Assembly (NCBI GenBank): GCA_028864975.1
Contig: JAGWLG010000003.1
Coordinates: 64,001 to 128,000 of the forward strand
Direction: 5' to 3'
DNA from: Thermoplasmata archaeon
GTDB lineage: Archaea; Thermoplasmatota; Thermoplasmata; Lutacidiplasmatales; UBA184
DNA length: 64,000 nucleotides
Part shown: positions 1-64,000 of the stretch, one piece after another
Layout: every line of letters starts with the position of its first letter
How positions within the stretch are numbered: position 1 is the first letter of the stretch
Translations under genes and position numbers: made by a program
Notes under the pieces: generated by a model
What the model was told of the DNA's origin: nothing
The model's database searches: none
The model's input: only the letters and a program-made list of their open reading frames with translations

Positions 1-187
1 CGGCGAAAGCCAGGACCTTGTCGCCGGCGGGGTCGAACTCCTCCAGAGAGACCAGGATCCTACGGTTGGTGAGACGCACGACCGCCCGGGGCATCTCGCT
101 CTTGAGCTGACGGAGTCGGTAACGGTAGTCCGTCTTGCCTTCGCGCTGGCGGCGGAACTTCACGCGGTAGCGAGGACCATGCGCCAT
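1..187 (-). CDS. rpl18: 50S ribosomal protein L18 (5' part; runs off the window start)
   Basis: Manual translation from ATG at 187: MAHGPRYRVKFRRQREGKTDYRYRLRQLKSEMPRAVVRLTNRRILV, the archaeal L18 N-terminus; directly follows the L19e stop. Not in the ORF track because it is truncated. Confidence 0.95.
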   Translation of the reverse strand, partial: MAHGPRYRVKFRRQREGKTDYRYRLRQLKSEMPRAVVRLTNRRILVSLEEFDPAGDKVLAFA

Positions 188-646
188 CTACGCAGCCTCC
201 TTGAGCGCGCCCGCGAGCCGCAGGTTCATGAGCAGGTGGGAACGGCTGCGGAACATCCCGCCCTTCGCCTTGCGGTAGTACTCCCGGTAGACCTTGGGGG
301 TGATCTTCTTCGAGGTGCGGAGCTCCGCGAGCAGCTCGCGCTGCGGGCGGATGCGGTGGATCCAGCGCTCCTTGCCGGTGAGTCGGGAGGTGGGCGGACC
401 CTTGCGCGAGCCCACGCCCTGATGGCGGCCGCGGTCGAGCTCCTCCTGGTGCTTGCGAGCGCGGACGCGCGAGACCCCCTTCACGGCCTTGCGTTGGATG
501 ACCCCCGTCGCGATCGCGCGCCGGATGTCCTGGCGCGTCACCTGGTCCGAGAGGTCCTCGATGCTCGCAGGGTCGATCCAGACGCGGCCCTCCCCGCACT
601 TGAGGAGCGAGGCGGCCATCCGACGTTGGTTGCGAAGGTCGGTCAC
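188..646 (-). CDS. rpl19e: 50S ribosomal protein L19e
   Basis: MTDLRNQRRMAASLLKCGEGRVWIDP...KAKGGMFRS; operon position. Confidence 0.97.
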   Translation of the reverse strand: MTDLRNQRRMAASLLKCGEGRVWIDPASIEDLSDQVTRQDIRRAIATGVIQRKAVKGVSRVRARKHQEELDRGRHQGVGSRKGPPTSRLTGKERWIHRIRPQRELLAELRTSKKITPKVYREYYRKAKGGMFRSRSHLLMNLRLAGALKEAA

Positions 647-1284
647 TGGTTCCCCTCCTCCTTCAGGATCGGGTTCAGCACGTGGATGCCCTTCTTGCGG
701 GCGATCTCTTCGAGAAGCAACCGCTTGCGTACGCCCACGCCGTGGGCGATGACCGCGGCCTCCCGCTTCGGGTCGATCCCCTCGAGCTCCTTCGAGTTCC
801 AGACCACCTGGGGACGGAATCCCGTCGGGGTGAGCCCACGGACCTTCGCCGGCGTCCGATAGCCGATGGACACGATGTTCGCACGGTACCCGTAGTGGCG
901 GCGCTGCTTCGACTGAAGTCCGCGAGGGCGGCGCCAGCTGCCCCAGCGACCGATCCGCACGTAGCGGTTCGCCGCCTGGCGGCCGAAGATCGGCCGTCGG
1001 CGGTCGACGGAGCGTCGCAGGTGCAGGAGCCGACGTTCCTCCCCTTCGAGCGTGGCACGCTTCGGCGCGAGCGGGCCGTCCTCCTTCTCCTTCCCTTCGC
1101 GCTCAGACTTCTCGCCCTTGGCGGCCTTGTCCTCGCCGGCCTTCGGCTTTTCCACCTTGGCCGCGGACGAAGGTGCAGGGGCCGCGAGCTTGGCCACAGG
1201 CTTCGCGATGGGCTTCTTCACGGGGGTCGCCGCGGTGGTCGTGGTCGCAGGGGCGGCCGAGGGCGACTTCGTCTCGTCGGACAT
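643..1284 (-). CDS. rpl32e: 50S ribosomal protein L32e with about 70-aa low-complexity N-terminal extension
   Basis: WRRPRGLQSKQRR...IGYRTP..VRGLTPTGF core; start set to ATG 1284 (MSDETK) just after the L6 stop. Confidence 0.93.
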   Translation of the reverse strand: MSDETKSPSAAPATTTTAATPVKKPIAKPVAKLAAPAPSSAAKVEKPKAGEDKAAKGEKSEREGKEKEDGPLAPKRATLEGEERRLLHLRRSVDRRRPIFGRQAANRYVRIGRWGSWRRPRGLQSKQRRHYGYRANIVSIGYRTPAKVRGLTPTGFRPQVVWNSKELEGIDPKREAAVIAHGVGVRKRLLLEEIARKKGIHVLNPILKEEGNQ

Positions 1285-1288
1285 CGGC

Positions 1289-1858
1289 CTACTCGCCTCC
1301 CATCGGGTGCGCCTTGACGATGATGTAGACACCGTCCTGGAAGACGCGCGGGTCGTAGTTGCGGATGCGGGTCGCTCGCTCGAGGTTCGCGGCGGACTGC
1401 CCCACCGCCTCGATGTCGTTCCCCTTGAGCACGACCACGTCGCCCTCGATCGCGGCCTTCGTCGCTCCGAGCAGCTTCGAGCGGCGCGGCATCTTCTCGT
1501 TCAGGAAGTTCTCGATGAGCACCGTGTCCTCGCGCGAGGAGAGCTTCATTGGGAAGTGAGCGGAGACCGCCTTGCAGCGGGCCTCGAACCCCAGGGTGAC
1601 CCCTGTGAGGAGGTTCGCCACGTGGCGCTCCCACGTGAGCAGGAGCGCACGGCTGCGCTTTCGCGGGGGGAGCAGGAGCGTGAGCACCGCCTGCCCGCCC
1701 TTCGTGCTGAGAGCGAGGGCGCCCACGGGGAAGCTCCGTGCGACCTTGCCCAGCTTGCCCTCGGCGACGATGGACGCGCCGTCCAAGCGAAGCTTCGCGC
1801 CTTGGGGAAGGGCGACCTCGACGGAGGGGCGCGCGGGGCCCTGGGTCTCAGTAGACAT
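1289..1858 (-). CDS. rpl6: 50S ribosomal protein L6
   Basis: HFPMKL...IENFLNEK..R...DIEAVGQSAANLERATRIRNYDPRVFQDGVYI. Confidence 0.97.
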   Translation of the reverse strand: MSTETQGPARPSVEVALPQGAKLRLDGASIVAEGKLGKVARSFPVGALALSTKGGQAVLTLLLPPRKRSRALLLTWERHVANLLTGVTLGFEARCKAVSAHFPMKLSSREDTVLIENFLNEKMPRRSKLLGATKAAIEGDVVVLKGNDIEAVGQSAANLERATRIRNYDPRVFQDGVYIIVKAHPMGGE

Positions 1859-2237
1859 AGGCGAGAAGCTTCCCTCCGATGCCGAGCTCCCGCGCCTTCG
1901 TCTGGCTCACCACGCCGCGGGAGGTGGTGAGGATCAGCAGGCCGAAGTCCTGGGCGGGCAGGTAGCGCGACTCGTAGCGCTCAAGCTCGCGCACCCCGAC
2001 CGAGAGACGGGGCTTGAGCACGCCGCAGGAGTTGATCCTCCGGCTGAGCGCGACGGCGTAGGCGCCGCCCTGGCCGTTCTCCTCGTAGTGAAACTCTCCG
2101 ATGTAGCCATGCTCCCGAAGGATCCCCAGGACGTTCCCCACCAGGCGGGAAATGGGGCGGAGCGTCACGGTCTCCTGGCCGCGGAGGTCGGCATGGCGCA
2201 GCGCGAGGAGGGCGTCGTTGAGCAGGTCCTGTCGCAT
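1848..2237 (-). CDS. rps8: 30S ribosomal protein S8
   Basis: DLLNDAL...GYIGEF...RYLPAQDFGLLILTTSRGVVSQ..A....IGGKLLAYVY. Confidence 0.97.
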   Translation of the reverse strand: MRQDLLNDALLALRHADLRGQETVTLRPISRLVGNVLGILREHGYIGEFHYEENGQGGAYAVALSRRINSCGVLKPRLSVGVRELERYESRYLPAQDFGLLILTTSRGVVSQTKARELGIGGKLLAYVY

Positions 2238-2255
2238 GGTCTCTTCTCCTCCCTC

Positions 2256-2402
2256 CTACTGGTACTTGCGGAACCCCAGGTCCCGCGCCACTTCGCGGAA
2301 GCACTGACGGCAGAAGTGGAGCCCGTACCGTCGGACGATCCCCCGCTTGCGCCCGCAGCGGCTGCAGCCGATCTTGCGACCGAAGAACTTCTTGGGCTTC
2401 AT
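2256..2402 (-). CDS. rps14: 30S ribosomal protein S14 (zinc-binding type), 48 aa
   Basis: Manual translation [48 protein letters not shown], with CxxC...CxxC; lies between L5 and S8; below the ORF-track length cutoff. Confidence 0.95.
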
Positions 2403-2424
2403 GTCGACCGCTCCTTCCTCCGTC

Positions 2425-3015
2425 CTATTCGATGAAGATGACGCCGAAGGCCTCGGCGAGGAACTTGCGGGTCTCGTCGGGGGTGGGTCGGTTGTGGATG
2501 CCCAGGGAACGGTGGGCCCTCGCGCGGTGCCGGACGCGCCAACCCGCGCGGCCGACCTCGACGCAGACGTCCATGCCGTAGATCCCGATCTGGGGGTCGT
2601 ACTTCATCCCGGCAAAGTCCGTGTAGTCGGGCACGCCGAAGGCGAGGTTCCCGACCTTGTCGACGGAGAGGGGGTCCATCCGGTTCTCGCGCGTCGCAAG
2701 CGCCCGCTTGAGGAAGTCGATCGCGACCTCCCCCCGTAGCGTGACCTTGGTCCCGAGCTCCTGGCCCTCGCGGATGCCCAGGTCGCGGTTCGTGCTGTGC
2801 GCCCGCGTCGCGATGGGCTTCTGATGGGTGATCATCTGGAGGACCTTCTCGGCCTTCGTCCTGCGCTCTCCCGCCTCGCCCACGCCGATGTTCACGACGA
2901 CCTTCTCGACGCGCAGCGCGCGCATCGGGTTCGCGCCCGCGGGGGCCTTGGGGGCGGACGGGGTCGAAGGGGAGGGGGAAGAGGCGGGCACGCTCGTCTT
3001 GGCCGGGGCGCTCAT
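2425..3015 (-). CDS. rpl5: 50S ribosomal protein L5 with Pro/Ser/Ala N-terminal extension
   Basis: [23 protein letters not shown]...[14 protein letters not shown]. Confidence 0.97.
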
Positions 3016-3728
3016 GGGCTAAGACCTCCCGGGAGCGTGACGAGGGCGGTCTCCGTGCCGACAATGAAGACATAGTCCTTCACGGTCGAGAATCCCTCCT
3101 TGAAGTGGACGCGGTTGGGCTGCGACGAGGGGATCACCTCGACCTTGTCGACGCGGGCCAGCTCGCCGACGTGGCTCCCGCCGGAGATGAACGCGAGCGC
3201 GTTCGACCCGAGGGCGATCCGCTGCAGGACCTTCTGCCCCGGCAGCTCGACGCGCAGGGTGTCCCCCACTTTGATCTCGGTCGGGGCGCCGACTAGGAGG
3301 TTCCGGCCGTCGTGGAGCGTGAGTGCGATCTTGCCGCCGGCGACCGTGTGCTTGAAGCGGACCCGTCCGAGCTTGAACTTCGCGTCCGGGGGGGGGATCG
3401 GCAGGAGCGTGAGGCGGCCTCGCCGGTCCCTCAGCATCCGGTAGTCCTTCGCGAGCGGAGCGGCGATGGAAACGACGTCCATGAGCCCGATGCCCCGGGC
3501 GACGTCCTTGACGACCTTCCCGTCGACCCGGACCTTCCCCTCTCGGAGCAGGATGCGCGCTTCCCGCGCGGTGTTCGCGAGGTGGAGGATGTCCCGCAGG
3601 ACCATCACGAGCGGCATCGAGTCGTTCTGGCCGTGCGGGCCAGGGGAAGGGCGCTGCACCCACTTCCGCCCCTTGCGAGCGATCGGCCAGCTGCGCGGGG
3701 AAGCCCTTCTCTTCAACCGGAACGGCAT
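3012..3728 (-). CDS. rps4e: 30S ribosomal protein S4e
   Basis: LKRRASPRSWPIARKGRKW...PGPH...SMPL..VLRD...KVDGKV. Confidence 0.97.
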   Translation of the reverse strand: MPFRLKRRASPRSWPIARKGRKWVQRPSPGPHGQNDSMPLVMVLRDILHLANTAREARILLREGKVRVDGKVVKDVARGIGLMDVVSIAAPLAKDYRMLRDRRGRLTLLPIPPPDAKFKLGRVRFKHTVAGGKIALTLHDGRNLLVGAPTEIKVGDTLRVELPGQKVLQRIALGSNALAFISGGSHVGELARVDKVEVIPSSQPNRVHFKEGFSTVKDYVFIVGTETALVTLPGGLSP

Positions 3729-3730
3729 GT

Positions 3731-4246
3731 CTACTCCTCTCCGTCGTCCTGGGCCTCATCGCCCTTCGGCCCGGCGGGTTCCTTCTTCTCGGTCTCCGGC
3801 TCCGACTTCGACCCCGACTCCTCGGCCGCCTCGTCGGAGGAGACCTCCTCCGCTTCCTCCTCGGCCGCCTCTTCGGGGGCCTTGAGCACGCGGCGCCGCC
3901 AGGGGTCGGCCAGGTTGAGCTTGGTGATCATGAGGTGGCCGATGGGGAGCGGGAGCTGCTTCAGCTTCTTGTCCGCCTTCTGCAACGTCACGTTGTCCAG
4001 GACCACGGCGTAGTGGCGGTAGTCGACCTTGGCGACGCGCTCCTCTCGTCCGATGTAGTTACCGGCAAGGACGCGGACCGTGTCCCCCTTGCGGACCGGG
4101 ATCCTGCGTCTGCCGTAGCGCGAGCGGAGCTCGCGGGAGAGCGGCAGCGCGAGGCGCTTCCGCCGCAAATGATGGGGCGCTCGGTAGAGCGCCTTGCGTT
4201 GGGCCCGGGGGTGGTAGGAGGTCGTCCCCTTCACGCTCGGCTGCAT
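3731..4246 (-). CDS. rpl24: 50S ribosomal protein L24 with acidic C-terminal tail
   Basis: PRAQRKALYRAPHH...LSRELR..YG...VRKGDTVRVLAG. Confidence 0.96.
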   Translation of the reverse strand: MQPSVKGTTSYHPRAQRKALYRAPHHLRRKRLALPLSRELRSRYGRRRIPVRKGDTVRVLAGNYIGREERVAKVDYRHYAVVLDNVTLQKADKKLKQLPLPIGHLMITKLNLADPWRRRVLKAPEEAAEEEAEEVSSDEAAEESGSKSEPETEKKEPAGPKGDEAQDDGEE

Positions 4247-4271
4247 TCGAACGCCCTCCTCCTCCTCGGTC

Positions 4272-4670
4272 CTAAACGATCATGGAGGCCGCGGCGGCGA
4301 TCCTCGGCCATCGTTCAGCCGCCTCTTTGGCCACAGGGCCTTTGATCTGGGAACCTTTGGTCTCGCCGGTCTCGGTGGTGATCACCGCGGCGTTGTCTTC
4401 GAACATCAGGCGCGTCCCGTCGGCCCGGCGCACGGCCGCCTTCTGTCGGATGATCACGGCGTGCATGACCTTCCGACGGAGGTCGGGGGGGCCCTTCTTG
4501 ACCGAGACGATCACCAGGTCGCCGATGGCGGCTTTCGGGTAGCGTCGGTGGTGACCATGCCAGTTGCGGACGGAGATGATCTCGACGACCTTCGCGCCGG
4601 TGTTGTCCGCGCACTCGAGGCGGGCGCCCTTCGGCAGGGCCCGGGTCCTGGCTCCCGCGAGGCCCTTCAT
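4272..4670 (-). CDS. rpl14: 50S ribosomal protein L14
   Basis: [10 protein letters not shown]...IGD...SVKKG...[23 protein letters not shown]. Confidence 0.98.
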
Positions 4671-5275
4671 GCCTCCCCCTTCGTCGGAGCGCTCGCGGCC
4701 TCCAGCTTCTCCTGGGCCGTCTTCGCCTCGACGGCGCTCTCGGCGGCGACCTGGCTCTTCTCGGCGCGGGCGGCCGCGGCCTCCTCGCCGTGGATCTCGC
4801 GGCGCGCATCCCCCAGGTCCTCGACGACGACGAAGCTCACGTTCTTCGCGAGCGGGCGCGTCTCCGCGATGCGCACGCGGCGACCCGACCTCACCCCGAG
4901 GCAGGGAGGGGCGTGGACGAGGTAGCGACGACGCCGCTTCTCGTACCGCTCGAACTTGGAGACGTAGCGGAGCACGGTCCGGCTCACGACGACCGTCCCC
5001 TGCATGTGGTCGGAGACGACCTCGCCCTCGATCACCTGGCCGCGGACCTTGAGGTGGCCATGGAAAGGACAGTTCAGGTCGTGGCAGGCGGTCTTAGGAA
5101 GCCGCACGTCGAGCCCGATGTCGCGGGCCGCCTTGGTCGCTGGAGCGCGGGGGACGGCGGGGGAAGCGGCCCCGACCGCCGCGAGCTTGGTGGCCGGGCG
5201 GGGCTTCTTGGGAGCGGGCGCGCTCGCCGGACGGGGCGAGGGCGTTCGCGGAGCTCGTGGGGTGCTTCCCGTCAT
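4667..5275 (-). CDS. rps17: 30S ribosomal protein S17 with N- and C-terminal extensions
   Basis: [10 protein letters not shown]...[17 protein letters not shown]...YERR...HAPPC...[14 protein letters not shown]; start ATG 5275 inside track ORF 4667..5920. Confidence 0.95.
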
Positions 5276-5625
5276 GGTCGACGCGACCTCCCCTTCGGGG
5301 CCAGTCGCTTGATCCGGTCTTCGGGGCGGTGGCGTAGCTCGTCCCCTATAAAGTGTACCGCCTTCCCATCCCGGGTGACCAGCGCCTCCAATCCCCCCTT
5401 CGGGAGCGTGCGCTCGTGACCCCCGGTCGTCGGCACCACACGGAAGGTGTTCCGTGTCTCGTCGACGACGACGCCCTCCCAGGGGAGGCGTTGCCACCCT
5501 GGGGCGTGCAAGATCGTGAGATGGGCACCTAGGAACTCGCCCATCAGGTCGAGGGGAGTGGCTTCGGCGACCTGGGGGCGCTCGAGGAGCGTGGCGCTCG
5601 CGACCGGTCGCGCACCTTCCCCCAT
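5272..5625 (-). CDS. rnp1: Ribonuclease P protein component 1 (Rpp29)
   Basis: EFLGAHLTIL..GVVVDETRNTF....GDEL..RPEDRIK; canonical position between L29 and S17. Confidence 0.92.
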   Translation of the reverse strand: MGEGARPVASATLLERPQVAEATPLDLMGEFLGAHLTILHAPGWQRLPWEGVVVDETRNTFRVVPTTGGHERTLPKGGLEALVTRDGKAVHFIGDELRHRPEDRIKRLAPKGRSRRP

Positions 5626-5655
5626 CGTCGTCCTCCGATCCTCTCAGGAGCCTGA

Positions 5656-5913
5656 TCACGAGGCGGCGCCCGCCTCGCTCGCGGTGGAGGACGAGCGGCC
5701 GCCCATGGCGGAGGCCCGTCGGCGCTCGGACTTCACGGTGAGCGCTCGGGCCAGGTCGGTCCTCAGCGCGCGGAGGTGTCCCGGCGATGCGGGAGCGCCT
5801 CCCATCGCGGCGATGCCGCGCTCTCGCAGGAGGTCGGACTCGATCTCGCCGATCTTGCGGTCCAGGTCCTCTTCCGGGAGCTGGCGCAGCTCTCTCATGC
5901 GCAGGAGCGTCAC
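5656..5913 (-). CDS. rpl29: 50S ribosomal protein L29
   Basis: LLRMRELRQL.EE.L..KI.E...DLLRER...GG...SPG.LR.LRTDLARALTV; GTG start overlapping the S3 stop. Confidence 0.93.
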   Translation of the reverse strand: MTLLRMRELRQLPEEDLDRKIGEIESDLLRERGIAAMGGAPASPGHLRALRTDLARALTVKSERRRASAMGGRSSSTASEAGAAS

Positions 5914-6647
5914 TTCGCACCTCGATCGCCTGCGGGTGCCAGCTCGACGGGGGCGGCCGCGGCCGTCTCCTCAGGGACCGAGGGGGCCGTGACGGTCGGA
6001 GCGTTGGTCCCGGTCGCGAGCGCTTGGGCCGTGGCGCTTCCCGCGGGGGCCGCCGCGCCCTTAACTTGGATCTCGTCAGGCATCCGCGCCGACGGGTGCA
6101 TGATCCAGACGTTGACCCCGATGACGCCGGGCTTCAGCTTCGCCTGGGCGAAGCCCTTGTCCATGTCGTAGAGGGAGGCCTGTCCGCAGTACTTGATCAT
6201 CCCGGCCTTGAACCGCTCCGTCCGGTGGCGCTCGCCGGTGAGCTTCCCGGAGAGGATGACCTGGGTACCCCGCGCACCGCTCTCCATGATGCGGCGGACG
6301 GTGGAGTGGCCCGCGCGACGGAAGTGCCAACCGCGCTCCAGCGTCGCGGCCAACTTCTCCGCCATGAGCTGGGCGTTCAGGTTGGGCTGGCGTTCCTCGA
6401 CGACCTCGATCTTCGGGTTGTCGACCTGGAACCGCTCGGCCAGGGTCTGGGTCAGGCGGTTGATGAACTCGCCCCTCCGCCCGATGATGATCCCGGGACG
6501 TTCGCAGATGAGCGTGATGCGCGTCCCCATCGGGGTACGCTGGATGTCGAGGCCGCCGAAGCCGGCCCGCTCGGACTCGTGGACCAGGTAGTCCTTGAGC
6601 AGGACGCGCCGGACCCCTTCCTGGATGAACTTCCGTTCGTTCGCCAT
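5910..6647 (-). CDS. rps3: 30S ribosomal protein S3 with Ala/Pro-rich C-terminal tail
   Basis: ERAGFGGLDIQRTPMGTRITL..ERPGIIIGRRG...GWHFRRAGH...SGKLTGER. Confidence 0.98.
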   Translation of the reverse strand: MANERKFIQEGVRRVLLKDYLVHESERAGFGGLDIQRTPMGTRITLICERPGIIIGRRGEFINRLTQTLAERFQVDNPKIEVVEERQPNLNAQLMAEKLAATLERGWHFRRAGHSTVRRIMESGARGTQVILSGKLTGERHRTERFKAGMIKYCGQASLYDMDKGFAQAKLKPGVIGVNVWIMHPSARMPDEIQVKGAAAPAGSATAQALATGTNAPTVTAPSVPEETAAAAPVELAPAGDRGAK

Positions 6648-6653
6648 GTCTCC

Positions 6654-7103
6654 CTAGTCCTCCTCGGTCAGCACGATCTCGACGTTCGTGGTCTGCTCGT
6701 TCCACGCGCTCGACCGTCCGTGGGCGCGGGGCATGTAGCTCTTGAGGATCCGGCCGCGGGCGCAGGAGGCCACCGTGACCCTGAGGTTGTCGGTGTCCAT
6801 CCCCTCGTAGTCCGCGTTCGCCTCCGCGTTCGCGAGCACTTTGAGGACCTCCTTCGCGACCTTCACGGGGTAGCGGCCGGGGCCGGACTCCTTGTGATGG
6901 GCCGTCTCCTGGTTGTAGCGGCGGAAGGGCACAGCGCTCTTCAGGTCGCGGACGCGCTCGAGGAACGAGCGTGCGTCGTCCAGGGGGAGGCCCCGGATGG
7001 CGTTCATGACCTCGTAGGTTTTCTTCGGGGAGATGTGCAGCTCGGCCCCCAGGGCCCGTGCGACGACCTTCCCGCGGGGAGGGTTGTAGGTGTAGCCGCG
7101 CAT
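6654..7103 (-). CDS. rpl22: 50S ribosomal protein L22
   Basis: ISPKK..EV.NAIRG...VPFRRYN...GRYPVK...MPRAHGRS; start ATG 7103 chosen for the upstream GGAGG. Confidence 0.96.
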   Translation of the reverse strand: MRGYTYNPPRGKVVARALGAELHISPKKTYEVMNAIRGLPLDDARSFLERVRDLKSAVPFRRYNQETAHHKESGPGRYPVKVAKEVLKVLANAEANADYEGMDTDNLRVTVASCARGRILKSYMPRAHGRSSAWNEQTTNVEIVLTEED

Positions 7104-7133
7104 CGTTCCTTCCACCCTCCTTCCTGACCCGAC

Positions 7134-7559
7134 CTACTTCAGCGGCATGAACTTCGAGCTGCGCGTGGCCCCGACACCGGGACCGGAGTGCTTCTCGAAG
7201 CGGCGCGTGAGACAGAACTCGCCCAGGTAGTGGCCGATCATCTCCGGGCGGATCTCCACTTCCTTGAACTCCTTCCCCGAAAAGACCGCGACCTTCTGGC
7301 CCACGAACCGGGGGAGGACGATGACGTCGCGGCAGTGCGTGCGGACGGGCTTCCCCTTGGGGGGGAGGGAGAGCTTCTCGACGAGGATCTGCTGCTCCGC
7401 GTTGAAGCCGCGCCGCAGGGTCCGACGGATGCGGGAGGGGAGGAGCTTCGCGAGCTCGGGGAGCGGGAGCGCCTTCAGCTCCTCGAGGGACTTGCCCCGG
7501 AGCGCGTACTCCTTCTTCTTGCGCAGCTCGACACCCTTCTTCTTCGTGCGTTTCGCCAT
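7134..7559 (-). CDS. rps19: 30S ribosomal protein S19
   Basis: RTHCRDVIVLP..VG...EMIGHYLGEF.LTR...HSGPGVGATRSSKFMPLK. Confidence 0.98.
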   Translation of the reverse strand: MAKRTKKKGVELRKKKEYALRGKSLEELKALPLPELAKLLPSRIRRTLRRGFNAEQQILVEKLSLPPKGKPVRTHCRDVIVLPRFVGQKVAVFSGKEFKEVEIRPEMIGHYLGEFCLTRRFEKHSGPGVGATRSSKFMPLK

Positions 7560-7567
7560 GGGTCCTC

Positions 7568-8287
7568 CTACGCGGCTCCTGGACGCTTGGCGCGCTTACG
7601 GCGAGGGGAGAAGCGTCCGACCTTCGCCCCCGGCCAGGTACCGGAGGAGACGGTCGAGGGACGCCCCACGTGCTGGTGCGCGCCGCCGCCGAAGGGATGG
7701 TTCACGGGGTTCATCGCGACCCCCCGGACCTTGAACGGGGCCTTCGCGAGCGACTGGTAGGCGTAGACCTTCTTGCCCGCCTTGGTGAACGGGCGGTCGC
7801 CACGGCCACCGCCGGCGACGGGACCGATCTGCGCGCGGCAGGTCGGGTGGAGGCGCTTGAACGCGCCGCTGGGGAGCTGGAGCGTCACGGTCTTCGGGTC
7901 GTGGGCGACGATGAGGGCGCTCGTCCCGGCGGCCCGGATCATCTTCCCGCCGTCGTTGGGCTGGATCTCGATGTTCGAGACGAGCGTCCCGTCGGGGATC
8001 TGCTCGAGCGGCAGGACCGATCCGCGCGCGAGCGGACCTGCCCCCAGGGCGACCCGGTCGCCCGTGGCGGCTCCCGCCGGGGCGACGAGCCGGAAGACCT
8101 TCCCGTCATCCGAGCGGACCTCGGCGACGGGGGAGGAACGGCCGGGGGCGTGGACGAGGGCTTCGACGGTCCCCTCGACGCGCAGCGAGATGTCGGGCAG
8201 GCGCACCGGGCCGTGATGCCGGTGGCTGGGGGAGCGGTAGGTGAAGGTCCCGGCGCCGCGACGCCGGGAGATGATGCGTTTTCCCAT
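7568..8287 (-). CDS. rpl2: 50S ribosomal protein L2
   Basis: MGKRIISRRRG...VRGVAMNPVNHPFGGG. Confidence 0.98.
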   Translation of the reverse strand: MGKRIISRRRGAGTFTYRSPSHRHHGPVRLPDISLRVEGTVEALVHAPGRSSPVAEVRSDDGKVFRLVAPAGAATGDRVALGAGPLARGSVLPLEQIPDGTLVSNIEIQPNDGGKMIRAAGTSALIVAHDPKTVTLQLPSGAFKRLHPTCRAQIGPVAGGGRGDRPFTKAGKKVYAYQSLAKAPFKVRGVAMNPVNHPFGGGAHQHVGRPSTVSSGTWPGAKVGRFSPRRKRAKRPGAA

Positions 8288-8553
8288 CAGAACACCCCGG
8301 CCCGAGAGCCGATGTCCTCGGACGAATAGTCCTTGGTGAAGCGGACCGTGGCGATCTTCCCCGGGCGTCCCACCTTGATCGTGACCTTGGCGACCTTCGC
8401 CTTGTAGAGGTCCTCGACGGCCCTCTTGACGTCACCGCGCGTCGCGCGCCGCTCGACGACGAACTCGAGCTTGTTCTGCCGCTCCATCTCGTCCATGGCC
8501 TTCTCCGTCACGTAGGCATGGAGGAGGACCCTGGGCTTCTCCCCGGTCGTCAT
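8287..8553 (-). CDS. rpl23: 50S ribosomal protein L23
   Basis: VTEKAMDEMERQNKLEFVV...K.AVEDLY..KV.KV; start ATG 8553 inside track ORF 8287..9222. Confidence 0.95.
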   Translation of the reverse strand: MTTGEKPRVLLHAYVTEKAMDEMERQNKLEFVVERRATRGDVKRAVEDLYKAKVAKVTIKVGRPGKIATVRFTKDYSSEDIGSRAGVF

Positions 8554-9494
8554 GCGGCACCCCCCTTGGGGGTGGGTGCGGGCGTGGGGGACGTCGTCGT
8601 GGACGGGGAGCGGGCCGGGAGCGAGGAGATCCCGGTCTTCGGGAACCGGCCCCGGATCTTCTCCAGCGACGCGGGAGTGTAGATCGTGAGGCGTCCGGGG
8701 ACGCCGCCTGGGGCGAGGTGCTCCGTGCCCAGGGAATCGAGGGGGATGACGTCGACCCCGGGGAAGTTGCGGAAGCCCCGGGCCTTGCCCGAAGCGCTCA
8801 CGACGAGGAGGAGGCTTAGGGGATGGCGTCGGACCCGACCTCGCATCTTGCCCTTGCCGGCGCGGACATGGACCCCGTCGCGGGCCCGCTCCACGTCGCT
8901 CCAGAGACCTACGGCCTCCAGGACCTCGCGGGCCCTGGCCGCGCTCTCGACCTCTTCCAGGGCGTTCTCGAAGACGAAGGGAAGGTGGGCGTGCGTCGGG
9001 AGGTCGTGCCCCCGCTCGAGGATATAGCGAGCCTCGCGGGTCGCGGCCAGGGCGGCGGCGAGGGCCCTCTGACGCTCCTTGACGTTCATCTTGCGGGCCC
9101 AGATCGCATCGGCGCGCGGAGGGTGCGCAGCCCGGCCCCCGACGGTGTTCGGGGACTGGGCCCCGGTGTTGCCGTCCATCAGGCGGGGCGTCCGCGCGAC
9201 ACCGTGACCCTTCCCGGACCACTCGACGCTGTGCCGCATGCCGGCCTTTCGGCTGGGGCCGTAAGGCTGGCGGCGATTCGCCTGAGCGGACCGCACAGCC
9301 CGCAGGACGAGGTCCGGGCGGACCGGCGCGGAGAATATCTCGGGCAAGGCGAGCTGCTCGCCAGCCTTTCCCTCCAGAGAGAGCACGGGGGCTCGGTGGA
9401 CGTGGGCCGAGGGAGCGGTCGGCTTCGCGGCGGGAGCGGCGCTCTTCACCGGGGCGCCCGACTTCGGGGTGAAGGGGGAAGCGGGCGTGGACAT
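8550..9494 (-). CDS. rpl4: 50S ribosomal protein L4 with terminal extensions
   Basis: VRPDLVLRAV...QPYG...GKGHGVARTPR...GGRAAHPP...RAGKGKMRGR...LAPGG.PGRLT. Confidence 0.97.
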   Translation of the reverse strand: MSTPASPFTPKSGAPVKSAAPAAKPTAPSAHVHRAPVLSLEGKAGEQLALPEIFSAPVRPDLVLRAVRSAQANRRQPYGPSRKAGMRHSVEWSGKGHGVARTPRLMDGNTGAQSPNTVGGRAAHPPRADAIWARKMNVKERQRALAAALAATREARYILERGHDLPTHAHLPFVFENALEEVESAARAREVLEAVGLWSDVERARDGVHVRAGKGKMRGRVRRHPLSLLLVVSASGKARGFRNFPGVDVIPLDSLGTEHLAPGGVPGRLTIYTPASLEKIRGRFPKTGISSLPARSPSTTTSPTPAPTPKGGAA

Positions 9495-9498
9495 CGCT

Positions 9499-10503
9499 CT
9501 ATGACCCCTGCTTGCTGTGCGTCGAGAGATAGCGGACCTCGATCTTCTCGGGCACCGCCCCGCGGAACCGGATGGGCATCCGCAGACGGACCAGGCGCTT
9601 CGAGGGGCCCGGGAGCGACCCGTGGAGCACCGTGTAGCCGTTGCGGACCTCGCCGTAACGTAGGAACCCTCCGACCATCTTGATCGGGTCGCTCTTGCCG
9701 TCCGGGACGACCTTCAGGATCCGCTTGTTGAACTCGGTGCGCCGGTGGTACCCCATCTGTCCCGCCTGGGGGATACGGTAGGTCACGAAGCTCGGGTTGT
9801 GGGGGCCCAGCGTTCCAATCATTCTTCGGTGCTTGGAGTTCTTGCGGGGCTGGAGCTTGACGTGGAAGCGCTTGATGTGACCCTGGAAGCCCTTCCCTCG
9901 GGAGACGGCGATCACATCGACCATGTCGCCCGCCTTCGCGAAGGAGGGGAATTCGATCTCCTTCCCGAGGTGGTCGACCGCCCACTTCTTCCGCTCCGCA
10001 AAGTTCTCGCCCGAGACGCGGACCTCGAACAGGTCGGGGACCTTTCGGGGGATCCCGGAGACCAAGTGGGGCTGGGTGTGGACGAGGACCCGGACCTCCT
10101 CGCCCGGGGCCTTCGAGAACGCGCCCTTGCTCACGTCGGAGGGGGCGCTGTTCGGCATCGGACGGCGGCCTGCAAGCCGCTCGTCGAGCTCGTCGGCCCA
10201 CAGCTCGCCGGAGACATGCCATCCGTTGGGGGAACCCTGGTAGAGGCGTGCGGCGGCAATCTTGAGCGGCGGGGTCTCGACGACGGTCACGGGGACAGCG
10301 ACCTCTTGTCCGGCGGTGGTGGAACGCTTGCGGAAGTCCACTACGAAGGCGTGGGTCATACCCACTTTCCATCCGGCGAAGTCCTCGAGGTGGGGCTTCG
10401 CGGGCCCGCGCGGCCAGGTCTTGAGGCGCGGGACCGGGCTCATGGCCCGCTTCCTGGGCCAATAGCCCAGGGATCCGCGTCGTGGTTTGTGCCTGCGTCC
10501 CAT
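9499..10503 (-). CDS. rpl3: 50S ribosomal protein L3
   Basis: MGRRHKPRRGSLGYWPRKRA...FAGWKVGMTH...GKGFQG..KR...QAGQMGYHRRTEFNKRI; start ATG 10503. Confidence 0.98.
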   Translation of the reverse strand: MGRRHKPRRGSLGYWPRKRAMSPVPRLKTWPRGPAKPHLEDFAGWKVGMTHAFVVDFRKRSTTAGQEVAVPVTVVETPPLKIAAARLYQGSPNGWHVSGELWADELDERLAGRRPMPNSAPSDVSKGAFSKAPGEEVRVLVHTQPHLVSGIPRKVPDLFEVRVSGENFAERKKWAVDHLGKEIEFPSFAKAGDMVDVIAVSRGKGFQGHIKRFHVKLQPRKNSKHRRMIGTLGPHNPSFVTYRIPQAGQMGYHRRTEFNKRILKVVPDGKSDPIKMVGGFLRYGEVRNGYTVLHGSLPGPSKRLVRLRMPIRFRGAVPEKIEVRYLSTHSKQGS

Positions 10504-10553
10504 GTGCGGTCGATACCTCTCGGTGGGGGTGAACGCGGTCGAACAAGGTGACC

Positions 10554-10562
10554 TATATAAAA
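10554..10562 (-). promoter_or_regulatory. TATA box of the ribosomal protein superoperon
   Basis: Minus-strand TTTTATATA about 50 nt upstream of the L3 ATG in a GC-rich context; GAGGT SD-like motif in the leader. Confidence 0.8.
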
Positions 10563-10789
10563 GCGGGGGACCAGATTTCCGGATGTCCAGGCTCCTGAGA
10601 GGAAACGGCAGGGTCTTCGAACGCGCGCGTTCAGGAGCGGGGGGCCGGGGAGGGGGCGCGGCGACTCGCGCCCTGCCCCCGAACCCTTCCCGGGTGGTGG
10701 CGCCCGCGTCCGTGCGCGTCCCCTCGAGAGAACGGAGTTCACCACCGGTCCGGTAAACAAGATAGGTCGAGGCGAGTTGTGGAGGGGCG

Positions 10790-11329
10790 ATGACCAGCGT
10801 GGGCGAGGGGCGGAGGAGCTCTCGGGAGCCGGAGGAGGATCTCCGGCCTGGGAGGTTCTGGCAGGTCCCAGAGGCCGAGGAGGCGTTGACCGAGCTCGCC
10901 CCGCGTTTCCGGGTCCTTCGCGTGAAGGTCGCCCGGATGGCGGAAGTGCTCGAGGAACTGGACCGGCTCCAGAAGGTCTGGGGGGAGGAGTTCGACGCAC
11001 CGGACCAACCGGACGCGTCGCGCAAGCACGAGCTGGAGGCGCAGGCCCGGGCGTTCGAGCTCGAGGTGGAGAGCGAGCTCGAGGGGTGGAAGAGCCGAGG
11101 GATCGAGGTCAAGGACCTCGCCTCGGGGCTCATCGACTTCTATGCGCTGCGGCACGGAGAAGTGATCTTCCTCTGCTGGAGGGCCGGGGAAGAGGGCATC
11201 CGGTTCTGGCACCCGCTCCAGGGAGGCTATCGGGCCCGCCGCCCCCTGACCTCGCGCGAGAGGGCGGGTGGGCTCGGCCAGGTCCCGTTCGCTCGAGGCT
11301 CGACATCGGGGAGCGAGCCAATCGCGTGA
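10790..11329 (+). CDS. DUF2203 family protein
   Basis: F...EAEEAL..L...G.EVKDL..GLIDF......IFLCW..GE..I.FWH....GY..RRPL. Confidence 0.85.
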   Translation: MTSVGEGRRSSREPEEDLRPGRFWQVPEAEEALTELAPRFRVLRVKVARMAEVLEELDRLQKVWGEEFDAPDQPDASRKHELEAQARAFELEVESELEGWKSRGIEVKDLASGLIDFYALRHGEVIFLCWRAGEEGIRFWHPLQGGYRARRPLTSRERAGGLGQVPFARGSTSGSEPIA

Positions 11330-11360
11330 CCCACCGAAGTCTGGGTCCCAGCTCGATCCG

Positions 11361-11825
11361 ATGGCGTTCGTCTTCGACGGCCCTCCCCGTCTCTCCGACG
11401 GGGTGATCGACCTCGTGCTGGTCGCCACGGACCCCGCGGATCCCTCCAAGGACTACGTTCCTGAGTATCGATACCGGATCGAGATCCACGGCGGGGGTCC
11501 TGTGGTCGGGGAGGTGCGACTCCGCGTGGGGAGGACCCGAGGTCTGCTCACAGGGGGCCACATCGGCTATGGTGTGGAAGCGGCCCATCGCGGCCACCAT
11601 TTTGCAGAGAGGGCCTGTCGACTGGTCGGTCAGGTCGCCCTCCATCACGGTCTCGACCCCCTCATCATCACCTGCGCCCCCGAGAACATCTCCTCGCGAA
11701 GGACCTGCGAGCGTCTGGGCGCGAAATTGCTGGGCGAATTCGATGTACCTCCCGACCACGACATGTACCAACGGGGCCGGCGCAAGGTACTTCGTTACGA
11801 GTGGCGCCTGACTTCCCTGCGCTGA
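11361..11825 (+). CDS. GNAT family N-acetyltransferase
   Basis: VGEVRLR...GHIGYGVEAAHRGHHFA...IITCAPENISSRRTCERLG; start ATG 11361. Confidence 0.85.
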   Translation: MAFVFDGPPRLSDGVIDLVLVATDPADPSKDYVPEYRYRIEIHGGGPVVGEVRLRVGRTRGLLTGGHIGYGVEAAHRGHHFAERACRLVGQVALHHGLDPLIITCAPENISSRRTCERLGAKLLGEFDVPPDHDMYQRGRRKVLRYEWRLTSLR

Positions 11826-11851
11826 ACTTCCAGCGTGGCGCCGCACGCCGC

Positions 11852-12970
11852 CTATGGGGGCGGCGGCGTTGGAGGGAGGGCGACCCCGTCGAGCGGCCGC
11901 TGCGTCGAGAGCAGCAGGACCAGGGCAGAACCCGCGAAGAGGGCGGCAAACGTCGCGCCCAAGAGCACCGCCACGGGGGCCACCTGGAAGAACAGGATAT
12001 CGTAACCGGAAACCGAGGCGAGGAAGGGGGCGAGGAGGCCCCCCATCGTCCCGACGACGCCCCTCGCCATGTGCCGCTCGCTCCGGATGGCGAACGCCGC
12101 CCAAAGGGCCGCCGCCCCGGCCAGCAGTTCGATGACCGAGGCCGACAATAGGTACGAGGCGTAGGTCTCGACGTCCGGATACGGGGCGAAGGCCTGGTCG
12201 TAGGTGCTCGTGGAGCTCCCGTTGAGCAGGTTCACGTGGAGCGCGCTCACGTTCGATGGTGCGTCCAAGAGGGGCGCGAGGAAGAACTCCATCTGGGAGA
12301 GGCGGTATCCCGGAAAGGAGACCTGGAGCTGGTGCTCTCCAGAGGGCACGGAGGAGAACCGGAAGTTGCCCCCACTGTCCGTCACTTGAACCTCGGTAGA
12401 GCCGTTAGGGGAGAGCCTCAGTGTGACGAGCGCGCCCACGGCAAGGACCGCCGGCCTCGAGCCGTTCCAGGCCTGGACCACGCCCGCCACGACCCGGGAG
12501 TGGGTGGCCGTGATCGAGATGGCGCCGAAGTATCCGAAGGCTCCCCCGACGGCGAGCAGGAGCACGCCCGCGACCAGGGCGAGTACGACCATCGCCTGAC
12601 GCACTTGTCGGGTCGGGCTCCGCGGCCAAGAGGGCTCCGGATAGAAGTGACGGTACACTTCCCAGGAGAAGAGCGGGGGACGGACCCGTGGGGGGAGGCT
12701 GGGGTTCGGCTGGCCGCACCGCGGACAGAAGGCCCAGCCCACCTCGTTCCGCACGATGCCGTGCGCGGCCCAGAAGGAAGTTCCGCAGCGAAGACACTTG
12801 GCCGGGACCGTCACCGGAGCGACGGAGAAGTAGGGGGGAGGGGGTAAGGGAGGGGGGGTAGGAGGGGCAGCGGCCGGCGGCGGAGGCACGGGCGGCAACG
12901 GCGGAAGTGGGGGGAACGATGGTGGAGGCGGTGGCGGTTCGGAGGGCTGGGCGGTCACTGGCGGCTCCAT
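11852..12970 (-). CDS. Multi-pass membrane protein: Pro-rich N-terminus, zinc ribbon, TM, carboxypeptidase-regulatory-like beta-sandwich, 3 TMs
   Basis: CLRCG...FCPRCG zinc ribbon; hydrophobic segments; GALVTL....VTDSGGNFRFSSVPSGEHQL.VS.PGY pattern; start ATG 12970. Confidence 0.7.
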   Translation of the reverse strand: MEPPVTAQPSEPPPPPPSFPPLPPLPPVPPPPAAAPPTPPPLPPPPYFSVAPVTVPAKCLRCGTSFWAAHGIVRNEVGWAFCPRCGQPNPSLPPRVRPPLFSWEVYRHFYPEPSWPRSPTRQVRQAMVVLALVAGVLLLAVGGAFGYFGAISITATHSRVVAGVVQAWNGSRPAVLAVGALVTLRLSPNGSTEVQVTDSGGNFRFSSVPSGEHQLQVSFPGYRLSQMEFFLAPLLDAPSNVSALHVNLLNGSSTSTYDQAFAPYPDVETYASYLLSASVIELLAGAAALWAAFAIRSERHMARGVVGTMGGLLAPFLASVSGYDILFFQVAPVAVLLGATFAALFAGSALVLLLSTQRPLDGVALPPTPPPP

Positions 12971-12989
12971 CCGCGGGAGAGAGATAACC

Positions 12990-13628
12990 TTGGACGGCGA
13001 CGCGTCACCGGCCCGCTCGGGGGCCCGTCCCCTGCCGAAGCGCTCCCCCGCCGCCAAGCCTCACCCCCGGGTCTACGCGTTCGACGACGCGCCCTTCGCT
13101 TTCGAGCAGGAGCGGACCCCGGTCGTGGGCCTGGTCGTGGTGCTGCCGTCCTACGTCGAGGGCGTGCTCCGCGACGAGGTCATGGTCGACGGCCCCGACG
13201 CTACGGAGGTGCTCCTGAGGATGGTCGGGTCCTCCTCCCACCGGGCGGCGACCCGCGCGATCATGCTGGGGGGTATCACCCTGGGCGGGTTCAACATGGT
13301 CGACCTGACACGGTTGAACGAAGCATCGGGGCTCCCGGTCCTCACCGTCACCCGTGCCGCGCCCGACTTCGATGCGATGGAGAGGGCCCTGCGAAAGTAC
13401 CTGCCAGACCGTCCGGAGCTCTTGAGGCTCCTCAGAGCCCACCCGCTCTTCACCGTCCCGATGCGTCCGCGTCCGCTCTGGGTGGCCGTGGTCGGGATGC
13501 CGAAGGAGGAGGCGACCCGCCTCGTCCTTCGTAGCATCGTTCGGGGCTCCTACCCCGAGCCCCTTCGCCTTGCGCACCTCTTCGCGTCCGCGATCCCCAA
13601 GGGGCCCGTTTCACGGTCGCGCGCATGA
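12990..13628 (+). CDS. DUF99 family protein (endonuclease V-like RNase H fold)
   Basis: AFDDAPF...VVG.V....VEGV....V.VDG.DAT...IMLGGITLGGFN.VDL..L....GLPV..V...YPEPLRLAHL.A. Confidence 0.88.
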   Translation: MDGDASPARSGARPLPKRSPAAKPHPRVYAFDDAPFAFEQERTPVVGLVVVLPSYVEGVLRDEVMVDGPDATEVLLRMVGSSSHRAATRAIMLGGITLGGFNMVDLTRLNEASGLPVLTVTRAAPDFDAMERALRKYLPDRPELLRLLRAHPLFTVPMRPRPLWVAVVGMPKEEATRLVLRSIVRGSYPEPLRLAHLFASAIPKGPVSRSRA

Positions 13629-13675
13629 GCTGGCTCGGGACAGGGTCTGCGACAAGCGAACCGCCGCACCTAGAG

Positions 13676-13686
13676 CGTTATCTCCC
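13676..13686 (+). promoter_or_regulatory. Candidate TATA element CGTTATCTCCC for the downstream micro-ORF
   Basis: An identical 11-mer lies on the minus strand at 40271-40281 upstream of the aminotransferase, with similar spacing to the ATG (42 vs 44 nt). Confidence 0.5.
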
Positions 13687-13719
13687 TTGTCCGACGTCCC
13701 GCGACCGGAGGCGGGAGCG

Positions 13720-13761
13720 ATGTGCAACACCTGTGGCTGTAAGTCGAAGAAGAAGCCGTGA
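13720..13761 (+). CDS. Candidate 13-aa Cys-rich micropeptide MCNTCGCKSKKKP
   Basis: ATG..TGA with GGAGG at 13707-13711, upstream TATA-like motif, downstream hairpin; CxxCGC motif. Confidence 0.5.
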   Translation: MCNTCGCKSKKKP

Positions 13762-13788
13762 TCCTGAGCTGTCTCTTCGTCCTTTGTC

Positions 13789-13817
13789 CGGGAGGAGGGG
13801 TTGCTCTCCTCCTCCCG
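13789..13817 (+). terminator. 12-bp GC-rich hairpin followed by a pyrimidine tract
   Basis: CGGGAGGAGGGG-TTGCT-CTCCTCCTCCCG (one G-U pair) then AACTCTTCTCCTTC; terminator or processing role is inferred. Confidence 0.45.
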
Positions 13818-13876
13818 AACTCTTCTCCTTCGACTCGCACGAAACGTTCTTCCTCGGAGCCCCCCCTGCGCCTTCG

Positions 13877-13951
13877 GGGCGCGTAGCATAGCCCGGACGA
13901 TGCGCCGGCCTTCTAAGCCGGAGAACCGGGGTTCGAATCCCCGCGCGCCCG
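13877..13951 (+). tRNA. tRNA-Arg (anticodon TCT)
   Basis: Acceptor GGGCGCG/CGCGCCC, anticodon arm CCGGC-CT-TCT-AA-GCCGG, T arm CGGGG-TTCGAAT-CCCCG; CCA not encoded. Confidence 0.97.
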
Positions 13952-13984
13952 TCGAGCCCGCCGGGGGGAGGTTCTCCTGCGTCG

Positions 13985-14842
13985 CTACGCCGTGACATTG
14001 AGCCAGATGATCTCCCCGTCGAAGGTCGTCCCGCTCTGGCCGTTCCCGTACTGGCCGTTCCAGATCAGGGAGGGGGGGATGGAGTACGGGTTGGAGGTCG
14101 GGCCCCCCGGGGGTTGGTAGAAGGGCATCGCGCCAGGGTCGCCCGAGTAACTGGTCGTCGAGCCCATGTCCATGTCGTGCATCTGGGCGCTCACCGTCCC
14201 CGAGAAGGTCCAGACCCCGCCGGAGGAAAGCGGCTCGCCCCAGATCTGAAAGAAGTCCCCTAGCGTGGGCGTCCCCGAGAGACCTCCGGGCATCTCCACG
14301 TGGATGATGCCGGAGCCATCGTGGGTGTGGAGGAGATGGAGCTCCCCCGACGGACAATAGAGGCTGGGGTTGGTGTACCCGGATTGGTCGAGGACCCCGA
14401 TGTCCCCTCCCGCCCCGGGTTGGTACGGGAGCGCCTGCTGGGTCCCGCCGTCGTAGATGAGGAGCAGGACATGGTAGTGCACGTCGGTCGCTTCCGCGCT
14501 ACAGTAGGCGGGAAAGGGGTCGTTGTGGGACGGAGGAAGGACGAGGAGGTAGAGCAGCGAGGCGACCAGGACAGCCAGCAGGGCGAGCCCAAGGACCCGG
14601 TAGGGGTGACGGCGGAGCGCCGAGGAGATCCTGCGTGAAGGGGGTCTCGAGAGAGGAGACGAGCCTTCGTTCGAGGAGGCGGCGGGGCGCTGGCGGGACC
14701 TCCGCGCCAGCCAAGCGCCCTTGAGCGCACGTCCCGCATCGATCCCCTCGGGAGGGTGGAACCCCACCTTCTCGTCCTCTGCGATCTCCGCCCACGCCCG
14801 GCCCTTGGTCCGAAGGCGAGCGACGCGTTCCCAATCGGTCAC
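13985..14842 (-). CDS. Hypothetical membrane-anchored protein with His-rich extracellular domain
   Basis: Single TM (VLGLALLAVLVASLLYLLVL) followed by HYHVLLLI and LHTHDGSGIIHVE..TLGDFFQIWG motifs. Confidence 0.7.
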   Translation of the reverse strand: MTDWERVARLRTKGRAWAEIAEDEKVGFHPPEGIDAGRALKGAWLARRSRQRPAASSNEGSSPLSRPPSRRISSALRRHPYRVLGLALLAVLVASLLYLLVLPPSHNDPFPAYCSAEATDVHYHVLLLIYDGGTQQALPYQPGAGGDIGVLDQSGYTNPSLYCPSGELHLLHTHDGSGIIHVEMPGGLSGTPTLGDFFQIWGEPLSSGGVWTFSGTVSAQMHDMDMGSTTSYSGDPGAMPFYQPPGGPTSNPYSIPPSLIWNGQYGNGQSGTTFDGEIIWLNVTA

Positions 14843-14912
14843 GGCGGTGCCCTGTTCGCGGTGCCAGGCGTTGCACTCGGCTTAAGTCCGGAAAGGGCGG
14901 CGACGGTTGAGG

Positions 14913-16139
14913 TCAGGGCCCTGGGGGGCCCGGGAGGGTCGAGGACCCTGCTTCCTCTCCCGGCCCGTCCCCCTCCTCCGGCGGCATCTCCTGCTCGACA
15001 GCCGCCATGCAGTCGTCGCATAGGAGCTCGGGGGAGCCTGCGGGCATCGGGCCGCCGCAGAGTGGGCAGCCGGCCTTCGCCTCGACCTCGGCCAAGAGCT
15101 CCTGCACGGAGGCCTTCAGGGTCTCCGAGCGGGGGCCGTGCTTCTTCCGCTCCTCCTCGTCGCGCTGCTCGCGCTCCGCTTCGGCCCTCGTGAGGAAGAC
15201 CTGCGGAAGCGGCAGGTACATCTGCGTCCGCTGGTCGAAGGCCGCGAACTGGCGTCCCACGAGGCTCTGCAGGGCGGCCGTCGCCAGCTCCTGGGAGACG
15301 CCGAGGATCACCGAGACGTCCTGGACCGAGAGCCCCTTCGATTCGAACAGGAGCTCGAGCACCCGACGTGGGAGGAGCGGCAGGGCGCCCCGAGCGACGA
15401 ACCGGTCGAGGCCGTGGCAGATCCTCGAGGACCGCTCGACCCGGTCCTCGATCGAGAAGCGTCCGGCGCGGGGGTCGGCCAGAAGGTGGTTGTGGAGGAG
15501 GTCGAGGTCGTACCGGAGCCGGGTACGGCTCGTGTACAGGTGGAGGGCCGCACGGAAAGGGACGACGCCGCTCGAGTGGACGAACCGTGAGAAGTCCGCG
15601 ATCGAGAAGAGCTCGAAGCCGGGGGGGAGCGGAGGTCGCCCCTCGTTCGTCGCGTGCTCCTGCTGGATCGAGCGGGGGATGTAGCTCTCCCGCACGGAGA
15701 AGCGGACCACGCAGGTCTCCTCCTTGCCCGGATCGTGCGGGTCCCAGGGCGAGAGCGCGTGAGGGTTGTACCGGAAGGTGAGCACCCGCCCGCTCCCGGC
15801 CGAATCCGAGTCGACGAGGGCCGTGGGCGTCGTGAACTCCCACGCCTGGGGGTCCGGCTTGGGCTCGTAGATGACGAGGCTCACCCGCTCCGGAGGGGTC
15901 TTCTCGGCGAGGATCGCGGCGAACGAGGGGGAGGGCTGGCCGTTCGCCGTCCAGCGCAGGCGGGCGATCGAGGGCGGCTGACGCTGCGCGTAGTCGAAGA
16001 GGGTCTTGCGGAAGTTCTTCTGGGAGTAACCGTCGTGCACTTCGCGCGGTGCGAAGGCGGAAAGCCGCTCGAAATCCGAGAGAGGTAGAGGACCCGAACC
16101 CCCCTTCGGGGGAGCGCTCCCACCTCCCTCCGGTACCAT
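14913..16139 (-). CDS. Hypothetical protein with C-terminal winged-HTH-like region and zinc ribbon
   Basis: RRVLELLFESKGLSVQDVSVILGVSQELATAALQSL (HTH-like); CPLCG..LLCDDC. Confidence 0.7.
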   Translation of the reverse strand: MVPEGGGSAPPKGGSGPLPLSDFERLSAFAPREVHDGYSQKNFRKTLFDYAQRQPPSIARLRWTANGQPSPSFAAILAEKTPPERVSLVIYEPKPDPQAWEFTTPTALVDSDSAGSGRVLTFRYNPHALSPWDPHDPGKEETCVVRFSVRESYIPRSIQQEHATNEGRPPLPPGFELFSIADFSRFVHSSGVVPFRAALHLYTSRTRLRYDLDLLHNHLLADPRAGRFSIEDRVERSSRICHGLDRFVARGALPLLPRRVLELLFESKGLSVQDVSVILGVSQELATAALQSLVGRQFAAFDQRTQMYLPLPQVFLTRAEAEREQRDEEERKKHGPRSETLKASVQELLAEVEAKAGCPLCGGPMPAGSPELLCDDCMAAVEQEMPPEEGDGPGEEAGSSTLPGPPGP

Positions 16140-16279
16140 CTGCGGCCCACCTGGGAAGAAGGAAGGGGTCGTGGCCCGCTTAAAGGGGCGGGGTTGAGGC
16201 TGCCGACGGCCCTCCCCCCCCCGCGGGGCCCCAGCCTTTTCTCCAAGAAGGGTACCCCTCCAGGCGGCGAAGCTCGCTC

Positions 16280-17509
16280 ATGCGGATCGCGTTCTTCAGC
16301 GAGACCTTTCTCCCCGTGCACGACGGCGTGGGCCACGTGCTCGAGGACCTAGGCACTTCTCTCGTTCGGCGGGGAAACGAGGTCACGCTCTACACGACCC
16401 GGCGGCCCGGGCAGCCCCGCGAAGAGCTCTGGCCGGGGGGGATGCGCGTCGTTCGCTGCCGCTCTTTCCCCCTCCCGCACTACCCTCAATACCGGTTCGC
16501 GACCTTTCCCTACCTCCTGGCGCTCGCCCCGGGGTTCGCGCGCCGCACGGACATCGTACACGTCCACACCCCTTTCGCGATGGGAGTGACAGGCCTCCTC
16601 GCCTCCCGACGCGACCATCTTCCCATCGTCGGGACCTTCCACACGGACTTCCGGGGCATGCAAGGGAGCTTCCCGCAGAACCTCGGGATCCGGGTCTTCT
16701 TCCCGCTCGGGGGGTTCTTCAGCGAAGGGATCTACTTCCGTTGCGATACGACGACGGCCCCGACGCCGGAAGCGCTGAGGACGTTGCGCGAGCGGTTCAC
16801 CAAGCCCCCGCACTGCGACCTCGCGGTCGTGCCGAACGGCATCGACATCGTTCGTTTCCGACCGGGGTTAGGTTCGCCCGACTGGTCGTCCCGCCTCCGG
16901 TCGGAGGGGCGACCCCTGGTGACCTTCCTGGGGCGCCTCACGGCCGACAAGGGGGTCCACCGGTTCCTCGATGCCCTTCGGGAGATCCCGGAGGACCTCT
17001 CCTTCCAGGGCGTGGTGGGTGGTTCAGGGGTTGAGGAGCCCGAGGTCCGTCGCAGGATCGAGAGCGAGCGCGGTCTCCGGGGCCGCGTGGTCGCCGTCGG
17101 GTTCGTGAAGGACGACGAGAAGCCTGCCCTCCTCGCCCAGAGCCGGGTGTTCGTGCTTCCCTCCCTCGCGGACACCTCGTCGGTGTCGACCCTGGAGGCG
17201 ATGGCGTCGGGGTGCGCGTGCGTGGTCACCGACCGCGGGGGACCCCGGGAGCTCGTCATGGACGGACGGAACGCGCTCCTCGCGGACCCGACCGACCCGA
17301 CGGCGATCCGCGGGGCCGTGGAACGGCTCCTCCGGGACCCCGAGCGCGCTCGCTGGCTCGGGAGCAACGCCGTGGAGTATGTCCGCGCTCACGCCTCGGT
17401 CGAGCACATGGCCGAGCAGTACCTCGAGATCTACGAGCGGTGCCTGGGACGCGGGAGCTCAGCGCAAGCACGACCTGGGACTCCGGTGCTTACGCGTGGC
17501 ATACCGTGA
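16280..17509 (+). CDS. Glycosyltransferase family 4 (GT-B)
   Basis: MRIAFFSETFLP..DGV...VHVHTP...PNGID...FLGRL..DKG...FVLPS..DT....LEAMASG. Confidence 0.92.
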   Translation: MRIAFFSETFLPVHDGVGHVLEDLGTSLVRRGNEVTLYTTRRPGQPREELWPGGMRVVRCRSFPLPHYPQYRFATFPYLLALAPGFARRTDIVHVHTPFAMGVTGLLASRRDHLPIVGTFHTDFRGMQGSFPQNLGIRVFFPLGGFFSEGIYFRCDTTTAPTPEALRTLRERFTKPPHCDLAVVPNGIDIVRFRPGLGSPDWSSRLRSEGRPLVTFLGRLTADKGVHRFLDALREIPEDLSFQGVVGGSGVEEPEVRRRIESERGLRGRVVAVGFVKDDEKPALLAQSRVFVLPSLADTSSVSTLEAMASGCACVVTDRGGPRELVMDGRNALLADPTDPTAIRGAVERLLRDPERARWLGSNAVEYVRAHASVEHMAEQYLEIYERCLGRGSSAQARPGTPVLTRGIP

Positions 17510-17868
17510 TCCCTGCGCACTACTCGGCCGACGTGTTCCTCTCCGGCTTCGCGTACATGGTCCCTGAGGGGGGCCTCCCGGCGGGGACCCGTGTGACGTG
17601 GCAGGCGCACTTCTCCACGAGCGAGAATTGTCTCTCGGTGAATTGGAAGTGGGCGGCGGCCGTCTGCACCAGTTCCGGGGAGAATGCCCACATCGGTGTG
17701 AAGCCGGTGGACGACAATCAGCTCAGCCTGTACAAGAACAGCGACCACGCCGGCACCCCCGAGTACGAGAAGGCCTACCTCACCCGGGGAGCGAGGGGGG
17801 GTGGCGGGTCGAACTACACAGGGTCCTACAGCGGTACCTTGGGTATCCGGGGAGGGAGCTGCCCGTAG
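17506..17868 (+). CDS. Orphan or remnant extracellular-type domain (120 aa)
   Basis: GTG overlapping the GT stop (GTGA); protein-like sequence SVNWKWAAAV..GVKPVD..SDHAGTPE..GARGGGGSNYTGSYSG; no signal peptide. Confidence 0.45.
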   Translation: MIPAHYSADVFLSGFAYMVPEGGLPAGTRVTWQAHFSTSENCLSVNWKWAAAVCTSSGENAHIGVKPVDDNQLSLYKNSDHAGTPEYEKAYLTRGARGGGGSNYTGSYSGTLGIRGGSCP

Positions 17869-18080
17869 GTTAGGGTCGGCGCCCCTCCCCGCGCCGTCGA
17901 GGCGCTTCGGACCGCTGGGCCCGGCGTTGGGGGCCAGCATGGGATTCCAGACACTCGGGCGAGTCGCTAGACCTCGTCGGCAAGAAAGAGGCCCATGATG
18001 GCCCGGACCTAGGAAGTATATCCGATGCTCAGCGATCGACCGACTCGCCGGCTACCGGGCGTTGCGAGGAGGAACCGAAG

Positions 18081-19109
18081 ATGCCGACCCAGACGAATCG
18101 GAGATGGCTCATTGCGAAACCCCTAGAGGGGAAGCTTTCGCAGGCCAACTTCCGCTGGATGGAGTCCACCGTTCCCTCGGTGGCCGACGGTCAGTTCCTG
18201 GTCCACAATCGGTGGCTCTCTGTCGACCCGACCCAGGTCCTCGTCTTCAACAGCGGGGACCCTCCCGGGAGTGCCGTCCCCATCGGGGAGGCCCCTTGGT
18301 CGCTGGCGGTGTCCGAGGTTGTCGAGTCCCGCCACCCGGCTTTCTCGCGAGGAGACATCGTGCACGGTCAGATGGCCTGGGAGGACTACACCCTCACAGA
18401 TGGGACAGGATTCAACCCTGCTTTCCCGGTGCCGGCGGGGATCCCGCTCGACTGGGCGGCCGGAGCTCTGGGGCTCACAGGACTCGTGGCGTACTTCGGC
18501 CTCCACGAGGTGGCCCGGCCAAAGCCTGGAGAAACCTTCGTCATCTCCGGCGCGGCGGGAGGGGTCGGATCGATCGCGTCCCAGTTGGCCAAGATCCACG
18601 GGCTTCGGGTCATCGGTATCGCCGGAAGTCCGGCCAAGTGTGATTGGCTTGTTCGGGAGGCCGGTGTCGACGCCGCCATCAACTATCACCAAGAGGATGT
18701 CGGCAAGCGGCTGACCGAGCTCTGTCCTCAGGGCATCGACATCTTCTTCGACACCGTGGGTGGGCCAACCCTCGAGCTCGCGCTGCATCGACTGCGAACG
18801 CGCGGTCGCGTGGTCCTTTGCGGGATAACCTCGCAGTACCTCGCGGATCCTCCCGCGCCAGGTCCGGCGAACTTGGTCCAGCTCATCATGGTCAACGGGC
18901 GTATGGAGGGATTCCTGGGAAGGGACTTCATCCCACGGCGGTCCGAAGCGTTCGACGCCATGCTGCCGCTCCTTCGATCGGGACGCCTGAAGTCCAAGGA
19001 GGATGTGCTGGTGGGGCTGCGAGAGGCGCCGAAAGCTCTCGCACGTCTTCTCTCGGGGGAGAACGTCGGGAAGCAGCTCGTGCGTATGGACGAACCCCCC
19101 GGGAGTTGA
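18081..19109 (+). CDS. NADP-dependent oxidoreductase (MDR, CurA/prostaglandin reductase-like)
   Basis: WLSVDP...ALGLTGLVAYFGL...GETFVISGAAGGVGS..SQLAKI.G.RVIG.AGS..K...FFDTVGG...G...GKQLV. Confidence 0.92.
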   Translation: MPTQTNRRWLIAKPLEGKLSQANFRWMESTVPSVADGQFLVHNRWLSVDPTQVLVFNSGDPPGSAVPIGEAPWSLAVSEVVESRHPAFSRGDIVHGQMAWEDYTLTDGTGFNPAFPVPAGIPLDWAAGALGLTGLVAYFGLHEVARPKPGETFVISGAAGGVGSIASQLAKIHGLRVIGIAGSPAKCDWLVREAGVDAAINYHQEDVGKRLTELCPQGIDIFFDTVGGPTLELALHRLRTRGRVVLCGITSQYLADPPAPGPANLVQLIMVNGRMEGFLGRDFIPRRSEAFDAMLPLLRSGRLKSKEDVLVGLREAPKALARLLSGENVGKQLVRMDEPPGS

Positions 19110-19216
19110 GGCCCTCGGTCGCCCCGGAGCTGGCGGTCGGCGATCTCCCTCTGGGCTACTGAGGCCGGAGGGAGGGGTCTCGAGGGCCGCGTTGGTCCGT
19201 GTCGAACGTCGCTCGA

Positions 19217-19246
19217 GGAGGACTCGGCCGCCTCGACCCCCTCCTC
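19217..19246. repeat. 30-bp exact direct repeat, copy 1 (intergenic)
   Basis: GGAGGACTCGGCCGCCTCGACCCCCTCCTC, identical to 22463-22492. Confidence 0.9.
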
Positions 19247-19338
19247 CGCCCCCCGACGACCACATAGAGACTCACCAGGTCCTCCACGGGGGCCCTGCGG
19301 CGAAGGGCGTCCCGGGAGCGGACGAGTTGCCGGCGCTT

Positions 19339-21951
19339 TCAACCCTGGGGCGGAAACCCCGGAGGCGGGCCGGGTTGGACTGGCCAAGGCGGGGGCGTTG
19401 GCGGTCGTCTCCTTCGCTGCACGAGAACGACCGCGGGTACGGAGATCGCGAGTGCGATGACCACGACGATCAGCACCAGGCTCATCGTGGTGCTGAGCCC
19501 GAGCAGGCTGAAGCCGGGGGCCTGCTGCGTGTCGCAGGGCGGCTGGGCGGGGCCGACGACCGTGACGGAAGTGTTCGACCACGCGTGCGTGCTGCGCGTG
19601 TCCGTTACCTCCAAGCTCACCGAGTAGGAGCCCACGGAGCCGAACGAGTGGGAGACATTTCGCCCGGTCTGGGGAGAGGAGCCATCGCCGAAGGTCCACG
19701 AGAAGGCGTAGGCCGGAGCACCGCCCCTCGCAGAACCCTCGAAAGAGTCGACGAACGGACTGAGAGCGCCCCCATTGCATGACCCCGTCAGGCTCCCGGA
19801 CGTGGCACTCGCGTTCCCGAAGGCGACGAGCTGAGGCGGCTGGCCTCCCGAGCTCGCGGCGACCGTGATCGCGACCGAGTTGCTCCCCGCGACGGTCGAC
19901 GACGCGTCGGTCGCCCAAACGCGGTAAGTGTAAGTGCCCGGGTGGGCGAAGGACAGGGCCGAGCCGCCGCAGCCAATTAGGGATGTGTTGGTCCCATTGA
20001 GGGACCACGCGCAGGTGTACGGGGAGACCCCGCCGGAGACGGTAGGGGTCAGGGTCACGGATTGCCCCACGGTGGCCGAGACGGAGGAGGGCGTCAGCCC
20101 CACCGAGAGCGGCGTGCTGGGGGTGGTGTAATTGACCCACAGACTGCCGTTGGTGCTGACCGAGACGTTCCCCCACGAGTTCGTGAGGATCTGGGACCGG
20201 CCCGCCGGCATCTGGAAGGTCGTCTGCGAGAAGGTCTCTCCGGTGCAGGGGAGGGCGTGCACGGGGTATCTCCCGCCCAAGAAGGTGGCAACGCTGCCCG
20301 TTGCCTGGGTCGTCCCGTTGAAGCTCACCGGGGAGCATGCTGCGGGAGAGACCTGGAAGGAGATCGTGTAATGTGCGGGCGGAGGGACCCAGGTGTAGGA
20401 GGCGGTGAGCGTCCCGTTCCCCCAGACCCCGACCGTCGTCGGGTTGCCCCCTAGGCTGGGGAGGGTCAGGGAGCCCGTAGCGGTCCACTTGGAGAAGGAA
20501 TATCCCAGGCAAGTCAGAGCGTTGGCTGAGTAGTTGCCGTCGGTGAACTGGACCCGTGCCCCATTGTTCTCGTTGAGCCCCCCGAAGATGACCGGGCCGC
20601 AGGCAGGGGGAGAGATCACGAACGTCACATTCCCCGCGTGCAGGGTCTTGCCGCTCCACGTGTAGTAGGCGGTCAGGCTCCCCGTCCCGGTGACGTTCGC
20701 GAAACCGCCGGCCGAGGTCGGCCTCTGGACCGTGACCCCACCGGTGGAGTTCCATTGCTGGAAGGAGAAGTCGGTGCAGGGGTTCGCGACGATGGAGTAG
20801 GTCCCGGCGACATAGGAGCCGGTGGAGCCGCTCCCTTGGGACGTACCGTTGAAGGCGATGGGGCAGGTGGCAGGATGGACGAAGAAGGAGATGGTCGGAG
20901 GGGATGTCGTCAAGTTCCCGAAGACGTATCCTGAGGCAAGTTGGGCCGTGTCTCCCTGGAAGTAGTCCAGGTCGACGTTCGAGGTCCCACTGATCCCAGG
21001 TACGGTACCCGTGGCCGAGTGCTGCCAGAAAGTCCAAGTGGGCCAGATCCCGGTGTTGGGGCTGCTCACGCCCCAGTTGGCGATCCAGAGGGGCCAGGTC
21101 GTGAGGTAGGGGTCGAGACAGCCTGTGACCTCGCTGACCCCGGTGTAGAGGACAGGGGTGACCCCGGTATACCCGTCATGGGCGGCGATGTACTGCTGAA
21201 CCGTGGACATCCACATGTCGACCCACGTCGACATGGCGTTGTTGCTGATGGTCCCGCATCCTTCCTCCAGATCAAGGGCGGGGTAGAGGTAGCCGGAGGA
21301 GAAGTACGGCGCGGCGATGGACAAGTAGTGGTTGGCTTCCGTCGTGGCATTGGTCGCGATACAACCGACGGAGCTGTCCGTCGCAGGGCAGGCGAAGTCG
21401 TATCCCGCCATCCAGAGACCCGCGGCTTTTCCGGCGGGCATGTAGGTCGTGAAGGTAGGGTCGACAAAGCTCGCCCCCTGCGTGGCCTTGGTGAAGTCGA
21501 ACTTGTATCCCGCGCTCAGAACATTCGTCCAGTTCGTCACGGTCTCGTAGTGGGACGTATCGACCCCGTTCACTTCTGCTACGAACGGGCGAGAAGGGTT
21601 CGGGCCCCCGGCCGGGAAACCCGACGGCGTCGCGGTGCCCCCCGAGAAGCGTGTCGGACCTTGGACGGAACCGAGGAGCAGAAGGACAAGGAGCGCAGCC
21701 ACCCAGATGAGGCGTCCCCCGGGGCGATGCGCAGAGAGACCGAGCCGCGTCCCAAGCGACGATCCTCGAGCGGAAGGCCCGGGGCCCTCGGGAGTCCCCC
21801 TCCAAGGGATGGACCGACGGAACGCTCCCGGGGCAAGTTGGCCGGACCCACCTGGGGCGCCGGGCCCGAGGGGGAGTGCGGGCAGGGGGCGCAGCACCGT
21901 AGCGACGAGCGCGAACGCGGCCGAAGGCCGTGCCGGAGGCCGCCGCGACAT
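19339..21951 (-). CDS. Membrane-anchored GH25 (Chalaropsis-type) muramidase with beta-sandwich and PKD stalk
   Basis: GVDTSHY...KATQG...D..F...LDLEE..PVLYT..WPLWIANW...WTFWQHS.TG.VPGI...VDLDYF; three InlB-B-like repeats, two PKD-like modules, C-terminal TM plus RRRR and Pro tail; TATA-like AAATAG about 25-30 nt upstream. Confidence 0.9.
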   Translation of the reverse strand: MSRRPPARPSAAFALVATVLRPLPALPLGPGAPGGSGQLAPGAFRRSIPWRGTPEGPGPSARGSSLGTRLGLSAHRPGGRLIWVAALLVLLLLGSVQGPTRFSGGTATPSGFPAGGPNPSRPFVAEVNGVDTSHYETVTNWTNVLSAGYKFDFTKATQGASFVDPTFTTYMPAGKAAGLWMAGYDFACPATDSSVGCIATNATTEANHYLSIAAPYFSSGYLYPALDLEEGCGTISNNAMSTWVDMWMSTVQQYIAAHDGYTGVTPVLYTGVSEVTGCLDPYLTTWPLWIANWGVSSPNTGIWPTWTFWQHSATGTVPGISGTSNVDLDYFQGDTAQLASGYVFGNLTTSPPTISFFVHPATCPIAFNGTSQGSGSTGSYVAGTYSIVANPCTDFSFQQWNSTGGVTVQRPTSAGGFANVTGTGSLTAYYTWSGKTLHAGNVTFVISPPACGPVIFGGLNENNGARVQFTDGNYSANALTCLGYSFSKWTATGSLTLPSLGGNPTTVGVWGNGTLTASYTWVPPPAHYTISFQVSPAACSPVSFNGTTQATGSVATFLGGRYPVHALPCTGETFSQTTFQMPAGRSQILTNSWGNVSVSTNGSLWVNYTTPSTPLSVGLTPSSVSATVGQSVTLTPTVSGGVSPYTCAWSLNGTNTSLIGCGGSALSFAHPGTYTYRVWATDASSTVAGSNSVAITVAASSGGQPPQLVAFGNASATSGSLTGSCNGGALSPFVDSFEGSARGGAPAYAFSWTFGDGSSPQTGRNVSHSFGSVGSYSVSLEVTDTRSTHAWSNTSVTVVGPAQPPCDTQQAPGFSLLGLSTTMSLVLIVVVIALAISVPAVVLVQRRRRPPTPPPWPVQPGPPPGFPPQG

Positions 21952-22207
21952 CCTGAGCCCGATACCCGTCCCCCGCTATTTGGCCCCTTTCACCGACGAC
22001 CGGACCGGACCCTGGGCCGGACCCCCCCTTTCTGTCCCGGCACACGCGACCGCGCGTGCCGCTCGAGCACGACCCGCCCACGACCCCCCGGCCTGCGTCT
22101 CGATGAACGGCTCACCGATCGCGAGAACCAAGTCCGCTCCCACCTCGAGGTTGCGGGGTGACGGGGCGAGAGCAAGCTTGGCGGTCTCGGTGGGGTCCGC
22201 GGTTCCG

Positions 22208-23053
22208 CTACGTGGCCCGCACGACGTGGTTAAAGTCCCGTTCCAGCGTCGCGACCTGCGAGCGGCTGAACGCGCCGGGATCGACCGACAGCACGAGCAG
22301 CCCGTGGTGCTGCTGGACCTTGCTGTGCAGCCAGTAGACGAACTTCGTCGTGAGGTCGAAGGAGTTCTGCGTGTTGAGGAACTCGACCGCCTCGAGGTAG
22401 ACGAGCGCGGGCTCGGGCGTTCCGTTGAGGAAGTTGTCGACGCGCCCCGTGAGCTGCGTCGGGGAGGACTCGGCCGCCTCGACCCCCTCCTCGGTGGTCC
22501 CTTCGACACCCAGGTGGAGGATCACCAGGTCCTCGACAGGGGCCATGCGACGCAGTTCGTTCGGAAGTCTGGTGATGGCGAGCCCTCTTCCTACCCGGGG
22601 GAGGAGTTCGCGGAGGAACGAGCGCGCGACCTGGCGGGTCTCCTCCAGGAAGAGGTAGTTGTACCCTGGGACCGCCGGGGGGAAAGCGGGCGCGCTCGAG
22701 GAGCCCCGCGGCTGGACGCGCACGAGGCTCTCGACGGGGATGCCGACCGGGGTCGAGAGCAGGGTCTTCCGCTTGAGGCGCACTTCCTCGTCGAGGTGCC
22801 CGAGCCGGCTCTCGACGAAGACCCGGATCTCGGAAGGGGTGTGGCCCCTCGCGACCAGACGGGTCACGAAGTGGAGCGCGTCGCGGGCCCCATCGCCCCA
22901 GCCTCGGGCGTAGGAGGTCGGTCCGTCCCCCCTGGAGGAGGAAGTGTCCGAGTCGTCCAGGGCTTGGGGCTCCGTGTCGGTGCCCTCCTCTTCGTTCGCT
23001 CGTCGAGGGGCGGGGGACGCGGCCGGGGGAAGGCCTCCCGTTCGGCCGGTCAC
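22208..23053 (-). CDS. DUF835 domain-containing protein (degenerate P-loop/KaiC-like fold)
   Basis: GLAITRLP...LVYLEAVEFL...NSF....KFVYWL......GLLVLSVDPGAF......LERDF; GTG start overlaps the upstream stop. Confidence 0.75.
   Translation of the reverse strand: MTGRTGGLPPAASPAPRRANEEEGTDTEPQALDDSDTSSSRGDGPTSYARGWGDGARDALHFVTRLVARGHTPSEIRVFVESRLGHLDEEVRLKRKTLLSTPVGIPVESLVRVQPRGSSSAPAFPPAVPGYNYLFLEETRQVARSFLRELLPRVGRGLAITRLPNELRRMAPVEDLVILHLGVEGTTEEGVEAAESSPTQLTGRVDNFLNGTPEPALVYLEAVEFLNTQNSFDLTTKFVYWLHSKVQQHHGLLVLSVDPGAFSRSQVATLERDFNHVVRAT
22463..22492. repeat. 30-bp exact direct repeat, copy 2 (inside the DUF835 CDS)
   Basis: Identical to 19217-19246; encodes EEGVEAAESS on the minus strand. 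Confidence 0.9.
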
Positions 23054-23538
23054 GTGCGCGCGGTCCGGGCCGCGGCCCGGGCGAGAGCCTCCTGAGAGGC
23101 CGGGGAGGCTGTAGGTTCGCTCGCTCCGCTCTCGCGCGAGGGGGCGAACTTGTAGCCGTAGTGGATCACGCCGGCGCGCCCGTCCTCCCGGAGCTTGCGG
23201 AAGGCGGCGTGCACCCTCATCCCGATGTGCACGTCCGCGGGGGTGATGTCGACGACCTGCCCCGTGAGGAGCGGGCCCTCGGGGGTCTTGATGAGGGCCA
23301 GCACGTAGGGGACCTGCATCTCGAAACCCTCCGCCCCCTCGTGGACGACCGAGAAGGAGTAGACCTCCCCGTCCCCCGAGAGGGTGAAGGGCTCCATCTT
23401 GCCCAACGACTGGCGGTGCGTCTGGCAGGTCGGGCAGACGGCCCTCGGCGGGAAGTAGACGGTCGAGCAGGCGCTGCAGCGGTTCCCACCCAGGTTGTAG
23501 CGGCGGGGCGTCTCTCTCCAGAATCTCGCAACGGTCAT
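23050..23538 (-). CDS. DUF35 Zn-ribbon/OB-fold protein (thiolase/HMGCS scaffold)
   Basis: RFWR...RYNL.G.RC..C...YFPPR.VCP.C...G.VYSFSVV...PYV.ALI...G.....Q....HYGYKF; start ATG 23538. Confidence 0.93.
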   Translation of the reverse strand: MTVARFWRETPRRYNLGGNRCSACSTVYFPPRAVCPTCQTHRQSLGKMEPFTLSGDGEVYSFSVVHEGAEGFEMQVPYVLALIKTPEGPLLTGQVVDITPADVHIGMRVHAAFRKLREDGRAGVIHYGYKFAPSRESGASEPTASPASQEALARAAARTART

Positions 23539-23563
23539 GTTCTTGCTTCCTCCTTCCTGGGCT

Positions 23564-24736
23564 TCAGGTCGCCCTCTCCAAGAGATGGACGACGCTCGTG
23601 GCGCCCGTGCCTCCCAGGTTGTGGGTGAGACCGACCTGGGCCCCCGCGACCTGCCGCTCCTTCGCCTCGCCCCGGAGCTGTCGGACGACCTCGGCCACCT
23701 GGGCGACCCCCACCGCGCCGAAGGGCTGTCCTTGGGCCTTGAGCCCGCCGGAGGAGTTGATGGCGAGCCGGGCCCCGGGAGGGCCGACGGTGCCCTCGGC
23801 GAGGGCCTTGCCGACGCCCCCCTTCGGACAGAATCCCAGGTCCTCGAGGGCGAGGAGGGCACTGATCGAGTAGGCGTCGTGGATCTCGGCGACCTGGACG
23901 TCCGCCGGGGTCCTCTTCGCGTGGCGGAACGCCACCTGGGCGGCGAGACGGGTCGCCTCCACCGTCGTGATGTCCTTGCGGTGCTGCAGCGCGAGCGTGT
24001 CGCAGGCGACCTGGCTCGCGCAGATGCGGATGGGGGTGTCCGTGTGCTCTCTCGCCTTCTCGAGCGGGCCCAGGACCAGCGCGGAGGCCCCGTCGGAAGC
24101 GGGGGCACAGTCCATGACCCCCAGAGGTTGAGCGACGGGCGAGCCTTCCAGCACTTGGTCGAGGGAGACCTTGTTGCGGAAGTGCGCTAGGGGGTTCTTC
24201 GAGCCCATCTCGTGGGCGAGCACGGGGAAGCGCGCGAAGTCCTCTCTCCGAGTCCCGTGGTCGTGCATGTGCCGCCGGGCGATGAGCGCCCACAGCGAGG
24301 GGAGCGTCGCGCCGAAGACCGTCTCCCACTCCTGGTCCGCGCTCGCGTTCGCGATGTCCGTCTGGACATCCTCCGGGACGTCCGTCATCTTCTCGGCCCC
24401 GCCCACGACGACGTAGTCGTGCGCGCCGCTGGCGACGGCGAGGTAGGCCTGGTGCAGCGCGACCGCTCCGCTCGCTCCTCCCGCTTCGACGCGGATCGCG
24501 GGGAGATGATGGCCCGCGAGCCCCGCGTAGTCGAGGATCAGGGGGGCGATGTGCTCCTGCTCGATGAAGCTCCCCGAGGCCATGTTCCCCAGGTAGAGCG
24601 CGCTGATGTCCTTGGAGGAAAGCTTCGCCTCCTGGAGCGCGGCGAATCCCGCCTCGATCCCGATCTCCCGGAACGAGCGGTCCCAGAGCTCGCCGAACTT
24701 CGTCTGCCCGATGCCCAGGATCGCGACCTCCCGCAT
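23564..24736 (-). CDS. Archaeal/SCP2-type thiolase-fold protein with substituted catalytic motifs
   Basis: VAILGIGQTKFGE...VGGAEKMTD...DCAP.SDGA..INSSGGLKA; but EAGGASG, HDAY and GQP replace EAACASG, HDCF and GHP; start ATG 24736. Confidence 0.9.
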   Translation of the reverse strand: MREVAILGIGQTKFGELWDRSFREIGIEAGFAALQEAKLSSKDISALYLGNMASGSFIEQEHIAPLILDYAGLAGHHLPAIRVEAGGASGAVALHQAYLAVASGAHDYVVVGGAEKMTDVPEDVQTDIANASADQEWETVFGATLPSLWALIARRHMHDHGTRREDFARFPVLAHEMGSKNPLAHFRNKVSLDQVLEGSPVAQPLGVMDCAPASDGASALVLGPLEKAREHTDTPIRICASQVACDTLALQHRKDITTVEATRLAAQVAFRHAKRTPADVQVAEIHDAYSISALLALEDLGFCPKGGVGKALAEGTVGPPGARLAINSSGGLKAQGQPFGAVGVAQVAEVVRQLRGEAKERQVAGAQVGLTHNLGGTGATSVVHLLERAT

Positions 24737-24738
24737 GG

Positions 24739-25806
24739 TCAGCTCCCTCCCAGGTGGATCTTCCCGCGGAACTTCGCGTACATGGCGTAGGAGAGGGGAA
24801 CTCCCCCGTCGAGGAACTCCTGGACCGGGGGGCCGTGCTGCCGGTCGAAGCCCTCGATCCGGTCGGTGACCGTGAGGTCGAACGCGTCGGAGCCCGCGCC
24901 GCTGCCGTACCCGACGACCAACACACGGTCGCCGGCCTTGGCGTGGTCGAGCACGTTCGCGAGCCCGAGGAGCGCGGCACCGGAGTAGGTGTTGCCCACC
25001 CACGGGGTCACGAGACCGTACTTCATCTGCTGGTCGGAGAACCCCATGGACTTCCCGATGCGCTGAGGGAACTTCCCGTTGGGCTGGTGGAAAACGACGT
25101 GCTGGTAGTTCTGAGGAGAGGTCTGCGCCCGCTCCATCATGCGCCGCCCGCACTCTCCCACATGGCGGAAGTAGGCCGGCTCGCCCGTGAACCTTCCTCC
25201 GTGGCTCGGGTAGCGCTGGCCCTCCCGACGCCAGAAGTCGGGGGTGTCCGTGGTGAAGCTCTCCGTCGCGTTGATCTCCGCGATCAGGTTCTCGCGGCCG
25301 ATCACCAGCGCGGCCCCGCCAGCGCTCGCCGAGTACTCGAGAGCGTCACCGGGGGCGCCCTGGGAGGTGTCCGCGCCGATCGCGACACCGTAGGTGATCA
25401 TCTTGCTCGCCACCATCCCCATGCAGGTCTGGATGGCCGCCGTTCCCGCCTTGCAGGCGAACTCGAAGTCCGCCGCGGTGAGGTAGGGGGTCGCGCCGAC
25501 AGCCTGGGCGACGACCGTGGCCGTGGGCTTCACGGCGTACGGGTGGCTCTCGCTCCCGACGTAGAGCGCCCCGATGTCCCGGGGATTGATCTTGCCGCGG
25601 GTGAGCGCGATGCGCAGCGCCTCGGTCGAGATGGTGATGGTGTCCTCGTCCGGGGAGGGGACGCTCTTGCGGACGACGTTCAGCCCCTTTCCCATGGCGG
25701 CCCCATCGGTCCCCCAGACCTGCCCGATCTCCTGGGGCGTGATCCGGTAGCGCGGGACGTAAGCGCCGTAGCTCACGATGCCGACCTTCTCTTCGGTCAT
25801 GTCCAT
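24739..25806 (-). CDS. hmgB: Hydroxymethylglutaryl-CoA synthase (archaeal)
   Basis: [19 protein letters not shown] (catalytic Cys), FHQPNGKFP (catalytic His), GNTYSG. Confidence 0.96.
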
Positions 25807-25840
25807 TCTCCTTGCTCCTGCTCTTCGATACGGTGTCGGG

Positions 25841-26518
25841 TCAGATCTCCTCGAGACGCTTCAGGACCTCCTTCGGTCCGTACGGGGTCGTGAGGAGCGG
25901 GATGTTCTCCACCTCGGAGAGGCGGACCGCCAGAGGGTCGACGCGGCCGGGGGCGGAGTAGATGACGGCGGCGGGTTTGAGCGGGTGCGCGCGGATCGCG
26001 ACCATCGGGGAGCGACCGTACTTGACGCCGCAGAAGAGGAGGGCCCGCTGGGTCGTCCAGCCGTAGACCTGGACGAACTCCTGGGCCCCCAACGACAGGA
26101 TCGCCCGCGGGGCGTCGAGGAGGGTGAACCCGTGCAGGTCCCGGTGGAGGTCGACCCGGCTCGCGGGCTTCGCGTCCAGGAGCGAGGCGAGGGTCGTGAG
26201 GGGCACCGCGATGGAGAACTCCCGCATCGCGAGGATCCCCTCGGCGGGGGAGGGGAACCCCATCCGCTGGATGACGCGGCCTCCGTGCGACTTGTCGACG
26301 GCGACCAGCCCTTCCACGTAGCGTCGGATGAACCCGGCACCAGGGCTCTGACGCCGCTCGGCCTCGTAGTCCGCGATCACGGAGGGGACGGTCTCGAGCT
26401 GATGGGCGAGCTCCGTTTGCGAGATGCCGAAGTCCTCGCGCCATTTGCGCAACGTCCGCCCGGGATGGGGGGATAGGACTACCTCGCCCGCGATCTTCTC
26501 GCGGATCTCGACCGGCAC
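25841..26518 (-). CDS. XRE-type HTH transcriptional regulator, first gene of the HMGCS operon
   Basis: [27 protein letters not shown].....[15 protein letters not shown]...[10 protein letters not shown]. Confidence 0.88.
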
Positions 26519-26560
26519 GGAGGTGAGGGAGGGGGCGGGGTACTAAAGCCTCACGCTACT

Positions 26561-26581
26561 TGTCGAATTGCGTATTCGACA
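26561..26581. promoter_or_regulatory. Inverted repeat TGTCGAAT-N5-ATTCGACA, candidate operator
   Basis: Perfect 8-bp arms about 13 nt upstream of a TATA-like CTTTAGTA (minus strand, 26541-26548) in front of the HTH gene. Confidence 0.5.
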
Positions 26582-26655
26582 GTTCGTGTGTCCCCTGACG
26601 GTGCGGTGGCGGGAGAAGGACCTGCAGCACCGGACCGGACGATAAGGAGGGGGAG

Positions 26656-26758
26656 TGGACTGGGCGAGATGCTCAGGAGGGAGGGGGGTCCTCTCCTCCG
26701 TTTGAACTCGCGGCCTCTACCTTGCCAAGGTAGCGATCTTCCACTGATCTACCAGCCC
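26656..26758 (-). tRNA. tRNA-Ala (anticodon GGC) with a 31-nt intron at position 59/60
   Basis: Acceptor GGGCTGG/CCAGTCC with G3:U70, anticodon arm CTACC-TT-GGC-AA-GGTAG, T stem GCGAG/CTCGC; T loop TTCAAA|T split by intron 26670-26700; upstream TATA-like TATAAC at 26791-26796. Confidence 0.93.
26670..26700 (-). other. tRNA intron forming a strict bulge-helix-bulge
   Basis: CGGAGGAGAGGACCCCCCTCCCTCCTGAGCA: central helix TTCA/TGAG, bulges AA|C and CA|T, flanked by the T stem and intron helix GGAG/CTCC. Confidence 0.88.
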
Positions 26759-26826
26759 GTCTCCCCGCCGAGAGCGCGCAGACCACGGGAGTTATACCCT
26801 TTCGCTGGACTCCTCCCTCGACCTCC

Positions 26827-27792
26827 GTGCAGCTCCTCGTTTACGACGACCTCAAGCCGGAGATGGAGGCGAGCCGGGCGGCGACCCACCTCGGAGCCTT
26901 CGGCGGCTTCCTCTCGCCCTCCGAGGTCGCCATCTGGAGGAGGCTTGGGTCCTTCTCTGACTACGTCGGGGTCTTTGCGGTCGAAGCAGGGCAGGTCCTT
27001 GGCCACGCGTACGCGTTGAGGCTTCCCTACACGTACCCGGACGGCCGCGTCGAACGCGTGAGCGGGGTCGCGGGGGTGGGCTCACGACCGGACCATCGTG
27101 GGCGAGGCCTCGCGCGTCGGATGCTCGAAGAGATCCATCGAAGGGAGAGGAAGGAAGGGATCGACCACATCGCGCTCTGGACGAACCGTTCCTGGGGGGC
27201 CCACGGCATCTACGAGAGGTTGGGCTACCAGGACGTGTATGGGATCCCGCTCGCGGTCCGCGCGGTGCCGCGGACCATGCGGCCCGCCTCCAACACGGTC
27301 CGCGTTCGACACGGAAGGGTGACCGACCTACCCCGGCTCGAGGAGGTCCACGTTCGGGCGACCCGAGGGAGGATCGGGTTCACCCCCCGCCTTCCCCGGA
27401 GCCTCGTTGCCGAGCACAAGGCCCGCGCCCTCGACCCACCGAAGGACCTGCTCGTCGCCACCGACGGCGGTCGCCCGGTGGGGTATGCCCGGGTCGAGGA
27501 AGATCCCTCGCGCGTGCGATGTCCCGAGCTCCTTACCGAAGGGCCAGGGGCCGCCCTTGCCCTCATCGAAGCCATGGAACGACGTGGGCGCGGAAGGATG
27601 TGCACATGGTGCCTCTCGGCCGTTGCGGACCAGGGAGCGGAGCTCCGCCGGCGAGGGTACCTGTTCGTCCCCACCGGGTGGTACGGGATGATGGCGTGCC
27701 GGTTGCGCGGAGAAGCGAACGCTTCCCAGGTCCGGGCGGAGCTGGGGGTGGACCAGCCGCGGTGGGTCGTCCACCGCGGGGACCAGTTCTGA
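26827..27792 (+). CDS. GNAT family N-acetyltransferase (Eis-like, two GNAT domains)
   Basis: VSGVAGVGSRPDHRGRGLARRML...LWT......AHGIYERLGY. Confidence 0.85.
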   Translation: MQLLVYDDLKPEMEASRAATHLGAFGGFLSPSEVAIWRRLGSFSDYVGVFAVEAGQVLGHAYALRLPYTYPDGRVERVSGVAGVGSRPDHRGRGLARRMLEEIHRRERKEGIDHIALWTNRSWGAHGIYERLGYQDVYGIPLAVRAVPRTMRPASNTVRVRHGRVTDLPRLEEVHVRATRGRIGFTPRLPRSLVAEHKARALDPPKDLLVATDGGRPVGYARVEEDPSRVRCPELLTEGPGAALALIEAMERRGRGRMCTWCLSAVADQGAELRRRGYLFVPTGWYGMMACRLRGEANASQVRAELGVDQPRWVVHRGDQF

Positions 27793-28306
27793 GCTCTCCG
27801 AGGTCCGTCGCGACGAAGGGGGGAGGTGGTCGCACCCAGGTCGTCCCGAACCGGTCGGGGTGTTGGATGCGCATGCATCCGTGCTATGCCGTATCATGCG
27901 CTGCAAGTTCTGGTCCGTGAACCTGCCGCCCCGTTGAAGTAGCCGCTTCGCCGAATCCTTCGTTCGAGGGGGATGACGGCCACGATCGTCTGGGGAACGA
28001 ACCTCGGGTTGTTCCTTGGACACGTGAGGAGGGGGATCGATCTACGGCCGAACAAGGCTCGAGCGTTGGCGCTCGACACGTCGCCCCCTGGACCCCCTTT
28101 TGGTGTGCTCCCCCCGGACAGCCTGGGCGAGGTGGATCGACCACGGAGAGCCCCGTGCGGACGCTGGCATCCCCCTCAAGAGCCGGCATCCCCTCCGGAT
28201 GCCGCTCGGGGCCCGTGATGGTCGGCCCAGGCTGTCCCCGAGTTGGCGGGCCGTAGCTCCGGTCCTCCTCGCCAAGTCCCATATACCCCAGCCTGGTCGG
28301 CGCTCC

Positions 28307-28663
28307 GTGGCCGAGAACGAGCGTCGCGACGACCCGGTCGACCTGCTCCTCCGAGGGTCGAGGGAACTGCTCCATCCCGAGGCGCTGGTCGCCGAAGCGA
28401 CCAAGGACCTGGTGAAGGAGGAGATCCGCCACCTGCTCGAGCGCAAGCTCAAGGAGAACCCGGAGCTCGCGAAGGAGCTGCGCGACGCCGTCCACGACCT
28501 CCTCGAGGCGCGGGCGAGGGAGTACGCGGCGCTGCTCCGGGTGACGGCCGCCTCGGCGCGGCTCGGTTTCGCGGCGGCCCCGGATTCGGTCAAGGGGGTC
28601 CTGGCCCGCGACGTCGCGTCCCTCCTGACGCGGGAGCTCGGGACCCTCGTCGACAAGATCTGA
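28307..28663 (+). CDS. Conserved hypothetical helical protein upstream of PAC2
   Basis: Amphipathic helical sequence (EATKDLVKEEIRHLLERKLKENPELAKELRDAV); GTG start 28307 with ATATAC about 25 nt upstream; coding-like codon usage. Confidence 0.65.
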   Translation: MAENERRDDPVDLLLRGSRELLHPEALVAEATKDLVKEEIRHLLERKLKENPELAKELRDAVHDLLEARAREYAALLRVTAASARLGFAAAPDSVKGVLARDVASLLTRELGTLVDKI

Positions 28664-28679
28664 ACGGGGGGAGAACGGC

Positions 28680-29522
28680 ATGCCCTCCTGGCGAACCCCC
28701 ACGCCCCCCATGGCCCCGGACGAGGTCCGGATCTACGAGGTGAAGCGGACGGACCTCACCGACGCGGTGGTCATCGACGGGTTCCCCTCGGTGGGTCTGG
28801 TCTCCTCGATCGTGGCGAACTATCTCATCGATGCCCTTCACATGGAACAGATCGGGATCGTGGACTCTCCCGCGTTCCCGACCGTGTCGCTGGTGCGCGA
28901 GGGGGAGCCGCAGCACCCGGTGAGGATCTACGCGGGGCAACCCCCCGACAAGCGACCGGGGAGCGCGGCCCAGAAGGTGGTGGCGTTCATCAGCGAGTTC
29001 CAGCCGCCCGCGAACGTGGTGAACAACCTCGCGCATACGGTCCTAGATTGGGCGCAGGAGCAGCGCTGCTCGCTCCTGGTCTCCCCCGAAGGGCTGGTCA
29101 TCGAACGTGGAGAGGGGGAGGAGGCCCACGTCGGCACCGTCCCTCCCACGGTCCGCGTCTACGGGGTCGCTTCGTCGCGTCGCGCTCGGGAGCTCTTCAT
29201 CGAGCCGAACGTCGCCTCGTTCCAGGAAGGGGTCGTGACCGGGGTCGCGGGGGTCCTTCTGAACGAAGGGCGCCGACGCGGGTTCGATGTCCTCACATTC
29301 CTTGCCGAGGCCCACCCGGACTACCCGGACGCCCGGGCGGCCGCGAAGGTCATCGAGACCATCGACCACGTGCTCCTGGGGACCATCATCGACCCCGGGC
29401 CGCTCTACACCGAGGCGGAGCGCATCGAGCAGCAGCTCCTCACCATCCAGAGATCGGCGGCGGAGCGCGCAGCCTCCAAGGACCGGGCCGTCCCCACGCC
29501 CTCGATGTCGATGTACGGGTGA
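28680..29522 (+). CDS. Proteasome assembly chaperone PAC2 family protein
   Basis: VIDGFPSVGLVSSIVANYLI..L.ME.IG...S..FP.V...FLAEAHPDYPDARAAA.VI. Confidence 0.92.
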   Translation: MPSWRTPTPPMAPDEVRIYEVKRTDLTDAVVIDGFPSVGLVSSIVANYLIDALHMEQIGIVDSPAFPTVSLVREGEPQHPVRIYAGQPPDKRPGSAAQKVVAFISEFQPPANVVNNLAHTVLDWAQEQRCSLLVSPEGLVIERGEGEEAHVGTVPPTVRVYGVASSRRARELFIEPNVASFQEGVVTGVAGVLLNEGRRRGFDVLTFLAEAHPDYPDARAAAKVIETIDHVLLGTIIDPGPLYTEAERIEQQLLTIQRSAAERAASKDRAVPTPSMSMYG

Positions 29523-29607
29523 GGCCCGGGGATCCTCGGCCCCCGTGGGAGAGGGGAGCGGCGGCGCCGGGGGGGGAGGTCCCCCTGGACGATGCGAGCT
29601 TCTCAGC

Positions 29608-29994
29608 TCAGCTGTCGGGGGCAACCGGGGGCTCTTGGCTCTCGTCCCCGTCTTCCCCGTCCCCGGACCCGTCCTTCTCGGTCTCCTCGGACCCTTCCTC
29701 GTCGGGGGGCGGCGCGGCGGCCTTGCGCCGGCGGAGCAAGAAGAGCAGCAGGAGCGCGATCAAGACCACGCCCACGATCCCTCCGATGGCCGCGTACCCG
29801 AGCGGGCTCGACCAGAAGCTGGAGCTGTTGTTCTGAGGGGTGACGTACTGGCGCGGCGGAGGGATCGCGCTGGCGGGGGCGCTGCTTCCCTCGAGGATGG
29901 AGACCCCGACCAGGAGGACCATGCCGATGGCGATCAACACAGGGACGGTCTTCTGGAGAAGGCCTGACGTCCGCGCATCTGAGTTCGAGGTCAC
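29608..29994 (-). CDS. Small membrane protein (two TMs, acidic tail)
   Basis: VLIAIGMVLLVGVSIL and AAIGGIVGVVLIALLLLFLLRRRK segments. Confidence 0.6.
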   Translation of the reverse strand: MTSNSDARTSGLLQKTVPVLIAIGMVLLVGVSILEGSSAPASAIPPPRQYVTPQNNSSSFWSSPLGYAAIGGIVGVVLIALLLLFLLRRRKAAAPPPDEEGSEETEKDGSGDGEDGDESQEPPVAPDS

Positions 29995-30041
29995 TGTCTC
30001 GCCTAACGGTCAGATAGGCACTGTCGGACCCGCTATTTGAA

Positions 30042-30057
30042 CGAATTGCCCAATTCG
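30042..30057. promoter_or_regulatory. Palindrome CGAATTG-CC-CAATTCG in a divergent intergenic region
   Basis: Perfect 7-bp arms next to AT-rich TATTTGA; resembles the 26561 repeat. Confidence 0.4.
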
Positions 30058-30300
30058 CACTCGGGTTCCGGCTCCTTTTGCGCGTAAACCTGCTCGAGTA
30101 TGGCCGTTTCGAGAGATCTCAAGCGTGCCCCGGTCCCGCGTTGCGACGAACCGAGACCCATGCTGCCCCCATCGGCCCGGTGGAGGTGGAGGCCCGTCCT
30201 CCGACCGAGAGAACGGCGTCTCACGGCCACGACGGACCTCTCCCCCCGGGGCGGCGCGGCGTCGCTCAAGCTTAAGAGGTGGAAACCAAGTCGGTCGCGC

Positions 30301-31566
30301 ATGAAAGTCCTCATCACGGGGGTCGACGGGTATTCCGGATGGCCGCTTGCGCTGCACCTGCTCCAGCGGGGCCACGAGGTCGTCGGGCTCGACAACTTCG
30401 TGACGCGCCAGCGCGTGGCCGAGGTCGGGAGCTGGTCGGCCACCCCGGTCCTCGACATGCACGAGAGGATCGCGGCGCTCCAGTCGCACGGGGTCCAGGG
30501 GTTCCGGTTCTACGAGGGGGACCTGTGCGATTTCACCACGGTGAAGAAGACCCTGCACAAGGAGAAGCCCGAGGTCATCGTCCATCTCGGGGAGCAGCGC
30601 AGCGCGCCCTACTCGATGATCGACGTCCACCACGCGGTGGCGACCCAGTGCCAGAACCTCACGTCGACCCTCCATATTGTCTATGCCATGCGGGACGAGT
30701 GCCCGAAGGCCCACCTCGTAAAGATGGGCACGATGGGCGAATACGGGACGCCCAACCTCGACATCGCTGAGGGGTTCTTCGAGGTCGAGTTCCGCGGGAG
30801 GAAGGACCGTGTGCCGTTCCCCCGGCAGGCCTCGAGCTGGTACCACTGGTCGAAGGTCTTCGACACGGGGGACGTGATGCTCGCGAACAAGCTCTGGGGG
30901 CTCGCGACCACCGACGTCATGCAGGGCGTCATCTACGGGACCCGCACCCCCGAGATCACCCAGGACTGGCAGTTGACCCGCTTCGACTTCGACGAGGTCT
31001 GGGGGACCGCGCTCAACCGATTCTGCGTCCAGGCGGTCCTGGGGTTGCCGCTCACGCCCTACGGGAAGGGAGGGCAGAAGAGGGGGTTCATCGCGCTCGA
31101 GGACTCGATGCAGAGCCTGCGTCTCGCCGTCGAACACCCTGCGGACCCCGGGGAGTACCGGGTGTTCAACCAGTTCGACGAGGCCTACTCGGTGGGGGAC
31201 CTCGCGAAGCTCGTGCTGAAGGTGGGGGAGAAGCTCGGGATCAAAGGGGAGATCCACAACTCCTACAACCCCCGGGTGGAGCTCGAGGAGCACTACTACC
31301 ACCCGCTCCACGACAATCTGCTGAAGTTGGGCTACCAGCACCAGAGGACGCTGGAGGAGGCTCTCGAGTGGATGCTCTCCGACCTCCAGCGCTTCCGCGC
31401 CCGTCTCGAAGAGAAGCGTGCGGTGGTCCTGCCGCGGATGGACTTCCGCGTGGGGGACAACAAGTCGCGCCTCCACATCGAGAAGGTGGCGAAGGAGGCG
31501 GTCGCGCTGCCCAAGGCGATGCGCAAGGTGCCGAGCAGCGGCTCGGCCTCGGTCTCCGAGGGGTAG
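30301..31566 (+). CDS. sqdB: UDP-sulfoquinovose synthase (SqdB/SQD1/Agl3 family)
   Basis: GVDGYSGWP, HLGEQRSAPYSM, HLVKMGTMGEYGTPN, YHWSK..D, QG.IYG, WGTALNRFC.QA..G.PLT.YGKGGQKRG; start ATG 30301. Confidence 0.93.
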   Translation: MKVLITGVDGYSGWPLALHLLQRGHEVVGLDNFVTRQRVAEVGSWSATPVLDMHERIAALQSHGVQGFRFYEGDLCDFTTVKKTLHKEKPEVIVHLGEQRSAPYSMIDVHHAVATQCQNLTSTLHIVYAMRDECPKAHLVKMGTMGEYGTPNLDIAEGFFEVEFRGRKDRVPFPRQASSWYHWSKVFDTGDVMLANKLWGLATTDVMQGVIYGTRTPEITQDWQLTRFDFDEVWGTALNRFCVQAVLGLPLTPYGKGGQKRGFIALEDSMQSLRLAVEHPADPGEYRVFNQFDEAYSVGDLAKLVLKVGEKLGIKGEIHNSYNPRVELEEHYYHPLHDNLLKLGYQHQRTLEEALEWMLSDLQRFRARLEEKRAVVLPRMDFRVGDNKSRLHIEKVAKEAVALPKAMRKVPSSGSASVSEG

Positions 31567-31618
31567 CCTCGCGCTTCGTTCGATAAGGTCGAGAGCGAGA
31601 TCGTGAAGGGGGTCTTCC

Positions 31619-32506
31619 GTGCGAGCGGTCATCACCATGGCCGGGGAGGGGACCCGGATGCTCCCCGCGACGCGGGGACTTCGCAAGGAGATGCTGCCCC
31701 TCTTCTACCGCGGGCGACAGGGGAACCCCACGCTCGCTCCGGTCGCCCATCTCGTGGTGCGCACGCTCCACGCCGCCGGTGTGGACGACCTCACGGTCAT
31801 CGTGGGCCCTGACCAGGAGGCGGTCGTTCGGTACTTCCAACCGGACGACGCGTTCATCGCCCGGCATCTCCACCACCCCGAGCGCCTCGTGGAGACCCTC
31901 GCGCTCCACCACCTGCTCTCCGAGGTCGACTTCCATTGGGTGACCCAGAGGTCGCCGAAGGGGTTCGGCGACGCTCTCCTCAAGGCCCGCGAACGGATCG
32001 GGGATCAACCGTTCGTCCTCCACGCCGCGGACGCGGTGCTCTGGGAACCCATCCCCGGGCGGCTCATCCGCGCCATGGAGGAGCTGCGACGCCGGGAGGG
32101 AGCGAGCGTCGTCCTGCTCGTCCGCAAGGTCCCCGAGCCGCGCAACTACGGGGTCGTGGAAGGAGACCTCGCCGGGCGGATCGACGGGACCCGCTTCCTG
32201 CGCGTCACGGGGATGGAGGAGAAGCCGGAGCGGCCAAAGACGTCCTGGGCCGCGACCGCGGTCTACGCGTTCGGTTCGGGCGTGTTCGACGCTTTGGAGG
32301 CGGAGCGGCGGCGCAACCCCTCCGAGCTCGAGGTGACCTCGGCCATTGCACGGCGAATCCACGAGGGGGAGAAGGTCTTCGCGGCGATCCTTTCCCCCTC
32401 CGAGGGTCAGTGGCTCTCCGTGGGGTCGCCGGAAGGGTACTTGCGGGCGGTGAAGCGCACCTTCGCGCTCGCGAAGCGAGCGCCTTCGCGCCTGCGCCCC
32501 TCCTAG
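31619..32506 (+). CDS. Sugar-phosphate nucleotidyltransferase (GalU/RmlA-like)
   Basis: RAVITMAGEGTRMLP.T....KEMLP...Q..PKGFGDAL...YGVV...EEKP. Confidence 0.9.
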   Translation: MRAVITMAGEGTRMLPATRGLRKEMLPLFYRGRQGNPTLAPVAHLVVRTLHAAGVDDLTVIVGPDQEAVVRYFQPDDAFIARHLHHPERLVETLALHHLLSEVDFHWVTQRSPKGFGDALLKARERIGDQPFVLHAADAVLWEPIPGRLIRAMEELRRREGASVVLLVRKVPEPRNYGVVEGDLAGRIDGTRFLRVTGMEEKPERPKTSWAATAVYAFGSGVFDALEAERRRNPSELEVTSAIARRIHEGEKVFAAILSPSEGQWLSVGSPEGYLRAVKRTFALAKRAPSRLRPS

Positions 32507-32601
32507 CTGAGGGGACGTGCGCGGGGTCGTCCTCCGCGGAGCACGGATGGGGGCGGCGGCTTAATGCGGTGGCGTGAGTATTTTTTGGGGACGAGGGGGC
32601 G

Positions 32602-33360
32602 TTGGCGTCGGAGGTTCCCACCAAGAAGACGAAGGGGTCTCCGGAGGAGGGCCCTTCCCCCGCGTCGAACGACCTTGACGTCCTCGATGACCTTCTCGAC
32701 CAACTGAGCGAGGTGCCGGCCGCTCCGGCCTCGGAAGGGACCGGTAGCTCGGAGCCGACGGCCGAGGCGCCCGCCGATCCGTCCGTGGCTCCCCCGCCTT
32801 CAGAGTCCCCCGGTGCTGCTGCCGAGGCCCTGCCTCCCGCGGTCGACCCGCGGGTCGAGGAGCTGAGCCGTGCGATGGACCTCGCGCGGGCCGAGGCCAC
32901 CTCGTTGCGGGCCGCGCTCGCGTCGCAGCAGAACGTCGAGACCGAGCTCCGCAAAGAGCTCACCGAGGTCCGCTCCGCGCTGTCGCTCGCGCAGGAGAAG
33001 CTCGGAGCAGCGGCCGGGAAGTTCCTCCCTGCGGTCCCGGTCGCGTTCCTTTCAAAGGACGGGAAGAAGATCGACCGGCGGGCCTTCTATGCGCTAGGTC
33101 GGGGGGAGGCCCTCGAGCTCTTCCTCTCGGGGCTCTTCGCCGATTGGACGAGCGGGGGGCTCCGTCTCGTTCCGACCTTCGACCGCGGGACGCTCACCCT
33201 CACGCTGGAGCGCGACCCCGAGGGGAGGTTCCTCCGGCTCCTGCCTTCGGGGGTCTTCCTGGTCCGCCTGAGCGCCGAGGAGCTCGAGAGGGTGGGTGTG
33301 CTCCCCTCCCTGGTCCGCGTCCGCAAGGGCGCCGCTCCTGAAGGCGTCCCCTCGAGCTGA
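32602..33360 (+). CDS. Hypothetical protein: disordered N-terminus, coiled coil, globular C-terminus
   Basis: Coding-like ORF between co-oriented genes; heptad region VEELSRAMDLARAEATSLRAAL. Confidence 0.6.
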   Translation: MASEVPTKKTKGSPEEGPSPASNDLDVLDDLLDQLSEVPAAPASEGTGSSEPTAEAPADPSVAPPPSESPGAAAEALPPAVDPRVEELSRAMDLARAEATSLRAALASQQNVETELRKELTEVRSALSLAQEKLGAAAGKFLPAVPVAFLSKDGKKIDRRAFYALGRGEALELFLSGLFADWTSGGLRLVPTFDRGTLTLTLERDPEGRFLRLLPSGVFLVRLSAEELERVGVLPSLVRVRKGAAPEGVPSS

Positions 33361-33496
33361 GGGCGGAGGGAGCGGGGCGAATCGCGCCCGCGCCCTCCCC
33401 GGTCGGGGGGGTCTGCCCGCGAGCTGGAAAGGAATGGACCGTGGGCATCGGCGGGTCAAGTCTACCGAACGGAAGGTCGAGATGCTGGGCGGGTGA

Positions 33497-34312
33497 ATGG
33501 AGGTCCTCGTGCCTCCTTCTCCCTCTCCCTCGGGGACGTCAACGGCCCCCGCCGCGAGCGGGCCCCCCTCCGACCCGCCCGCCCTCGTTCTGCCCGGTAG
33601 CCCCATCCAACAGGTGTGGGCGGAGGCCCATCCGAAGCCCACGCTCCTCTCCGACTTCATCCTGGGTAGTCAGGACGGCATCGTCAACGTCCTGGGCATC
33701 ATCTTGGGGCTGGTCGCCGCCCACACGGCGGCGAAGATTGTGCTCATCGCGGCATTGGCCGCCCTCGGTGCCGAGTCCATCGCGATGGCGGCGGTGGCGT
33801 ACACCTCCACACGATCGCGTCGCCGGCTCTACCTCGGGGAGGTCCAGCGAGAGCTCCAGGAGATGCGGACCGTGCCCCACCTCGAACGAAAGGAGGTCGC
33901 TGATGTGCTGCAACAGTGGGGCTACGAGGGCGCCGAACTCTCCGATCTCTTGGACCGCATCTGCCGAAATCCCCGGGCCTGGCTGGACTTCATGATGGCC
34001 TTCGAGCTTAAGCTGCGACCCGTCGAGGGGGACGAGCCTCGCAAGAGCGCTTACGTCGTAGGAGCTTCGACGATCGTCGGACACCTGGTTCCGCTCACTC
34101 CCTTCTTCTTCGTCGGAAGCGACCTCCTCTTGGGGGCGGCGCTCGCGGTGGGGCTCAGCACGGTTGCGCTCTTCGGCACGGGGTGGTACGAGGCGAAGGT
34201 CTCGGTGGGTCGGTGGTGGCAGAACGGATTGCAGATGGTCCTGATCGGGCTCGGCGGAGGGGTCGCGGGTTACGCGATCGGCTACGCGATTCAAGCCGCA
34301 CCTTGGACCTGA
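33497..34312 (+). CDS. VIT1/CCC1 family Fe/Mn transporter
   Basis: SDFILGSQDGIV...AESIAMAA..Y...E..RE..E...P..E..E...GHLVPL.PFF; multiple TMs. Confidence 0.92.
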   Translation: MEVLVPPSPSPSGTSTAPAASGPPSDPPALVLPGSPIQQVWAEAHPKPTLLSDFILGSQDGIVNVLGIILGLVAAHTAAKIVLIAALAALGAESIAMAAVAYTSTRSRRRLYLGEVQRELQEMRTVPHLERKEVADVLQQWGYEGAELSDLLDRICRNPRAWLDFMMAFELKLRPVEGDEPRKSAYVVGASTIVGHLVPLTPFFFVGSDLLLGAALAVGLSTVALFGTGWYEAKVSVGRWWQNGLQMVLIGLGGGVAGYAIGYAIQAAPWT

Positions 34313-34400
34313 GCGAGGGCCCCCAGGGGCCCCCGCGGCGCCCTCGTGGGGTGCAGCAGGCCCGTGTGGTACCTTAAGTGAAGGTCGCCGTGGCCGCCTC

Positions 34401-35207
34401 GTGGTCGCCTCGGGGAAGCCGGGGGTCATCGGTGCCCGCCTCTTGGACGGGGTCGGCTGGATCCGGGGACCCGTCGCGAACTCCTACGTCCTGCGGGAAG
34501 GCGGACACACCTATCTCCTCGACGCGGGGTTCCGCGACAATGCCTCGCCCGTCCGTCTCGCCTTCCGCCGCGCGGGGGTTCCGCTCTCCGAGCTCACCGA
34601 CATCCTGCTCACGCACCAGCACCCCGACCACATGGGCGGGGCGGCGATCCTTCGATGGATGACCTCGGCCAAGGTGGCCTGCCACGAGATGGACACACCG
34701 GCGGTGGAGGGGCGCGGGCCGCGTCTCTCCCCTCTCTTGGTCCGCATCCTTTTCTCGAAGCACCCCGTCCAGGTCGACCGTGTCCTCAAGGACGGGGACC
34801 GGATCGGTCCCTTCCGCGCCGTGGGCGCCCCGGGACACACCCTGGGAAGCGTCGCGTTCTACCACGAGGAGCGGAAGATCCTCTTCAGCGGCGACGCCGC
34901 GGTCACGTCGCCTCGCGGGGTCTCTCTCGCCGCGCCCTTCTCGAACTTCGACCGCGACACCGCGATCGACTCGCTGGAGCGGCTCTCGACGCTCGAAGTG
35001 ACCTCGCTCTTCGCCGGGCACGGGCGCCCGATCGTCGCCAACGCGGGACCGCTCCTGAAGGAAGCCGCGAAGCGGGCCATGAAGCGGCCCGTCCACACCT
35101 GGTGGACCCTCGCGGGACCTGAAGGGCTTGCCGAGAGCCATCCGCGACCCGAGGACATCGTGCCCGAGCTCGTTCGCGCGGGCGACGCGCCGAGAAGCAG
35201 TTCTTAA
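34401..35207 (+). CDS. MBL-fold metallo-hydrolase
   Basis: LLDAG, THQHPDHMGG, PGHT.GS, FSGDA, AGHG motifs. Confidence 0.9.
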   Translation: MVASGKPGVIGARLLDGVGWIRGPVANSYVLREGGHTYLLDAGFRDNASPVRLAFRRAGVPLSELTDILLTHQHPDHMGGAAILRWMTSAKVACHEMDTPAVEGRGPRLSPLLVRILFSKHPVQVDRVLKDGDRIGPFRAVGAPGHTLGSVAFYHEERKILFSGDAAVTSPRGVSLAAPFSNFDRDTAIDSLERLSTLEVTSLFAGHGRPIVANAGPLLKEAAKRAMKRPVHTWWTLAGPEGLAESHPRPEDIVPELVRAGDAPRSSS

Positions 35208-35298
35208 TCCTTTCGACTCACATTCAAGAGAGGCGTGCCCTCTCGGGCCCCTTTGAAGGACCTCTCGCGCGGAGGGGGGATCGGGGGAAGGAGAGCGG

Positions 35299-36387
35299 AT
35301 GAAACGCCAGATGGTCGACATGTTGGCCGACCTGATCAAGCTCTCGAGCGACCCCAACGCCGACAAGCACGAGATCCTGGATTACCTCCAGTCCTTCGCC
35401 GATTCCCTGAAGATGCGTTCGTCGGTCTACGGCGATCCTAGCGCCCCCGCGCTCCTCTCGGAGTACGGCCAGGGCGGCGTGGTCCTCGCAGGGCACCTGG
35501 ACACCCCCCCTGTCGGCGACGGGTGGAGCTTCTCGCAGAGCCAGTTCACCGCGGGACGGATGTACGGACGGGGCGCGGCCGACATGAAGGGGACCGTCGT
35601 GGCGATGCTCTCGGCGGTGAGCGACCTCGTCACGCGGAAGGTCCCTTGCGTCCTGGCGATCACGACCGATGAGGAGACCACGATGAACGGCGCGCAGGCG
35701 CTCTGCAAGACCCTCGCGCTTCGGAGGGCGAAGGCCGTCGTGGTCGGGGAGCCGACAGGTCTTCGGACGGGCTACGCCGAGAAGGGGGTCCTCGACCTCT
35801 CCATCGAGACCCGCGGGCGCTCCGCCCACGGAGCGATGCCCCAGCTCGGGGAGAACGCGGTCGTGAAGCTGATGCGCCTCCTTCGAGCGTTGGAGACGTT
35901 CCGCGGAAGGGTCGCGCACCCGGAGCTCGGGACGGTCACGGTCAACGTGGGGACGTTCCACGGCGGCAATCGCGTGAACGTGGTCCCCTCGCGCGCGAGC
36001 GCGGAGGTCGACATCCGCTTCCCGCCCCCCTACACTCCCGACGAGCTGCAGCGGGAGGTGGAGGAGCACCTGAAGCGGATCAAGACCCCCTTCACGCTCC
36101 GAAGGCTCGTGAGCCTTCCCTCGCTCCAGGCCGACCCGCAGAGCGAACACATTCGGATCTTCAAGGAGGTCTCGGGGAGCGAACTGGCCGTCCTGGTGCA
36201 CGCCTCCGAGGCCGTGCACTACGTTACCGTGAATCCCCGTGTCGTCATCTACGGAGCGGGGGACGAGGACCTGTCGCACCAGGCCAACGAGTACGTCAAG
36301 ATGGAAGCGGTCGTCCGCGCGGCGGAGTCCTACAAGAAGTTCGCCCAGCGGATGGCCTCCATGCGTTCTCCCGCCGGGAAGGGGTAG
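35299..36387 (+). CDS. M20 family metallopeptidase/deacylase (ArgE/DapE-like)
   Basis: GHLDT, GRGAADMKG, DEE, VGEPT, GRSAHG..P.LGENA, HQANEY. Confidence 0.9.
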   Translation: MKRQMVDMLADLIKLSSDPNADKHEILDYLQSFADSLKMRSSVYGDPSAPALLSEYGQGGVVLAGHLDTPPVGDGWSFSQSQFTAGRMYGRGAADMKGTVVAMLSAVSDLVTRKVPCVLAITTDEETTMNGAQALCKTLALRRAKAVVVGEPTGLRTGYAEKGVLDLSIETRGRSAHGAMPQLGENAVVKLMRLLRALETFRGRVAHPELGTVTVNVGTFHGGNRVNVVPSRASAEVDIRFPPPYTPDELQREVEEHLKRIKTPFTLRRLVSLPSLQADPQSEHIRIFKEVSGSELAVLVHASEAVHYVTVNPRVVIYGAGDEDLSHQANEYVKMEAVVRAAESYKKFAQRMASMRSPAGKG

Positions 36388-36469
36388 CGCCCCCCGCACC
36401 GCGGGGCAGAGCAGGAGGGGGCAAGTGGCCGGGCCTTCCGCCCCCCCCTTCCCTCGGGGCCTTCCCTCC

Positions 36470-37693
36470 GTGCTCCAGGGCACCCGGGTGCTGCACGTTC
36501 CCACCCGCTATCCCCCGGCCCCCGGTGGGGTCGAACGACACGTGAGGGAGGTGGCCCTGCGCCAGCGCGCGAGGGGGCTCGACGCCCGGGTGCTCACGAG
36601 CGACCTCTACACCGAGATCCCGTGGCGCCGGCTCGGCTCCGAACCCGGGGCCAGGGGCCCCGCCCGCGAAGGGATCCCTGTCGCGCGACGGCGCGCCTAC
36701 GCCCTGGGCGGGGACCTCCACTACCCCTTCCTGCCGGGGCTGTACTTCGAGGTGCGGCGGCAGGCCCCCTCCATCCTCCATGTCCACACGTACGGCACGT
36801 ACCAAGGGTTCAGCGGGCTCGCGTGGGCGCGCCTGAACCGCCGCCCGTTCGTCATGACCGCCCACTTTCACCCCACGTGGTCGATCTGGGGGGGCGCGCG
36901 CAGGAAGGAGCTCCGAGGGTTCTACGACCGACACCTCGCCTCGCATGTTCTCCGCGCCGTTTCTCGCCTCATCCTCCAGAGCCGGGAGGAAGAGGCCTTG
37001 CTGCGGGAAGTCGTCCCTGACCTTCCCCCGGTCTCGTTCGTCCCTCCTGGCTACACTCCCCTTCCCCCGCCTAGCACCGAGGGCGGGGGTTTTCGGGGAG
37101 CGTTCGGGATACGCGGACCCTTCCTCCTCTTCACCGGCCGCCTCGCGTCGAACAAGGGGATCCCCCTCTTGCTCGACGCCTTCGGTGCGTTGGCGCCCCG
37201 CCATCCGGAGCTGGAGCTCGTCCTTTTGGGAGAGGACGGTGGCGAGGGGGCCGCGACGAGGTCGAAGGCGGAGAAGCTCTCGCTCGCCTCGCGCGTGCAC
37301 ATGACCGGGTTCGTCAAGGACGAGTCGCTCCTCGCGAGCGCCTATGCCCAGGCCGAGGCGTTCGTCCTGCCCTCCGAGTACGAGGCGTTCGGACTGGTCC
37401 TTCTGGAGGCGATGGCCCAAGGGACCCCTGTGGTTGCGACGCGCGTGGGGGGCATCCCTTCTCTGGTCGACGACGGCAAGAATGGTCGGCTGGTCCCCTA
37501 TGGGGACGCGAGCGCGCTCGCCTCCACGCTCGAAGAGGTCCTCTCGGACCGCGAACGCGCGAGGGTCATGGGACGATACGGAAGGGAGCGGACGGTCCCC
37601 GAACACTCCTGGGAACGCACGGTGGAGGGCCTCGAGAAGGTCTACGCCGAGGTGCTCGAAGAGCGGCCGTCGCGGGGAGGACGTGGGGCATGA
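36470..37693 (+). CDS. Glycosyltransferase family 4
   Basis: RYPP..GGVERHV, FTGRLASNKG, FVLPSEYEAFGLVLLEAMA.GTPVVAT..GG; GTG start 36470. Confidence 0.92.
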   Translation: MLQGTRVLHVPTRYPPAPGGVERHVREVALRQRARGLDARVLTSDLYTEIPWRRLGSEPGARGPAREGIPVARRRAYALGGDLHYPFLPGLYFEVRRQAPSILHVHTYGTYQGFSGLAWARLNRRPFVMTAHFHPTWSIWGGARRKELRGFYDRHLASHVLRAVSRLILQSREEEALLREVVPDLPPVSFVPPGYTPLPPPSTEGGGFRGAFGIRGPFLLFTGRLASNKGIPLLLDAFGALAPRHPELELVLLGEDGGEGAATRSKAEKLSLASRVHMTGFVKDESLLASAYAQAEAFVLPSEYEAFGLVLLEAMAQGTPVVATRVGGIPSLVDDGKNGRLVPYGDASALASTLEEVLSDRERARVMGRYGRERTVPEHSWERTVEGLEKVYAEVLEERPSRGGRGA

Positions 37694-38871
37694 GGGTGGC
37701 CCAGGTCCTGCTCCGGTACGATGCCCCGGGAGGCGTGGAGACCCATGTGCGGGAGCTCTCGCGCGCCCTGCGCTCCGCCGGGGACGAGGTCACGGTCTAC
37801 GCGAGCGACCTCTACTCCGAACAGGGGTGGAAGCGCATTGAGGTCCCTTCGACGGAGCTCGACGGGATCCCGGTCCGACGGTTCCCCGCGGTCCGACGGC
37901 TCGTCCCCGGGCTGACGTTGCCGTTGCTCCCCGGGCTGGTGCGTGCGCTCGACGAGGACCGCCCGGAGGTCATCCACGCCCACTCGCATCGCTACGGGCA
38001 CGTGCTCGAGTCCGCGCTCGTCGCTCGGGCCCGGCATCTTCCGCTCATCGTCGGGACGCACTATCACCCGGCGGACCCTTGGGAGCCGCCGTGGAAGAAG
38101 GGGATGCTTCGGGGGCAGGACCATCTCTTCGGGATGACCGCCTACCGCACGGCCCGCGCCCTCGTGGTCGAGACCGAGCACGAGGCGGTGCAGGTGCGCG
38201 AGTTCGCGCCCCCCGAGAAGGTTCGCGTCGTCCCCCCCGGGATCGACCTCGCGTCATGGTCCTCGCTCCCGACGCCCAGAGAGGCACGGCGCCTCCTGGG
38301 GCTCGACGAGCCCTACGTGCTGTACGCGGGCCGCCTCGCTCCCAACAAGGGGCTGCGCTTCCTCCTGGAGGCCTGGGCGGGGCTCCCCGCGAAGGAGCGC
38401 CCCCCCTGGGTCGTGGTGGGCGAGGACTGGGGGATGCGATCGACCCTCGAGGAGCGGGCGCGCGCCCTGGGGGTCGCGGGCGAGATCAAGTTCCTGGGCA
38501 ACCTCGCGGAGCCCGAGCGCTACCGCGCGGCCTTCGCCGGGGCGATGGCCTTCGTGCTTCCGTCCGAGTACGAGGCGTTCGGCCTCGTGCTCCTAGAGGC
38601 CATGGCGGCCCGGCTCCCCGTGGTCGCCACCTCGGTGGGGGGCGTTCCGGAGGTCGTGGAGGAGGGGCGGACGGCGCTCCTGGTCCCATCGGCGAACGTC
38701 GAGGCGCTGCGCGGCGCCCTTCGGACGCTGCTCGGCGATCCAGGACGGGCCCGAGCGATGGGCGAGGACGGGCGGCGGCGCGTCGAGGAGCGCTTCTCCT
38801 GGACGACGACGGCCGAGCGGATACGCGCTATCTACCGCGGGGCGCGGGGGGAAGCTCGGGCTTCGGGATGA
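37690..38871 (+). CDS. Glycosyltransferase family 4 (tandem paralogue)
   Basis: GGVETHV, YAGRLAPNKG, FVLPSEYEAFGLVLLEAMA. Confidence 0.92.
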   Translation: MRVAQVLLRYDAPGGVETHVRELSRALRSAGDEVTVYASDLYSEQGWKRIEVPSTELDGIPVRRFPAVRRLVPGLTLPLLPGLVRALDEDRPEVIHAHSHRYGHVLESALVARARHLPLIVGTHYHPADPWEPPWKKGMLRGQDHLFGMTAYRTARALVVETEHEAVQVREFAPPEKVRVVPPGIDLASWSSLPTPREARRLLGLDEPYVLYAGRLAPNKGLRFLLEAWAGLPAKERPPWVVVGEDWGMRSTLEERARALGVAGEIKFLGNLAEPERYRAAFAGAMAFVLPSEYEAFGLVLLEAMAARLPVVATSVGGVPEVVEEGRTALLVPSANVEALRGALRTLLGDPGRARAMGEDGRRRVEERFSWTTTAERIRAIYRGARGEARASG

Positions 38872-39017
38872 GCCGGGGAGCGGGACCGGGAGGGGGACGC
38901 GTCGGCGTCGAGGTCCTGGATCTCCTGGGCGAGCCCCTCGAGCGCTCGGCGGGCCTCGGAGGTCTTGTGGAACCGCGCGGCCACGGAGAGGAGGAGGGCG
39001 AGAAGCGAGAACCGCAT
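38832..39017 (-). CDS. Possible small hypothetical protein
   Basis: ATG ORF just downstream of the aminotransferase; no recognisable motif and overlaps the GT 3' end. Confidence 0.25.
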   Translation of the reverse strand: MRFSLLALLLSVAARFHKTSEARRALEGLAQEIQDLDADASPSRSRSPAHPEARASPRAPR

Positions 39018-39050
39018 GGGGGTGACCTGGGGGGGTGGGATCGTGGAGCG

Positions 39051-40235
39051 CTACGCGGTCCCCGCGACGCGCTCGGGCCGCCGACCGTTCGATTCCTCCT
39101 CGCCGAAGGTCCTGAGGATCGTCATGGCCTTGCGGATGTTCTCCCGGGAGTTCGCGAAGGAGAAACGCAGGTGGGATTCTCCGAGCGAGCCGAACGCCTC
39201 GCCGTGGGTGCACCGCAGCCCTCGCTGGAGGAGGGTCTGGGCCGCCTCGAGGGAGGGCATCCCCCAAGTATAGCTCGGGAAGGCGTAGAAGGCCCCCTCG
39301 GGCTTGACGCAGTGCATGCCCGGGACCGAGTTCAGGCCGCGGACGATGAGGTCGCGGCGCGCGCGGAACTCCTTGGCCATCGCCGCGATCTCGTCGCGGG
39401 CGTCGGTCAGGCCGCGCAGGGCGGCCACCTGGCAGGGCGTGGAAGGGCAGGCCACCATGTGGTAGTGGATCTTATTCGCTTCGACGGCCACCTCTGCCGA
39501 GGCGACGAGGTACCCCAGGCGCCAGCCCGTCATGGCTAGGATCTTGGAGAAGGAGTTCACGACGACGACACGGTCGTAGCGCCCCCAGAAGCTCCGGTGG
39601 CCGCCCGGGGTGTAGACGATCTCGTCGTAGACCTCGTCCGAGAGGATGGTGAGGTCGTGCTCCTGCGCGAAGGAGACGATGCCGTCGATCGACCTGGGGG
39701 TGAAGACCCCTCCTGTCGGATTCGAGGGGGAGTTCACGACGATGGCCCGGGTCCGGTCGGTGACGATCTCCTCGAGCTCGTCGAGGTCGGGCTGGAAGCC
39801 GTTCTCCTCCCGTAGGGAGTAGGGTACTGGGACGGCGTCCGCCATCCGGGCGTGGGGGCCGTAGAGAACGAAGCCGGGGTTCGGGATCAGGACCTCGTTC
39901 CCGGGGTCGTAGAGGGCGAGGGCCGCGGAGAGGAGGGCCTCGGTGCCCCCGCACGTGACGATGACGTTGTCCCTCGACGTGCGCGGGTCGTACCTGCGGT
40001 AGCGTTCAGCGAGAGCGTCCCTCAGCGCGGGGATACCGGCGGAGGGTCCGTACTTGTTGTGGGTCCCGCCGGTACGTACGGCCTCGAAGAGGGCCTCCTG
40101 CACCACACGCGGGGGGTTGAAGTCGGGTTCCCCCAGGCCTAGGTTGATCGAACCGGGGGGTGCCGGGGCGTCGAACATCTTCCGGATGCCCGACATCTCC
40201 AGGGAGCGAGCGCGGGTGGAGAGCTTCTGCTCCAT
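39051..40235 (-). CDS. PLP-dependent aminotransferase class I/II (aspartate aminotransferase-like)
   Basis: INLGLGEPDF, YGPSAG...LR, NSPSNPTG, SDEVY, NSFSK..AMTGWRLG; start ATG 40235. Confidence 0.95.
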   Translation of the reverse strand: MEQKLSTRARSLEMSGIRKMFDAPAPPGSINLGLGEPDFNPPRVVQEALFEAVRTGGTHNKYGPSAGIPALRDALAERYRRYDPRTSRDNVIVTCGGTEALLSAALALYDPGNEVLIPNPGFVLYGPHARMADAVPVPYSLREENGFQPDLDELEEIVTDRTRAIVVNSPSNPTGGVFTPRSIDGIVSFAQEHDLTILSDEVYDEIVYTPGGHRSFWGRYDRVVVVNSFSKILAMTGWRLGYLVASAEVAVEANKIHYHMVACPSTPCQVAALRGLTDARDEIAAMAKEFRARRDLIVRGLNSVPGMHCVKPEGAFYAFPSYTWGMPSLEAAQTLLQRGLRCTHGEAFGSLGESHLRFSFANSRENIRKAMTILRTFGEEESNGRRPERVAGTA

Positions 40236-40388
40236 GCAAACCCCCTCGAACGCCCCCGCAAGCTCCGCGGGGGAGATAACGTCAGGGGGGGCGGCCGATC
40301 TTGGCCCTTTCGCACCTGGCGACGGCCTTTCATTTCGAGAGAACGGCGTGCAAACAGGTTTATCAACGGGGGGAGGTCCATTTCGACC

Positions 40389-43088
40389 ATGGCCCTCTGG
40401 CAAGGCGTCGCCCTCCCGCTCGTGGCCGTGGCCCTCGTGCTCATCCTCGCCCCCGCAGGTTCCCTCGGCTTCACCCTGACGCACGGGGCCGACGTGCGCC
40501 CCTCGACGCCCTCGCACCTCGTCGCCGCCGTCCAGGGAGCGCACTCGCTCCCTCGCGAGGGCACCTCGTCCGGGGGAGGGCGCTCTCCCGCTGCCCCTTC
40601 CGTCTCACCCTGCGGCTTTCCCCAGTGCGTGCTGCTGCAACTCGGGACCTCGGCGTCGGTCGGGGGCTTCTACCCCACGACCACCTTCAACACCGGGACC
40701 GTGGGGGGCGCGGACCAAGTCTTCTTCCGGATCTGCGACTTCGCGGGGGACCACTGGGCGAACGTCACGATCGAGGACCTGAACTCGAGCTCCGACGGAC
40801 TTCCCACCCGCGTCTTCTATCACAGCGTCCCGCTGGTCTTCTCGTTGGGCTCGGGCTGCCCCGGGGGGACCGCGTTCGATTCCACCATCGCCCCGCAGCT
40901 CTTCTACACGCTTCCGCGCAGCCTCGTCCAGGGGGGCACCTGGCTCTTCAACGTGACCGCGAGCACATCCTCGTGGTCGATGAACGAGCTCAACTTCCAC
41001 GTCGACACCTACTTCGTGCAGCTCACCCCGGACCAGCTCGACCATCTTCCGGGGGACCGTGCCACGGTCTTCTACCAGGTGCTCTCGTACGTGACCCAAG
41101 GGCCGGAGTCCGGGAGCCTTGCCTTCCGCGCCAACGGGCTCTACGTCAACGGTTCCCGCCCGTACGCGGTGACCGCGCTGCCACCTCTCACGCCGCCCGT
41201 TTCGGCGGCGCAAGGGGAGATCTCCTTCCTCATTCCGCAGGACGCGCAGCGGGGGCAATGGGCCTACGTGAACCTCTGGGCGAACCTCACGGCGAGCGGA
41301 AGGACCGGCATGGAGACGGGTCGGCTCACCTTCTCCATCGCGCAGGTCATCGCTCCCGAGGTCTGCGCTTCGACGACGACGGACGGGGGCCCCATTCCGT
41401 GTCCTTCGCCGCTCTCCTTCCCGCAAGGGAGCGAGCTCGTGGTCCGCGAGGACGCGGTCATGGGAGCCCTGTCCGGGACGGTCCTCGGAGCGATCCCTGG
41501 GGCCACGTTCTCGCTTCAGCTCTACGCCTCGGGCGTCCCGGTCTCCGCCCCACCCTCCTTCCCGACCTCGGTGACCGCGGACGCCTCGGGGACGGCCCGG
41601 GAGGTCCTGGACACGACCGTCCTCAGGGTCTCCTCGCTCACGATCAGTGTCACGGTGACCGACCCGCAGAACCCTTCGCTCACGAACCGCAGCACGCTCA
41701 ACATCACGCTGCTAGGGAACTCGAGCCAGGTGGCCGTCGTGATCTCGCTCAACAGCACGCAGTACTACGGCGGGGACACCCTCGGTGGGACCTTCGCGCT
41801 CGTCCTCCCGGGCGGGGGCGGAGGGACGCCCCCCTACTGGACCGCCTACGCGTACCAGGTCTACTTCTTCGCGGGCTCGACCGTCTGCCCGATGCTCCCC
41901 ACGGGGGCGCTGGAAGCGCAGGGGAACCTTTCGGGGGGCTCTGGGAACGTGCCGCCCTACACGCTCGCCCTGTCGATGAACGGGATCGTCGAGCTCATCA
42001 TCTTCGCGCACAACGGCACCTCCGCGTCGAGCCTGGGGATCTTCTCGATGGCCTGCGCCCTGGTCTCGCCGCCGCAGATCCTCGTAAATCCCTCCGAGGT
42101 GAACTACCTCCCCGGCGACACCATCACGGTGGGCATCACGGGGCAGGGCTCCGTGCTGGTCCGCGGGAACCCCTCGTACTACGCTAACGTCGTCGGGTTC
42201 GCGAGCGTCAGCGGGCACACCCCGTGCTCGGGCAGCACGATGCAGGTGCTCTACGGGGGAGCGGTCTCGGGCACCACCTTCTCCTTCACCGTCCCCAAGA
42301 ACGGGGCCTCGATCTGCTACGAGGTGAGCGTTTCGGCCGAGACCTCGAGCGGCCTGGTGAGCGGCGAGGACGTGGAGCTGGACGAGGTCAACGGGTTCTC
42401 GCTCACGGCCTCCGTCTCGAGCCCCTCCCAGTATACGGACGGGAGCTTCCAGCCCGGACAGACCATCGACCTCGCTTACGCGCTGACGGCGCTGGGAAGC
42501 TCGTCGCTCCCTCGCGCGGTCACGCTCCTGGTCCAGCTCGGCGTCGAGCCCGCGACCCGGACGCAGCAGGCCTCCACCTCGGGTACGTTCTCGGTCGGCA
42601 TTCCCTCGAACCAGGGGGGAGGGCTCCTCCTCATCTCCGTCGAGGCCGAGGTGGCGGACCCCAACTCCCCCGGGGGGGTCCAGTACGTCTCCACCATCAC
42701 GGGGGTCATGGTCCACCCCAACCCCTCCTGGCTCGAGCAGGAGCTCTCGCCGGGGGGAGGGTTCACCAACGGGGACCTCCTGGTGGTGGTCGTCATCCTG
42801 GCGATCGCCGCGATCGGGCTGCTCCTCTGGTGGCGCGGCCGTTGGGAGCGCCCTTCGAAGCACTTCCGCGAGTCGCATGGAACGAAGGGCGAGGCGCATC
42901 CAATGCACCCGGAGCCTGTCGAGCCGGGCCCTCCCCTGTCCGCCCCCGTCGACGAGGTCGCCCCCGCGCCCTTCGGGGATGCGGGACCGAGCTCGCCCCC
43001 TGCGGTCCCGGGGGGGAGACTGCGCCCCGAACCGCCACCGGAGCCCCCCGCGGTGACTCCCGGGCCCCCCACCTCCTCGGAATACTGA
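40389..43088 (+). CDS. Large membrane-anchored surface protein (899 aa), beta-rich, function unknown
   Basis: N-terminal hydrophobic signal, many N-x-S/T sequons, C-terminal TM (LLVVVVILAIAAIGLLLWW) and Pro-rich tail; TTTATC and GGAGGT upstream. Confidence 0.8.
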   Translation: MALWQGVALPLVAVALVLILAPAGSLGFTLTHGADVRPSTPSHLVAAVQGAHSLPREGTSSGGGRSPAAPSVSPCGFPQCVLLQLGTSASVGGFYPTTTFNTGTVGGADQVFFRICDFAGDHWANVTIEDLNSSSDGLPTRVFYHSVPLVFSLGSGCPGGTAFDSTIAPQLFYTLPRSLVQGGTWLFNVTASTSSWSMNELNFHVDTYFVQLTPDQLDHLPGDRATVFYQVLSYVTQGPESGSLAFRANGLYVNGSRPYAVTALPPLTPPVSAAQGEISFLIPQDAQRGQWAYVNLWANLTASGRTGMETGRLTFSIAQVIAPEVCASTTTDGGPIPCPSPLSFPQGSELVVREDAVMGALSGTVLGAIPGATFSLQLYASGVPVSAPPSFPTSVTADASGTAREVLDTTVLRVSSLTISVTVTDPQNPSLTNRSTLNITLLGNSSQVAVVISLNSTQYYGGDTLGGTFALVLPGGGGGTPPYWTAYAYQVYFFAGSTVCPMLPTGALEAQGNLSGGSGNVPPYTLALSMNGIVELIIFAHNGTSASSLGIFSMACALVSPPQILVNPSEVNYLPGDTITVGITGQGSVLVRGNPSYYANVVGFASVSGHTPCSGSTMQVLYGGAVSGTTFSFTVPKNGASICYEVSVSAETSSGLVSGEDVELDEVNGFSLTASVSSPSQYTDGSFQPGQTIDLAYALTALGSSSLPRAVTLLVQLGVEPATRTQQASTSGTFSVGIPSNQGGGLLLISVEAEVADPNSPGGVQYVSTITGVMVHPNPSWLEQELSPGGGFTNGDLLVVVVILAIAAIGLLLWWRGRWERPSKHFRESHGTKGEAHPMHPEPVEPGPPLSAPVDEVAPAPFGDAGPSSPPAVPGGRLRPEPPPEPPAVTPGPPTSSEY

Positions 43089-43145
43089 TCCTCGCGCGCA
43101 CCTCAAGCATAATACGGTGGGCCTCTCCGGCGCTCGTCGGGGGTC

Positions 43146-44492
43146 GTGCGCGTGCCGGTCAGCGCCATCATCGGAGCGCAGTTCGGAGACGAGGCCAAGG
43201 GGAAGGTCACCGACTACCTGTGCGCGAGGGCGGATATCTCCGTCCGGTACCAGGGAGGGCCCAACGCGGGCCACTCCGTCCAGCCGGGGGAGCAGATGGT
43301 GGTCCTCCACCAGCTCTCCGCCGGCATCCTTCGCTCGGGGTGTGTCGCGGTGAGCGGGCCGGGGATGGTCATCTCCCCGCCAAGCCTTCTGGACGAGCTC
43401 GAAGGGCTCCGGCGCCAGGGCGAGCTCCGAGGAGAGCTGCGCGTGAGCGAGCGGGCCCACGTCGTGCTGCCGCTGCACCGGGCGCAGGACGGTTGGGAGG
43501 AGAAGGTCCGCGGGGTCCATGCCACGGGAACCACGTTGCGGGGGATCGGACCGGCCTACATGGACCGTGTCGGCCGATGGGGGATCCGCATGGCGGACCT
43601 CTCGCGACCCGAGATCATCAAACAGAAGCTGGAGCTGCTCTACGCCGCGAAGAAGCACCTGCGCGACGAGGTCCCGGACCTGCCGTCGATCGACACGCTC
43701 ACGGAGGAGCTCCGCCAGCAGGGGCTCGCGCTCAAGCCGTACCTCGCGAACACGGAGCCCTACCTATGGGGGGCCGCTCGCAGCGGGAAGCGGATCATTC
43801 TCGAGGGGGCCCAGAGCGCGCTCCTGGACGTCGACTTCGGGACCTACCCGTTCGTGACCTCCTCGCATCCCACCGCTGCGGGGGCGCTCGTTGGGAGCGG
43901 CCTTCCGCCCCAGGAACTGGATGATGTCGTCGGGGTGGCCAAGGCCTACTCCACCCGTGTTGGGAGCGGCCCTTTCCCCACCGAGCTCGAGGGGGCCGCC
44001 GCCGACCGGCTTCGGGAGATGGGGGGGGAGCGTGGTGCCACGACGGGGCGACCGCGTCGATGTGGATGGATGGACCTCGTCCTCCTACGGTATGCCGCGA
44101 GGCTCAACGGGTTCACGTCTCTCGCGATCACGAAGGTCGACGTTCTCGGCGGCGAACCGGAGGTCCCGGTGTGCGTGGGCTACGAGCTCCCAAACGGTGA
44201 AAGGTCGGACGAATACCCACCGGTCCTGGCGGAGGACCTAGAAGCGGTCTCCCCGGTCTGGAGGACCTTCCCGGGATGGGGAGAGTTCACCCCGAAGCTC
44301 CGCGCGAGACTGGCGGAACAGGGATGGCGGGCGCTGCCGACCGAGCTCAAGCGCTACCTCGCGTTCATCGGCGGTGAGACGGGAGCCCCCGTCACCGTCG
44401 TGAGCTACGGGCCGCGTCGGGACGAGACCGTCGAGGTCCCACCGAACGCTTTCGAGACCGCGGCCGGGATCTCAGAGTGGCATCCGAACTGA
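43146..44492 (+). CDS. purA: Adenylosuccinate synthetase
   Basis: GAQFGDEAKGK, QGGPNAGH, TTLRGIGPAY.D, EGAQ..LLD.DFGTYPFVTSS, TTGRPRRCGW.D, TKVDVL. Confidence 0.97.
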   Translation: MRVPVSAIIGAQFGDEAKGKVTDYLCARADISVRYQGGPNAGHSVQPGEQMVVLHQLSAGILRSGCVAVSGPGMVISPPSLLDELEGLRRQGELRGELRVSERAHVVLPLHRAQDGWEEKVRGVHATGTTLRGIGPAYMDRVGRWGIRMADLSRPEIIKQKLELLYAAKKHLRDEVPDLPSIDTLTEELRQQGLALKPYLANTEPYLWGAARSGKRIILEGAQSALLDVDFGTYPFVTSSHPTAAGALVGSGLPPQELDDVVGVAKAYSTRVGSGPFPTELEGAAADRLREMGGERGATTGRPRRCGWMDLVLLRYAARLNGFTSLAITKVDVLGGEPEVPVCVGYELPNGERSDEYPPVLAEDLEAVSPVWRTFPGWGEFTPKLRARLAEQGWRALPTELKRYLAFIGGETGAPVTVVSYGPRRDETVEVPPNAFETAAGISEWHPN

Positions 44493-44570
44493 AGGCCGCG
44501 AGGCCCGCTCCAGTTCGGCCTGGGGAGCAATCTTTACCCTGTCGTTGAACTGGGCCCGCCGCGCCGACAG

Positions 44571-44643
44571 GGGCTCGTAGTCCAGCGGTTAAGACGGCTG
44601 TCTCACACACAGCAGATCCCCGGTTCGAATCCGGGCGAGCCCA
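44571..44643 (+). tRNA. tRNA-Val (anticodon CAC)
   Basis: Acceptor GGGCTCG/CGAGCCC, anticodon arm GCTGT-CT-CAC-AC-ACAGC, T arm CCCGG-TTCGAAT-CCGGG. Confidence 0.96.
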
Positions 44644-44709
44644 CTCGCTTGACCCTTCTCGGTTCCCGCTTCGCGGGGACCTCAGGAGCCGACCGGGAAC
44701 ACGAGCGGG

Positions 44710-45159
44710 TCAGGGCCGGGCCGACTTCGCCCTGTGGTACTCGGCCTTGACCGCGGGAGCATCATCGCGGAACTCGCTCTCCAAGAACTCTCGAGCCGCG
44801 GCCTCGACCCCCTCCGGAGGTAGGGTGGGGGACGTGAACTCTCCATAGACATCGATGCGGGTCTTCTCGCCCTGCGGCTTGTAGACGTAGACGAACTTCG
44901 ACCCCGCCAGTACGCCGTCGAGCCACTCGGTGGTCACGGAGATGGGCGGAACCATCGTGATCCGCATTCGGTCGGGAGCCCACTTCCCCCTGAGAAGCCT
45001 CTCCGAGCCGTACTCGATGGTGATCTCCGAGACTTTCTTGAACTTCGGGTTCCGGGTCGTCTTGTGGGCCGCATCATGGCCCTCGCCGCCGAAGATGTAC
45101 TTCCAGACGAAATCGACCGGCGCTTCGAACTCGCTTCCCTCATCCTTCAGATAGACCAT
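44710..45159 (-). CDS. Hypothetical protein, possibly SRPBCC/START-like
   Basis: EFEAPVDFVWKY start and beta-strand pattern typical of SRPBCC; divergent from the HxlR regulator. Confidence 0.55.
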   Translation of the reverse strand: MVYLKDEGSEFEAPVDFVWKYIFGGEGHDAAHKTTRNPKFKKVSEITIEYGSERLLRGKWAPDRMRITMVPPISVTTEWLDGVLAGSKFVYVYKPQGEKTRIDVYGEFTSPTLPPEGVEAAAREFLESEFRDDAPAVKAEYHRAKSARP

Positions 45160-45235
45160 GGTGTCCCAGCCCCTCTTGCCCCCTCTATCTGCGGGGGTCT
45201 ATTTCAGTGCGTAGGCGAAAGAAAGTAGGACGGAC

Positions 45236-45679
45236 ATGACCGCAGCTTCTCAGCGCAGGACGCACGTCCGTGTCCGCCTGAACTTCCTAGCGTACCCGAT
45301 GCAGTCGAGCCTCGGTGTTCTGGGTCGGCGATGGGCCTTCCTCATTCTGATGCACATCGCGATGGGGCAAGCTCAGAGATTCAACCAACTGCTCCGGAAG
45401 TCACCCGGGATGGGGAAGCGGATCCTGGCCATGCGCCTGCGAGAGCTCGAGGAGCTCGAGTTCATCGTGCGCGTCCAAGAGCACGGGGGACACACCATCT
45501 GGCGGCTCACTCCGAAAGGACAGGATGTCCTTCCGGTCATGCTGACCCTGATCCATTTTGCTTCGAAGTGGCGAGCGACCGAGGATCCCTCGAAGGGGCC
45601 GAGCCCGTCCCTCGCTAGGGAGTTCGACGTCGTCGTCCACCAGGCCCTATCTCGACCCAGGTCTGAGGTTCGAAAATAG
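45236..45679 (+). CDS. HxlR/MarR-type winged-helix transcriptional regulator
   Basis: LGRRWAFLIL..I..G...RFNQL....PG....IL..RLRELE....I.R......Y.LT.KG..V.PV...L..F. Confidence 0.88.
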   Translation: MTAASQRRTHVRVRLNFLAYPMQSSLGVLGRRWAFLILMHIAMGQAQRFNQLLRKSPGMGKRILAMRLRELEELEFIVRVQEHGGHTIWRLTPKGQDVLPVMLTLIHFASKWRATEDPSKGPSPSLAREFDVVVHQALSRPRSEVRK

Positions 45680-45968
45680 GTCGACCTGTGGGAAGCCCCC
45701 TTCTTGGTCGACGCCTTCGGCGGCAGCTCCAGGCACTGACCTGGAGAAGAAGCGTGGTAAGGACGTGCTCTCGGACAGGTCCTTCGTCGGACCGAGATCC
45801 GCTCTCTGGGGTTCTTCTCCTGGGTTCGGACCTGGGGTGAGGGCGGGGGCTCGCGGTTCTCGCCGGGGGCAAGGTGCGGACGAAGGTTCCGAAACGAAAC
45901 CTGGCCTGCGAGCGCTCTTCCCGAACGGAACCCCACCTTCAAGCACCCCACCCTTGTGAGCACCCTTG

Positions 45969-46454
45969 ATGAGCGCGACCGAGGTTTTTGTGCACAGTCT
46001 GGGCGAGACGTTCCCGACCTTCCCCCGAGAAGAGACCCCCGCCCCCTCCTTCCGACCCCTCTTGGCGGACGAGCTAGCACACCAGGGCCGTGAGGTGCTC
46101 TTCCTCTCCGACCCATCGACACCCGCACCGGCCGAAGAGGACCTGGAGCTCGTCAAGATCGTCCCACCAAACCGCATCTGGCGGGGGCGACCCCTCGGAC
46201 GCGTCGCCCGGGCGGCTCGTCGAGGGTTGAAGACGCTCCTCCGTTCCAAGGACGGGGCCCGCACGGTGCTCGGAGTGATGTGTCTACCGACCGAGGTCTC
46301 GAACCTGATGTTGCGCGCGTCCCGGAACGGGCGGCGGTACGCGCTCATGGTCGAGGGTGCTTGGCGCGCGGATGCGGACACGACGCTCGCGCTCGAGGGT
46401 CTGTCCGCGCTCGCGGAACGCACCGGGACCCAGCTCGTTCTCGTTCCCGGCTAG
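45969..46454 (+). CDS. Hypothetical protein
   Basis: Coding-like alpha/beta ORF; no recognised motif. Confidence 0.5.
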   Translation: MSATEVFVHSLGETFPTFPREETPAPSFRPLLADELAHQGREVLFLSDPSTPAPAEEDLELVKIVPPNRIWRGRPLGRVARAARRGLKTLLRSKDGARTVLGVMCLPTEVSNLMLRASRNGRRYALMVEGAWRADADTTLALEGLSALAERTGTQLVLVPG

Positions 46455-46493
46455 GGGCCTCCGAGATCCGGCCCCTTCCGCTGCGGGGGGGAG

Positions 46494-46781
46494 CTAAACC
46501 ACCACCTCGTAGACGACCCCGTGCGCGTCGCCGGGGGAGCCCCGGGCCGCCTTGTGAGCATCGCGGAACGCATCGCTGTCGACCCACGCAACGAAGTCCT
46601 CCTTGCGGTCCCAGCGGGTCATGACGAGGACCTCGCTGCCTGCTTCCTCCCGCCAGACCTCCATGCCCTTGAATCCTGGCCGCAGGTCCACCTTCTTGGG
46701 ACGGTGGCGGAACGCTTCCACGATCTGGTCAGCCTCCTTTGGCGAGTCTACCGTGATGCGGTTCACCGCAATCCAGGTCAT
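46494..46781 (-). CDS. Antibiotic biosynthesis monooxygenase (ABM/IsdG-like) domain protein
   Basis: IAVNRI.V......E.F..R......PGF..MEV........V.T.W...EDF.AW..SDAF..AH. Confidence 0.85.
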   Translation of the reverse strand: MTWIAVNRITVDSPKEADQIVEAFRHRPKKVDLRPGFKGMEVWREEAGSEVLVMTRWDRKEDFVAWVDSDAFRDAHKAARGSPGDAHGVVYEVVV

Positions 46782-47059
46782 CGGAATCTCTGGCCTTCCT
46801 CACCAGTAAGGTGGGAGATGGTAGCAACCCAGCCATCGGATAACGACTCCGTCAATGTCACGTTCTCCAGTCCATCCTCGTCCCGCGCGGGTCCGAGGGC
46901 CCTTGGGGGTGGCCTTCGCTGCGAGACGATACGACTCCCGGCGTCTTTGCCTCCCCTCCAGCACCAGACTTCGACCTCCTACTGTCCGGTACGAGGGCAG
47001 AGCCCTCGGATTCCGTCCCCTCGCCCCGCGTCCGAAGGGGCACCTGTCGAGGGCTCACT

Positions 47060-48073
47060 CTATGCCGAGACCAGCTTTTCGGGCCCTGAAGCAGCGTTAG
47101 CCCAACGCCTAATGTCGGCGTCGACCATGATTCGGACAAGGTCGGCGAACTTCACCTTCGGGACCCAGCCCAACTTCTCCCGGGCTTTGCTCGCGTTCCC
47201 CAGGAGATGGTCGACGTCCGCGGGCCGGGCGAACCTGGGATCGAGCTCCACATGCTTCGACCAGTCAGGGATCCCGACGTGGCGGAAGGCGAGGTCGACG
47301 AACTCCCGGACCGAGTGGGCCTCTCCCGTCGCACCGATGAAGTCGTTCGGGGTCGGCTGCTGCAGCATCCTCCACATCATCTCCGTGTACTCGGGGGCGT
47401 ACCCCCAGTCTCGGTGCGTCTCAAGGGTCCCGAGGCGGATGGTCCTGGCGTGGCCGAGCTTGATCCGGGCGACCCCGTCGGAGACCTTTCGCGTCAGGAA
47501 CTCCATGCCCCGACGTTCGGACTCGTGGTTGTAGAGGATCCCGTTCGAGACGTGGAGCCCGTAGCTCTCCCGGTAGTTCACGCAGGCCCAGTAGGCGTAG
47601 ACCTTGGCGACCCCGTAGGGACTCCTCGGGTAGAAGGGGGTCCTCTCGGTCTGGGGCGACTCGACGACCTTCCCGAACATCTCCGAGCTCGAGGCCTGGT
47701 AGAACCGCGCCTTGTCGGCCCGGCTCCTCATGGCCTCCAGCATCCGGACGGCTCCCAGCCCGGTCACTTCGCCCGTGACCACCGGCTGGTTGAACGAAAC
47801 GCCGACGAAGCTCTGGGCCGCGAGGTTGTAGATCTCGTCCGGCTCGCTCCGGCGGACCGCGGATTCCAGGGAGGCCTGGTCGTGGAGGTCTCCGTCGACC
47901 AGATGGATCCGGTCCACGATGTGATGGATGTTTTGGGTGTTGGGCGTGGAGAGCCGCCGGACCATGCCATAGACCTCGTAGCCCTTCGAGAGCAGCTGTT
48001 CCGCCAGGAAGCTCCCGTCCTGTCCCGTGATCCCCGTGATCAGGGCTCTCTTCCCTTGCGGTGCTGACGTCAC
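47060..48073 (-). CDS. gmd: GDP-mannose 4,6-dehydratase
   Basis: [58 protein letters not shown]. Confidence 0.95.
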
Positions 48074-48268
48074 GGAGCGTCGGCACGCGGCGGTGCCCTT
48101 GAACCTTCCGGACGGAGGCGTCCCTTCGGTGTTCCCTGTCTCGGAAGATGCGAACGCTACCGTGCGCCCTGAGCGCTACGAATGTCGTTGCGAGGCCTTG
48201 CGGAGCAGCTTTCTACTCCATTTCCTCTGGATTTGTGCCCTTCGCCCAGGCCGAACCTAGGAAGGACG

Positions 48269-49744
48269 ATGCACCGGAACGAGGGTTCCACGTCATCCGA
48301 GGGTCGCGACCACGCCACAGAGCGCCCCACCCCACCGAAGGAGCTTCTGGACTTCCTACACGAGGCGGAACCTCGGACCCTACTGCTTTGCGGCGTCCCG
48401 GGCGCCGGCAAGACCACGCTCGCGCTTTCGCTCCTCTACGCCCTGGACCGATCGTCCTTCTACATCTCGACCCGCGTGGGTCGAGGGAAGCTGCTGCACC
48501 ACTTCCCCTGGTTGGTCGGAGCGCTCTCGCCCGACCGCCTGGTCGACCTCGAGGACGTACGGCCTGCTAGCGACCGGCAGGAGGACCTGCTCCGCCTCTT
48601 GGACCAGCTCACCGATTCAATCGACCCGCTCTCGGCCGGCCGTCGGATCCGCGATTTCCTCGATGTGCCCGAGACGCTCGCCCGGGCGCTGGGCGAGACC
48701 CCCGCGCGGGCGGGCCACCGGTTCCTGTTCATCGATAGCTGGGAGGGGCTGGTCGAGCCCTACATCCACCTGCTGGGGCTGGACGACCTCGGGAGGTCCA
48801 GCCTGGAGCATGGCCTGCTATCCCTCTTCCACGCGGCGGGGTTCTCGCTGGTACTCTGCGCGGAAGGCACGGCCCCTCAGGCCCTCTCCTACCTTGCCGA
48901 TGGCGTGGTCGAGCTCCGGTCGGAGGCCCTCGACGGGGGCATCCTGCGGCACTTCGAGGTCCGGAAGCTCCGGGGTGTGTCGATCCCGCGGACCTCGACA
49001 GCCTTCACGCTTCACGGGGGCTACTTCACCTGCTGTCCCCCGCTTCCCCACCTCCTGCGGCCCCCTCACGGGGTCATCCCCCACACGGCCGCACCGACAG
49101 GACCTTTGGAGGCCCTGAGCTTCGGAATCCCGTGCCTCGACCAGAGTGTCGGGGTCATCGCCCCGGGGGAGACGATCCTCACCGAGCTCGACGGGAAGGT
49201 CTCCTCGATCCCGCTGATCGCCCTTCTCGGCCCGCTCTACCTCCGTGCTCTCCAGGGGGGTTGGAAGGTGACGCTGTTGACCGACCTGGCGCTCTCTCCC
49301 CGCGTCGTCTCGGAGACACTTCGTCACGACTTCCCCGAAGCGGCGCAGAGCTTCGAGCTCCAGCATCTTCCGACCTCCAGCCGGCGGGGCCCGAAGGAGC
49401 TCTGGGAGGACCTCCGTGCTTCCCTGGGACCCCGAACGGTCCTGGGGGTGTCGGTGCGTTCGCTCATGGCGCTCACTCCTCTTCCGGGAGAGGACCTGGT
49501 TTCCCGGATCGCCGAGCTCCAGATCCTGGCTCGCGAACAAGGCGCCGTGCTCTCCCTCGTTATCGGAGCGCGCGACCCGTTGCTCTCCCTGCTGGCGACG
49601 CTCGTGCCCCTCCATCTTACCCTGACCGACCACCATGGGACGTTCATCATCGGCGGGAGGTACCCCGTGGTCCCCCGGGTGGCCATCCTGGTCGAAGGGA
49701 GCTCCGACCGCGACCGCCACTACCGGTACGTTCCCGTGGCCTGA
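48269..49744 (+). CDS. GvpD-like/KaiC-RecA superfamily P-loop ATPase with a degenerate second domain
   Basis: Walker A GVPGAGKT, YISTR, Walker B LFIDSWE, YLADGVVEL, RKLRG; start uncertain (ATG 48269). Confidence 0.8.
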   Translation: MHRNEGSTSSEGRDHATERPTPPKELLDFLHEAEPRTLLLCGVPGAGKTTLALSLLYALDRSSFYISTRVGRGKLLHHFPWLVGALSPDRLVDLEDVRPASDRQEDLLRLLDQLTDSIDPLSAGRRIRDFLDVPETLARALGETPARAGHRFLFIDSWEGLVEPYIHLLGLDDLGRSSLEHGLLSLFHAAGFSLVLCAEGTAPQALSYLADGVVELRSEALDGGILRHFEVRKLRGVSIPRTSTAFTLHGGYFTCCPPLPHLLRPPHGVIPHTAAPTGPLEALSFGIPCLDQSVGVIAPGETILTELDGKVSSIPLIALLGPLYLRALQGGWKVTLLTDLALSPRVVSETLRHDFPEAAQSFELQHLPTSSRRGPKELWEDLRASLGPRTVLGVSVRSLMALTPLPGEDLVSRIAELQILAREQGAVLSLVIGARDPLLSLLATLVPLHLTLTDHHGTFIIGGRYPVVPRVAILVEGSSDRDRHYRYVPVA

Positions 49745-49783
49745 CGAGCCTCCCAAGGGAACCTTCCTTTACCTCCCGACACC

Positions 49784-52700
49784 ATGGTGGGGGCGTTGCG
49801 TCCCAGGACCCCCCTCTCCGCTGGCGATGTTCGGGCGCTTTCACGCACATGCACCCTCGTGGTCTTGACGGCCCTTCTCCTGCCGACAGGAGGTCTCCCC
49901 ACACACGGCCTGGCGGCGTCGGCCCCCTCCCCATCCACCCTGTCGTCGCACTCCTCCACGACCTCGGCCGGAGGCTCTAGTTCGCCGAACGTCCCTTCGG
50001 CGACGACGTTCCCGTGGTACGGGGGCCTCGATTACTCCGGGACGAACACGAGCGGGGTCGCCCTCTTCCTGGGCAATCTCACGATTCCCTCCGGGGTCAA
50101 CGACGCTTTCGGGTTCAACTACACGGCGGGGGTCGGAGCGCCGGACCTTTCCTGCTCCCGGGCCTCGGCGGGGATCGAGGACAGCGCGGGGGTCTGGAGG
50201 TTCCACTGGTCCCTGACTCCTCTCGGCGGGGCGACCCGGGAGGGATGGGCGCTCCATCTCGCTCCCGGGGACACCTATCAGCTGATGGTCGCCGTGGCCG
50301 CGGGCCGTCTCATCTCCTCGGTCTACAACGTCTCCAACGGCAACTTCTACCCCGCGTCCACCATCCCCGACGCGTACGGGGCGCTCTCGGACGGAAGTTC
50401 CGGGTTGCTCACCGGCCCGTCGACCTGCGCGGGGGCGACCGTAGGGCTCCAGGTGAACCTGACCGTCCGGGCGATCTTCGGGGGCTCCACCCCCTCGCGC
50501 GACCTGTTCGTTCAGGACGAAGGGATCGCGCTCGCTTCCTCGTCGACCACCATCCTTGAGGCCCCGAACCTGTGGAACCCCTACTTCCACAGCGCCCCGG
50601 CGGCCTTCGCCCCTGCGCAGTCGTGGGCGACCTCCGACCTGCTGGTCCTCGTGAGCGAACATCCTCCCCTCTCCTTGTCGACGACCACCGCACCACCCAC
50701 GGACCTCGACGTGGGGATGGCGGCCTCGGTGGGCATTGCCGGGGTGCCTCACACGCTCAAAGTGGGAGGGAACACCAACACCTACGTCTTCTCGCAGGTC
50801 GAGTTCGGTGGCTACCCGGGGACGGGGGTCCTCTCGTTCGCGACGTGCCACAGCCTGAACGGATCGAACTCGAACCCCGGTTATCCTGGCGGGGACCCGG
50901 GGATTCCCGGGGAGTACGGCTACTCGAGCAACACGACGGTCTCCGACATCTTCCTCTCCTATGTCCTCGACCCCGCGACGAACCTTTCCGTCGACGAACG
51001 CTGCTTCACGGGGGCGCTGACGACCGCAGGGAACCTGTCGGTCTGGGGTCTCTCCTACTTGACCTACGAGACCTACATCACGACGAACCCCACGACGACC
51101 TACGTGGACGCGCTCTCGAGCGGGCCCAGGGAACAGCTCGCGATGAACGCCTTGAGCTGGAACGTCGCGGTCCATGCGCTGCCCCGGGTCGGAGCGTCGA
51201 GCTCGACCCCCAAGGTCCTGGTCGGACAGAACGCCGTTTTCAACGGGTGGGAACAGGGAGGATCTCCCACGCTCACCTACACCTGGTACGTGGACGGGGC
51301 TCCGCAAGGGACCTGCACGACGCTCACCTGTTCGATCTCCTGGGGGAGCGCCGGGGGCCACCAGGTGTGGGTTGCCGTGGTGGACGGGTACGGGGCTCGG
51401 GCCGTGAGCGCCCATCTCAACGAGACCGTCTACCCGGCGCTCGGGGTCAGCATCGCGCCGTACCCGACCTTGCTCGGCACGGTGGGAACCCCGGCCGCGT
51501 TCGCGGCCTCGGTCTCAGGAGGGACCTGGGGGAACCGCTACGACTTCTGGGTGAACGGCAGCGGGTCGCCGATCCAACCCGGCACGAGCGGGAGCTTCAC
51601 GTTCGTTCCTCCCCACGGCACGACCTACCAGGTCTGGGTCGTCGTCAACGACTCTTCCGGGAACGTCGCGGTCTCGCCGCACACGAACCTGACGGTGGCC
51701 TGGGGGCTCGCAGCGCTGCTCTCGCCGCTCTCCGTGGCGCTGGAGCTGGGGACAGGGACCCAGGCCACGCTCGGGGTGGCTCTCTCGGGTGGAGCTCCTC
51801 CGTATACGGTGAACTGGAACGCTCCGGGGTCGACCCTGCTGGGGACGTGCTCGCGCCAGTGCAACATCAGTTCCGCTCCGACCTCGGGCCTTCCCGGGAC
51901 CTACCCCGTGTGGGTGGGGCTCACCGACTCCGGGGGAAGGTACGTGGCCAGCGCCCACGCGAACCTGACCATCGTCCCAGGGCTGGCCTTCTCGGCCTGG
52001 AAGGCCCTCGCCACGGTCGACGCGGGGGCGAACGTGACTTTGAACGCGACCTTCTCGGGGGGGATGGGCCCGTTCACCTACGCCTGGAGCCAGAACGGGA
52101 AGGCGGTCGCATCTTGTGCCGCCACCTCGAACTGTTCGATGACGTTCCCGAGCACCGGTAGCTGGCAGGTGCAGGTGCTCGCCTCCGACCCCCTGGGCGG
52201 GCGCGCGACCTCCCGCGTGCTGTGGGTCAACGCGACCTCCCCCCTCGAGGTCCGGATCTCTCCCCTTTCCGGTACTGGCGAGGTGGGGCTCTCGGAGCTC
52301 CTCGACGCGACCGTGCTGAACGGAACCGGGGGGGTCGCCTACGGGTTCCTGACGGACCGGAGCGTGGGCCCCTTCGGGGTCGGGCCCTCGAACCAGTACC
52401 TCTGGTCCCCCACCGTGAGCGGACCGACGCAGCTCTGGGCGGAGGCTAACGACTCGTCGGGCTTCCGCAACGTGAGCGGCCACCTGAACCTCTCCGTTCT
52501 CCCTCCCCTCGCCGTGACCCTCTCGCCGTCGCCCATCACGTCTGTCGCGGCAGGAGGGACGCTGAACGCGACGGCGACCGTGTCGGGGGGTCTCGCGAGC
52601 TTCACCTACCTTTGGTACGGCGATGGGACCCCCGTGGGAAGCTGCGCCCTGAGCTTCTGTGTGTTCCGATGGACGACGACCGGCATCCACGAGATCTGGG

Positions 52701-53758
52701 CCAGCGTGACCGATGCGCTGGGGGCGATCGCGGTCACCTCCCACACGAACGTCACCGTCAGCGTGGGGAGGACCTACCTCGTGACCTTCCTGGTGGGGCC
52801 TACCACCGGAGGTTCGATCACGCTGAACGGAGCCACCGTAGCCTCGGGGAACGGCTCGAGGCTGCTCATGGGCCCCTACGGGGTCGTGGCCACGCCCTCC
52901 TCAGGGTTCCTCTTCGTGGGCTGGGCGGTCTTCGGGTCCTCGGTGCTTGCGGTCAGCTCCCCCACCTCCGCGTCCATCACCCTCCAGGTCGGGGGGAACG
53001 GCACCCTCCTTGCAGAGTTCTCCGGCTTCGTACGGTACTCCGTGGACGTTGGGATCGACCCCGGCGGATCGGCGGGGCTTTCCGTCAACGGGAGCCAGGC
53101 CCTGAACGGTTCGACCCTCTCGCTCCGAGCCGGAGTCTACCGTCTTGTCGCCACGCCGACCCCGGGGTTCGTCTTCCTCGGGTGGGTCCCTACAGGAGGT
53201 GCGTGGGCGCTGCCCAACACGTCCAACCCCGCCTCGACCCTGCTCGAAGTGGCGGGGGACGGGTCGATCACGCTCGACGCGATGAGCACCTCGGGAAGCA
53301 ACCTCTTCCAGGTCGAGTTGCTGAGCGCTCCCGCGGGCGTGGGGGCCAAGATCGCGCTCGGTCCCTACCAGCCGGCCCCGTCGGTCGAGGTGGCCGCAGG
53401 GTCCTACGCCCTCTCCGTTGGGGTCCCCTCGGGGTACCGCTTCACGGGATGGGAGGCGAGCGGGGGTGTCACCATCGCCTCGACCTCTTCCTCGAGGACC
53501 ACGGTCGAGGTCAGCGGGAACGGTAGCATCACGGCCAGATTGGTGAGCACCACGACGGGAGGGATCTTTGGTCTCTCCGGTGTCAGTCTCGAGGTCTTCG
53601 GGGCGCTGCTGCTCGCCCTCGTGGTCCTCGTGGTCGTGGGAGTAGCTCGCCATCGGGCGCACGCTCGGCAGCGGCCACCCGTGCCCCCTCCGAGGGCGGA
53701 CCCTCGGGACGCCTCCGGGGAACCGTGGGAGGCTGACGGGGCTGACGGCGAGGCCTAG
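49784..53758 (+). CDS. 1324-aa surface protein with about six PKD-like and three InlB-B-like repeats, C-terminal TM
   Basis: Repeated SGG..PYTY.W..NG modules; AT.P..GF.F.GW modules; signal-like N-terminus; TM plus RHR and Pro tail. Confidence 0.85.
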   Translation: MVGALRPRTPLSAGDVRALSRTCTLVVLTALLLPTGGLPTHGLAASAPSPSTLSSHSSTTSAGGSSSPNVPSATTFPWYGGLDYSGTNTSGVALFLGNLTIPSGVNDAFGFNYTAGVGAPDLSCSRASAGIEDSAGVWRFHWSLTPLGGATREGWALHLAPGDTYQLMVAVAAGRLISSVYNVSNGNFYPASTIPDAYGALSDGSSGLLTGPSTCAGATVGLQVNLTVRAIFGGSTPSRDLFVQDEGIALASSSTTILEAPNLWNPYFHSAPAAFAPAQSWATSDLLVLVSEHPPLSLSTTTAPPTDLDVGMAASVGIAGVPHTLKVGGNTNTYVFSQVEFGGYPGTGVLSFATCHSLNGSNSNPGYPGGDPGIPGEYGYSSNTTVSDIFLSYVLDPATNLSVDERCFTGALTTAGNLSVWGLSYLTYETYITTNPTTTYVDALSSGPREQLAMNALSWNVAVHALPRVGASSSTPKVLVGQNAVFNGWEQGGSPTLTYTWYVDGAPQGTCTTLTCSISWGSAGGHQVWVAVVDGYGARAVSAHLNETVYPALGVSIAPYPTLLGTVGTPAAFAASVSGGTWGNRYDFWVNGSGSPIQPGTSGSFTFVPPHGTTYQVWVVVNDSSGNVAVSPHTNLTVAWGLAALLSPLSVALELGTGTQATLGVALSGGAPPYTVNWNAPGSTLLGTCSRQCNISSAPTSGLPGTYPVWVGLTDSGGRYVASAHANLTIVPGLAFSAWKALATVDAGANVTLNATFSGGMGPFTYAWSQNGKAVASCAATSNCSMTFPSTGSWQVQVLASDPLGGRATSRVLWVNATSPLEVRISPLSGTGEVGLSELLDATVLNGTGGVAYGFLTDRSVGPFGVGPSNQYLWSPTVSGPTQLWAEANDSSGFRNVSGHLNLSVLPPLAVTLSPSPITSVAAGGTLNATATVSGGLASFTYLWYGDGTPVGSCALSFCVFRWTTTGIHEIWASVTDALGAIAVTSHTNVTVSVGRTYLVTFLVGPTTGGSITLNGATVASGNGSRLLMGPYGVVATPSSGFLFVGWAVFGSSVLAVSSPTSASITLQVGGNGTLLAEFSGFVRYSVDVGIDPGGSAGLSVNGSQALNGSTLSLRAGVYRLVATPTPGFVFLGWVPTGGAWALPNTSNPASTLLEVAGDGSITLDAMSTSGSNLFQVELLSAPAGVGAKIALGPYQPAPSVEVAAGSYALSVGVPSGYRFTGWEASGGVTIASTSSSRTTVEVSGNGSITARLVSTTTGGIFGLSGVSLEVFGALLLALVVLVVVGVARHRAHARQRPPVPPPRADPRDASGEPWEADGADGEA

Positions 53759-53821
53759 GGACCGCTCCCGGGCAACTGAGTCCCGGGCCGATGGGCGTTG
53801 GTGGAACATTTCCTGCTCCTC

Positions 53822-55190
53822 GTTGAGCTGATGCTGTCATACCAACCCAACGTTCGCGTCGTCTCCTTTCACCCGCTCGTCCGAGGGGCCCGGGCCTGTC
53901 GCCAGGTCCGGACGCCACGCCGCCGCGTCTAGGAGCGCGTTGCGCGCGCTCGGGGGAAGAGCCGCTCCCCGTTGGGACTCCCGCCCCCGGTCCAGGATGA
54001 CGATCGCCGCCCCCCGGTCCCGATGCCACGAGCCCTGGCAGTCCGCGCAGTCCGAGCGTCTCCACGTCGGGTGCGTCAGCGACCCTCCGCACCGGGGGCA
54101 TGTCGACGACGTCCCCCTCGCGTTCACCCGCACGACCGCGCTACGGGCCTTGTAGCCTACGATCCGCTGGATCTGCCCGTGGGTCCACGCAGAAAGCGCT
54201 CGTCGCTGGTCGGGGTTCCCTTGTCGCTTCTCCTTCAGGATCTGCTCGGTCGTCTCGGAGAGGTCCTCGAAGATGATGGTCCGGTCCCCCACGGACTTCA
54301 GGAGGTCGTTGGCCGCCTTGTGCAAGAGAGGGGTCACCCGGTTCCTCTCCCGTCCCTTGTTCCGTCGGAGGATGCGTCGCTGCGCCCGCAGGTCATTCGG
54401 AAGGCGCTCTTGGATCGAACGACGCTTGCGCACCATCGCTCCCTGGATACGAGGTCGCGGTTAGGTCGACCGTCCCCGTCCTTCCAACGGAGGTGGCGAA
54501 GTCCGCGCTCGGCATGTTGGGGTCGACCCCGACGCTCTCCGGGTGCACAGAGGGCTCCAGCGGGAGACGGGAGTTGAACACGAGCTTGCGGTCGGTCACC
54601 GCTAGCCCGAACTCCCCGCCGCTTTCCTCGAGGTAGCTCCAGAAGAGGGGGTGGCGGGTGTCCGAGAGGTCGATGCGGACGTGCCACTCGTGAGCGAGGG
54701 TGATGTCCAGCACCTTCCCGTCCAGACGAAAGAGGTTTCGATGGAGGCTCGCCTTGAGGTTCCTCCGTCGCGGGAGGACGTCTTTCATCCGAGCGAACTT
54801 CTTCGGGTCGTGCCGACGGGCTCGCCGCAGGAGCTTGTCCCAGGCGGCGAGGGTGGCCGAGGTCTCGTTGGCGATGGTCACGGCCCAGCTGGAGGCGAGG
54901 TGCTCGTAGTGCGCGCGCCGCCGGGGGTAGGAGCGCTTGGTGGCCTCGAACCGCGATTCTTCGGGATGGGCTCGCCAGTCGGGGATGAGGTGGTTGACGG
55001 CGGAGGAGACGTCATAGAGGGCGCGTAGCAGGCCCTCGTCGGGGAGGTAAGGGAGGACCACGGTGCGGACCGCCTTGGTGTTCCATCGCGGCACATGGGA
55101 GAGACGTCGAACCCCCTTCTTGATGTTCAAGGAGATGGTGAAATCGTGTGCTAGGTGAGCCCTAAGGCGGATGTCACATTCTTAACTCAA
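53822..55190 (-). mobile_element. IS200/IS605-family (IS1341-like, tnpA-less) element remnant
   Basis: tnpB homology; candidate right-end TCAAC at 53826-53822 just past the stop codon; left boundary approximate; no transposase nearby. Confidence 0.65.
53837..55130 (-). pseudogene. tnpB: TnpB RNA-guided endonuclease split by a single frameshift near 54452
   Basis: ORF 54393..55130 ends with RuvC-I VGVDPN; ORF 53837..54436 has RuvC-II IIFEDL, TSSTCPRCG..CADC zinc finger and RuvC-III HRDRGAA.VI; the frames join across ACC-T-CGT. Confidence 0.85.
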
Positions 55191-55218
55191 AGCGCTATAG
55201 GGGCCGGCGGGAAGCCTG

Positions 55219-55749
55219 GTGACCGACGGCGCACATCATCGCACCCTGCCCAGCAGCGAGGCGGTGAAGCTCGAGGCGGTGGCGCGTCTCCTGCGGCAGG
55301 CGCTTCGATTAGCGGAGGGGGCAGAGGCCTCCGCCCAATCGGCCGCAAGCTCGGAAGGGCCACAGGCCGGCGGTCACAGCCATGGTGGAGCCGCCGCACC
55401 GGCGGTCCCACCCGCTCCTGCCGACGGACCTGCTTCCCGCTCACCGCCCTCCGGGGAAGCTCCCCGTCCATCCGGGGGCGGAGGCCCAGCTCAAGTCGGC
55501 TACCTTCTGGGCTTGCTCCAGACCGAGCAGGCACGGATCGAGGAGTCGAAGAAGGAGGTCGCGCGCAAGGACACCGAGCTCTCCCTGAAGCTCCAGTTCG
55601 CGAAGAAGAAGGAAGAGGAACTCGAGGCGCGGGAGTCCGAGCTCAAGAAGCTCGATGCCCAAGTGCGGGTCCGTGAGATGCAGATCTCGCGCCGCGAGGA
55701 ACGGATGCGTGAGATGGGGCGGATGGGCCCGGCCGAGAAGGAAGGATAG
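55219..55749 (+). CDS. Hypothetical protein with disordered middle and C-terminal coiled coil
   Basis: EQARIEESKKEVARKDTELSLKLQFAKKKEEELEARESELKKLD heptads; TATA-like CTATAG upstream. Confidence 0.6.
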   Translation: MTDGAHHRTLPSSEAVKLEAVARLLRQALRLAEGAEASAQSAASSEGPQAGGHSHGGAAAPAVPPAPADGPASRSPPSGEAPRPSGGGGPAQVGYLLGLLQTEQARIEESKKEVARKDTELSLKLQFAKKKEEELEARESELKKLDAQVRVREMQISRREERMREMGRMGPAEKEG

Positions 55750-55799
55750 GCCGCGGTCGGAGGGGCGGGACCTTCGCCCCGGAGGCGAGGGGCCCTACG

Positions 55800-56072
55800 T
55801 CACCGCGCCCTGGGGGGCGAGAGCGCGGATTCGGCGGCGACCTCCTTGCCAAGACCCGGACGTGACCGGTCCAGCTCGGAGAGGAAGGTCACGAGGAACG
55901 CCTCGGCTCGGCGCGGGTCCTCCTCGCGAGCAAGCAGGAATCCCCGGCACAATCGGGCGAGGTGGCCCCTTGCGCCCGAGCCAGGATCCCTTGAGGCGCT
56001 CACCTGCTCCCTCCGGAGGCTGACGGCGGGTCCCTCCCGCCGCCCGTAGATATACGCATAGGAGGGACGCAT
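55800..56072 (-). CDS. Possible small hypothetical protein
   Basis: Helical C-terminal part (HLARLCRGFLLAREEDPRRAEAFLVTFLSELD); start uncertain. Confidence 0.35.
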   Translation of the reverse strand: MRPSYAYIYGRREGPAVSLRREQVSASRDPGSGARGHLARLCRGFLLAREEDPRRAEAFLVTFLSELDRSRPGLGKEVAAESALSPPRAR

Positions 56073-56223
56073 ATAACCGAGCCGGTGGGTCCCGGGGACC
56101 TTGCCGGGCCGGGCGCGCGCCCCCCGGATTGCGGCGGGCCGCTTCGTTTTGCGTGGGAAGCTTCGAGGCCTCGTCCGAACCTTTATCCCCGGCGTCAGGG
56201 ATGCGGCAGCTCGAGGCTATGCC

Positions 56224-57630
56224 ATGTCCAGTGCTGTGAAGCGGGCGATGCCACCGACGACCGTGGCCGTTACCGGGGGCCCGAAGAACGTCCGCGGCGT
56301 GGTCCTGAAGACCCCCATCCCCGGCCCGAAGGGGAAGGCCGTGGTGGACCTCGACACCCAGTACCTGATGACCTCGACCAAGACGGCCCCCGTGGTCGCG
56401 CAGAGCGCGAAGGGGGTTTGGGTCACCGACGTCGATGGGAACCGGATCCTCGACTTCACGAGCGGTGTGGGGGTCCTGGGGACGGGCCACTGCCACCCCG
56501 CGGTCGTCGAGGCCGTCCAAAATCAGGCGAAGGAGCTCATGCACTTCGCGGGGACGGACTTCTATTACGAGATCCAAGCCCGCCTGGCGGAGAAGTTGGC
56601 CAAACTCGCCCCGGGGAAGAACCCCAAGAAGGTCTTCTTCACGAACTCCGGGACCGAGAGCGTCGAGGCCGCGGTCAAGATGGCGCGCTGGAACACCCAG
56701 CGGCCCTTGACCCTGGGCCTCATCGGGTCCTTCCACGGCCGCAGCATGGGGGCGCTCACCCTCACGTCGAGCAAGCCCGCGCAACGCCGCAGGTTCAACG
56801 CCTACACCGGTGGCGGCGTGCACATCCCGGCCCCGACCTGCTACCGTTGCCCCTACAAGCTCGAGTACCCGAGCTGCGACCTCTACTGCGCCAAGATCCT
56901 GGAGGAGCTCTACTTCAACACGGTCCTTCCGCCGGAGGACATCGCCGCGTTCGTGGCCGAGCCGGTCATCGGGGAGGGGGGGTACGTCGTCCCACCCAAG
57001 GAGTACTTCCAGGTCATGCAGAGGATGCTCAAGCCGCACGGGATCCTGCACGTGTCGGACGAGGTCCAGGCGGGGATGGGCCGCACCGGGAAGTGGTGGG
57101 CCATCGAGAACTTCGGAGTGGTCCCGGACATGATCACCACGGCCAAGGCGCTGGGCAGCGGCATGCCGATCGGCGCGATGGTCTTCGACGCGAAGCTGGA
57201 CTACACCTATCAGGGGGCCCACTCCAACACCTACGGTGGGAACGCCGTCGGCTGCGCGGCTTCGCTCGCCACCTTCGACGTCTTCGAGCGCGAGCACCTC
57301 CTCGACAACGCGACGAAGCAGGGCGCCTACCTGACCAAGCGTCTCAAGGAGCTCCAGGGCAAGTACGACTGCATCGGGGATGTCCGGGGGCTCGGGCTGA
57401 TGGTGGCGACCGACTTCGTCAAGGACCGGACGACCCGCGAGCACGCCCCGAAGCTCCGTGATGAGGTCGAAAAGCAGGCCTACCAGCGGGGCCTTGTCCT
57501 TCTGGGTTGTGGACGGTCGGCGATCCGATTCATCCCGGCGCTCATCGTCAAGGAACCCGAGATCGACGAGGCTGTGGAGATCTACGAACAGGCCGTAGGC
57601 GCAGCCCTGAAAGCGACCGGGGCGAACTGA
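56224..57630 (+). CDS. PLP-dependent aminotransferase class III (acetylornithine/4-aminobutyrate type)
   Basis: DVDGNRILDF.SG, FTNSGTESVEAA.K, FHGRS.G, EPVIGEGG, DEVQAG.GRTG, AKALGSG.P.GA; start ATG 56224. Confidence 0.95.
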   Translation: MSSAVKRAMPPTTVAVTGGPKNVRGVVLKTPIPGPKGKAVVDLDTQYLMTSTKTAPVVAQSAKGVWVTDVDGNRILDFTSGVGVLGTGHCHPAVVEAVQNQAKELMHFAGTDFYYEIQARLAEKLAKLAPGKNPKKVFFTNSGTESVEAAVKMARWNTQRPLTLGLIGSFHGRSMGALTLTSSKPAQRRRFNAYTGGGVHIPAPTCYRCPYKLEYPSCDLYCAKILEELYFNTVLPPEDIAAFVAEPVIGEGGYVVPPKEYFQVMQRMLKPHGILHVSDEVQAGMGRTGKWWAIENFGVVPDMITTAKALGSGMPIGAMVFDAKLDYTYQGAHSNTYGGNAVGCAASLATFDVFEREHLLDNATKQGAYLTKRLKELQGKYDCIGDVRGLGLMVATDFVKDRTTREHAPKLRDEVEKQAYQRGLVLLGCGRSAIRFIPALIVKEPEIDEAVEIYEQAVGAALKATGAN

Positions 57631-57778
57631 GCCCGGCCCGGGCTGCGGACCTTCGCCGTCCTGAGGCGATCACGAGCGGAGCGCTTGACCGACGTCCCCG
57701 GGTGAGACTGCAACGCCATCGGGAGATCGGGGGTCCTAGCTTCCCTCGGGAACTCGAGGCGCACCCACCGAGCGACCT

Positions 57779-58384
57779 CTAGACATCCAGCGAAACCAAA
57801 TCGAGCGCCCTCTCCAGAGCGAGGGCGAGACGGTGGCGGTGGCAGAGCGTCGGTGCGAGTTCCGTGCAGAGAAAGAGCGGATGGCGGGTGAGGAGGGGGC
57901 GAACCTCCTGCAGCTTGTCAGGGGTCGCGACCTGCGTGTCGTACCAATGGAAGAGCGCGGACGGGCCGACCTTCCCGCTCTTGAACGGTTCGCGGACCGC
58001 CGGAGGGACCCCCAGATCGGGGCGGTGCACGTACTCCAGTCCACGGTCCTCGACAATCTTCCTCAGGATCGGCTGGTTCCACGAGGGCGTGTGCACGCTG
58101 AAAGGGGTGTCGCGGATGTCGACGACGAGACGACAGTCCAAGATGGGCAATGCCAACTGGTCGCACAGCTCAGCGGGGGTCCTTCCGCTGCTTCCCGCGC
58201 TGGTGAAGTCGAAGACCTTTCTCCCGGAGGCGACCAGGGCGTCGAATCGGCGAAGGTTCCACGCGCGCTGAGCGACCGATTGTGCGAGCGGAGTAGGGGA
58301 CCTCACCTTCGCCCTCTTCCCGACTTTGCGGTGTGCCGCCCCGACCTCAGGACGTGCTGACCTTGCCACGACCTTTGGCCTCAT
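57779..58384 (-). CDS. DUF488 family protein
   Basis: LVVDIR..P.S....W....L......GLEY.H..DLG...LCTE..P..CHR. Confidence 0.8.
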   Translation of the reverse strand: MRPKVVARSARPEVGAAHRKVGKRAKVRSPTPLAQSVAQRAWNLRRFDALVASGRKVFDFTSAGSSGRTPAELCDQLALPILDCRLVVDIRDTPFSVHTPSWNQPILRKIVEDRGLEYVHRPDLGVPPAVREPFKSGKVGPSALFHWYDTQVATPDKLQEVRPLLTRHPLFLCTELAPTLCHRHRLALALERALDLVSLDV

Positions 58385-58467
58385 CGTCTGGGGGTCTCTT
58401 CCCCGATCCCCGGGCGTGGCCCGCCACGGTCGCGAATCATAAGAGCCCGCCCTCCTGCCGACGTCTC

Positions 58468-59505
58468 ATGAAGGCCGCGCTTCTCGGACCGCACGGTGTG
58501 GGGCTCCACGAAGCTCCAGCGCCCCACGCCCGCGAAGGGGAGCTCATCGTCGCGATGCGCGCCTGCGGCGTCTGTGGGACCGATCTGGAGAAGGTCCGGG
58601 GCAACTACAGCGCGACGGGCAAGATCGGGCACGAACCCGCGGGAGAAGTCGTCGAGGTTGGACCTGGCGTGGACGGATTCTCCATCGGCGACCGAGTCTT
58701 CGTTCATCACCACGTCGCCTGCGGTCGGTGTGCGGTCTGCGCAGCGGGGACCCCCACGTTCTGTCCGCAGTACCAGGCCACGAACATCGATCCGGGCGGT
58801 TTCTCCGAGCTCTTTCGGGTTCCCGCGTTGAACGTCAAGGCTGGCGCCGCCCTCCCGCTTCCCCCGAGCCTGAGCGACTTGGAGGCGACGTTCATCGAGC
58901 CGCTAGGCTGCTGCATCGAAGGCCTTTGGTCCACCCCGTTCCGAGAGGGTCAGAAGGTGGTCGTGCTCGGGCTAGGCCCGATCGGGTTGCTCTACCTGCG
59001 GCTCCTCAAGGCGTTAGGCGCGGCTTGGATCGGGGCGGGCGACCTTTCACCCTACCGAAGGGCAGCCGCGGAGCGAAGCGGCGCGGATGTCGCATTCGAC
59101 CCGCGCGAGGGGGGCGTGGTCCAACGGGAGTGCGGAGCCGCGACGGGCGGGCTGGGACCCGACCTCGTGGTGGTCGCAACCGGAGCTCCCAGCGCCATTG
59201 CCCAGGCCGTGGGACTTTGTCGGCGCGGAGGCACGGTCAATCTCTTCGGGCTGCCCGAGAAGGGAGGGAGACTCGACTACGACCTGCAACAGCTCTACCT
59301 GCGCGGGGTCCGCGTCATCCCCACGTACGCGACGACCGAGCGAGGGACGATGGAGGCGTTGAAGCAGATCTCGATCGGTCGCGTGAAGGTGCGCGACCTC
59401 GCCACGCACACCTTCCCCTTATCGGAGGTCCCGGCGGCCTTCGCCCAGGCGGCCCGGACCGAGGAGGCGATCAAGGTCGTGGTCACCTCGGACGGCCGGG
59501 CATGA
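58468..59505 (+). CDS. Zn-dependent medium-chain dehydrogenase (sorbitol/threonine DH-like)
   Basis: CGVCGTD, GHEPAG, structural Zn CGRCAVC..G....C, EPLGC, GLGPIG; start ATG 58468. Confidence 0.92.
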   Translation: MKAALLGPHGVGLHEAPAPHAREGELIVAMRACGVCGTDLEKVRGNYSATGKIGHEPAGEVVEVGPGVDGFSIGDRVFVHHHVACGRCAVCAAGTPTFCPQYQATNIDPGGFSELFRVPALNVKAGAALPLPPSLSDLEATFIEPLGCCIEGLWSTPFREGQKVVVLGLGPIGLLYLRLLKALGAAWIGAGDLSPYRRAAAERSGADVAFDPREGGVVQRECGAATGGLGPDLVVVATGAPSAIAQAVGLCRRGGTVNLFGLPEKGGRLDYDLQQLYLRGVRVIPTYATTERGTMEALKQISIGRVKVRDLATHTFPLSEVPAAFAQAARTEEAIKVVVTSDGRA

Positions 59506-60158
59506 AGCGTTCCTTCCGGGGGCGGAGCGAACCTCCGGCGCCCGTATCGATCGTGGTCCGCGACGCGCGCCCCGGGGATCGCGGGGACCTCGAACGCTTC
59601 CACCGTGGACTACAGCTCTACCTCGCGCCGAAGGAGACCCGCTACCACCAGCAGCGTCTGCCCGCAGGATACGGCCGGGCCTACGTGAAACAGTCGCTCG
59701 ACCTTATCGCGAAGCGGGGCGGGTTCGTGCTCATCGCCGAGCTGTCCCGTCGGAGCGTGGGATTCCTGACCGGGCTCCTTCAGCCCCTCGCTCCCTCGGT
59801 CGCTCGGATGGAGCAGCGGCCCAATGTCCAGGGCTTCGTTCTCGATGTCTTTGTCACCCCCTCCGTCCGTGGGAAGGGGGTCGGACAGGCGCTCTTCATG
59901 GAGGCGGAACGAAGGTTCGTGGCCCGCGGATGCGACAATGTCCAGCTCACCGTGCTGCCCCCGAACCTGGAGGCGCGTCGGTTCTACGAGCGGGCAGGCT
60001 ACGAGCCTATCGACCTCCGGCTCCGTAAGGACCTCGGGACCGCGCCGCGCAGCTGGGAGGAGGCCCGTCGCCGCCGACAGCGGGGGCGTCAGGGTCTGCG
60101 GCGTCGAGCGCGGCGAAGCCGAAGAGGAGCGAAACGCTCTCGGCTCAGGAACGGGTGA
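59502..60158 (+). CDS. GNAT family N-acetyltransferase
   Basis: FVLDVFVTPSVRGKGVGQAL...L.V...N..A..FYERAGY; start ATG 59502 overlapping the dehydrogenase stop. Confidence 0.88.
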   Translation: MKRSFRGRSEPPAPVSIVVRDARPGDRGDLERFHRGLQLYLAPKETRYHQQRLPAGYGRAYVKQSLDLIAKRGGFVLIAELSRRSVGFLTGLLQPLAPSVARMEQRPNVQGFVLDVFVTPSVRGKGVGQALFMEAERRFVARGCDNVQLTVLPPNLEARRFYERAGYEPIDLRLRKDLGTAPRSWEEARRRRQRGRQGLRRRARRSRRGAKRSRLRNG

Positions 60159-60165
60159 TGTGGAC

Positions 60166-60978
60166 ATGGCTACGGCTCTACCGAAACGCCTGGGACGAAG
60201 GATCTTCGGTACGGATCCTGCGGTGTACAACCGGGTGCGCTTCGGCTATCCGCCTCGTGTCCACGAGATCCTTCAACGGCGATGCGGCCTCGTCCCCGGC
60301 TCGCGCGTCTTCGAGATCGGCCCAGGGACGGGCATCGCGACCCGAGAACTCCTCATGCTGGGAGCGAACCCGCTGACCGTGGTCGAGCCCGATCCGAGGC
60401 TCGCGCGCTACCTCGGCGGCCATCTCTGCCGCTTTCGGAGCAGGGTCCGGATCGTCAACGCCCCGTTCGAGCGGGCCCAGCTGGAGGAGGGCGGCTACGA
60501 CCTTGGAGCCGCGGCCACGTCCTTCCACTGGCTGAACGAACGCGTGGCCCTCCGAAAGGTCGCGCGAGCGCTTCGGCCGGAGGGGTGGTGGGCTTCGTGG
60601 TCCAATCTGCACGGGGACCTTGAGCACCCGGGTCCGTTCCACCGTGCCATCCAGCCCTTATACGGCCGCCCGAGCGGACAACCGCCGAAGTGGGCGCAGG
60701 GCGGTGCGTCCCTTGCGAAGCAGCAAGCAGAGCGCCTGCACGCCATTCGCGCGTCGCGTTGCTTTGACCGAGCGACCGCCGAGGTGGTCCGATGGCCGGT
60801 GACCCTCAGCACGTCGAGGGTCGTTGCGCTGTGGAGCACGTTCAGCGACATCAGGGTCCTGCCGGTGGCGAAGCGCAGGCAGTTCCTCCTCGGACTCGCG
60901 CGGATCTCGGACGACGAGTTCGGTGGAACGGTCCGGTTCAAGATCGTGACTCCCATCGTCACCGCTCGACGGGTCTGA
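60166..60978 (+). CDS. Class I SAM-dependent methyltransferase
   Basis: Y.RVR.GYP, VFEIGPGTG.AT, VEPD, FE, AATSFHW, ALRPEG; start ATG 60166. Confidence 0.88.
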   Translation: MATALPKRLGRRIFGTDPAVYNRVRFGYPPRVHEILQRRCGLVPGSRVFEIGPGTGIATRELLMLGANPLTVVEPDPRLARYLGGHLCRFRSRVRIVNAPFERAQLEEGGYDLGAAATSFHWLNERVALRKVARALRPEGWWASWSNLHGDLEHPGPFHRAIQPLYGRPSGQPPKWAQGGASLAKQQAERLHAIRASRCFDRATAEVVRWPVTLSTSRVVALWSTFSDIRVLPVAKRRQFLLGLARISDDEFGGTVRFKIVTPIVTARRV

Positions 60979-61212
60979 GGGGTGCGACCCGTAGCGCTCG
61001 ATCCCCCCCGGCGGCACCCCCATCTGCCCCAACGGGAAGGGGGGGAAGGGGACCTTGGGATCTGAGCGCGAACGGCACGCAGCGCATGCAACCTGTGAAG
61101 GGGGATCCAGCCGCGGTCCGCGAGATCGCGGAGCCAGGAAGCCGCTCGGTCAGGTCGCCCGAAGGCTCTATACCTCCCCCCTCTAACCCAACCCTACCTG
61201 GAGGGTGCCGAC

Positions 61213-62049
61213 ATGGACTGGGGTCTCAAGAACCGTCTCTCGCGGATGATCAAGCCCTCCACGGGGCGGTCCGTCATGCTGGCCGTCGACCACGGCTACT
61301 TCATGGGTCCGACCCACGGTCTCGAGGTCCCTCGGAAGACGATCGCGCCCCTGCTGCCCTACTGCGACGCGCTCGCGCTCACTCGTGGCGTCCTGCGCCA
61401 GTGCGTGGATGCGTCCGCGGACGTCCCGATCCTCCTACGAGTCTCCGGTGGCTCTTCGGTTCTGAGCGAGGACCTCTCCCACGAGAACATCACCACCTCC
61501 ATGGAGGAGGCGATCCGCCTCAATGTGGCCGGGGTCGCGATGAGCGTCTTCGTGGGGAGCGCCCACGAGCACCCCACCCTCGTGAACCTTGGGAAGCTCG
61601 TCGACGAGGGGGAGCGCTACGGCATCCCCGTGGTGGGGATCACGGCGGTCGGGAAGGAGCTTCAGAAACGGGACGCCCGCTACCTCTCCCTCGCGTCGCG
61701 GCTGTGCGCGGAGATGGGCGCGCATATCATCAAGACGTACTATTGCGAGGAAGGCTTCGACAAGGTCGTCGAGGGCTGTCCCGCCCCGATCGTGGTCGCC
61801 GGTGGCCCCAAGTTCAATTCGGACAAGGAGGCCCTCGAGCTGGCGTCCCGCGCGGTCGAGCTCGGGGCGGTGGGCGTTGACATGGGCCGCAACATCTGGC
61901 AGTCGGAGCATCCCGTCGCCATGATCCGAGCCATCCGTGCCATCGTCCACGACGAGGCGACGGTCAAGGAAGCTCTCAACGTCCTCGAGGAGGGGAAGCG
62001 TCCCAACGCCCCCGTCGTCTCCTCGAAGGCCAAGGCACCGCGGACCTAG
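61213..62049 (+). CDS. lsrF: LsrF-like thiolase/class I aldolase (DhnA family)
   Basis: MDWGLKNRLSR....TGRSVMLAVDHGYFMGPT.GLE, LRVSGG.S, A.R...E.GA.IIKTYY, AGGPK, GVDMGRNIWQS. Confidence 0.88.
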   Translation: MDWGLKNRLSRMIKPSTGRSVMLAVDHGYFMGPTHGLEVPRKTIAPLLPYCDALALTRGVLRQCVDASADVPILLRVSGGSSVLSEDLSHENITTSMEEAIRLNVAGVAMSVFVGSAHEHPTLVNLGKLVDEGERYGIPVVGITAVGKELQKRDARYLSLASRLCAEMGAHIIKTYYCEEGFDKVVEGCPAPIVVAGGPKFNSDKEALELASRAVELGAVGVDMGRNIWQSEHPVAMIRAIRAIVHDEATVKEALNVLEEGKRPNAPVVSSKAKAPRT

Positions 62050-62615
62050 TCGCACCGACGTCGGAAGGGGCGTCCCCTCTTCTTGGCCTCTCCCCCGGCC
62101 GGGTGGAGCGGGACGAACTCGAAGCGCATCTCGCTCCCAGGCTCGAAACCCACTCGCGCGTAGACCGGCCTTCCCATGTCGGAGGCGTTGAGGACGACCC
62201 GAGGGAAACCCTGGGTCCTGCACCACCGCAGGGCCTCCTTGAGGATCCTGGTCGCCACGCCTCGACCCCGGGCCTCCGGGACCGTGTACATGTTCATGAT
62301 GTAGGGGAACGTCCCGCGGGTCCAACGGGGACGGGGAGGACCTTCCCGGAGCCAGACGCAGCCGCTTCCGAGGGGTGGAATGCGATCGGGGTCCTCCGCG
62401 AGGAAGGCGACAAGACGGCCCGAGCGCATGCGTTCCCGAAGCCAGGGGCGGTAGGCTCGCCCCACCGCCGCAAGGGCAGGGGGGTCGATCTGGTCCCAGT
62501 GGTCAAGGTCCGAGAACATGCGGTGGCGGTGCAGCACGAGCACGTCGAGGTCCCTGATGGTCGCGCGCCGTATGCGCAAGGGAGTCCGGCGTGAAGGGAG
62601 CTGCCGGACGCTCAC
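62046..62615 (-). CDS. GNAT family N-acetyltransferase
   Basis: PYIMNMYTVPEARGRGVATRIL...L.ASDMGRPVY...GF; GTG start 62615 chosen. Confidence 0.85.
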   Translation of the reverse strand: MSVRQLPSRRTPLRIRRATIRDLDVLVLHRHRMFSDLDHWDQIDPPALAAVGRAYRPWLRERMRSGRLVAFLAEDPDRIPPLGSGCVWLREGPPRPRWTRGTFPYIMNMYTVPEARGRGVATRILKEALRWCRTQGFPRVVLNASDMGRPVYARVGFEPGSEMRFEFVPLHPAGGEAKKRGRPFRRRCD

Positions 62616-62664
62616 GCGCTCACGCAAAGCCGGCGCCTGATGAGGTTGCCCGGTCCCCTCCCGT

Positions 62665-63282
62665 TCACGCAGTGGCCTTCGCGTGGGCGGTCGGCGCCGG
62701 CAGCGCCGACTCTGACGCAGGTTCGCGGACGGTCCGGAGTGCGCCGCTCCACGCGACGACCTCATCGAGCGTCCGGGTGAGCTGCCCGACCCGCGCTTCC
62801 GAGGGCTTGAACACGCGGAAGTCCTCCCAATCGTTGAAGATCGAGAGCTGGACTTGCGAACGGACGGTGGCCATCTTCACCTCGGCGAGGACCACGCGCA
62901 GGTTCTCGACGGCCCGGACCCCTCCGGCGCTCCCGTACCCCACGAACCCGGCCGCCTTGTCGTTCCATTCCGCGAAGAGGTAGTCGATGGCGTTCTTCAG
63001 AGCGGCAGAAGTCCCGTGGTTGTACTCGGGGGTGACGAAGACGAAACCATCGAAGGAGCGGACCTTCGCGGCCCACGCCTTGGTGTGCGCACCGGCATAG
63101 CGCCCCATCGACGGAGGCAGCGGTTCGTCGAGGAGCGGTAGGTGGAACTGCGCGATGTCCACGACCTCGAACTCGGCGTTCGGTCGGTGCTTCGCATGCT
63201 CATGGACCCAACGGGCCACATCCTCGGCCTTTCTCCCTGGGCGCGTGCTCCCGACGATGATCCCGATCCTGAGCTTCGGCAT
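62665..63282 (-). CDS. NAD(P)H-dependent FMN reductase
   Basis: IIVGSTRPGR, DGFVFVTPEYNHG.SAALKNAID....EW..K.A.FV.YG..GG.RA. Confidence 0.93.
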   Translation of the reverse strand: MPKLRIGIIVGSTRPGRKAEDVARWVHEHAKHRPNAEFEVVDIAQFHLPLLDEPLPPSMGRYAGAHTKAWAAKVRSFDGFVFVTPEYNHGTSAALKNAIDYLFAEWNDKAAGFVGYGSAGGVRAVENLRVVLAEVKMATVRSQVQLSIFNDWEDFRVFKPSEARVGQLTRTLDEVVAWSGALRTVREPASESALPAPTAHAKATA

Positions 63283-63408
63283 GGGTCGTTCCGCTCCCGT
63301 GGGCCCCGAAGACCGCGCGGGCCAGAAGATGAGTAGCTACCCAGCTCGATAGCGACTCCTCGATGAGGGAGCGGACCCGGCAACGAGCGCGACCTCGTCA
63401 GGCGCCGG

Positions 63409-63969
63409 TCATCTTCGGCGAGTCTTCGAGCCCACGCCGCGAGGAGCCGGGAGGCGGCGGAGCATCTCTCTCCCGCTTCGGAACCCCGCACGCTCGTAGA
63501 CTCCACGACCCATGTTCGAGGCGTGAAGTATGATGATACGGTAGCCGTGCCTCTTGCTCCACGCGAGCGCCTCGGCCACGATCTTGGAAGCCACGTGTTG
63601 CCCCCGTGCCTTCCGCTCGGTGTACATCGACAGGAGGTACGGGATCGGACGACCGTCGTCCCGAGGGCGGGGTTGCCTCTCCTCACGCAGCCAGAGACCG
63701 CCGCTCCCTAGGACTGTCCCCTCGGGACCTTCGGCGATGAATCCGACGAAGCGATGGGCCCGGGTACGGTTCATCACCCAACGCCGGTACTCGCGGTCGG
63801 CGCGCGCCATCTCGCTGGACGAGGGCGCCCCCCGCTTCCAGATGTCCCCCCACATCTTTCGGCGGTGTTGGACGAGGGTCTCCAGGTCCCTGGGCGTCGC
63901 GGTCCGAACGCGGAAGGGGGCCGCTCGCGCAGGCCGACGAGGAGGGCGTGTCCGCCGGCGAGAGCTCAC
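63409..63969 (-). CDS. GNAT family N-acetyltransferase (paralogue of 62046..62615)
   Basis: PYLLSMYTERKARGQHVASKIV...LHASNMGRGVY...GF. Confidence 0.85.
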   Translation of the reverse strand: MSSRRRTRPPRRPARAAPFRVRTATPRDLETLVQHRRKMWGDIWKRGAPSSSEMARADREYRRWVMNRTRAHRFVGFIAEGPEGTVLGSGGLWLREERQPRPRDDGRPIPYLLSMYTERKARGQHVASKIVAEALAWSKRHGYRIIILHASNMGRGVYERAGFRSGREMLRRLPAPRGVGSKTRRR

Positions 63970-64000
63970 GCGCTCGGGCCCTCGTTAGCAAGGCATTGGT

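Follow-up and report, generated by a model that had tools for sequence, protein, structure and literature searches.

The open reading frame at 19339-21951 on the reverse strand of the window (the whole stretch of DNA that was analyzed, 64,000 nucleotides) probably encodes a type-I membrane glycoprotein that displays a GH25 muramidase on the surface of an uncultured Thermoplasmata archaeon, where it would act on bacterial peptidoglycan. The topology, glycosylation, activity, substrate and ecological role described below are those that we infer for the protein, whose features are distributed as follows:

19339-21951, reverse strand: whole GH25 open reading frame, 870 aa plus stop from the first ATG
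21652-21720, reverse strand: N-terminal hydrophobic segment (residues 78-100, ...IWVAALLVLLLLGSVQG), from a hydropathy scan
20917-21576, reverse strand: GH25 muramidase domain (residues 126-345), from Pfam, PDB alignment and an AlphaFold model, with Cys pairs 188/197 and 232/278
21559-21561, 21271-21273, 21265-21267 and 20971-20973, reverse strand: catalytic codons D131, D227, E229 and D327, respectively
20653-20895, reverse strand: stalk repeat 1 (residues 353-433), a beta-sandwich with Cys 363/392, from Cys pattern and model
20389-20628, reverse strand: stalk repeat 2 (residues 442-521), Cys 451/481, from Cys pattern and model
20125-20367, reverse strand: stalk repeat 3 (residues 529-609), Cys 539/569, from Cys pattern and model
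19852-20118, reverse strand: PKD/Ig-like module 1 (residues 612-700), Cys 647/661, from model and weak matches
19558-19809, reverse strand: PKD module 2 (residues 715-798), Cys 725/806, from Pfam and PDB
19411-19509, reverse strand: C-terminal TM helix (about residues 815-847) with APGF ahead of it, from a hydropathy scan
19342-19410, reverse strand: predicted cytoplasmic tail, RRRR then 19 Pro-rich residues, pI 12
19213-19320, reverse strand: decayed ~105-nt copy of an internal DUF835 piece (matches 22459-22565), identical over a core of 30 nt and with 4 nt deleted

The open reading frame is real, and its GC3 of 0.83 is similar to that of the neighboring genes. The true start is uncertain, the candidates being ATG 21951, GTG 21897 and GTG 21702, the last of which is used in the public gene call (787 aa), and signal-peptide cleavage is uncertain for that reason. 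An AAATAG box lies ~27 nt ahead of ATG 21951, and the first 83 codons form a Pro/Arg/Gly-rich stretch in which codon periodicity is absent. In view of the fact that GH25 is mainly bacterial and phage-borne, and that the GC of the GH25 domain is 0.62 versus 0.68 for the window, bacterial contamination, a chimeric contig or a prophage endolysin had to be considered as the source of the gene, but such an artefact is extremely improbable. The gene is situated deep in a 150-kb contig (20 kb into the window, which itself begins 64 kb into the contig) with archaeal genes on both sides, these being the thiolase/HMG-CoA synthase/DUF35 operon (the archaeal mevalonate operon) and a DUF835 gene; three congeneric MAGs show synteny with its flanks, and no phage genes are adjacent to it. 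Also against an artefact are the GC3, a stalk and anchor that are common to dozens of proteins of the same genome, and relatives built to the same plan, which independent studies recovered in MAGs, on contigs of up to 596 kb. A prophage or contamination origin is rejected on gene context and synteny, and the gene is archaeal, as the preliminary description, which had raised the question of chimerism, had supposed.

The head of the protein has a full-length match to the Pfam family Glyco_hydro_25 (PF01183, profile positions 1-180 of 180) at residues 130-320, with an E-value of 6.7e-28 and 98.7 bits against a cut-off of 27; in the genome scan the GH25 profile scored 103.6 bits. Among solved structures it is closest to Streptomyces coelicolor cellosyl (1jfx; E 8e-23, 30% identity), the prototype of the Chalaropsis-type GH25 enzymes, which it resembles in sequence, fold and catalytic acids: D131 of GVDTSHY aligns with D9, D227 and E229 of LDLE with D98 and E100, and D327 of VDLD with D198. 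We take the reference catalytic acids to be these four in cellosyl and D10, D92, E94 and D182 in Cpl-1. The four residues are invariant among the 24 archaeal homologues aligned, so that the retention of the Chalaropsis-type acids noted in the preliminary description stands, and the GH25 barrel and active site on which that description depended are present in the AlphaFold model (pLDDT 95.5, pTM 0.92), which has the (beta/alpha)5beta3 fold of the family and TM scores of 0.79/0.82 to 1jfx. The top 11 Foldseek matches to the model were all GH25 structures (1jfx, E 1.5e-19). Cellosyl is a soluble secreted enzyme of 217 residues, whereas the window domain is borne on a membrane-anchored stalk and contains a clade-specific, Cys-containing insertion of 9 residues (residues ~189-199). 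On this evidence from alignment and modeling, the catalytic domain is predicted to be intact and apparently active. Whereas many bactericidal lysozymes are cationic, this domain has an acidic pI of 4.1, an observation that counts against an antibacterial reading.

Five modules follow the head. The three repeats, of ~80 residues each, have one Cys pair apiece, and the first of them can be aligned to the part of the protein encoded at 49784 that bears Flg_new_2 (a divergent InlB B-repeat). PKD/Ig-like module 1 gave weak Pfam matches to Ig_3 and a K319L-like PKD, together with PDB matches to Ig domains of phage decoration proteins, and PKD module 2 matched Pfam PKD_4 (1.4e-12), Pfam PKD (6.7e-10, at residues 740-796) and the PKD of ColH. 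The stalk model (pLDDT 85.8) is all-beta with five modules, and it resembles the strings of Ig-like domains in adhesins and in the Aureispira grappling-hook protein. Cys pairs, Pfam and model therefore all recover the three Cys-paired beta-sandwich repeats and two PKD-type modules of the preliminary description, and its C-terminal TM and many sequons were likewise found: the helix is followed by RRRR, and the ectodomain has 18 N-glycosylation sequons versus 8.6 +/- 2.5 in shuffled sequences (P = 2e-4). The 14 Cys residues make up seven within-domain pairs, all of them inside the predicted ectodomain. In possessing an N-terminal signal, a sequon- and Cys-rich ectodomain and a single C-terminal TM with a positive-inside stop, the protein conforms to a type-I archaeal surface glycoprotein, with cleavage and glycosylation predicted. 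The N-terminal hydrophobic segment may be either the h-region of a Sec signal peptide or a signal anchor; paralogues and orthologues have the same segment 5-55 residues from their called starts. If it is left uncleaved, the head would be near the membrane and not at the tip of the stalk.

With respect to the anchor, APGF precedes the TM helix; PGF-CTERM/archaeosortase A anchoring was considered and rejected, there being no TIGR04126 match at E <= 1, 23 residues after the helix, and paralogues without PGF. A search of the genome for archaeosortase PF09721 gave no match, a weak negative given that the H. volcanii control was also without one. Pfam at E <= 0.1 returned only GH25, PKD and Ig-type matches and NCBIfam nothing relevant, that is, no recognized wall- or peptidoglycan-binding module; this observation too counts against an antibacterial reading.

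To judge from the alignments, the window copy is a chimera in which a GH25 head has been fused to a stalk-anchor cassette taken from a beta-propeller surface protein. Residues 349-814 of the stalk are collinear, over 466 residues at 62% identity, with P0108, a congener protein that has a beta-propeller head and no GH25, and the likeness takes in all of the Cys pairs and the RRRR stop. The GH25 domain ends in ...GYVFG, and the junction comes directly behind it. More generally, homology with the YVTN beta-propeller/PKD surface proteins of the lineage (such as P0108, P0109 and P0111) extends through every module of the stalk and the anchor; the P0108-type heads are beta-propellers, presumably binding modules, where the window protein has an enzyme instead. 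The same stalk type is shared by dozens of surface proteins of this genome with beta-propeller, Kelch or GH57 heads, in line with the host-type stalk proposed earlier, and by P0119, a sedolisin-type protease of a relative. The specific likeness to the 49784 protein that had been put forward is real (E 7e-12), but distant (25-35% identity), and much closer stalks exist elsewhere (62%).

The gene is located between a GT4 gene and the DUF835 gene. In three congeners the syntenic slot is without the GH25 gene, being 1.18 kb long with an aldo-keto reductase versus 4.77 kb here. The decayed DUF835 copy, just downstream of the GH25 stop, marks the rearrangement that put the gene in the slot; its placement there is apparently recent, and the location lineage-specific.

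There are four GH25 ORFs in the genome, all with the same head-stalk-anchor plan. Among related genomes, GH25 was found in 14/41, namely in genus g1 (3/3 congeners and this genome), g3 (5/5) and g8 (4/4). All f1 sequences (the family of the window copy) except one g3 pair fall into a single 28-row clade (SH-aLRT 91), and the excepted pair lies just outside it but inside a 33-row clade (SH-aLRT 82). In the ML tree the C15a lineage is the sister group of the window copy. Every complete member of the f1 clade has an N-terminal hydrophobic segment, a C-terminal TM and a basic tail. The f1 clade is nested within a 41-row group (SH-aLRT 95), while the Aciduliprofundum sequence is placed elsewhere, with DHVE2 and Asgard, in this set of sequences collected with one motif pattern. 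A single clade joining f1 and the A. boonei GH25 was not rejected by an AU test on the cleaned 80-row set (p = 0.105, delta lnL 38).

A substrate in the archaeon's own envelope or biofilm-matrix glycan, with autolysin-like remodeling, is an alternative that we regard as improbable. The protein is membrane-anchored as an autolysin would be, its GH25 subfamily has bacterial relatives that are likewise attached to the surface (by T9SS or PEP-CTERM-type tails), and the family is conserved and multi-copy in the lineage. However, characterized GH25 enzymes are muramidases (PMC7954357), and the genome (completeness 89.6%) contains one Mur_ligase_M match only, the same as in M. jannaschii and H. volcanii, which served as murein-free controls. 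Since there is only this single match, nothing argues for a murein-like wall in the host, which agrees with the earlier statement that Thermoplasmata lack peptidoglycan. In addition, the family is missing from half of the related genomes and three congeners lack it in the slot, a distribution that argues against an essential envelope role.

Among the closest known systems is the GH25 protein of A. boonei, for which induction in co-culture and killing of Bacillaceae by the GH25 domain have been demonstrated (Metcalf et al. 2014, eLife 3:e04266, PMC4241558). Like the window protein, it belongs to the class Thermoplasmata, has the same catalytic residues, and combines an N-terminal signal with a C-terminal hydrophobic sorting or anchor tail. 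The two domains are only 41% identical, and they fall into different clades of the ML tree. The A. boonei protein has 574 aa, among them EntFM/EntD-type segments that look wall-binding, and its tail is short and PEF-CTERM-like, scoring 20.4 bits against TIGR03024 (PEF-CTERM), below the cut-off of 23. In the window protein, in contrast, a stalk of five Ig-like modules leads to a plain TM helix with 23 predicted cytoplasmic residues behind it, a wall-binding module is absent, and the family has four copies. The architecture had been described as distinct from that of a soluble lysozyme, and this remains so for the stalk and TM anchor, but the contrast with the known archaeal GH25 was overstated, given that the A. 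boonei protein has a signal and tail of its own and that PGF, TM and basic tails terminate several further GH25 proteins of archaea.

Bactericidal peptidoglycan hydrolases are known from archaea, and Thermoplasmatota have been named as rich in wall-hydrolase genes (Strock et al. 2025, PLoS Biol, PMC12352652). The window family shares with those hydrolases a peptidoglycan-free archaeal host with a secreted wall hydrolase, a patchy spread and signs of domain shuffling (PMC12352652). That survey demanded a recognized cell-wall-binding domain (LysM, SH3, PG_binding etc.) in addition to a catalytic domain (PMC12352652); because the window protein has no such domain, it is not a modular peptidoglycan hydrolase as defined there, and its family is outside the survey. 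The Asgard SH3_3 plus GH25 entries tabulated in that study correspond to our loci L065 and L067, in another part of the GH25 tree, and tethering by a TM anchor is absent from its discussion (PMC12352652). We found no description of this Thermoplasmata GH25 family in the literature beyond PMC4241558 and PMC12352652.

We propose that the N-terminal hydrophobic segment would drive Sec export, with probable cleavage after VQG, and that the C-terminal helix and the positive-inside RRRR stop would anchor the protein. The five disulfide-bonded, N-glycosylated beta-sandwich modules may hold the muramidase off the membrane by up to roughly 20 nm, where the head would cut the MurNAc-beta-1,4-GlcNAc bond with D131 and E229, aided by D227 and D327. 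Since there is no wall-binding module and the protein would stay on its producer, the tethered enzyme would act only on bacterial walls or debris that touch the archaeal surface; contact would lyse or weaken neighboring bacteria, and the released material would be kept next to the archaeal cell. A tethered enzyme cannot get through the outer membrane to the peptidoglycan of Gram-negative bacteria. The gene, one of four paralogues, arose by fusion of a GH25 head to the beta-propeller stalk-anchor cassette and was set in the GT4/DUF835 slot.

It is possible, though we do not favor it, that the purpose is nutrient scavenging, with the tethered muramidase dissolving the peptidoglycan of necromass and muropeptides, amino sugars and peptides being set free at the cell surface and taken up. 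A tether would keep products close to the producer, the same stalk cassette bears other hydrolases (GH57 in this genome, the protease P0119 in a relative), and the wall-binding domain that holding a live target would need is missing. On the other hand, the patchy spread, fast-diverging paralogues and recent relocation resemble the turnover of weaponized hydrolases (PMC12352652), and genome searches found no MurQ etherase, Amidase_2 or Amidase_3 for MurNAc and stem peptides, nor M23. As the genome is 89.6% complete, these negatives do not prove absence, and they do not decide between killing and scavenging. Scavenging and surface display of a muramidase against bacterial peptidoglycan are compatible, and they differ only in the state of the target.

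What is new for the window copy is its chimeric build, its variable slot and a companion in the genome, a second anchored wall hydrolase with three LysM, Amidase_6/NlpC_P60 and a C-terminal TM, encoded at C64:61363-64650. More speculatively, and with considerable doubt, one stalk-anchor cassette may have been recombined with GH25, beta-propeller, Kelch, GH57 and sedolisin heads, the window gene being a head swap caught in the act, and the tethered muramidases may act with the LysM-NlpC/P60 protein in contact-dependent bacteriolysis or micropredation, for which the archaeon would need neither a secretion machine nor a diffusible toxin.

To our knowledge, archaea and bacteria have seldom been shown to antagonize each other, and the A. 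boonei enzyme is the only archaeal GH25 that has been assayed. The published share of archaeal genomes with wall hydrolases, 5% (PMC12352652), would be an undercount, as the systematic survey counted only hydrolases with wall-binding domains. The window family gives a clear-cut case of one head being swapped for another on a common stalk, and the catalytic domain is small and testable. That Thermoplasmata of soil and sediment have a conserved family of membrane-tethered muramidases, in several copies, points to contact-limited attack on, or harvest of, bacterial walls.

The ORF described in preliminary form as a GH25 surface protein is real, with a GC3 of 0.83 (window GC, 68%). The ORF and an element upstream of it are located as follows.

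19339-21951, minus strand: GH25 ORF, 870 aa from the first ATG
21975-21990, minus strand: AAATAG box in a spacer that is otherwise very GC-rich, ~27 nt ahead of ATG 21951

There are three in-frame start candidates (ATG 21951, GTG 21897 and GTG 21702); the public gene call begins at GTG 21702, for a product of 787 aa. Codon-position periodicity was absent over the first 83 codons of the ORF, a Pro/Arg/Gly-rich stretch that would mask it. The AAATAG box is possibly the TATA box of a leaderless archaeal transcript and as such bears on the choice of start codon. With any of these starts, the hydrophobic segment IWVAALLVLLLLGSVQG lies ahead of the enzyme.

A full-length Glyco_hydro_25 domain was matched by Pfam at residues 130-320 (E 6.7e-28; 98.7 bits versus a cut-off of 27), and the nearest solved structure is that of cellosyl, the muramidase of Streptomyces coelicolor (PDB 1jfx, E 8e-23). 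The catalytic acidic residues were correctly read as retained, in that D131, D227, E229 and D327 align with D9, D98, E100 and D198 of cellosyl and are invariant across an alignment of 24 archaeal homologues. The AlphaFold model of the head (residues 120-345), made from this homologue alignment, had a mean pLDDT of 95.5 and a pTM of 0.92, and the best 11 Foldseek matches to it were all GH25 structures, with 1jfx at the top (E 1.5e-19, TM 0.79/0.82). The outcome named earlier as refuting, a model without GH25 barrel and active site, therefore did not occur. A 9-residue insertion specific to the clade (residues 189-199, about 21355-21387) follows the third barrel strand, ahead of the next helix; it comes with a Cys pair (C188/C197) and a sequon (N201), and in alignment A1 roughly one in three GH25 domains of the family has it.

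The layout proposed for the remainder of the protein, of three Cys-paired repeats, two PKD-like modules, a C-terminal TM and many sequons, was borne out. After the GH25 domain ends (...SGYVFG) there are three repeats of ~80 residues with one Cys pair each (363/392, 451/481 and 539/569), two PKD-type modules (Cys 647/661 and 725/806), a hydrophobic helix (about 815-847), RRRR and a Pro-rich end of 19 residues. Pfam placed a PKD domain at residues 740-796 and gave weak Ig/PKD-type matches at 612-700. The stalk was modelled as five all-beta modules (pLDDT 85.8) with a pTM of 0.40, a low value expected because of the beads-on-a-string arrangement, and the model matches the Ig-like domain strings seen in extended proteins of the cell surface, among them giant adhesins and the Aureispira grappling-hook protein. 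N-x-S/T sequons number 18 in the predicted ectodomain, versus 8.6 +/- 2.5 in shuffles (P = 2e-4), and all 14 cysteines are there too, as seven within-domain pairs; these two findings fit an extracellular glycoprotein. The suggested likeness of the stalk to the surface protein at 49784 holds, although distantly: the identity is 35% over the repeats, beside a stretch where Pfam places a divergent InlB B-repeat.

The window is positions 64001-128000 of contig C97, in a 3.6-Mb genome of 124 contigs (1.9% contamination). The gene is an archaeal member of a family: its neighbors encode a GT4 glycosyltransferase, a zinc-type dehydrogenase, a DUF835 protein and an archaeal DUF35/thiolase/HMG-CoA synthase operon, and near relatives occur on contigs of up to 596 kb in MAGs that several studies recorded as Thermoplasmata archaeon. 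The same genome has four GH25 ORFs (one on C54, the window copy, and two on C15), all with head, stalk, C-terminal TM and basic stop, one being cut by a contig end. Of 41 related genomes, 14 contain GH25, among them every sampled member of three genera, and the ORFs concerned are all 800-1600 aa long; of 401 genomes sampled across the phylum, only 15 contain it. Across the family-level clade, no complete member lacks the N-terminal hydrophobic segment or the C-terminal TM with R/K after it. In genus g8 of the same order (L005, L006 and L063, from SKW197 and KM4338-14 MAGs), GH25 comes right at the C-terminal end of ~1600-aa ORFs without a C-terminal TM, and in one copy (L007, genome G029) the match contains an in-frame TAG.

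In an ML tree of the GH25 domain (132 rows), all family sequences except one pair from genus g3 fell in a 28-row clade (SH-aLRT 91), with that pair just outside it in a 33-row clade (82); both clades nest in a 41-row group (95), in which there are also Bacteroidia GH25-PKD-T9SS proteins and a small number of further sequences. Sister to the window copy (91) is the lineage of its paralogue C15a together with the C15a orthologues of the three congeners (99), and the window copy is therefore an old paralogue rather than a recent import from bacteria. Aciduliprofundum/DHVE2 sequences were placed elsewhere in the free tree. A tree joining them with the family was not rejected by an AU test on a cleaned 80-row set (p = 0.105, delta lnL 38), and locus sampling was biased by the motif pattern used for fetching; an acquisition independent of the Aciduliprofundum boonei type is therefore not established.

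The window copy is a chimera of head and stalk. The stalk and anchor (349-814) are collinear, module by module, with those of the congener protein P0108 (62% identity), which has a beta-propeller head without GH25; other close stalks bear YVTN propellers or a sedolisin pro-domain. The nearest relatives of the head (53-57%) ride different, PKD-first stalks. The nearest stalks within the same genome (41-49%) bear YncE-like or Kelch propellers, and a related one bears a GH57 head, as in the following large surface proteins with related B-repeat/PKD stalks.

C75:5547-8903 (L032): GH57 head (E 4.5e-55)
C46:55622-62461 (L026): YncE-like propeller head
C8:4355-7384 (L027): Kelch propeller head

C46 carries two tandem paralogues. 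P0109, the congener beta-propeller protein whose stalk is the most similar, lies in a ~7-kb stretch (L137:2612-9864, G002:C39) in place of which the genome studied here has about 190 bp (C59:62059-62250); its only close copy of that stalk is the GH25 chimera.

The location of the window copy is lineage-specific, a variable slot with the following features.

17446-22211: GT4-DUF835 slot, versus L016:5947-7125 (G002), L017 (G001) and L018/L023 (G003) in congeners
19213-19320 versus 22459-22565: decayed DUF835 fragment, a direct repeat just past the GH25 stop

In the three congeners, 1.18 kb separates GT4 from DUF835 and holds an aldo-keto reductase; the interval here is 4.77 kb and is occupied by a small ORF, the zinc-type dehydrogenase (18081-19109, plus strand) and the GH25 gene. 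The fragment is a ~105-nt copy of an internal DUF835 piece with a 30-nt identical core, ~74% identical flanks and a 4-nt deletion.

Archaeal GH25 proteins, and archaeal peptidoglycan hydrolases as a kind, are already known. The A. boonei enzyme has antibacterial activity and is induced in co-culture (Metcalf et al., PMC4241558); its secretion or anchoring was not discussed in that 2014 paper. A gene of its type was located in G093.

L035:3914-5635, minus strand: Aciduliprofundum-type GH25 ORF on a single 1,486,778-bp contig, 574 aa, matching the 1725-bp A. boonei gene

In this protein, too, an N-terminal hydrophobic segment is present; the tail is PEF-CTERM-like, with a TIGR03024 score of 20.4 bits that narrowly misses the cut-off of 23, and there are EntFM/EntD-like wall-binding segments. 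GH25 proteins of 766-1161 aa from other Thermoplasmatota and uncultured archaea (L037/L078, L040/L096 and L042/L101) end in (T/I)PGFE, a hydrophobic helix and K/R. Surface attachment is therefore common among archaeal GH25s rather than peculiar to the window gene, and, judging from the PGF-CTERM-like tails, lysozymes may commonly be attached by an archaeosortase-type route. The earlier interpretation as a displayed enzyme is partly supported: the intact GH25 on an anchored stalk stands, and the contrast with the known archaeal GH25 was overstated. Only hydrolases with a wall-binding domain were eligible for the survey of Strock et al. (PMC12352652), and for that reason the present family is outside its count; its Asgard SH3_3+GH25 entries are two loci of our set, in another part of the tree. 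Literature searches found no paper describing the Thermoplasmata GH25 family. What is new is a variant, a multi-copy family that is anchored by a TM, has Ig-like stalks and exchanges its heads, and, for the window copy, the chimera in a lineage-specific location.

A second protein of this genome is also a membrane-anchored wall hydrolase, with wall-binding modules.

C64:61363-64650 (L139:3364-6651), minus strand: second anchored wall hydrolase, 1096 aa

It has a signal sequence, LysM repeats with poly-Gly linkers (three by eye, two at full significance in Pfam), a TIM-barrel-like middle, Amidase_6/NlpC_P60, and a C-terminal TM and RRAR, a tail of the same kind as in the GH25 proteins. An SLT-like AYQES motif was seen by eye, without a Pfam match.

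For murein synthesis, the genome gave one Mur_ligase_M match, the same as murein-free control archaea, and with no sign of that pathway the GH25 substrate should be bacterial peptidoglycan. The proteins may harvest bacterial necromass or kill neighboring bacteria. Harvesting is favored by the tethering of GH25 to the producer cell and by hydrolase heads on the same stalk type, but MurQ, Amidase_2 and Amidase_3 were sought in this genome (89.6% complete) and none was found. A role in conflict would be in keeping with the patchy, fast-turnover, multi-paralogue pattern, by analogy with that described for weaponised hydrolases (PMC12352652). Two features speak mildly against a classical bactericidal lysozyme: the head is acidic (pI 4.1), and there is no binding module. 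The observed features fit a surface-displayed, active muramidase, and if IWVAALLVLLLLGSVQG is uncleaved, this N-terminal anchor would keep the GH25 head close to the membrane.

Follow-up and report, generated by a model that had tools for sequence, protein, structure and literature searches.

A thiolase-fold protein without catalytic residues in the HMG-CoA synthase operon of Thermoplasmatota

We found that the thiolase encoded in the HMG-CoA synthase (HMGCS) operon of a Thermoplasmata archaeon has lost its Cys/Cys/His catalytic residues. The protein keeps an intact fold and is under purifying selection, the HMGCS and DUF35 proteins encoded beside it are intact, and competent thiolases are encoded elsewhere in the genome. 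Loss of the nucleophile Cys is associated across the phylum with the presence of a bacterial-type thiolase. The operon thiolase is probably a pseudoenzyme subunit that has been kept for the HMGCS/DUF35 complex. Our literature search found no report of a catalytically dead thiolase in an archaeal mevalonate operon.

The operon and its thiolase

The genes encoding HMGCS (355 aa; 24739..25806), the thiolase-fold protein (390 aa; 23564..24736) and a DUF35 protein (162 aa; 23050..23538) follow one another on the minus strand of the window, i.e., the whole stretch of 64,000 nucleotides that was analysed (positions 64,001 to 128,000 of contig JAGWLG010000003.1, assembly GCA_028864975.1). The source is a Thermoplasmata archaeon (Lutacidiplasmatales; UBA184) with a genome of 3.6 Mb that is 89.6% complete. 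HMGCS is of the archaeal type and scored 540.9 bits against NCBIfam PRK04262 (cut-off 244) and 527.6 bits against TIGR00748. The DUF35 protein matched Pfam PF12172 and PF01796 and comprises a rubredoxin-like zinc ribbon (C21, C24, C35, C38; CxxC...CxxC) and an OB fold. The ATG codon of the thiolase gene lies 2 nt past the HMGCS stop codon, and a 25-nt gap with a GGAGG-like site separates the thiolase stop codon from the DUF35 start. This order, with intergenic gaps of 2 and 25 nt, corresponds to the tight coupling expected of genes for a complex. In public runs from two studies, one of mine drainage (2022) and one of soil (2025), contigs spanning the operon showed zero differences; the assembly may itself derive from some of these runs.

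On the HMGCS side, an XRE-type HTH gene (25841-26518, minus strand) ends 34 nt upstream of HMGCS; on the other side, the GTG start of a DUF835 gene (22208-23053, minus strand) overlaps the DUF35 stop codon (GTGA). With these two neighbours, the mevalonate genes may belong to a five-gene unit. The window also encodes an 870-aa predicted secreted protein with GH25 muramidase and PKD domains (19339-21951, minus strand), which may be an antibacterial lysozyme in an archaeon.

Profiles, alignment and a fold model placed the thiolase-fold protein in the SCP-x/archaeal AACT family. It passed PRK06064 over its whole length (496.8 bits, cut-off 420), and when the Thiolase_C_1/Thiolase_N pair was tested, PF22691 scored 151 bits and PF00108 scored 79 bits. 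However, it failed the Methanothermococcus-based equivalog NF053570 AcCoTHIOL_METTL, with 509.2 bits against a cut-off of 600. The M. thermolithotrophicus thiolase (6ESQ) was aligned by phmmer over residues 1-387 (E 4e-112), and the motifs were aligned without gaps.

CxS, HDxF and GHx are the motifs characteristic of archaeal ACATs (PMC12960953). In the nucleophile motif of the operon thiolase, RVEAGGASG (24467..24493, minus strand), Gly87 stands opposite the Cys of RVEAACASG in 6ESQ. In the second motif, EIHDAYS is aligned to EVHDCFA, such that HDAY replaces HDCF (23870..23881, minus strand), with Ala288 in place of the acid/base Cys and Tyr289 in place of Phe. In the third, GLKAQGQPFGA is aligned to GLKAAGHALGA, and GQP is found for GHP (23723..23731, minus strand), with Gln337 in place of His. 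All three residues by which a functional archaeal acetoacetyl-CoA thiolase is recognized, i.e., the Cys of the nucleophile motif, that of HDCF and the His of GHP, are therefore missing.

The initial annotation had described these substitutions (Cys to Gly, Cys to Ala and His to Gln) in a full-length, uninterrupted frame, beside an HMGCS and a DUF35 protein that keep their own defining residues. Re-translation of 23564-24736 (minus strand) confirmed the coordinates of the three motifs and yielded an uninterrupted product of 390 aa, and the alignment with 6ESQ bore out the three substitutions. HMGCS was likewise found to keep E86/C118/H240/N272, and DUF35 to keep its CxxC...CxxC zinc ribbon. If the operon copy is catalytically dead, its annotation as "acetyl-CoA C-acetyltransferase" would be wrong.

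Fold and constraint of the thiolase-fold protein

The AF2 model of the operon thiolase (pLDDT 92.9) has the five-layer thiolase fold and superimposes on the thiolase chain of 6ET9/6ESQ with a TM-score of 0.95-0.96 and an rmsd of 1.2-1.4 Å. Prediction of a complex of HMGCS, DUF35 and the thiolase-like protein gave a score of 0.93, and a control with HMGCS replaced gave 0.89.

Within the genus, the thiolase-like gene had a pairwise dN/dS of 0.09-0.16, compared with 0.09-0.10 for HMGCS and 0.12-0.20 for DUF35. The ratio of thiolase to HMGCS distances rose from 1.12 to 1.27 in lineages without the nucleophile Cys (hereafter Cys-less), i.e., the thiolase evolved only slightly faster there. The alignment with the Methanothermococcus thiolase and the Thermoplasmatota orthologues that the initial annotation had proposed, together with these dN/dS values, thus mapped the motif loss onto a gene under purifying selection.

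At the catalytic positions, the replacement residues vary among Cys-less orthologues: G/D/S/E/T at position 87, where the residue differs by lineage, S/A/N/D/C/V/G at position 288 and H/Q/Y/R/N/D at position 337. We defined conserved sites as those with the same residue in at least 95% of Cys-keeping orthologues (n=121) and counted a site as retained when at least 90% of Cys-less orthologues carry that residue. By this measure, 78/121 conserved sites are retained and 43/121 are relaxed. Clusters of relaxation lie at 86-87, 126-146, 210-212, 241, 286-291, 325-342 (including 325, 337 and 342) and 372-373; they comprise the three motifs and segments that, judging from other thiolases, would line the acyl/pantetheine pocket. 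Relaxation of the triad and pocket sites with retention of the others is the pattern expected if catalysis was lost and a structural role was kept. Across the Cys-less orthologue set, no site is newly conserved, and we found no Cys or His conserved only in these orthologues that could compensate for the lost residues. Five residues (Y70, N188, Y289, V342 and R388), none of which is a Cys, are invariant in the order-level clade of the window and do not occur in Cys-keeping orthologues. The partner proteins are fixed at their defining residues: the E/C/H/N tetrad of HMGCS is invariant in 91-95 orthologues, and the four Cys of DUF35 are invariant in 96.

Distribution of the loss across the phylum

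The initial annotation had asked whether the loss is shared across Thermoplasmata, and the answer is yes. The best 120 matches among 5.8 billion proteins (69-87% identity, nearly all of 389 aa) lack the triad without exception (120/120), and the eight nearest 50%-identity clusters in a representative library are all Cys-less. We sampled 190 Thermoplasmatota genomes, composed of 41 relatives and an overlapping even sample of 151 from the phylum, and read the operon thiolase in 150 of them. The nucleophile Cys is absent in 119/150. Among named records, Cys-less proteins were found in Methanomassiliicoccus, Methanomethylophilaceae and many other Thermoplasmata, i.e., named Methanomassiliicoccales are included, and C/C/H is kept in Methanobrevibacter, Methanosphaera, Methanoregula, Methanosarcina, Micrarchaeota and Hadesarchaea. 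The triad states of individual lineages include G/D/Y, found in closed genomes, and T/S/D.

State changes were counted on a FastTree phylogeny of the operon thiolases. The Cys state changed at least six times, three of these on well-supported branches, indicating that the Cys was lost recurrently; one clade is very large and for the most part Cys-less. The order HMGCS-thiolase-DUF35 was held in every relative fetched with flanking sequence, except in one genome (G187) and at loci that lie at contig ends. A Methanomethylophilaceae-like Cys-less operon thiolase was also seen on two contigs binned as Bacteroides ovatus or Dialister hominis (L233, CAVDQR010000106.1; L245, CAVICI010000004.1), which are probably archaeal contigs that were mis-binned.

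Other thiolases as a source of acetoacetyl-CoA

The search for other Cys-containing thiolases that the initial annotation had suggested yielded at least five catalytically complete thiolases in the host genome. Two are stand-alone type II thiolases (C116:22079-22852 and C97:35837-36610), both with the nucleophile Cys (C-x-S), NEAF, GHP and the CxGGG Cys. The latter (G000:C97:35837-36610) is located on the contig of the operon, 52 kb away from it and 28 kb before the start of the window, and adjoins a PCNA gene. The others comprise a FadI-like thiolase and three C/C/H-bearing paralogues of the SCP-x type; two of these paralogues have a DUF35 gene of their own beside them. Since at least five complete thiolases are present, thiolase chemistry in the operon subunit is not needed in this genome.

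A type II thiolase on the same contig, 26-52 kb from the HMGCS operon, was also observed in other genomes (G002, G003, G004, G008, G014, G018, G022 and G023); the linkage of the two within the family is loose but conserved. Two further paralogues of the host lack the nucleophile Cys themselves: in one (G000:C32:144988-146118, plus strand), it is replaced by Ser (VESASATG), with HDAF and GHP, and the other (G000:C98:5591-6925, minus strand) is PRK06365-like, has WGGATGG without the nucleophile Cys, and carries HDAY and GHP. A pair like these is also present in G187.

We then compared the Cys state of the operon thiolase with the presence of a type II thiolase, scored across genomes as a strong Thiolase_N match (E <= 1e-40). 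A type II thiolase is present in 115/119 Cys-less genomes; of the 4/119 exceptions, three are MAGs with a completeness of 74-80% and the fourth is G187, in which three C/C/H paralogues are encoded. Conversely, all tabulated genomes without type II keep the operon Cys (20/20), and the Cys is likewise kept in four additional genomes from families f29 and f34 that lack type II and have a divergent operon thiolase. Eleven genomes have both type II and the operon Cys, which fits a gain of type II before Cys loss. In family f51, the sole genome with type II is also the sole one to have lost the Cys, and in the closed genomes of family f8 (1.5-1.9 Mb), no thiolase other than type II is catalytically complete. 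Supported branches provided three independent contrasts between Cys loss and type II; all three point the way expected, but they are too few for statistics. The type II thiolase could serve other pathways.

HMGCS and its thiolase-like partner

In the sampled genomes, a thiolase-like gene, catalytic or dead, is present wherever archaeal-type HMGCS is found. In families f22 and f40 (24 genomes), HMGCS has the bacterial-type C-terminal domain, and archaeal HMGCS and the thiolase partner are both absent, indicating that the whole upper mevalonate module has been replaced. Genomes of these families (e.g., G075, G118, G044 and G056) encode two to four type II thiolases. In one genome of family f18 (G158, 99% complete), we found neither type of HMGCS and no operon thiolase; type II is present.

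The Methanothermococcus complex offers a precedent. According to the passages of PMC12960953 and PMC12329534 that cite Vogeli 2018, HMGCS is inactive and the thiolase is insoluble when each is expressed alone. Those passages also state that DUF35 ties the thiolase to HMGCS and that the complex has one shared, fused CoA-binding site (PMC12960953, PMC12329534). The co-occurrence of HMGCS with its partner and these data on the complex together provide a reason to keep a dead subunit.

The arrangement in G187 departs from this pattern. Here, a dead thiolase and DUF35 (L097, G187:C1:1177000-1181300; L196) are found without an adjacent HMGCS, and a purL fragment lies directly upstream. The sole HMGCS-like gene of this genome is divergent, is located elsewhere and scored 141 bits against PRK04262 (cut-off 244). 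G187 may represent an assembly problem, the genome being rated 78% complete, or a real counter-example. If the arrangement is real, the thiolase-DUF35 pair would have some role that is independent of HMGCS.

Comparison with known systems

The operon resembles that of the Methanothermococcus complex (2018) in having the same three genes, a thiolase that aligns over its whole length, and an HMGCS and DUF35 with their defining residues kept. It differs in that the thiolase of the window has lost the nucleophile Cys as well as the Cys of HDCF and the His of GHP. As the triad is missing, the first condensation, and hence the channelling of acetoacetyl-CoA, is impossible in the thiolase subunit.

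The same tripartite HMGS/ACAT/DUF35 architecture is found in PhlABC of Pseudomonas protegens and MucABC/SmaATase of Streptococcus (PMC12960953). In these complexes, one of the two thiolase-fold subunits is catalytically dead yet needed for assembly and activity (PMC12960953). They are, however, a mirror image of the present case: in Phl/Muc, it is the HMGS-like subunit that is dead, next to an ACAT-like subunit that has its Cys, whereas here the ACAT-like subunit is the dead one and HMGCS is intact. Their product is also an acylated aromatic or tetramate rather than HMG-CoA.

The steroid side-chain aldolases Ltp2-ChsH2(DUF35) and Sal-Shy(DUF35) combine an SCP-x-type fold without the nucleophile Cys with a DUF35 partner, as in our operon (PDB 6OK1; PMC12329534), and Sal has Gln at the position of the GHP His, as does the thiolase of the window (PMC12329534). 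However, the aldolases carry YDHF or YDCY with a catalytic Tyr, whereas the operon thiolase has HDAY, with His286 at the first position. Their DUF35 is fused to a MaoC-type hydratase in a steroid-degradation cluster; here, DUF35 is a free protein of 162 aa, and HMGCS, an HTH protein and a DUF835 protein are encoded around it. Their similarity to the operon thiolase (E 8e-34) is also far below that of 6ESQ (E 4e-112). A strict aldolase of the Ltp2/Sal type was therefore rejected, given HDAY without the catalytic Tyr, the free DUF35, the HMGCS neighbour and the missing hydratase.

The trypanosomatid SCP2-thiolase-like protein (SLP, PDB 5AB4-7) likewise belongs to the SCP-x class by its thiolase fold; its catalytic motifs are altered, and it is not known to act as a thiolase. 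Unlike the operon thiolase, SLP has no DUF35 or HMGCS partner and keeps YDCF, and the two are only about 27% identical.

Discussion

The initial annotation had proposed two alternatives: a subunit that acts as a scaffold or binds CoA without catalysis, in which case another enzyme would supply acetoacetyl-CoA, or an enzyme with different chemistry. Our results agree with the first of these: the gene is under purifying selection, the active-site shell is relaxed, the host has at least five complete thiolases, and loss of the Cys is linked across the phylum to a bacterial-type thiolase. We propose that the thiolase subunit would no longer be able to form an acetyl-enzyme or condense acetyl-CoA, but would still supply the partner surface for HMGCS and probably part of the CoA site. 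Free, catalytically complete thiolases from other loci, mainly the bacterial-type thiolase II, would make acetoacetyl-CoA, which would reach HMGCS from solution rather than by channelling. That the protein forms a complex with HMGCS and DUF35, that HMGCS needs such a partner and that type II feeds the mevalonate pathway are inferences.

A second role that a dead subunit might play is ligand sensing, in which the pocket would bind acetyl-CoA, acetoacetyl-CoA or CoA and tune HMGCS allosterically. The 78/121 strongly conserved sites that are retained exceed what a bare scaffold might need, and the fused CoA site of the parent complex is located at the interface. However, the pocket-lining segment 126-146 and position 241 are relaxed, and the results obtained here fit a scaffold equally well. 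We consider such a regulatory subunit unlikely.

New chemistry in the old pocket has a small chance of being the explanation. The thiolase fold with DUF35 would then catalyse a different reaction, such as an aldol or retro-aldol reaction or an acyl transfer in the manner of Ltp2, Sal or PhlC, and a tie of this reaction to HMG-CoA metabolism might persist. In Ltp2 and Sal, a Cys-less thiolase fold paired with DUF35 is a genuine enzyme (PMC12329534), the operon thiolase is under strong selection, and the pair in G187 is kept without an HMGCS neighbour. On the other hand, the catalytic Tyr of Ltp2/Sal occupies the first position of Y-D-[HC]-[FY], where His is found here (HDAY), and Cys304 of Sal has no counterpart. 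Among Cys-less orthologues, no substitute residue is conserved, and the three catalytic positions and the pocket lining vary; the order HMGCS-thiolase-DUF35 is unchanged across 150 loci, and a hydratase or other new partner gene is absent. Thus, of the different chemistry first suggested, the strict Ltp2-like form fails. A looser form is possible in the order-level clade of the window, since Y70 and Y289 are invariant there and differ from the residues of Cys-keeping orthologues.

There is a slim chance that the Cys-less subunit is not inert in either of two ways. It could have a new activity in its own order-level clade, which would be tied to the invariant Y70, Y289, N188 and R388, or HMGCS could perform both condensations, making HMG-CoA from acetyl-CoA alone while the dead subunit would only hold the CoA arm. 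Either case, if true, would give the archaeal mevalonate pathway a new chemistry at its entry step.

It is very unlikely that the operon still provides thiolase activity, whether through unconventional residues that make acetoacetyl-CoA or through HMGCS carrying out both condensations via the shared CoA site. The operon is otherwise unchanged, and no other thiolase was found in three incomplete MAGs that carry a Cys-less gene. Nevertheless, Gly, Ala and Gln are unfit as nucleophile, acid/base and activating residue, there is no conserved Cys or His to compensate, and at least five complete thiolases are present in the host genome. A decaying pseudogene or a sequencing or assembly artefact is almost certainly the wrong explanation: nothing beyond the missing residues speaks for it, and it is refuted by the open full-length frame with dN/dS of about 0.1, hundreds of orthologues of the same length, identical contigs in runs from two studies and a confident fold model.

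A pseudoenzyme subunit in this operon bears on how the archaeal mevalonate pathway is reconstructed. In Hoshino and Gaucher 2018, archaeal AACT is treated as universal, and many AACT homologues outside the main archaeal clades are described as lacking the catalytic CH motif (PMC6107057). Reconstructions of isoprenoid and membrane-lipid evolution (e.g., PMC6107057) assume that archaeal AACT is universal and functional. If the operon copy is dead in most Thermoplasmatota, the first step of the mevalonate pathway would be performed there by a bacterial-type thiolase, which would affect named Methanomassiliicoccales and probably Thermoplasmatales. The substrate channelling of the archaeal complex would then be inapplicable to Thermoplasmatota with the dead copy. 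The family would also provide an example of an enzyme that became a pseudoenzyme subunit, repeatedly, after a redundant enzyme had arrived, mirroring Phl/Muc.

What the first reader, a model, noticed from the sequence alone, without database searches (positions are those of the whole stretch)
26656..26758. tRNA-Ala(GGC) interrupted in the T-loop (59/60) by a strict BHB intron
Seen: removing 26670-26700 restores a canonical TTCAAAT T-loop and a complete cloverleaf with G3:U70. Exon/intron pairing gives T stem - 3-nt bulge - 4-bp helix (TTCA/TGAG) - 3-nt bulge - intron helix, with cuts after the second bulge nucleotide at exactly the needed positions. Established: most euryarchaeal-type tRNA introns sit at 37/38; non-canonical positions are characteristic of Thermoproteota/Thaumarchaeota and ARMAN/DPANN lineages with heteromeric or epsilon-2 splicing endonucleases. 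Inference: an unexpected non-canonical intron in a probable Thermoplasmatota genome, suggesting intron gain or transposition and perhaps an atypical EndA. Standard annotation may report this tRNA as missing.
Basis: partly seen in the sequence, partly recalled or inferred. Interest (0 to 1): 0.72.

Follow-up and report, generated by a model that had tools for sequence, protein, structure and literature searches.

The report
Alanine tRNA gene with T-loop intron
This is a real alanine tRNA gene of a soil Thermoplasmata archaeon, interrupted in its T-loop by a 31-base protein-spliced intron of a known kind. The intron is old and shared by the whole family, so it is ordinary for this lineage, although reviews say archaea with this type of splicing enzyme lack such introns.

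Summary
On the minus strand, window 26758-26656 encodes tRNA-Ala(GGC). Removing 26700-26670 gives a 73-nt cloverleaf with G3:U70 and the T-loop UUCAAAU. The unspliced RNA folds by minimum free energy into T-stem, 4-bp helix (UUCA/UGAG), two 3-nt bulges and an intron hairpin.

- **Not a recent gain.** An intron-bearing orthologue is present in 35 of 36 genomes searched in the same family. I collected 125 distinct versions, with near-invariant exons and strong compensatory change in the intron helix.
- **Gained at the family's base.** Sister families carry the same tRNA without an intron, with an identical T-arm, or with a canonical 37/38 intron.
- **Not unusual in this genome.** At least nine of its tRNA genes carry 59/60 introns.
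- **The splicing endonuclease is not atypical.** It is a single alpha2-type gene with the Tyr/His/Lys triad, no crenarchaeal-type loop and no family-specific insert. RtcB ligase is present.

A second, intron-less Ala(GGC)-like gene lies on another contig near an integrase. It is missing from the three congeners, so it looks accessory.

Splicing itself is inferred, because no RNA data were available. Earlier follow-ups of this scan reported other T-loop-intron tRNAs in this same genome, and I re-derived that count independently.

Verdict: a new member of a known kind. The lineage-level pattern contradicts published generalisations.

The parts
26656..26758 (-). tRNA-Ala(GGC) gene including its intron (5' end G1 at 26758, discriminator A73 at 26656; no encoded CCA)
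   Evidence: Sequence; partial Rfam tRNA hit; ARAGORN call on the spliced form; orthologues in 35 of 36 family genomes
26701..26758 (-). Exon 1 (tRNA positions 1-59): acceptor 5' strand with G3, D-arm, anticodon arm, variable loop, T-stem 5' strand GCGAG (26711-26707), T-loop UUCAAA
26724..26726 (-). Anticodon GGC
26670..26700 (-). 31-nt BHB intron at 59/60. First base C (26700) is the third base of the 5' bulge. The hairpin h' spans 26699-26676. TGAG (26675-26672) is the 3' strand of the central helix. CA (26671-26670) opens the 3' bulge.
   Evidence: MFE fold; covariation of h' in 125 orthologues and in alignment A1
26703..26706 (-). UUCA (T54-A57), the 5' strand of the 4-bp central helix. 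It pairs with UGAG at 26675-26672.
26656..26669 (-). Exon 2 (positions 60-73): U60, T-stem 3' strand CTCGC (26668-26664), acceptor 3' strand CCAGTCC with U70, A73
26792..26802 (-). Likely archaeal promoter: TATAA at 26796-26792 preceded by purines, 34-38 nt upstream of G1
   Evidence: Sequence. In 125 distinct upstream regions of orthologues, positions -33 to -28 are 51-90% A/T (85-90% at -31 to -29) against about 20% background, preceded by A-rich -38 to -36. The function is inferred.

Best explanation
Its transcript carries a 31-nt archaeal bulge-helix-bulge intron between positions 59 and 60 of the T-loop.

In the precursor, T54-A57 pair with UGAG near the 3' end of the intron. That helix stacks on the T-stem and presents two 3-nt bulges, 4 bp apart. 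This geometry is the T-arm equivalent of the canonical 37/38 intron in the anticodon arm.

The genome's single homodimeric (alpha2-type) splicing endonuclease would cut after the second base of each bulge, and RtcB would join the halves. The product is UUCAAAU in the T-loop and a normal cloverleaf.

The intron was acquired in the common ancestor of this Thermoplasmata family and has been kept ever since. It is one of at least nine T-loop introns in this genome.

Shown here: the gene, the motif, its conservation and covariation, the enzyme inventory, and the intron-less state in sister families. Inferred: transcription, cleavage by EndA and ligation.
For: 1. The MFE fold of the precursor is a cloverleaf plus hBHBh'.
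2. The spliced sequence is called tRNA-Ala(GGC) by ARAGORN and folds to a cloverleaf at -28.9 kcal/mol. G3:U70 and A73 are present.
3. BLAST against 60 relatives gave full-length matches, intron included, in the family. Sequence inspection shows 35 of 36 family genomes carry the intron-bearing gene. In the remaining one, G029, no Ala(GGC) gene was found.
5. Across 125 distinct sequences the introns are 27-36 nt long and U60 is invariant. Helix h' pairs in 667 of 750 cells against 458 +/- 10 in shuffles and 183-444 in slid registers, and pairs 3-6 use all six pair types. RNAalifold finds 7 pairs with double compensatory changes.
6. The sister family f2 (4 of 4 genomes) has an intron-less Ala(GGC) with the identical T-arm GCGAG-TTCAAAT-CTCGC. 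It is 66/73 identical to the predicted spliced product.
7. EndA is one ORF of 374 aa with the domain order N-C-N-C. It aligns full-length to the A. fulgidus alpha2 enzyme. It has Tyr/His/Lys in the C-terminal unit and a gap where A. pernix has its specific loop.
8. RtcB is present at 565 bits.
9. A conserved BRE/TATA-like element lies upstream.
Against: - There is no RNA evidence: no RNA run was listed for this DNA, so splicing is inferred.
- The genome is a MAG, 89.6% complete with 124 contigs. A second endonuclease subunit cannot be strictly excluded, although none was found in any of the 59 relatives that have EndA.
- In about 117 of the 125 orthologues the fourth pair of the central helix is A57.G rather than a standard pair. 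For most of the family the motif is therefore not strictly canonical, and alpha2 enzymes are described as requiring the strict motif (PMC3239211).
- An intron-less Ala(GGC)-like gene exists elsewhere in this genome and could in principle supply the function.
Confidence: 0.88

Rival explanations
1. The interrupted gene is a disabled relic. GCC/GCU decoding is done by the intron-less Ala(GGC)-like gene at C2:71816-71889, or by wobble from tRNA-Ala(UGC).
For: An intron-less gene with G3:U70 and anticodon GGC scores 56.5 bits with Rfam's tRNA model. No RNA evidence for splicing is available.
Against: - The C2 gene was not found in the three same-genus genomes or in any other relative.
- It has C33 instead of the near-universal U33.
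- It lies 1.7 kb from a phage-integrase-family gene, among ORFs without Pfam matches.
- The interrupted gene has near-invariant exons, a conserved promoter-like element and compensatory changes that keep the splice motif in 125 distinct orthologues. A relic would not show this.
Confidence: 0.04
2. The intron is real, but its removal in this family depends on a broadened or additional activity rather than a standard strict alpha2 EndA. The reason would be that most family members present an A.G mismatch in the central helix.
For: The helix strand opposite UUCA is GGAA, GGAG, GGGA or GGGG in 117 of 125 orthologues. Six of the nine T-loop introns of this genome have at most 3 of 4 standard pairs. 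Reviews state that alpha2 and alpha4 enzymes cut only strict motifs (PMC3239211, PMC4033280).
Against: - In this window the motif is strict, 4 of 4 pairs, so no relaxed activity is needed here.
- EndA shows no CSL-type insert and no family-specific indel relative to sister families.
- Only one EndA locus was found per genome in the 59 relatives that have a match.
- A single A.G next to a bulge is a much milder departure than the hBH and HBh' forms that A. fulgidus EndA fails on (PMC5829648).
Confidence: 0.12
3. The fold is a chance BHB-like structure in an insertion of another kind (a mobile element remnant or an assembly artefact) inside a tRNA gene.
For: BHB-like motifs are frequent by chance in this GC-rich genome: about 179,000 candidates.
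Against: The same insertion point, a similar length (27-36 nt) and the same geometry recur in independently assembled MAGs from many studies, with covariation. The intron has no repeats or coding capacity.
Confidence: 0.01

Closest known systems
59/60 introns of Candidatus Micrarchaeum acidiphilum ARMAN-2: pre-tRNA-Pro(GGG) (strict hBHBh' at 53/54 and 59/60) and pre-tRNA-Cys(GCA) (hBH at 59/60); Fujishima et al. 2011, PMC3239211
   Same: Same insertion point in the T-loop. The Pro(GGG) case has the same strict 3-4-3 motif built on the T-stem.
   Different: ARMAN-2 has the three-unit epsilon2 endonuclease with a specific loop and broad specificity. This genome has a plain alpha2 enzyme. The tRNA identity and the phylum also differ.
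Non-canonical-position BHB introns of Crenarchaeota/Thermoproteales and Thaumarchaeota (positions including 59/60 are listed in Yoshihisa 2014, PMC4090602)
   Same: A short protein-spliced intron carrying a transplantable BHB motif outside the anticodon loop, with many tRNA genes affected in one genome.
   Different: Those lineages have heterotetrameric (alpha-beta)2 endonucleases with the crenarchaeal loop and often relaxed motifs. Here the enzyme is alpha2 without that loop, and the introns cluster at one site, 59/60.
Canonical 37/38 hBHBh' introns of Euryarchaeota cut by alpha2 EndA (A. fulgidus, H. volcanii)
   Same: Same motif geometry and the same enzyme class. 59/60 is the sixth/seventh loop position of the T-arm, just as 37/38 is of the anticodon arm. 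Alanine tRNA(GGC) of sister lineages (family f3 and genomes G044, G056) carries such a canonical intron.
   Different: The position differs. The review literature says euryarchaea with alpha4 or alpha2 enzymes have only single canonical-position introns (PMC4090602).
Methanopyrus kandleri pre-tRNA-Glu(UUC) with a D-loop HBh' intron (Kaneta et al. 2018, PMC5829648)
   Same: A euryarchaeal-grade lineage with a non-canonical-position intron and an endonuclease that lacks the broad-specificity loop.
   Different: M. kandleri EndA is (alpha-beta)2. That intron is in the D-loop and relaxed, whereas this one is in the T-loop and strict.

Membership tests
Archaeal BHB (hBHBh') tRNA intron | Two 3-nt bulges on opposite strands separated by a 4-bp helix | tested here: met
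   MFE fold: UUCA/UGAG with bulges AAC and CAU. In most relatives the fourth pair is A.G.
Archaeal BHB (hBHBh') tRNA intron | Flanking helices h (exon-exon) and h' (intron-intron) | tested here: met
   h is the 5-bp T-stem. h' is a 5+4-bp hairpin, supported by covariation.
Archaeal BHB (hBHBh') tRNA intron | Cuts after the second base of each bulge give a functional tRNA | tested here: met
   The spliced sequence is a 73-nt cloverleaf tRNA-Ala(GGC). It is 66/73 identical to the intron-less orthologue of the sister family.
Archaeal BHB (hBHBh') tRNA intron | Intron is removed in vivo or in vitro by EndA | not testable with these tools
Intron at non-canonical position 59/60 | Insertion between T-loop nucleotides 59 and 60 | tested here: met
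   Exon 1 ends UUCAAA and exon 2 starts U-CUCGC. The one-base ambiguity in this sequence is resolved by relatives whose last intron base is not A.
tRNA-Ala | G3:U70 identity pair, anticodon NGC, A73 | tested here: met
   G3:U70 is invariant in all 26 aligned sequences.
alpha2 (homodimeric) splicing endonuclease | Two tandem EndA units in one polypeptide, encoded by a single gene | tested here: met
   Pfam N-C-N-C in a 374-aa ORF. Full-length alignment to A. fulgidus 1R0V/2GJW. The same layout was found in 59 of 61 genomes searched.
alpha2 (homodimeric) splicing endonuclease | Catalytic Tyr/His/Lys in the C-terminal unit | tested here: met
   The motifs FRAY, SHARYLV and VRK align to the M. jannaschii 1A79 catalytic residues and are conserved in the family.
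alpha2 (homodimeric) splicing endonuclease | Dimer formation | not testable with these tools
   Not modelled.
(alpha-beta)2 or epsilon2 broad-specificity endonuclease | Separate structural subunit gene or three-unit polypeptide, with a specific loop (CSL or ASL) | tested here: not met
   Only one EndA locus was found. There is a 9-10-residue gap where A. pernix 3P1Z_B has its loop. No family-specific insert is present.

The most novel reading that the evidence does not exclude
The Ala(GGC) intron is one instance of a family-wide spread of T-loop (59/60) introns into about a fifth of the tRNA genes of a Thermoplasmata lineage. This lineage's only splicing endonuclease is a plain alpha2 enzyme without any broad-specificity loop, and most of the motifs carry an A.G in the central helix. 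If so, alpha2 enzymes handle non-canonical positions and mildly relaxed motifs in vivo. The textbook rule that ties disrupted tRNA genes to (alpha-beta)2 or epsilon2 enzymes would then fail for a whole clade.
Probability: 0.6. Interest if true: 0.55.

Novelty: new member of a known kind. Interest (0 to 1): 0.38.

Why it matters
For annotation: default tools miss or truncate this gene, so genomes of this family look as if they lack tRNA-Ala(GGC) and eight other tRNAs.

For biology: reviews state that euryarchaea with alpha4 or alpha2 endonucleases have few introns, one per gene, and only at 37/38 (PMC4090602, PMC4033280). This family has the alpha2 enzyme yet keeps many T-loop introns over long evolutionary time. 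Intron position is therefore not limited by enzyme architecture when the motif stays near-strict. The dated gain, present in family f1 and absent in f2 and f3, offers a clean case for studying how tRNA introns arise.

Tried and rejected
- **ARAGORN with intron search on the whole genome.** It gave 110 calls, many with kilobase 'introns', and was useless as a census.
- **A first T-loop regex scan without BHB and U8 filters.** It gave 359 mostly false hits and was replaced by a filtered scan.
- **A two-intron pair scan.** It produced mostly false combinations.
- **Expression evidence.** No RNA holder was listed for window 25600-27800.
- **att-site repeats of the C2 tRNA.** None of 13 nt or more was found on its contig.
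- **Literature.** The Lutacidiplasmatales paper (PMC9287336) does not mention tRNA introns. A 2026 preprint on Asgard tRNA introns does not mention Thermoplasmata or 59/60. No paper in the held library describes 59/60 introns in Thermoplasmata. The library is incomplete, so this is not proof that none exists.
- **Hypotheses considered and rejected.**
  - Group I or II intron: 31 nt is too short.
  - Split or permuted tRNA: both halves are contiguous.
  - C/D box RNA in the intron: it is too short and has no boxes.
- **Sequence relation of the Ala intron to the other eight T-loop introns of this genome.** It was not significant; the best z was 2.6.

Full report
**What is there.**

Reading the minus strand from window 26758 gives a tRNA 5' part: acceptor strand GGGCTGG, U8, D-arm GATC/GATC, anticodon arm CTACC-TTGGCAA-GGTAG, variable loop AGGCC and T-stem strand GCGAG. 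After TTCAAA comes a 31-nt GC-rich insert (26700-26670). Then follow T-CTCGC-CCAGTCC-A, ending at 26656.

ARAGORN does not call the gene. Rfam's tRNA model aligns only 26758-26703 and scores 30.7 bits against a cut-off of 29.

With 26670-26700 removed, ARAGORN calls a 73-nt tRNA-Ala(GGC). ViennaRNA folds it to a cloverleaf at -28.9 kcal/mol, with G3:U70 and A73.

The 104-nt precursor folds at minimum free energy (-45.6 kcal/mol, z = -3.2) into the three normal arms plus the T-stem. The T-stem is stacked on a 4-bp helix UUCA/UGAG, which is flanked by the bulges A58-A59-C and C-A-U60 and by an intron hairpin. That is a strict hBHBh' motif, with both cuts after the second bulge base.

**Is it more than chance?**

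A BHB-like fold alone is not informative in this 67% GC genome. My scan found about 179,000 motif candidates. The comparative evidence is decisive instead.

- A BLAST of the region against 60 relatives matched the whole gene, intron included, throughout the same family.
- Inspection of the sequences shows an intron-bearing Ala(GGC) gene in 35 of 36 family genomes, spanning 7 genera. In G029, which is 88% complete, only the CGC and UGC isoacceptors were found.
- One of the 36 genomes (G028, locus L023) is flagged as unpublished. Without it the count is 34 of 35. It also contributes one sequence to the 125 below, and no conclusion depends on it.
All are labelled Thermoplasmata or Candidatus Lutacidiplasmatales, and the isolate names recognised (AcS/SubAcS, SPRUCE) point to soil or peat.

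Across 125 distinct sequences:
- Introns are 27-36 nt and U60 is invariant.
- The first six pairs of the intron helix are paired in 667 of 750 cells. Partner shuffles give 458 +/- 10, and slid registers give 183-444.
- Pairs 3-6 use all six standard pair types.

RNAalifold on 26 family sequences recovers the cloverleaf, T-stem and intron helix, with seven pairs showing double compensatory changes. The exons are almost invariant.

Upstream, an A/T-rich element lies at -33 to -28, reaching 90% A/T against about 20% background. It is preceded by an A-rich stretch and is conserved, as expected for an archaeal BRE/TATA promoter. In the window the corresponding TATAA is at 26796-26792.

**When was the intron gained?**

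Outside the family the same tRNA exists without the T-loop intron.
- Family f2 of the same order (4 of 4 genomes) has an intron-less Ala(GGC) with the identical T-arm GCGAG-TTCAAAT-CTCGC. It is 66/73 identical to the predicted spliced product.
- Family f3 (2 of 2) and two other class members (G044, G056) have a canonical 37/38 intron instead.
- Ten further class genomes inspected are intron-less.

The simplest reading is one gain at the base of family f1 followed by stable inheritance. It is not a recent event in this genome.

In genus g1, which includes the window, the strand opposite UUCA is UGAG or UGAA, so all four pairs form.

**How routine is it here?**

My own scans of the genome found T-loop 59/60 introns in nine tRNA genes. 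The methods were a BHB scan followed by ARAGORN on the spliced sequences, a T-loop-anchored scan, and inspection of weak Rfam hits. The nine are:
- Ala(GGC)
- Asp(GTC)
- His(GTG)
- Ser(GCT)
- Ser(GGA)
- Gly(TCC)
- Arg(TCG)
- Asn(GTT)
- Lys(TTT), which also has a D-loop intron

This rests. It agrees with earlier follow-ups of this scan on other pieces of the same genome.

The His intron is likewise family-wide. It also occurs in a genome of another family of the class, G055.

**The enzymes.**

The genome has one EndA locus, an ORF of 374 aa with Pfam order N-C-N-C.
- It aligns over its full length to the homodimeric A. fulgidus enzyme.
- It has the catalytic Tyr, His and Lys in the C-terminal unit.
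- It shows a 9-10-residue gap exactly where the A. pernix catalytic subunit carries its specific loop.

In 59 of 61 genomes searched in the family, order and class there is the same single two-unit locus. Two genomes gave no match. An alignment of EndAs from f1, f2, f3 and other families is colinear, with no f1-specific insert. RtcB ligase is present.

Nothing suggests an atypical enzyme. Archaeal EndA recognises the BHB independently of the mature domain (Yoshihisa 2014, PMC4090602, calls the splice sites transplantable). A strict motif at 59/60 should therefore be a normal substrate.

**The second gene.**

C2:71816-71889 encodes an intron-less Ala(GGC)-like tRNA with G3:U70, at 56.5 bits. 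Several features mark it as probably accessory.
- It has C33.
- Its D-arm and anticodon stem differ from the host's other alanine tRNAs.
- It was not found in the three congeners or in other relatives.
- A phage-integrase-family gene and a DUF1643 gene lie 1.7-2.5 kb downstream, among ORFs without Pfam matches.

It is probably carried on a mobile element, and it does not explain the conservation of the interrupted gene.

**Comparison with what is known.**

Position 59/60 is a listed non-canonical site (PMC4090602). It is documented in ARAGORN-missed ARMAN-2 tRNAs, namely tRNA-Pro(GGG) and tRNA-Cys(GCA) (PMC3239211). The kind is therefore known.

What differs is the lineage and the enzyme context. 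Reviews state that euryarchaea with alpha4 or alpha2 enzymes have only single canonical introns (PMC4090602). They also state that alpha2 and alpha4 enzymes cut only canonical motifs (PMC4033280, PMC3239211). I found no paper in the held library that describes T-loop introns in Thermoplasmata.

**Surroundings.**

The gene lies in a 308-bp gap between an HTH-domain gene (25841-26518, minus) and a GNAT acetyltransferase gene (26827-27792, plus). Thiolase and HMG-CoA synthase genes lie further downstream of the tRNA gene, at lower window coordinates. The ORF 26588-27019 that overlaps the tRNA has no family match and is probably spurious.

**Verdict.**

This is a real and almost certainly functional tRNA-Ala(GGC) gene with a strict BHB intron at 59/60. 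It is ancient within its family, routine in its genome and served by an ordinary alpha2 endonuclease. As a single gene it is a new member of a known kind. The lineage-wide pattern is the more interesting point, and it still lacks RNA or biochemical proof.

Noticed in passing
L175:5017-5090 (= G000:C2:71816-71889), with L175:6735-8005: An intron-less tRNA-Ala(GGC)-like gene with G3:U70 but C33. It is absent from the three congeners. A phage-integrase-family gene and a DUF1643 gene lie 1.7-2.5 kb downstream, among ORFs without Pfam hits. It is possibly borne on a mobile element. No att repeat was found.
   Followed up: partly
G000: C119:61570-61674(-), C93:18312-18421(+), C32:~146500-146600(-), C104:121065-121190(+), C50:11378-11480(+), C59:125420-125530(+), C100:10300-10410(-), C38:9218-9370(+): Eight further tRNA genes of this genome carry 59/60 T-loop introns of 28-41 nt: Asp, His, Ser(GCT), Ser(GGA), Gly(TCC), Arg(TCG), Asn and Lys(TTT). 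Lys(TTT) also has a D-loop intron. Only Ala, Gly and Lys have 4 of 4 standard pairs in the central helix.
   Followed up: partly
L204:23-132 and L205 (own His and Asp genes): The introns of tRNA-Asp, tRNA-His and tRNA-Ser(GGA) are more alike than shuffled controls (z 5.1 and 4.3), and Asp and His share a 3' end of CCGCC-N-TCGGAGAC. This hints at intron duplication or transposition between tRNA genes. The controls were simple mononucleotide shuffles.
   Followed up: partly
L240:20-130 (G055, another family of the class): tRNA-His(GTG) of a different Thermoplasmata family also carries a 59/60 intron ending GGAAAC. T-loop introns are therefore not confined to family f1.
   Followed up: no
L177, L179, L162, L185: In family f3 and in genomes G044 and G056, tRNA-Ala(GGC) has a canonical 37/38 intron instead of the T-loop intron. 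The same tRNA has thus been interrupted at different sites in different Thermoplasmata lineages.
   Followed up: partly
Orthologue set (loci L001-L154), intron positions -6 to -3: A G opposite A57 (an A.G in the central helix) is conserved in 117 of 125 distinct orthologues. Only genus g1 has U there. It is unexplained why the non-standard pair is kept.
   Followed up: partly
window 23564-25806 (-): Thiolase and HMG-CoA synthase-like genes lie next to each other, as in the archaeal mevalonate-pathway cluster.
   Followed up: no
whole genome G000: The assembly (3.6 Mb, 124 contigs) is larger than its three congeners (2.5-3.0 Mb) and than the other family genomes searched (1.4-2.5 Mb).
   Followed up: no
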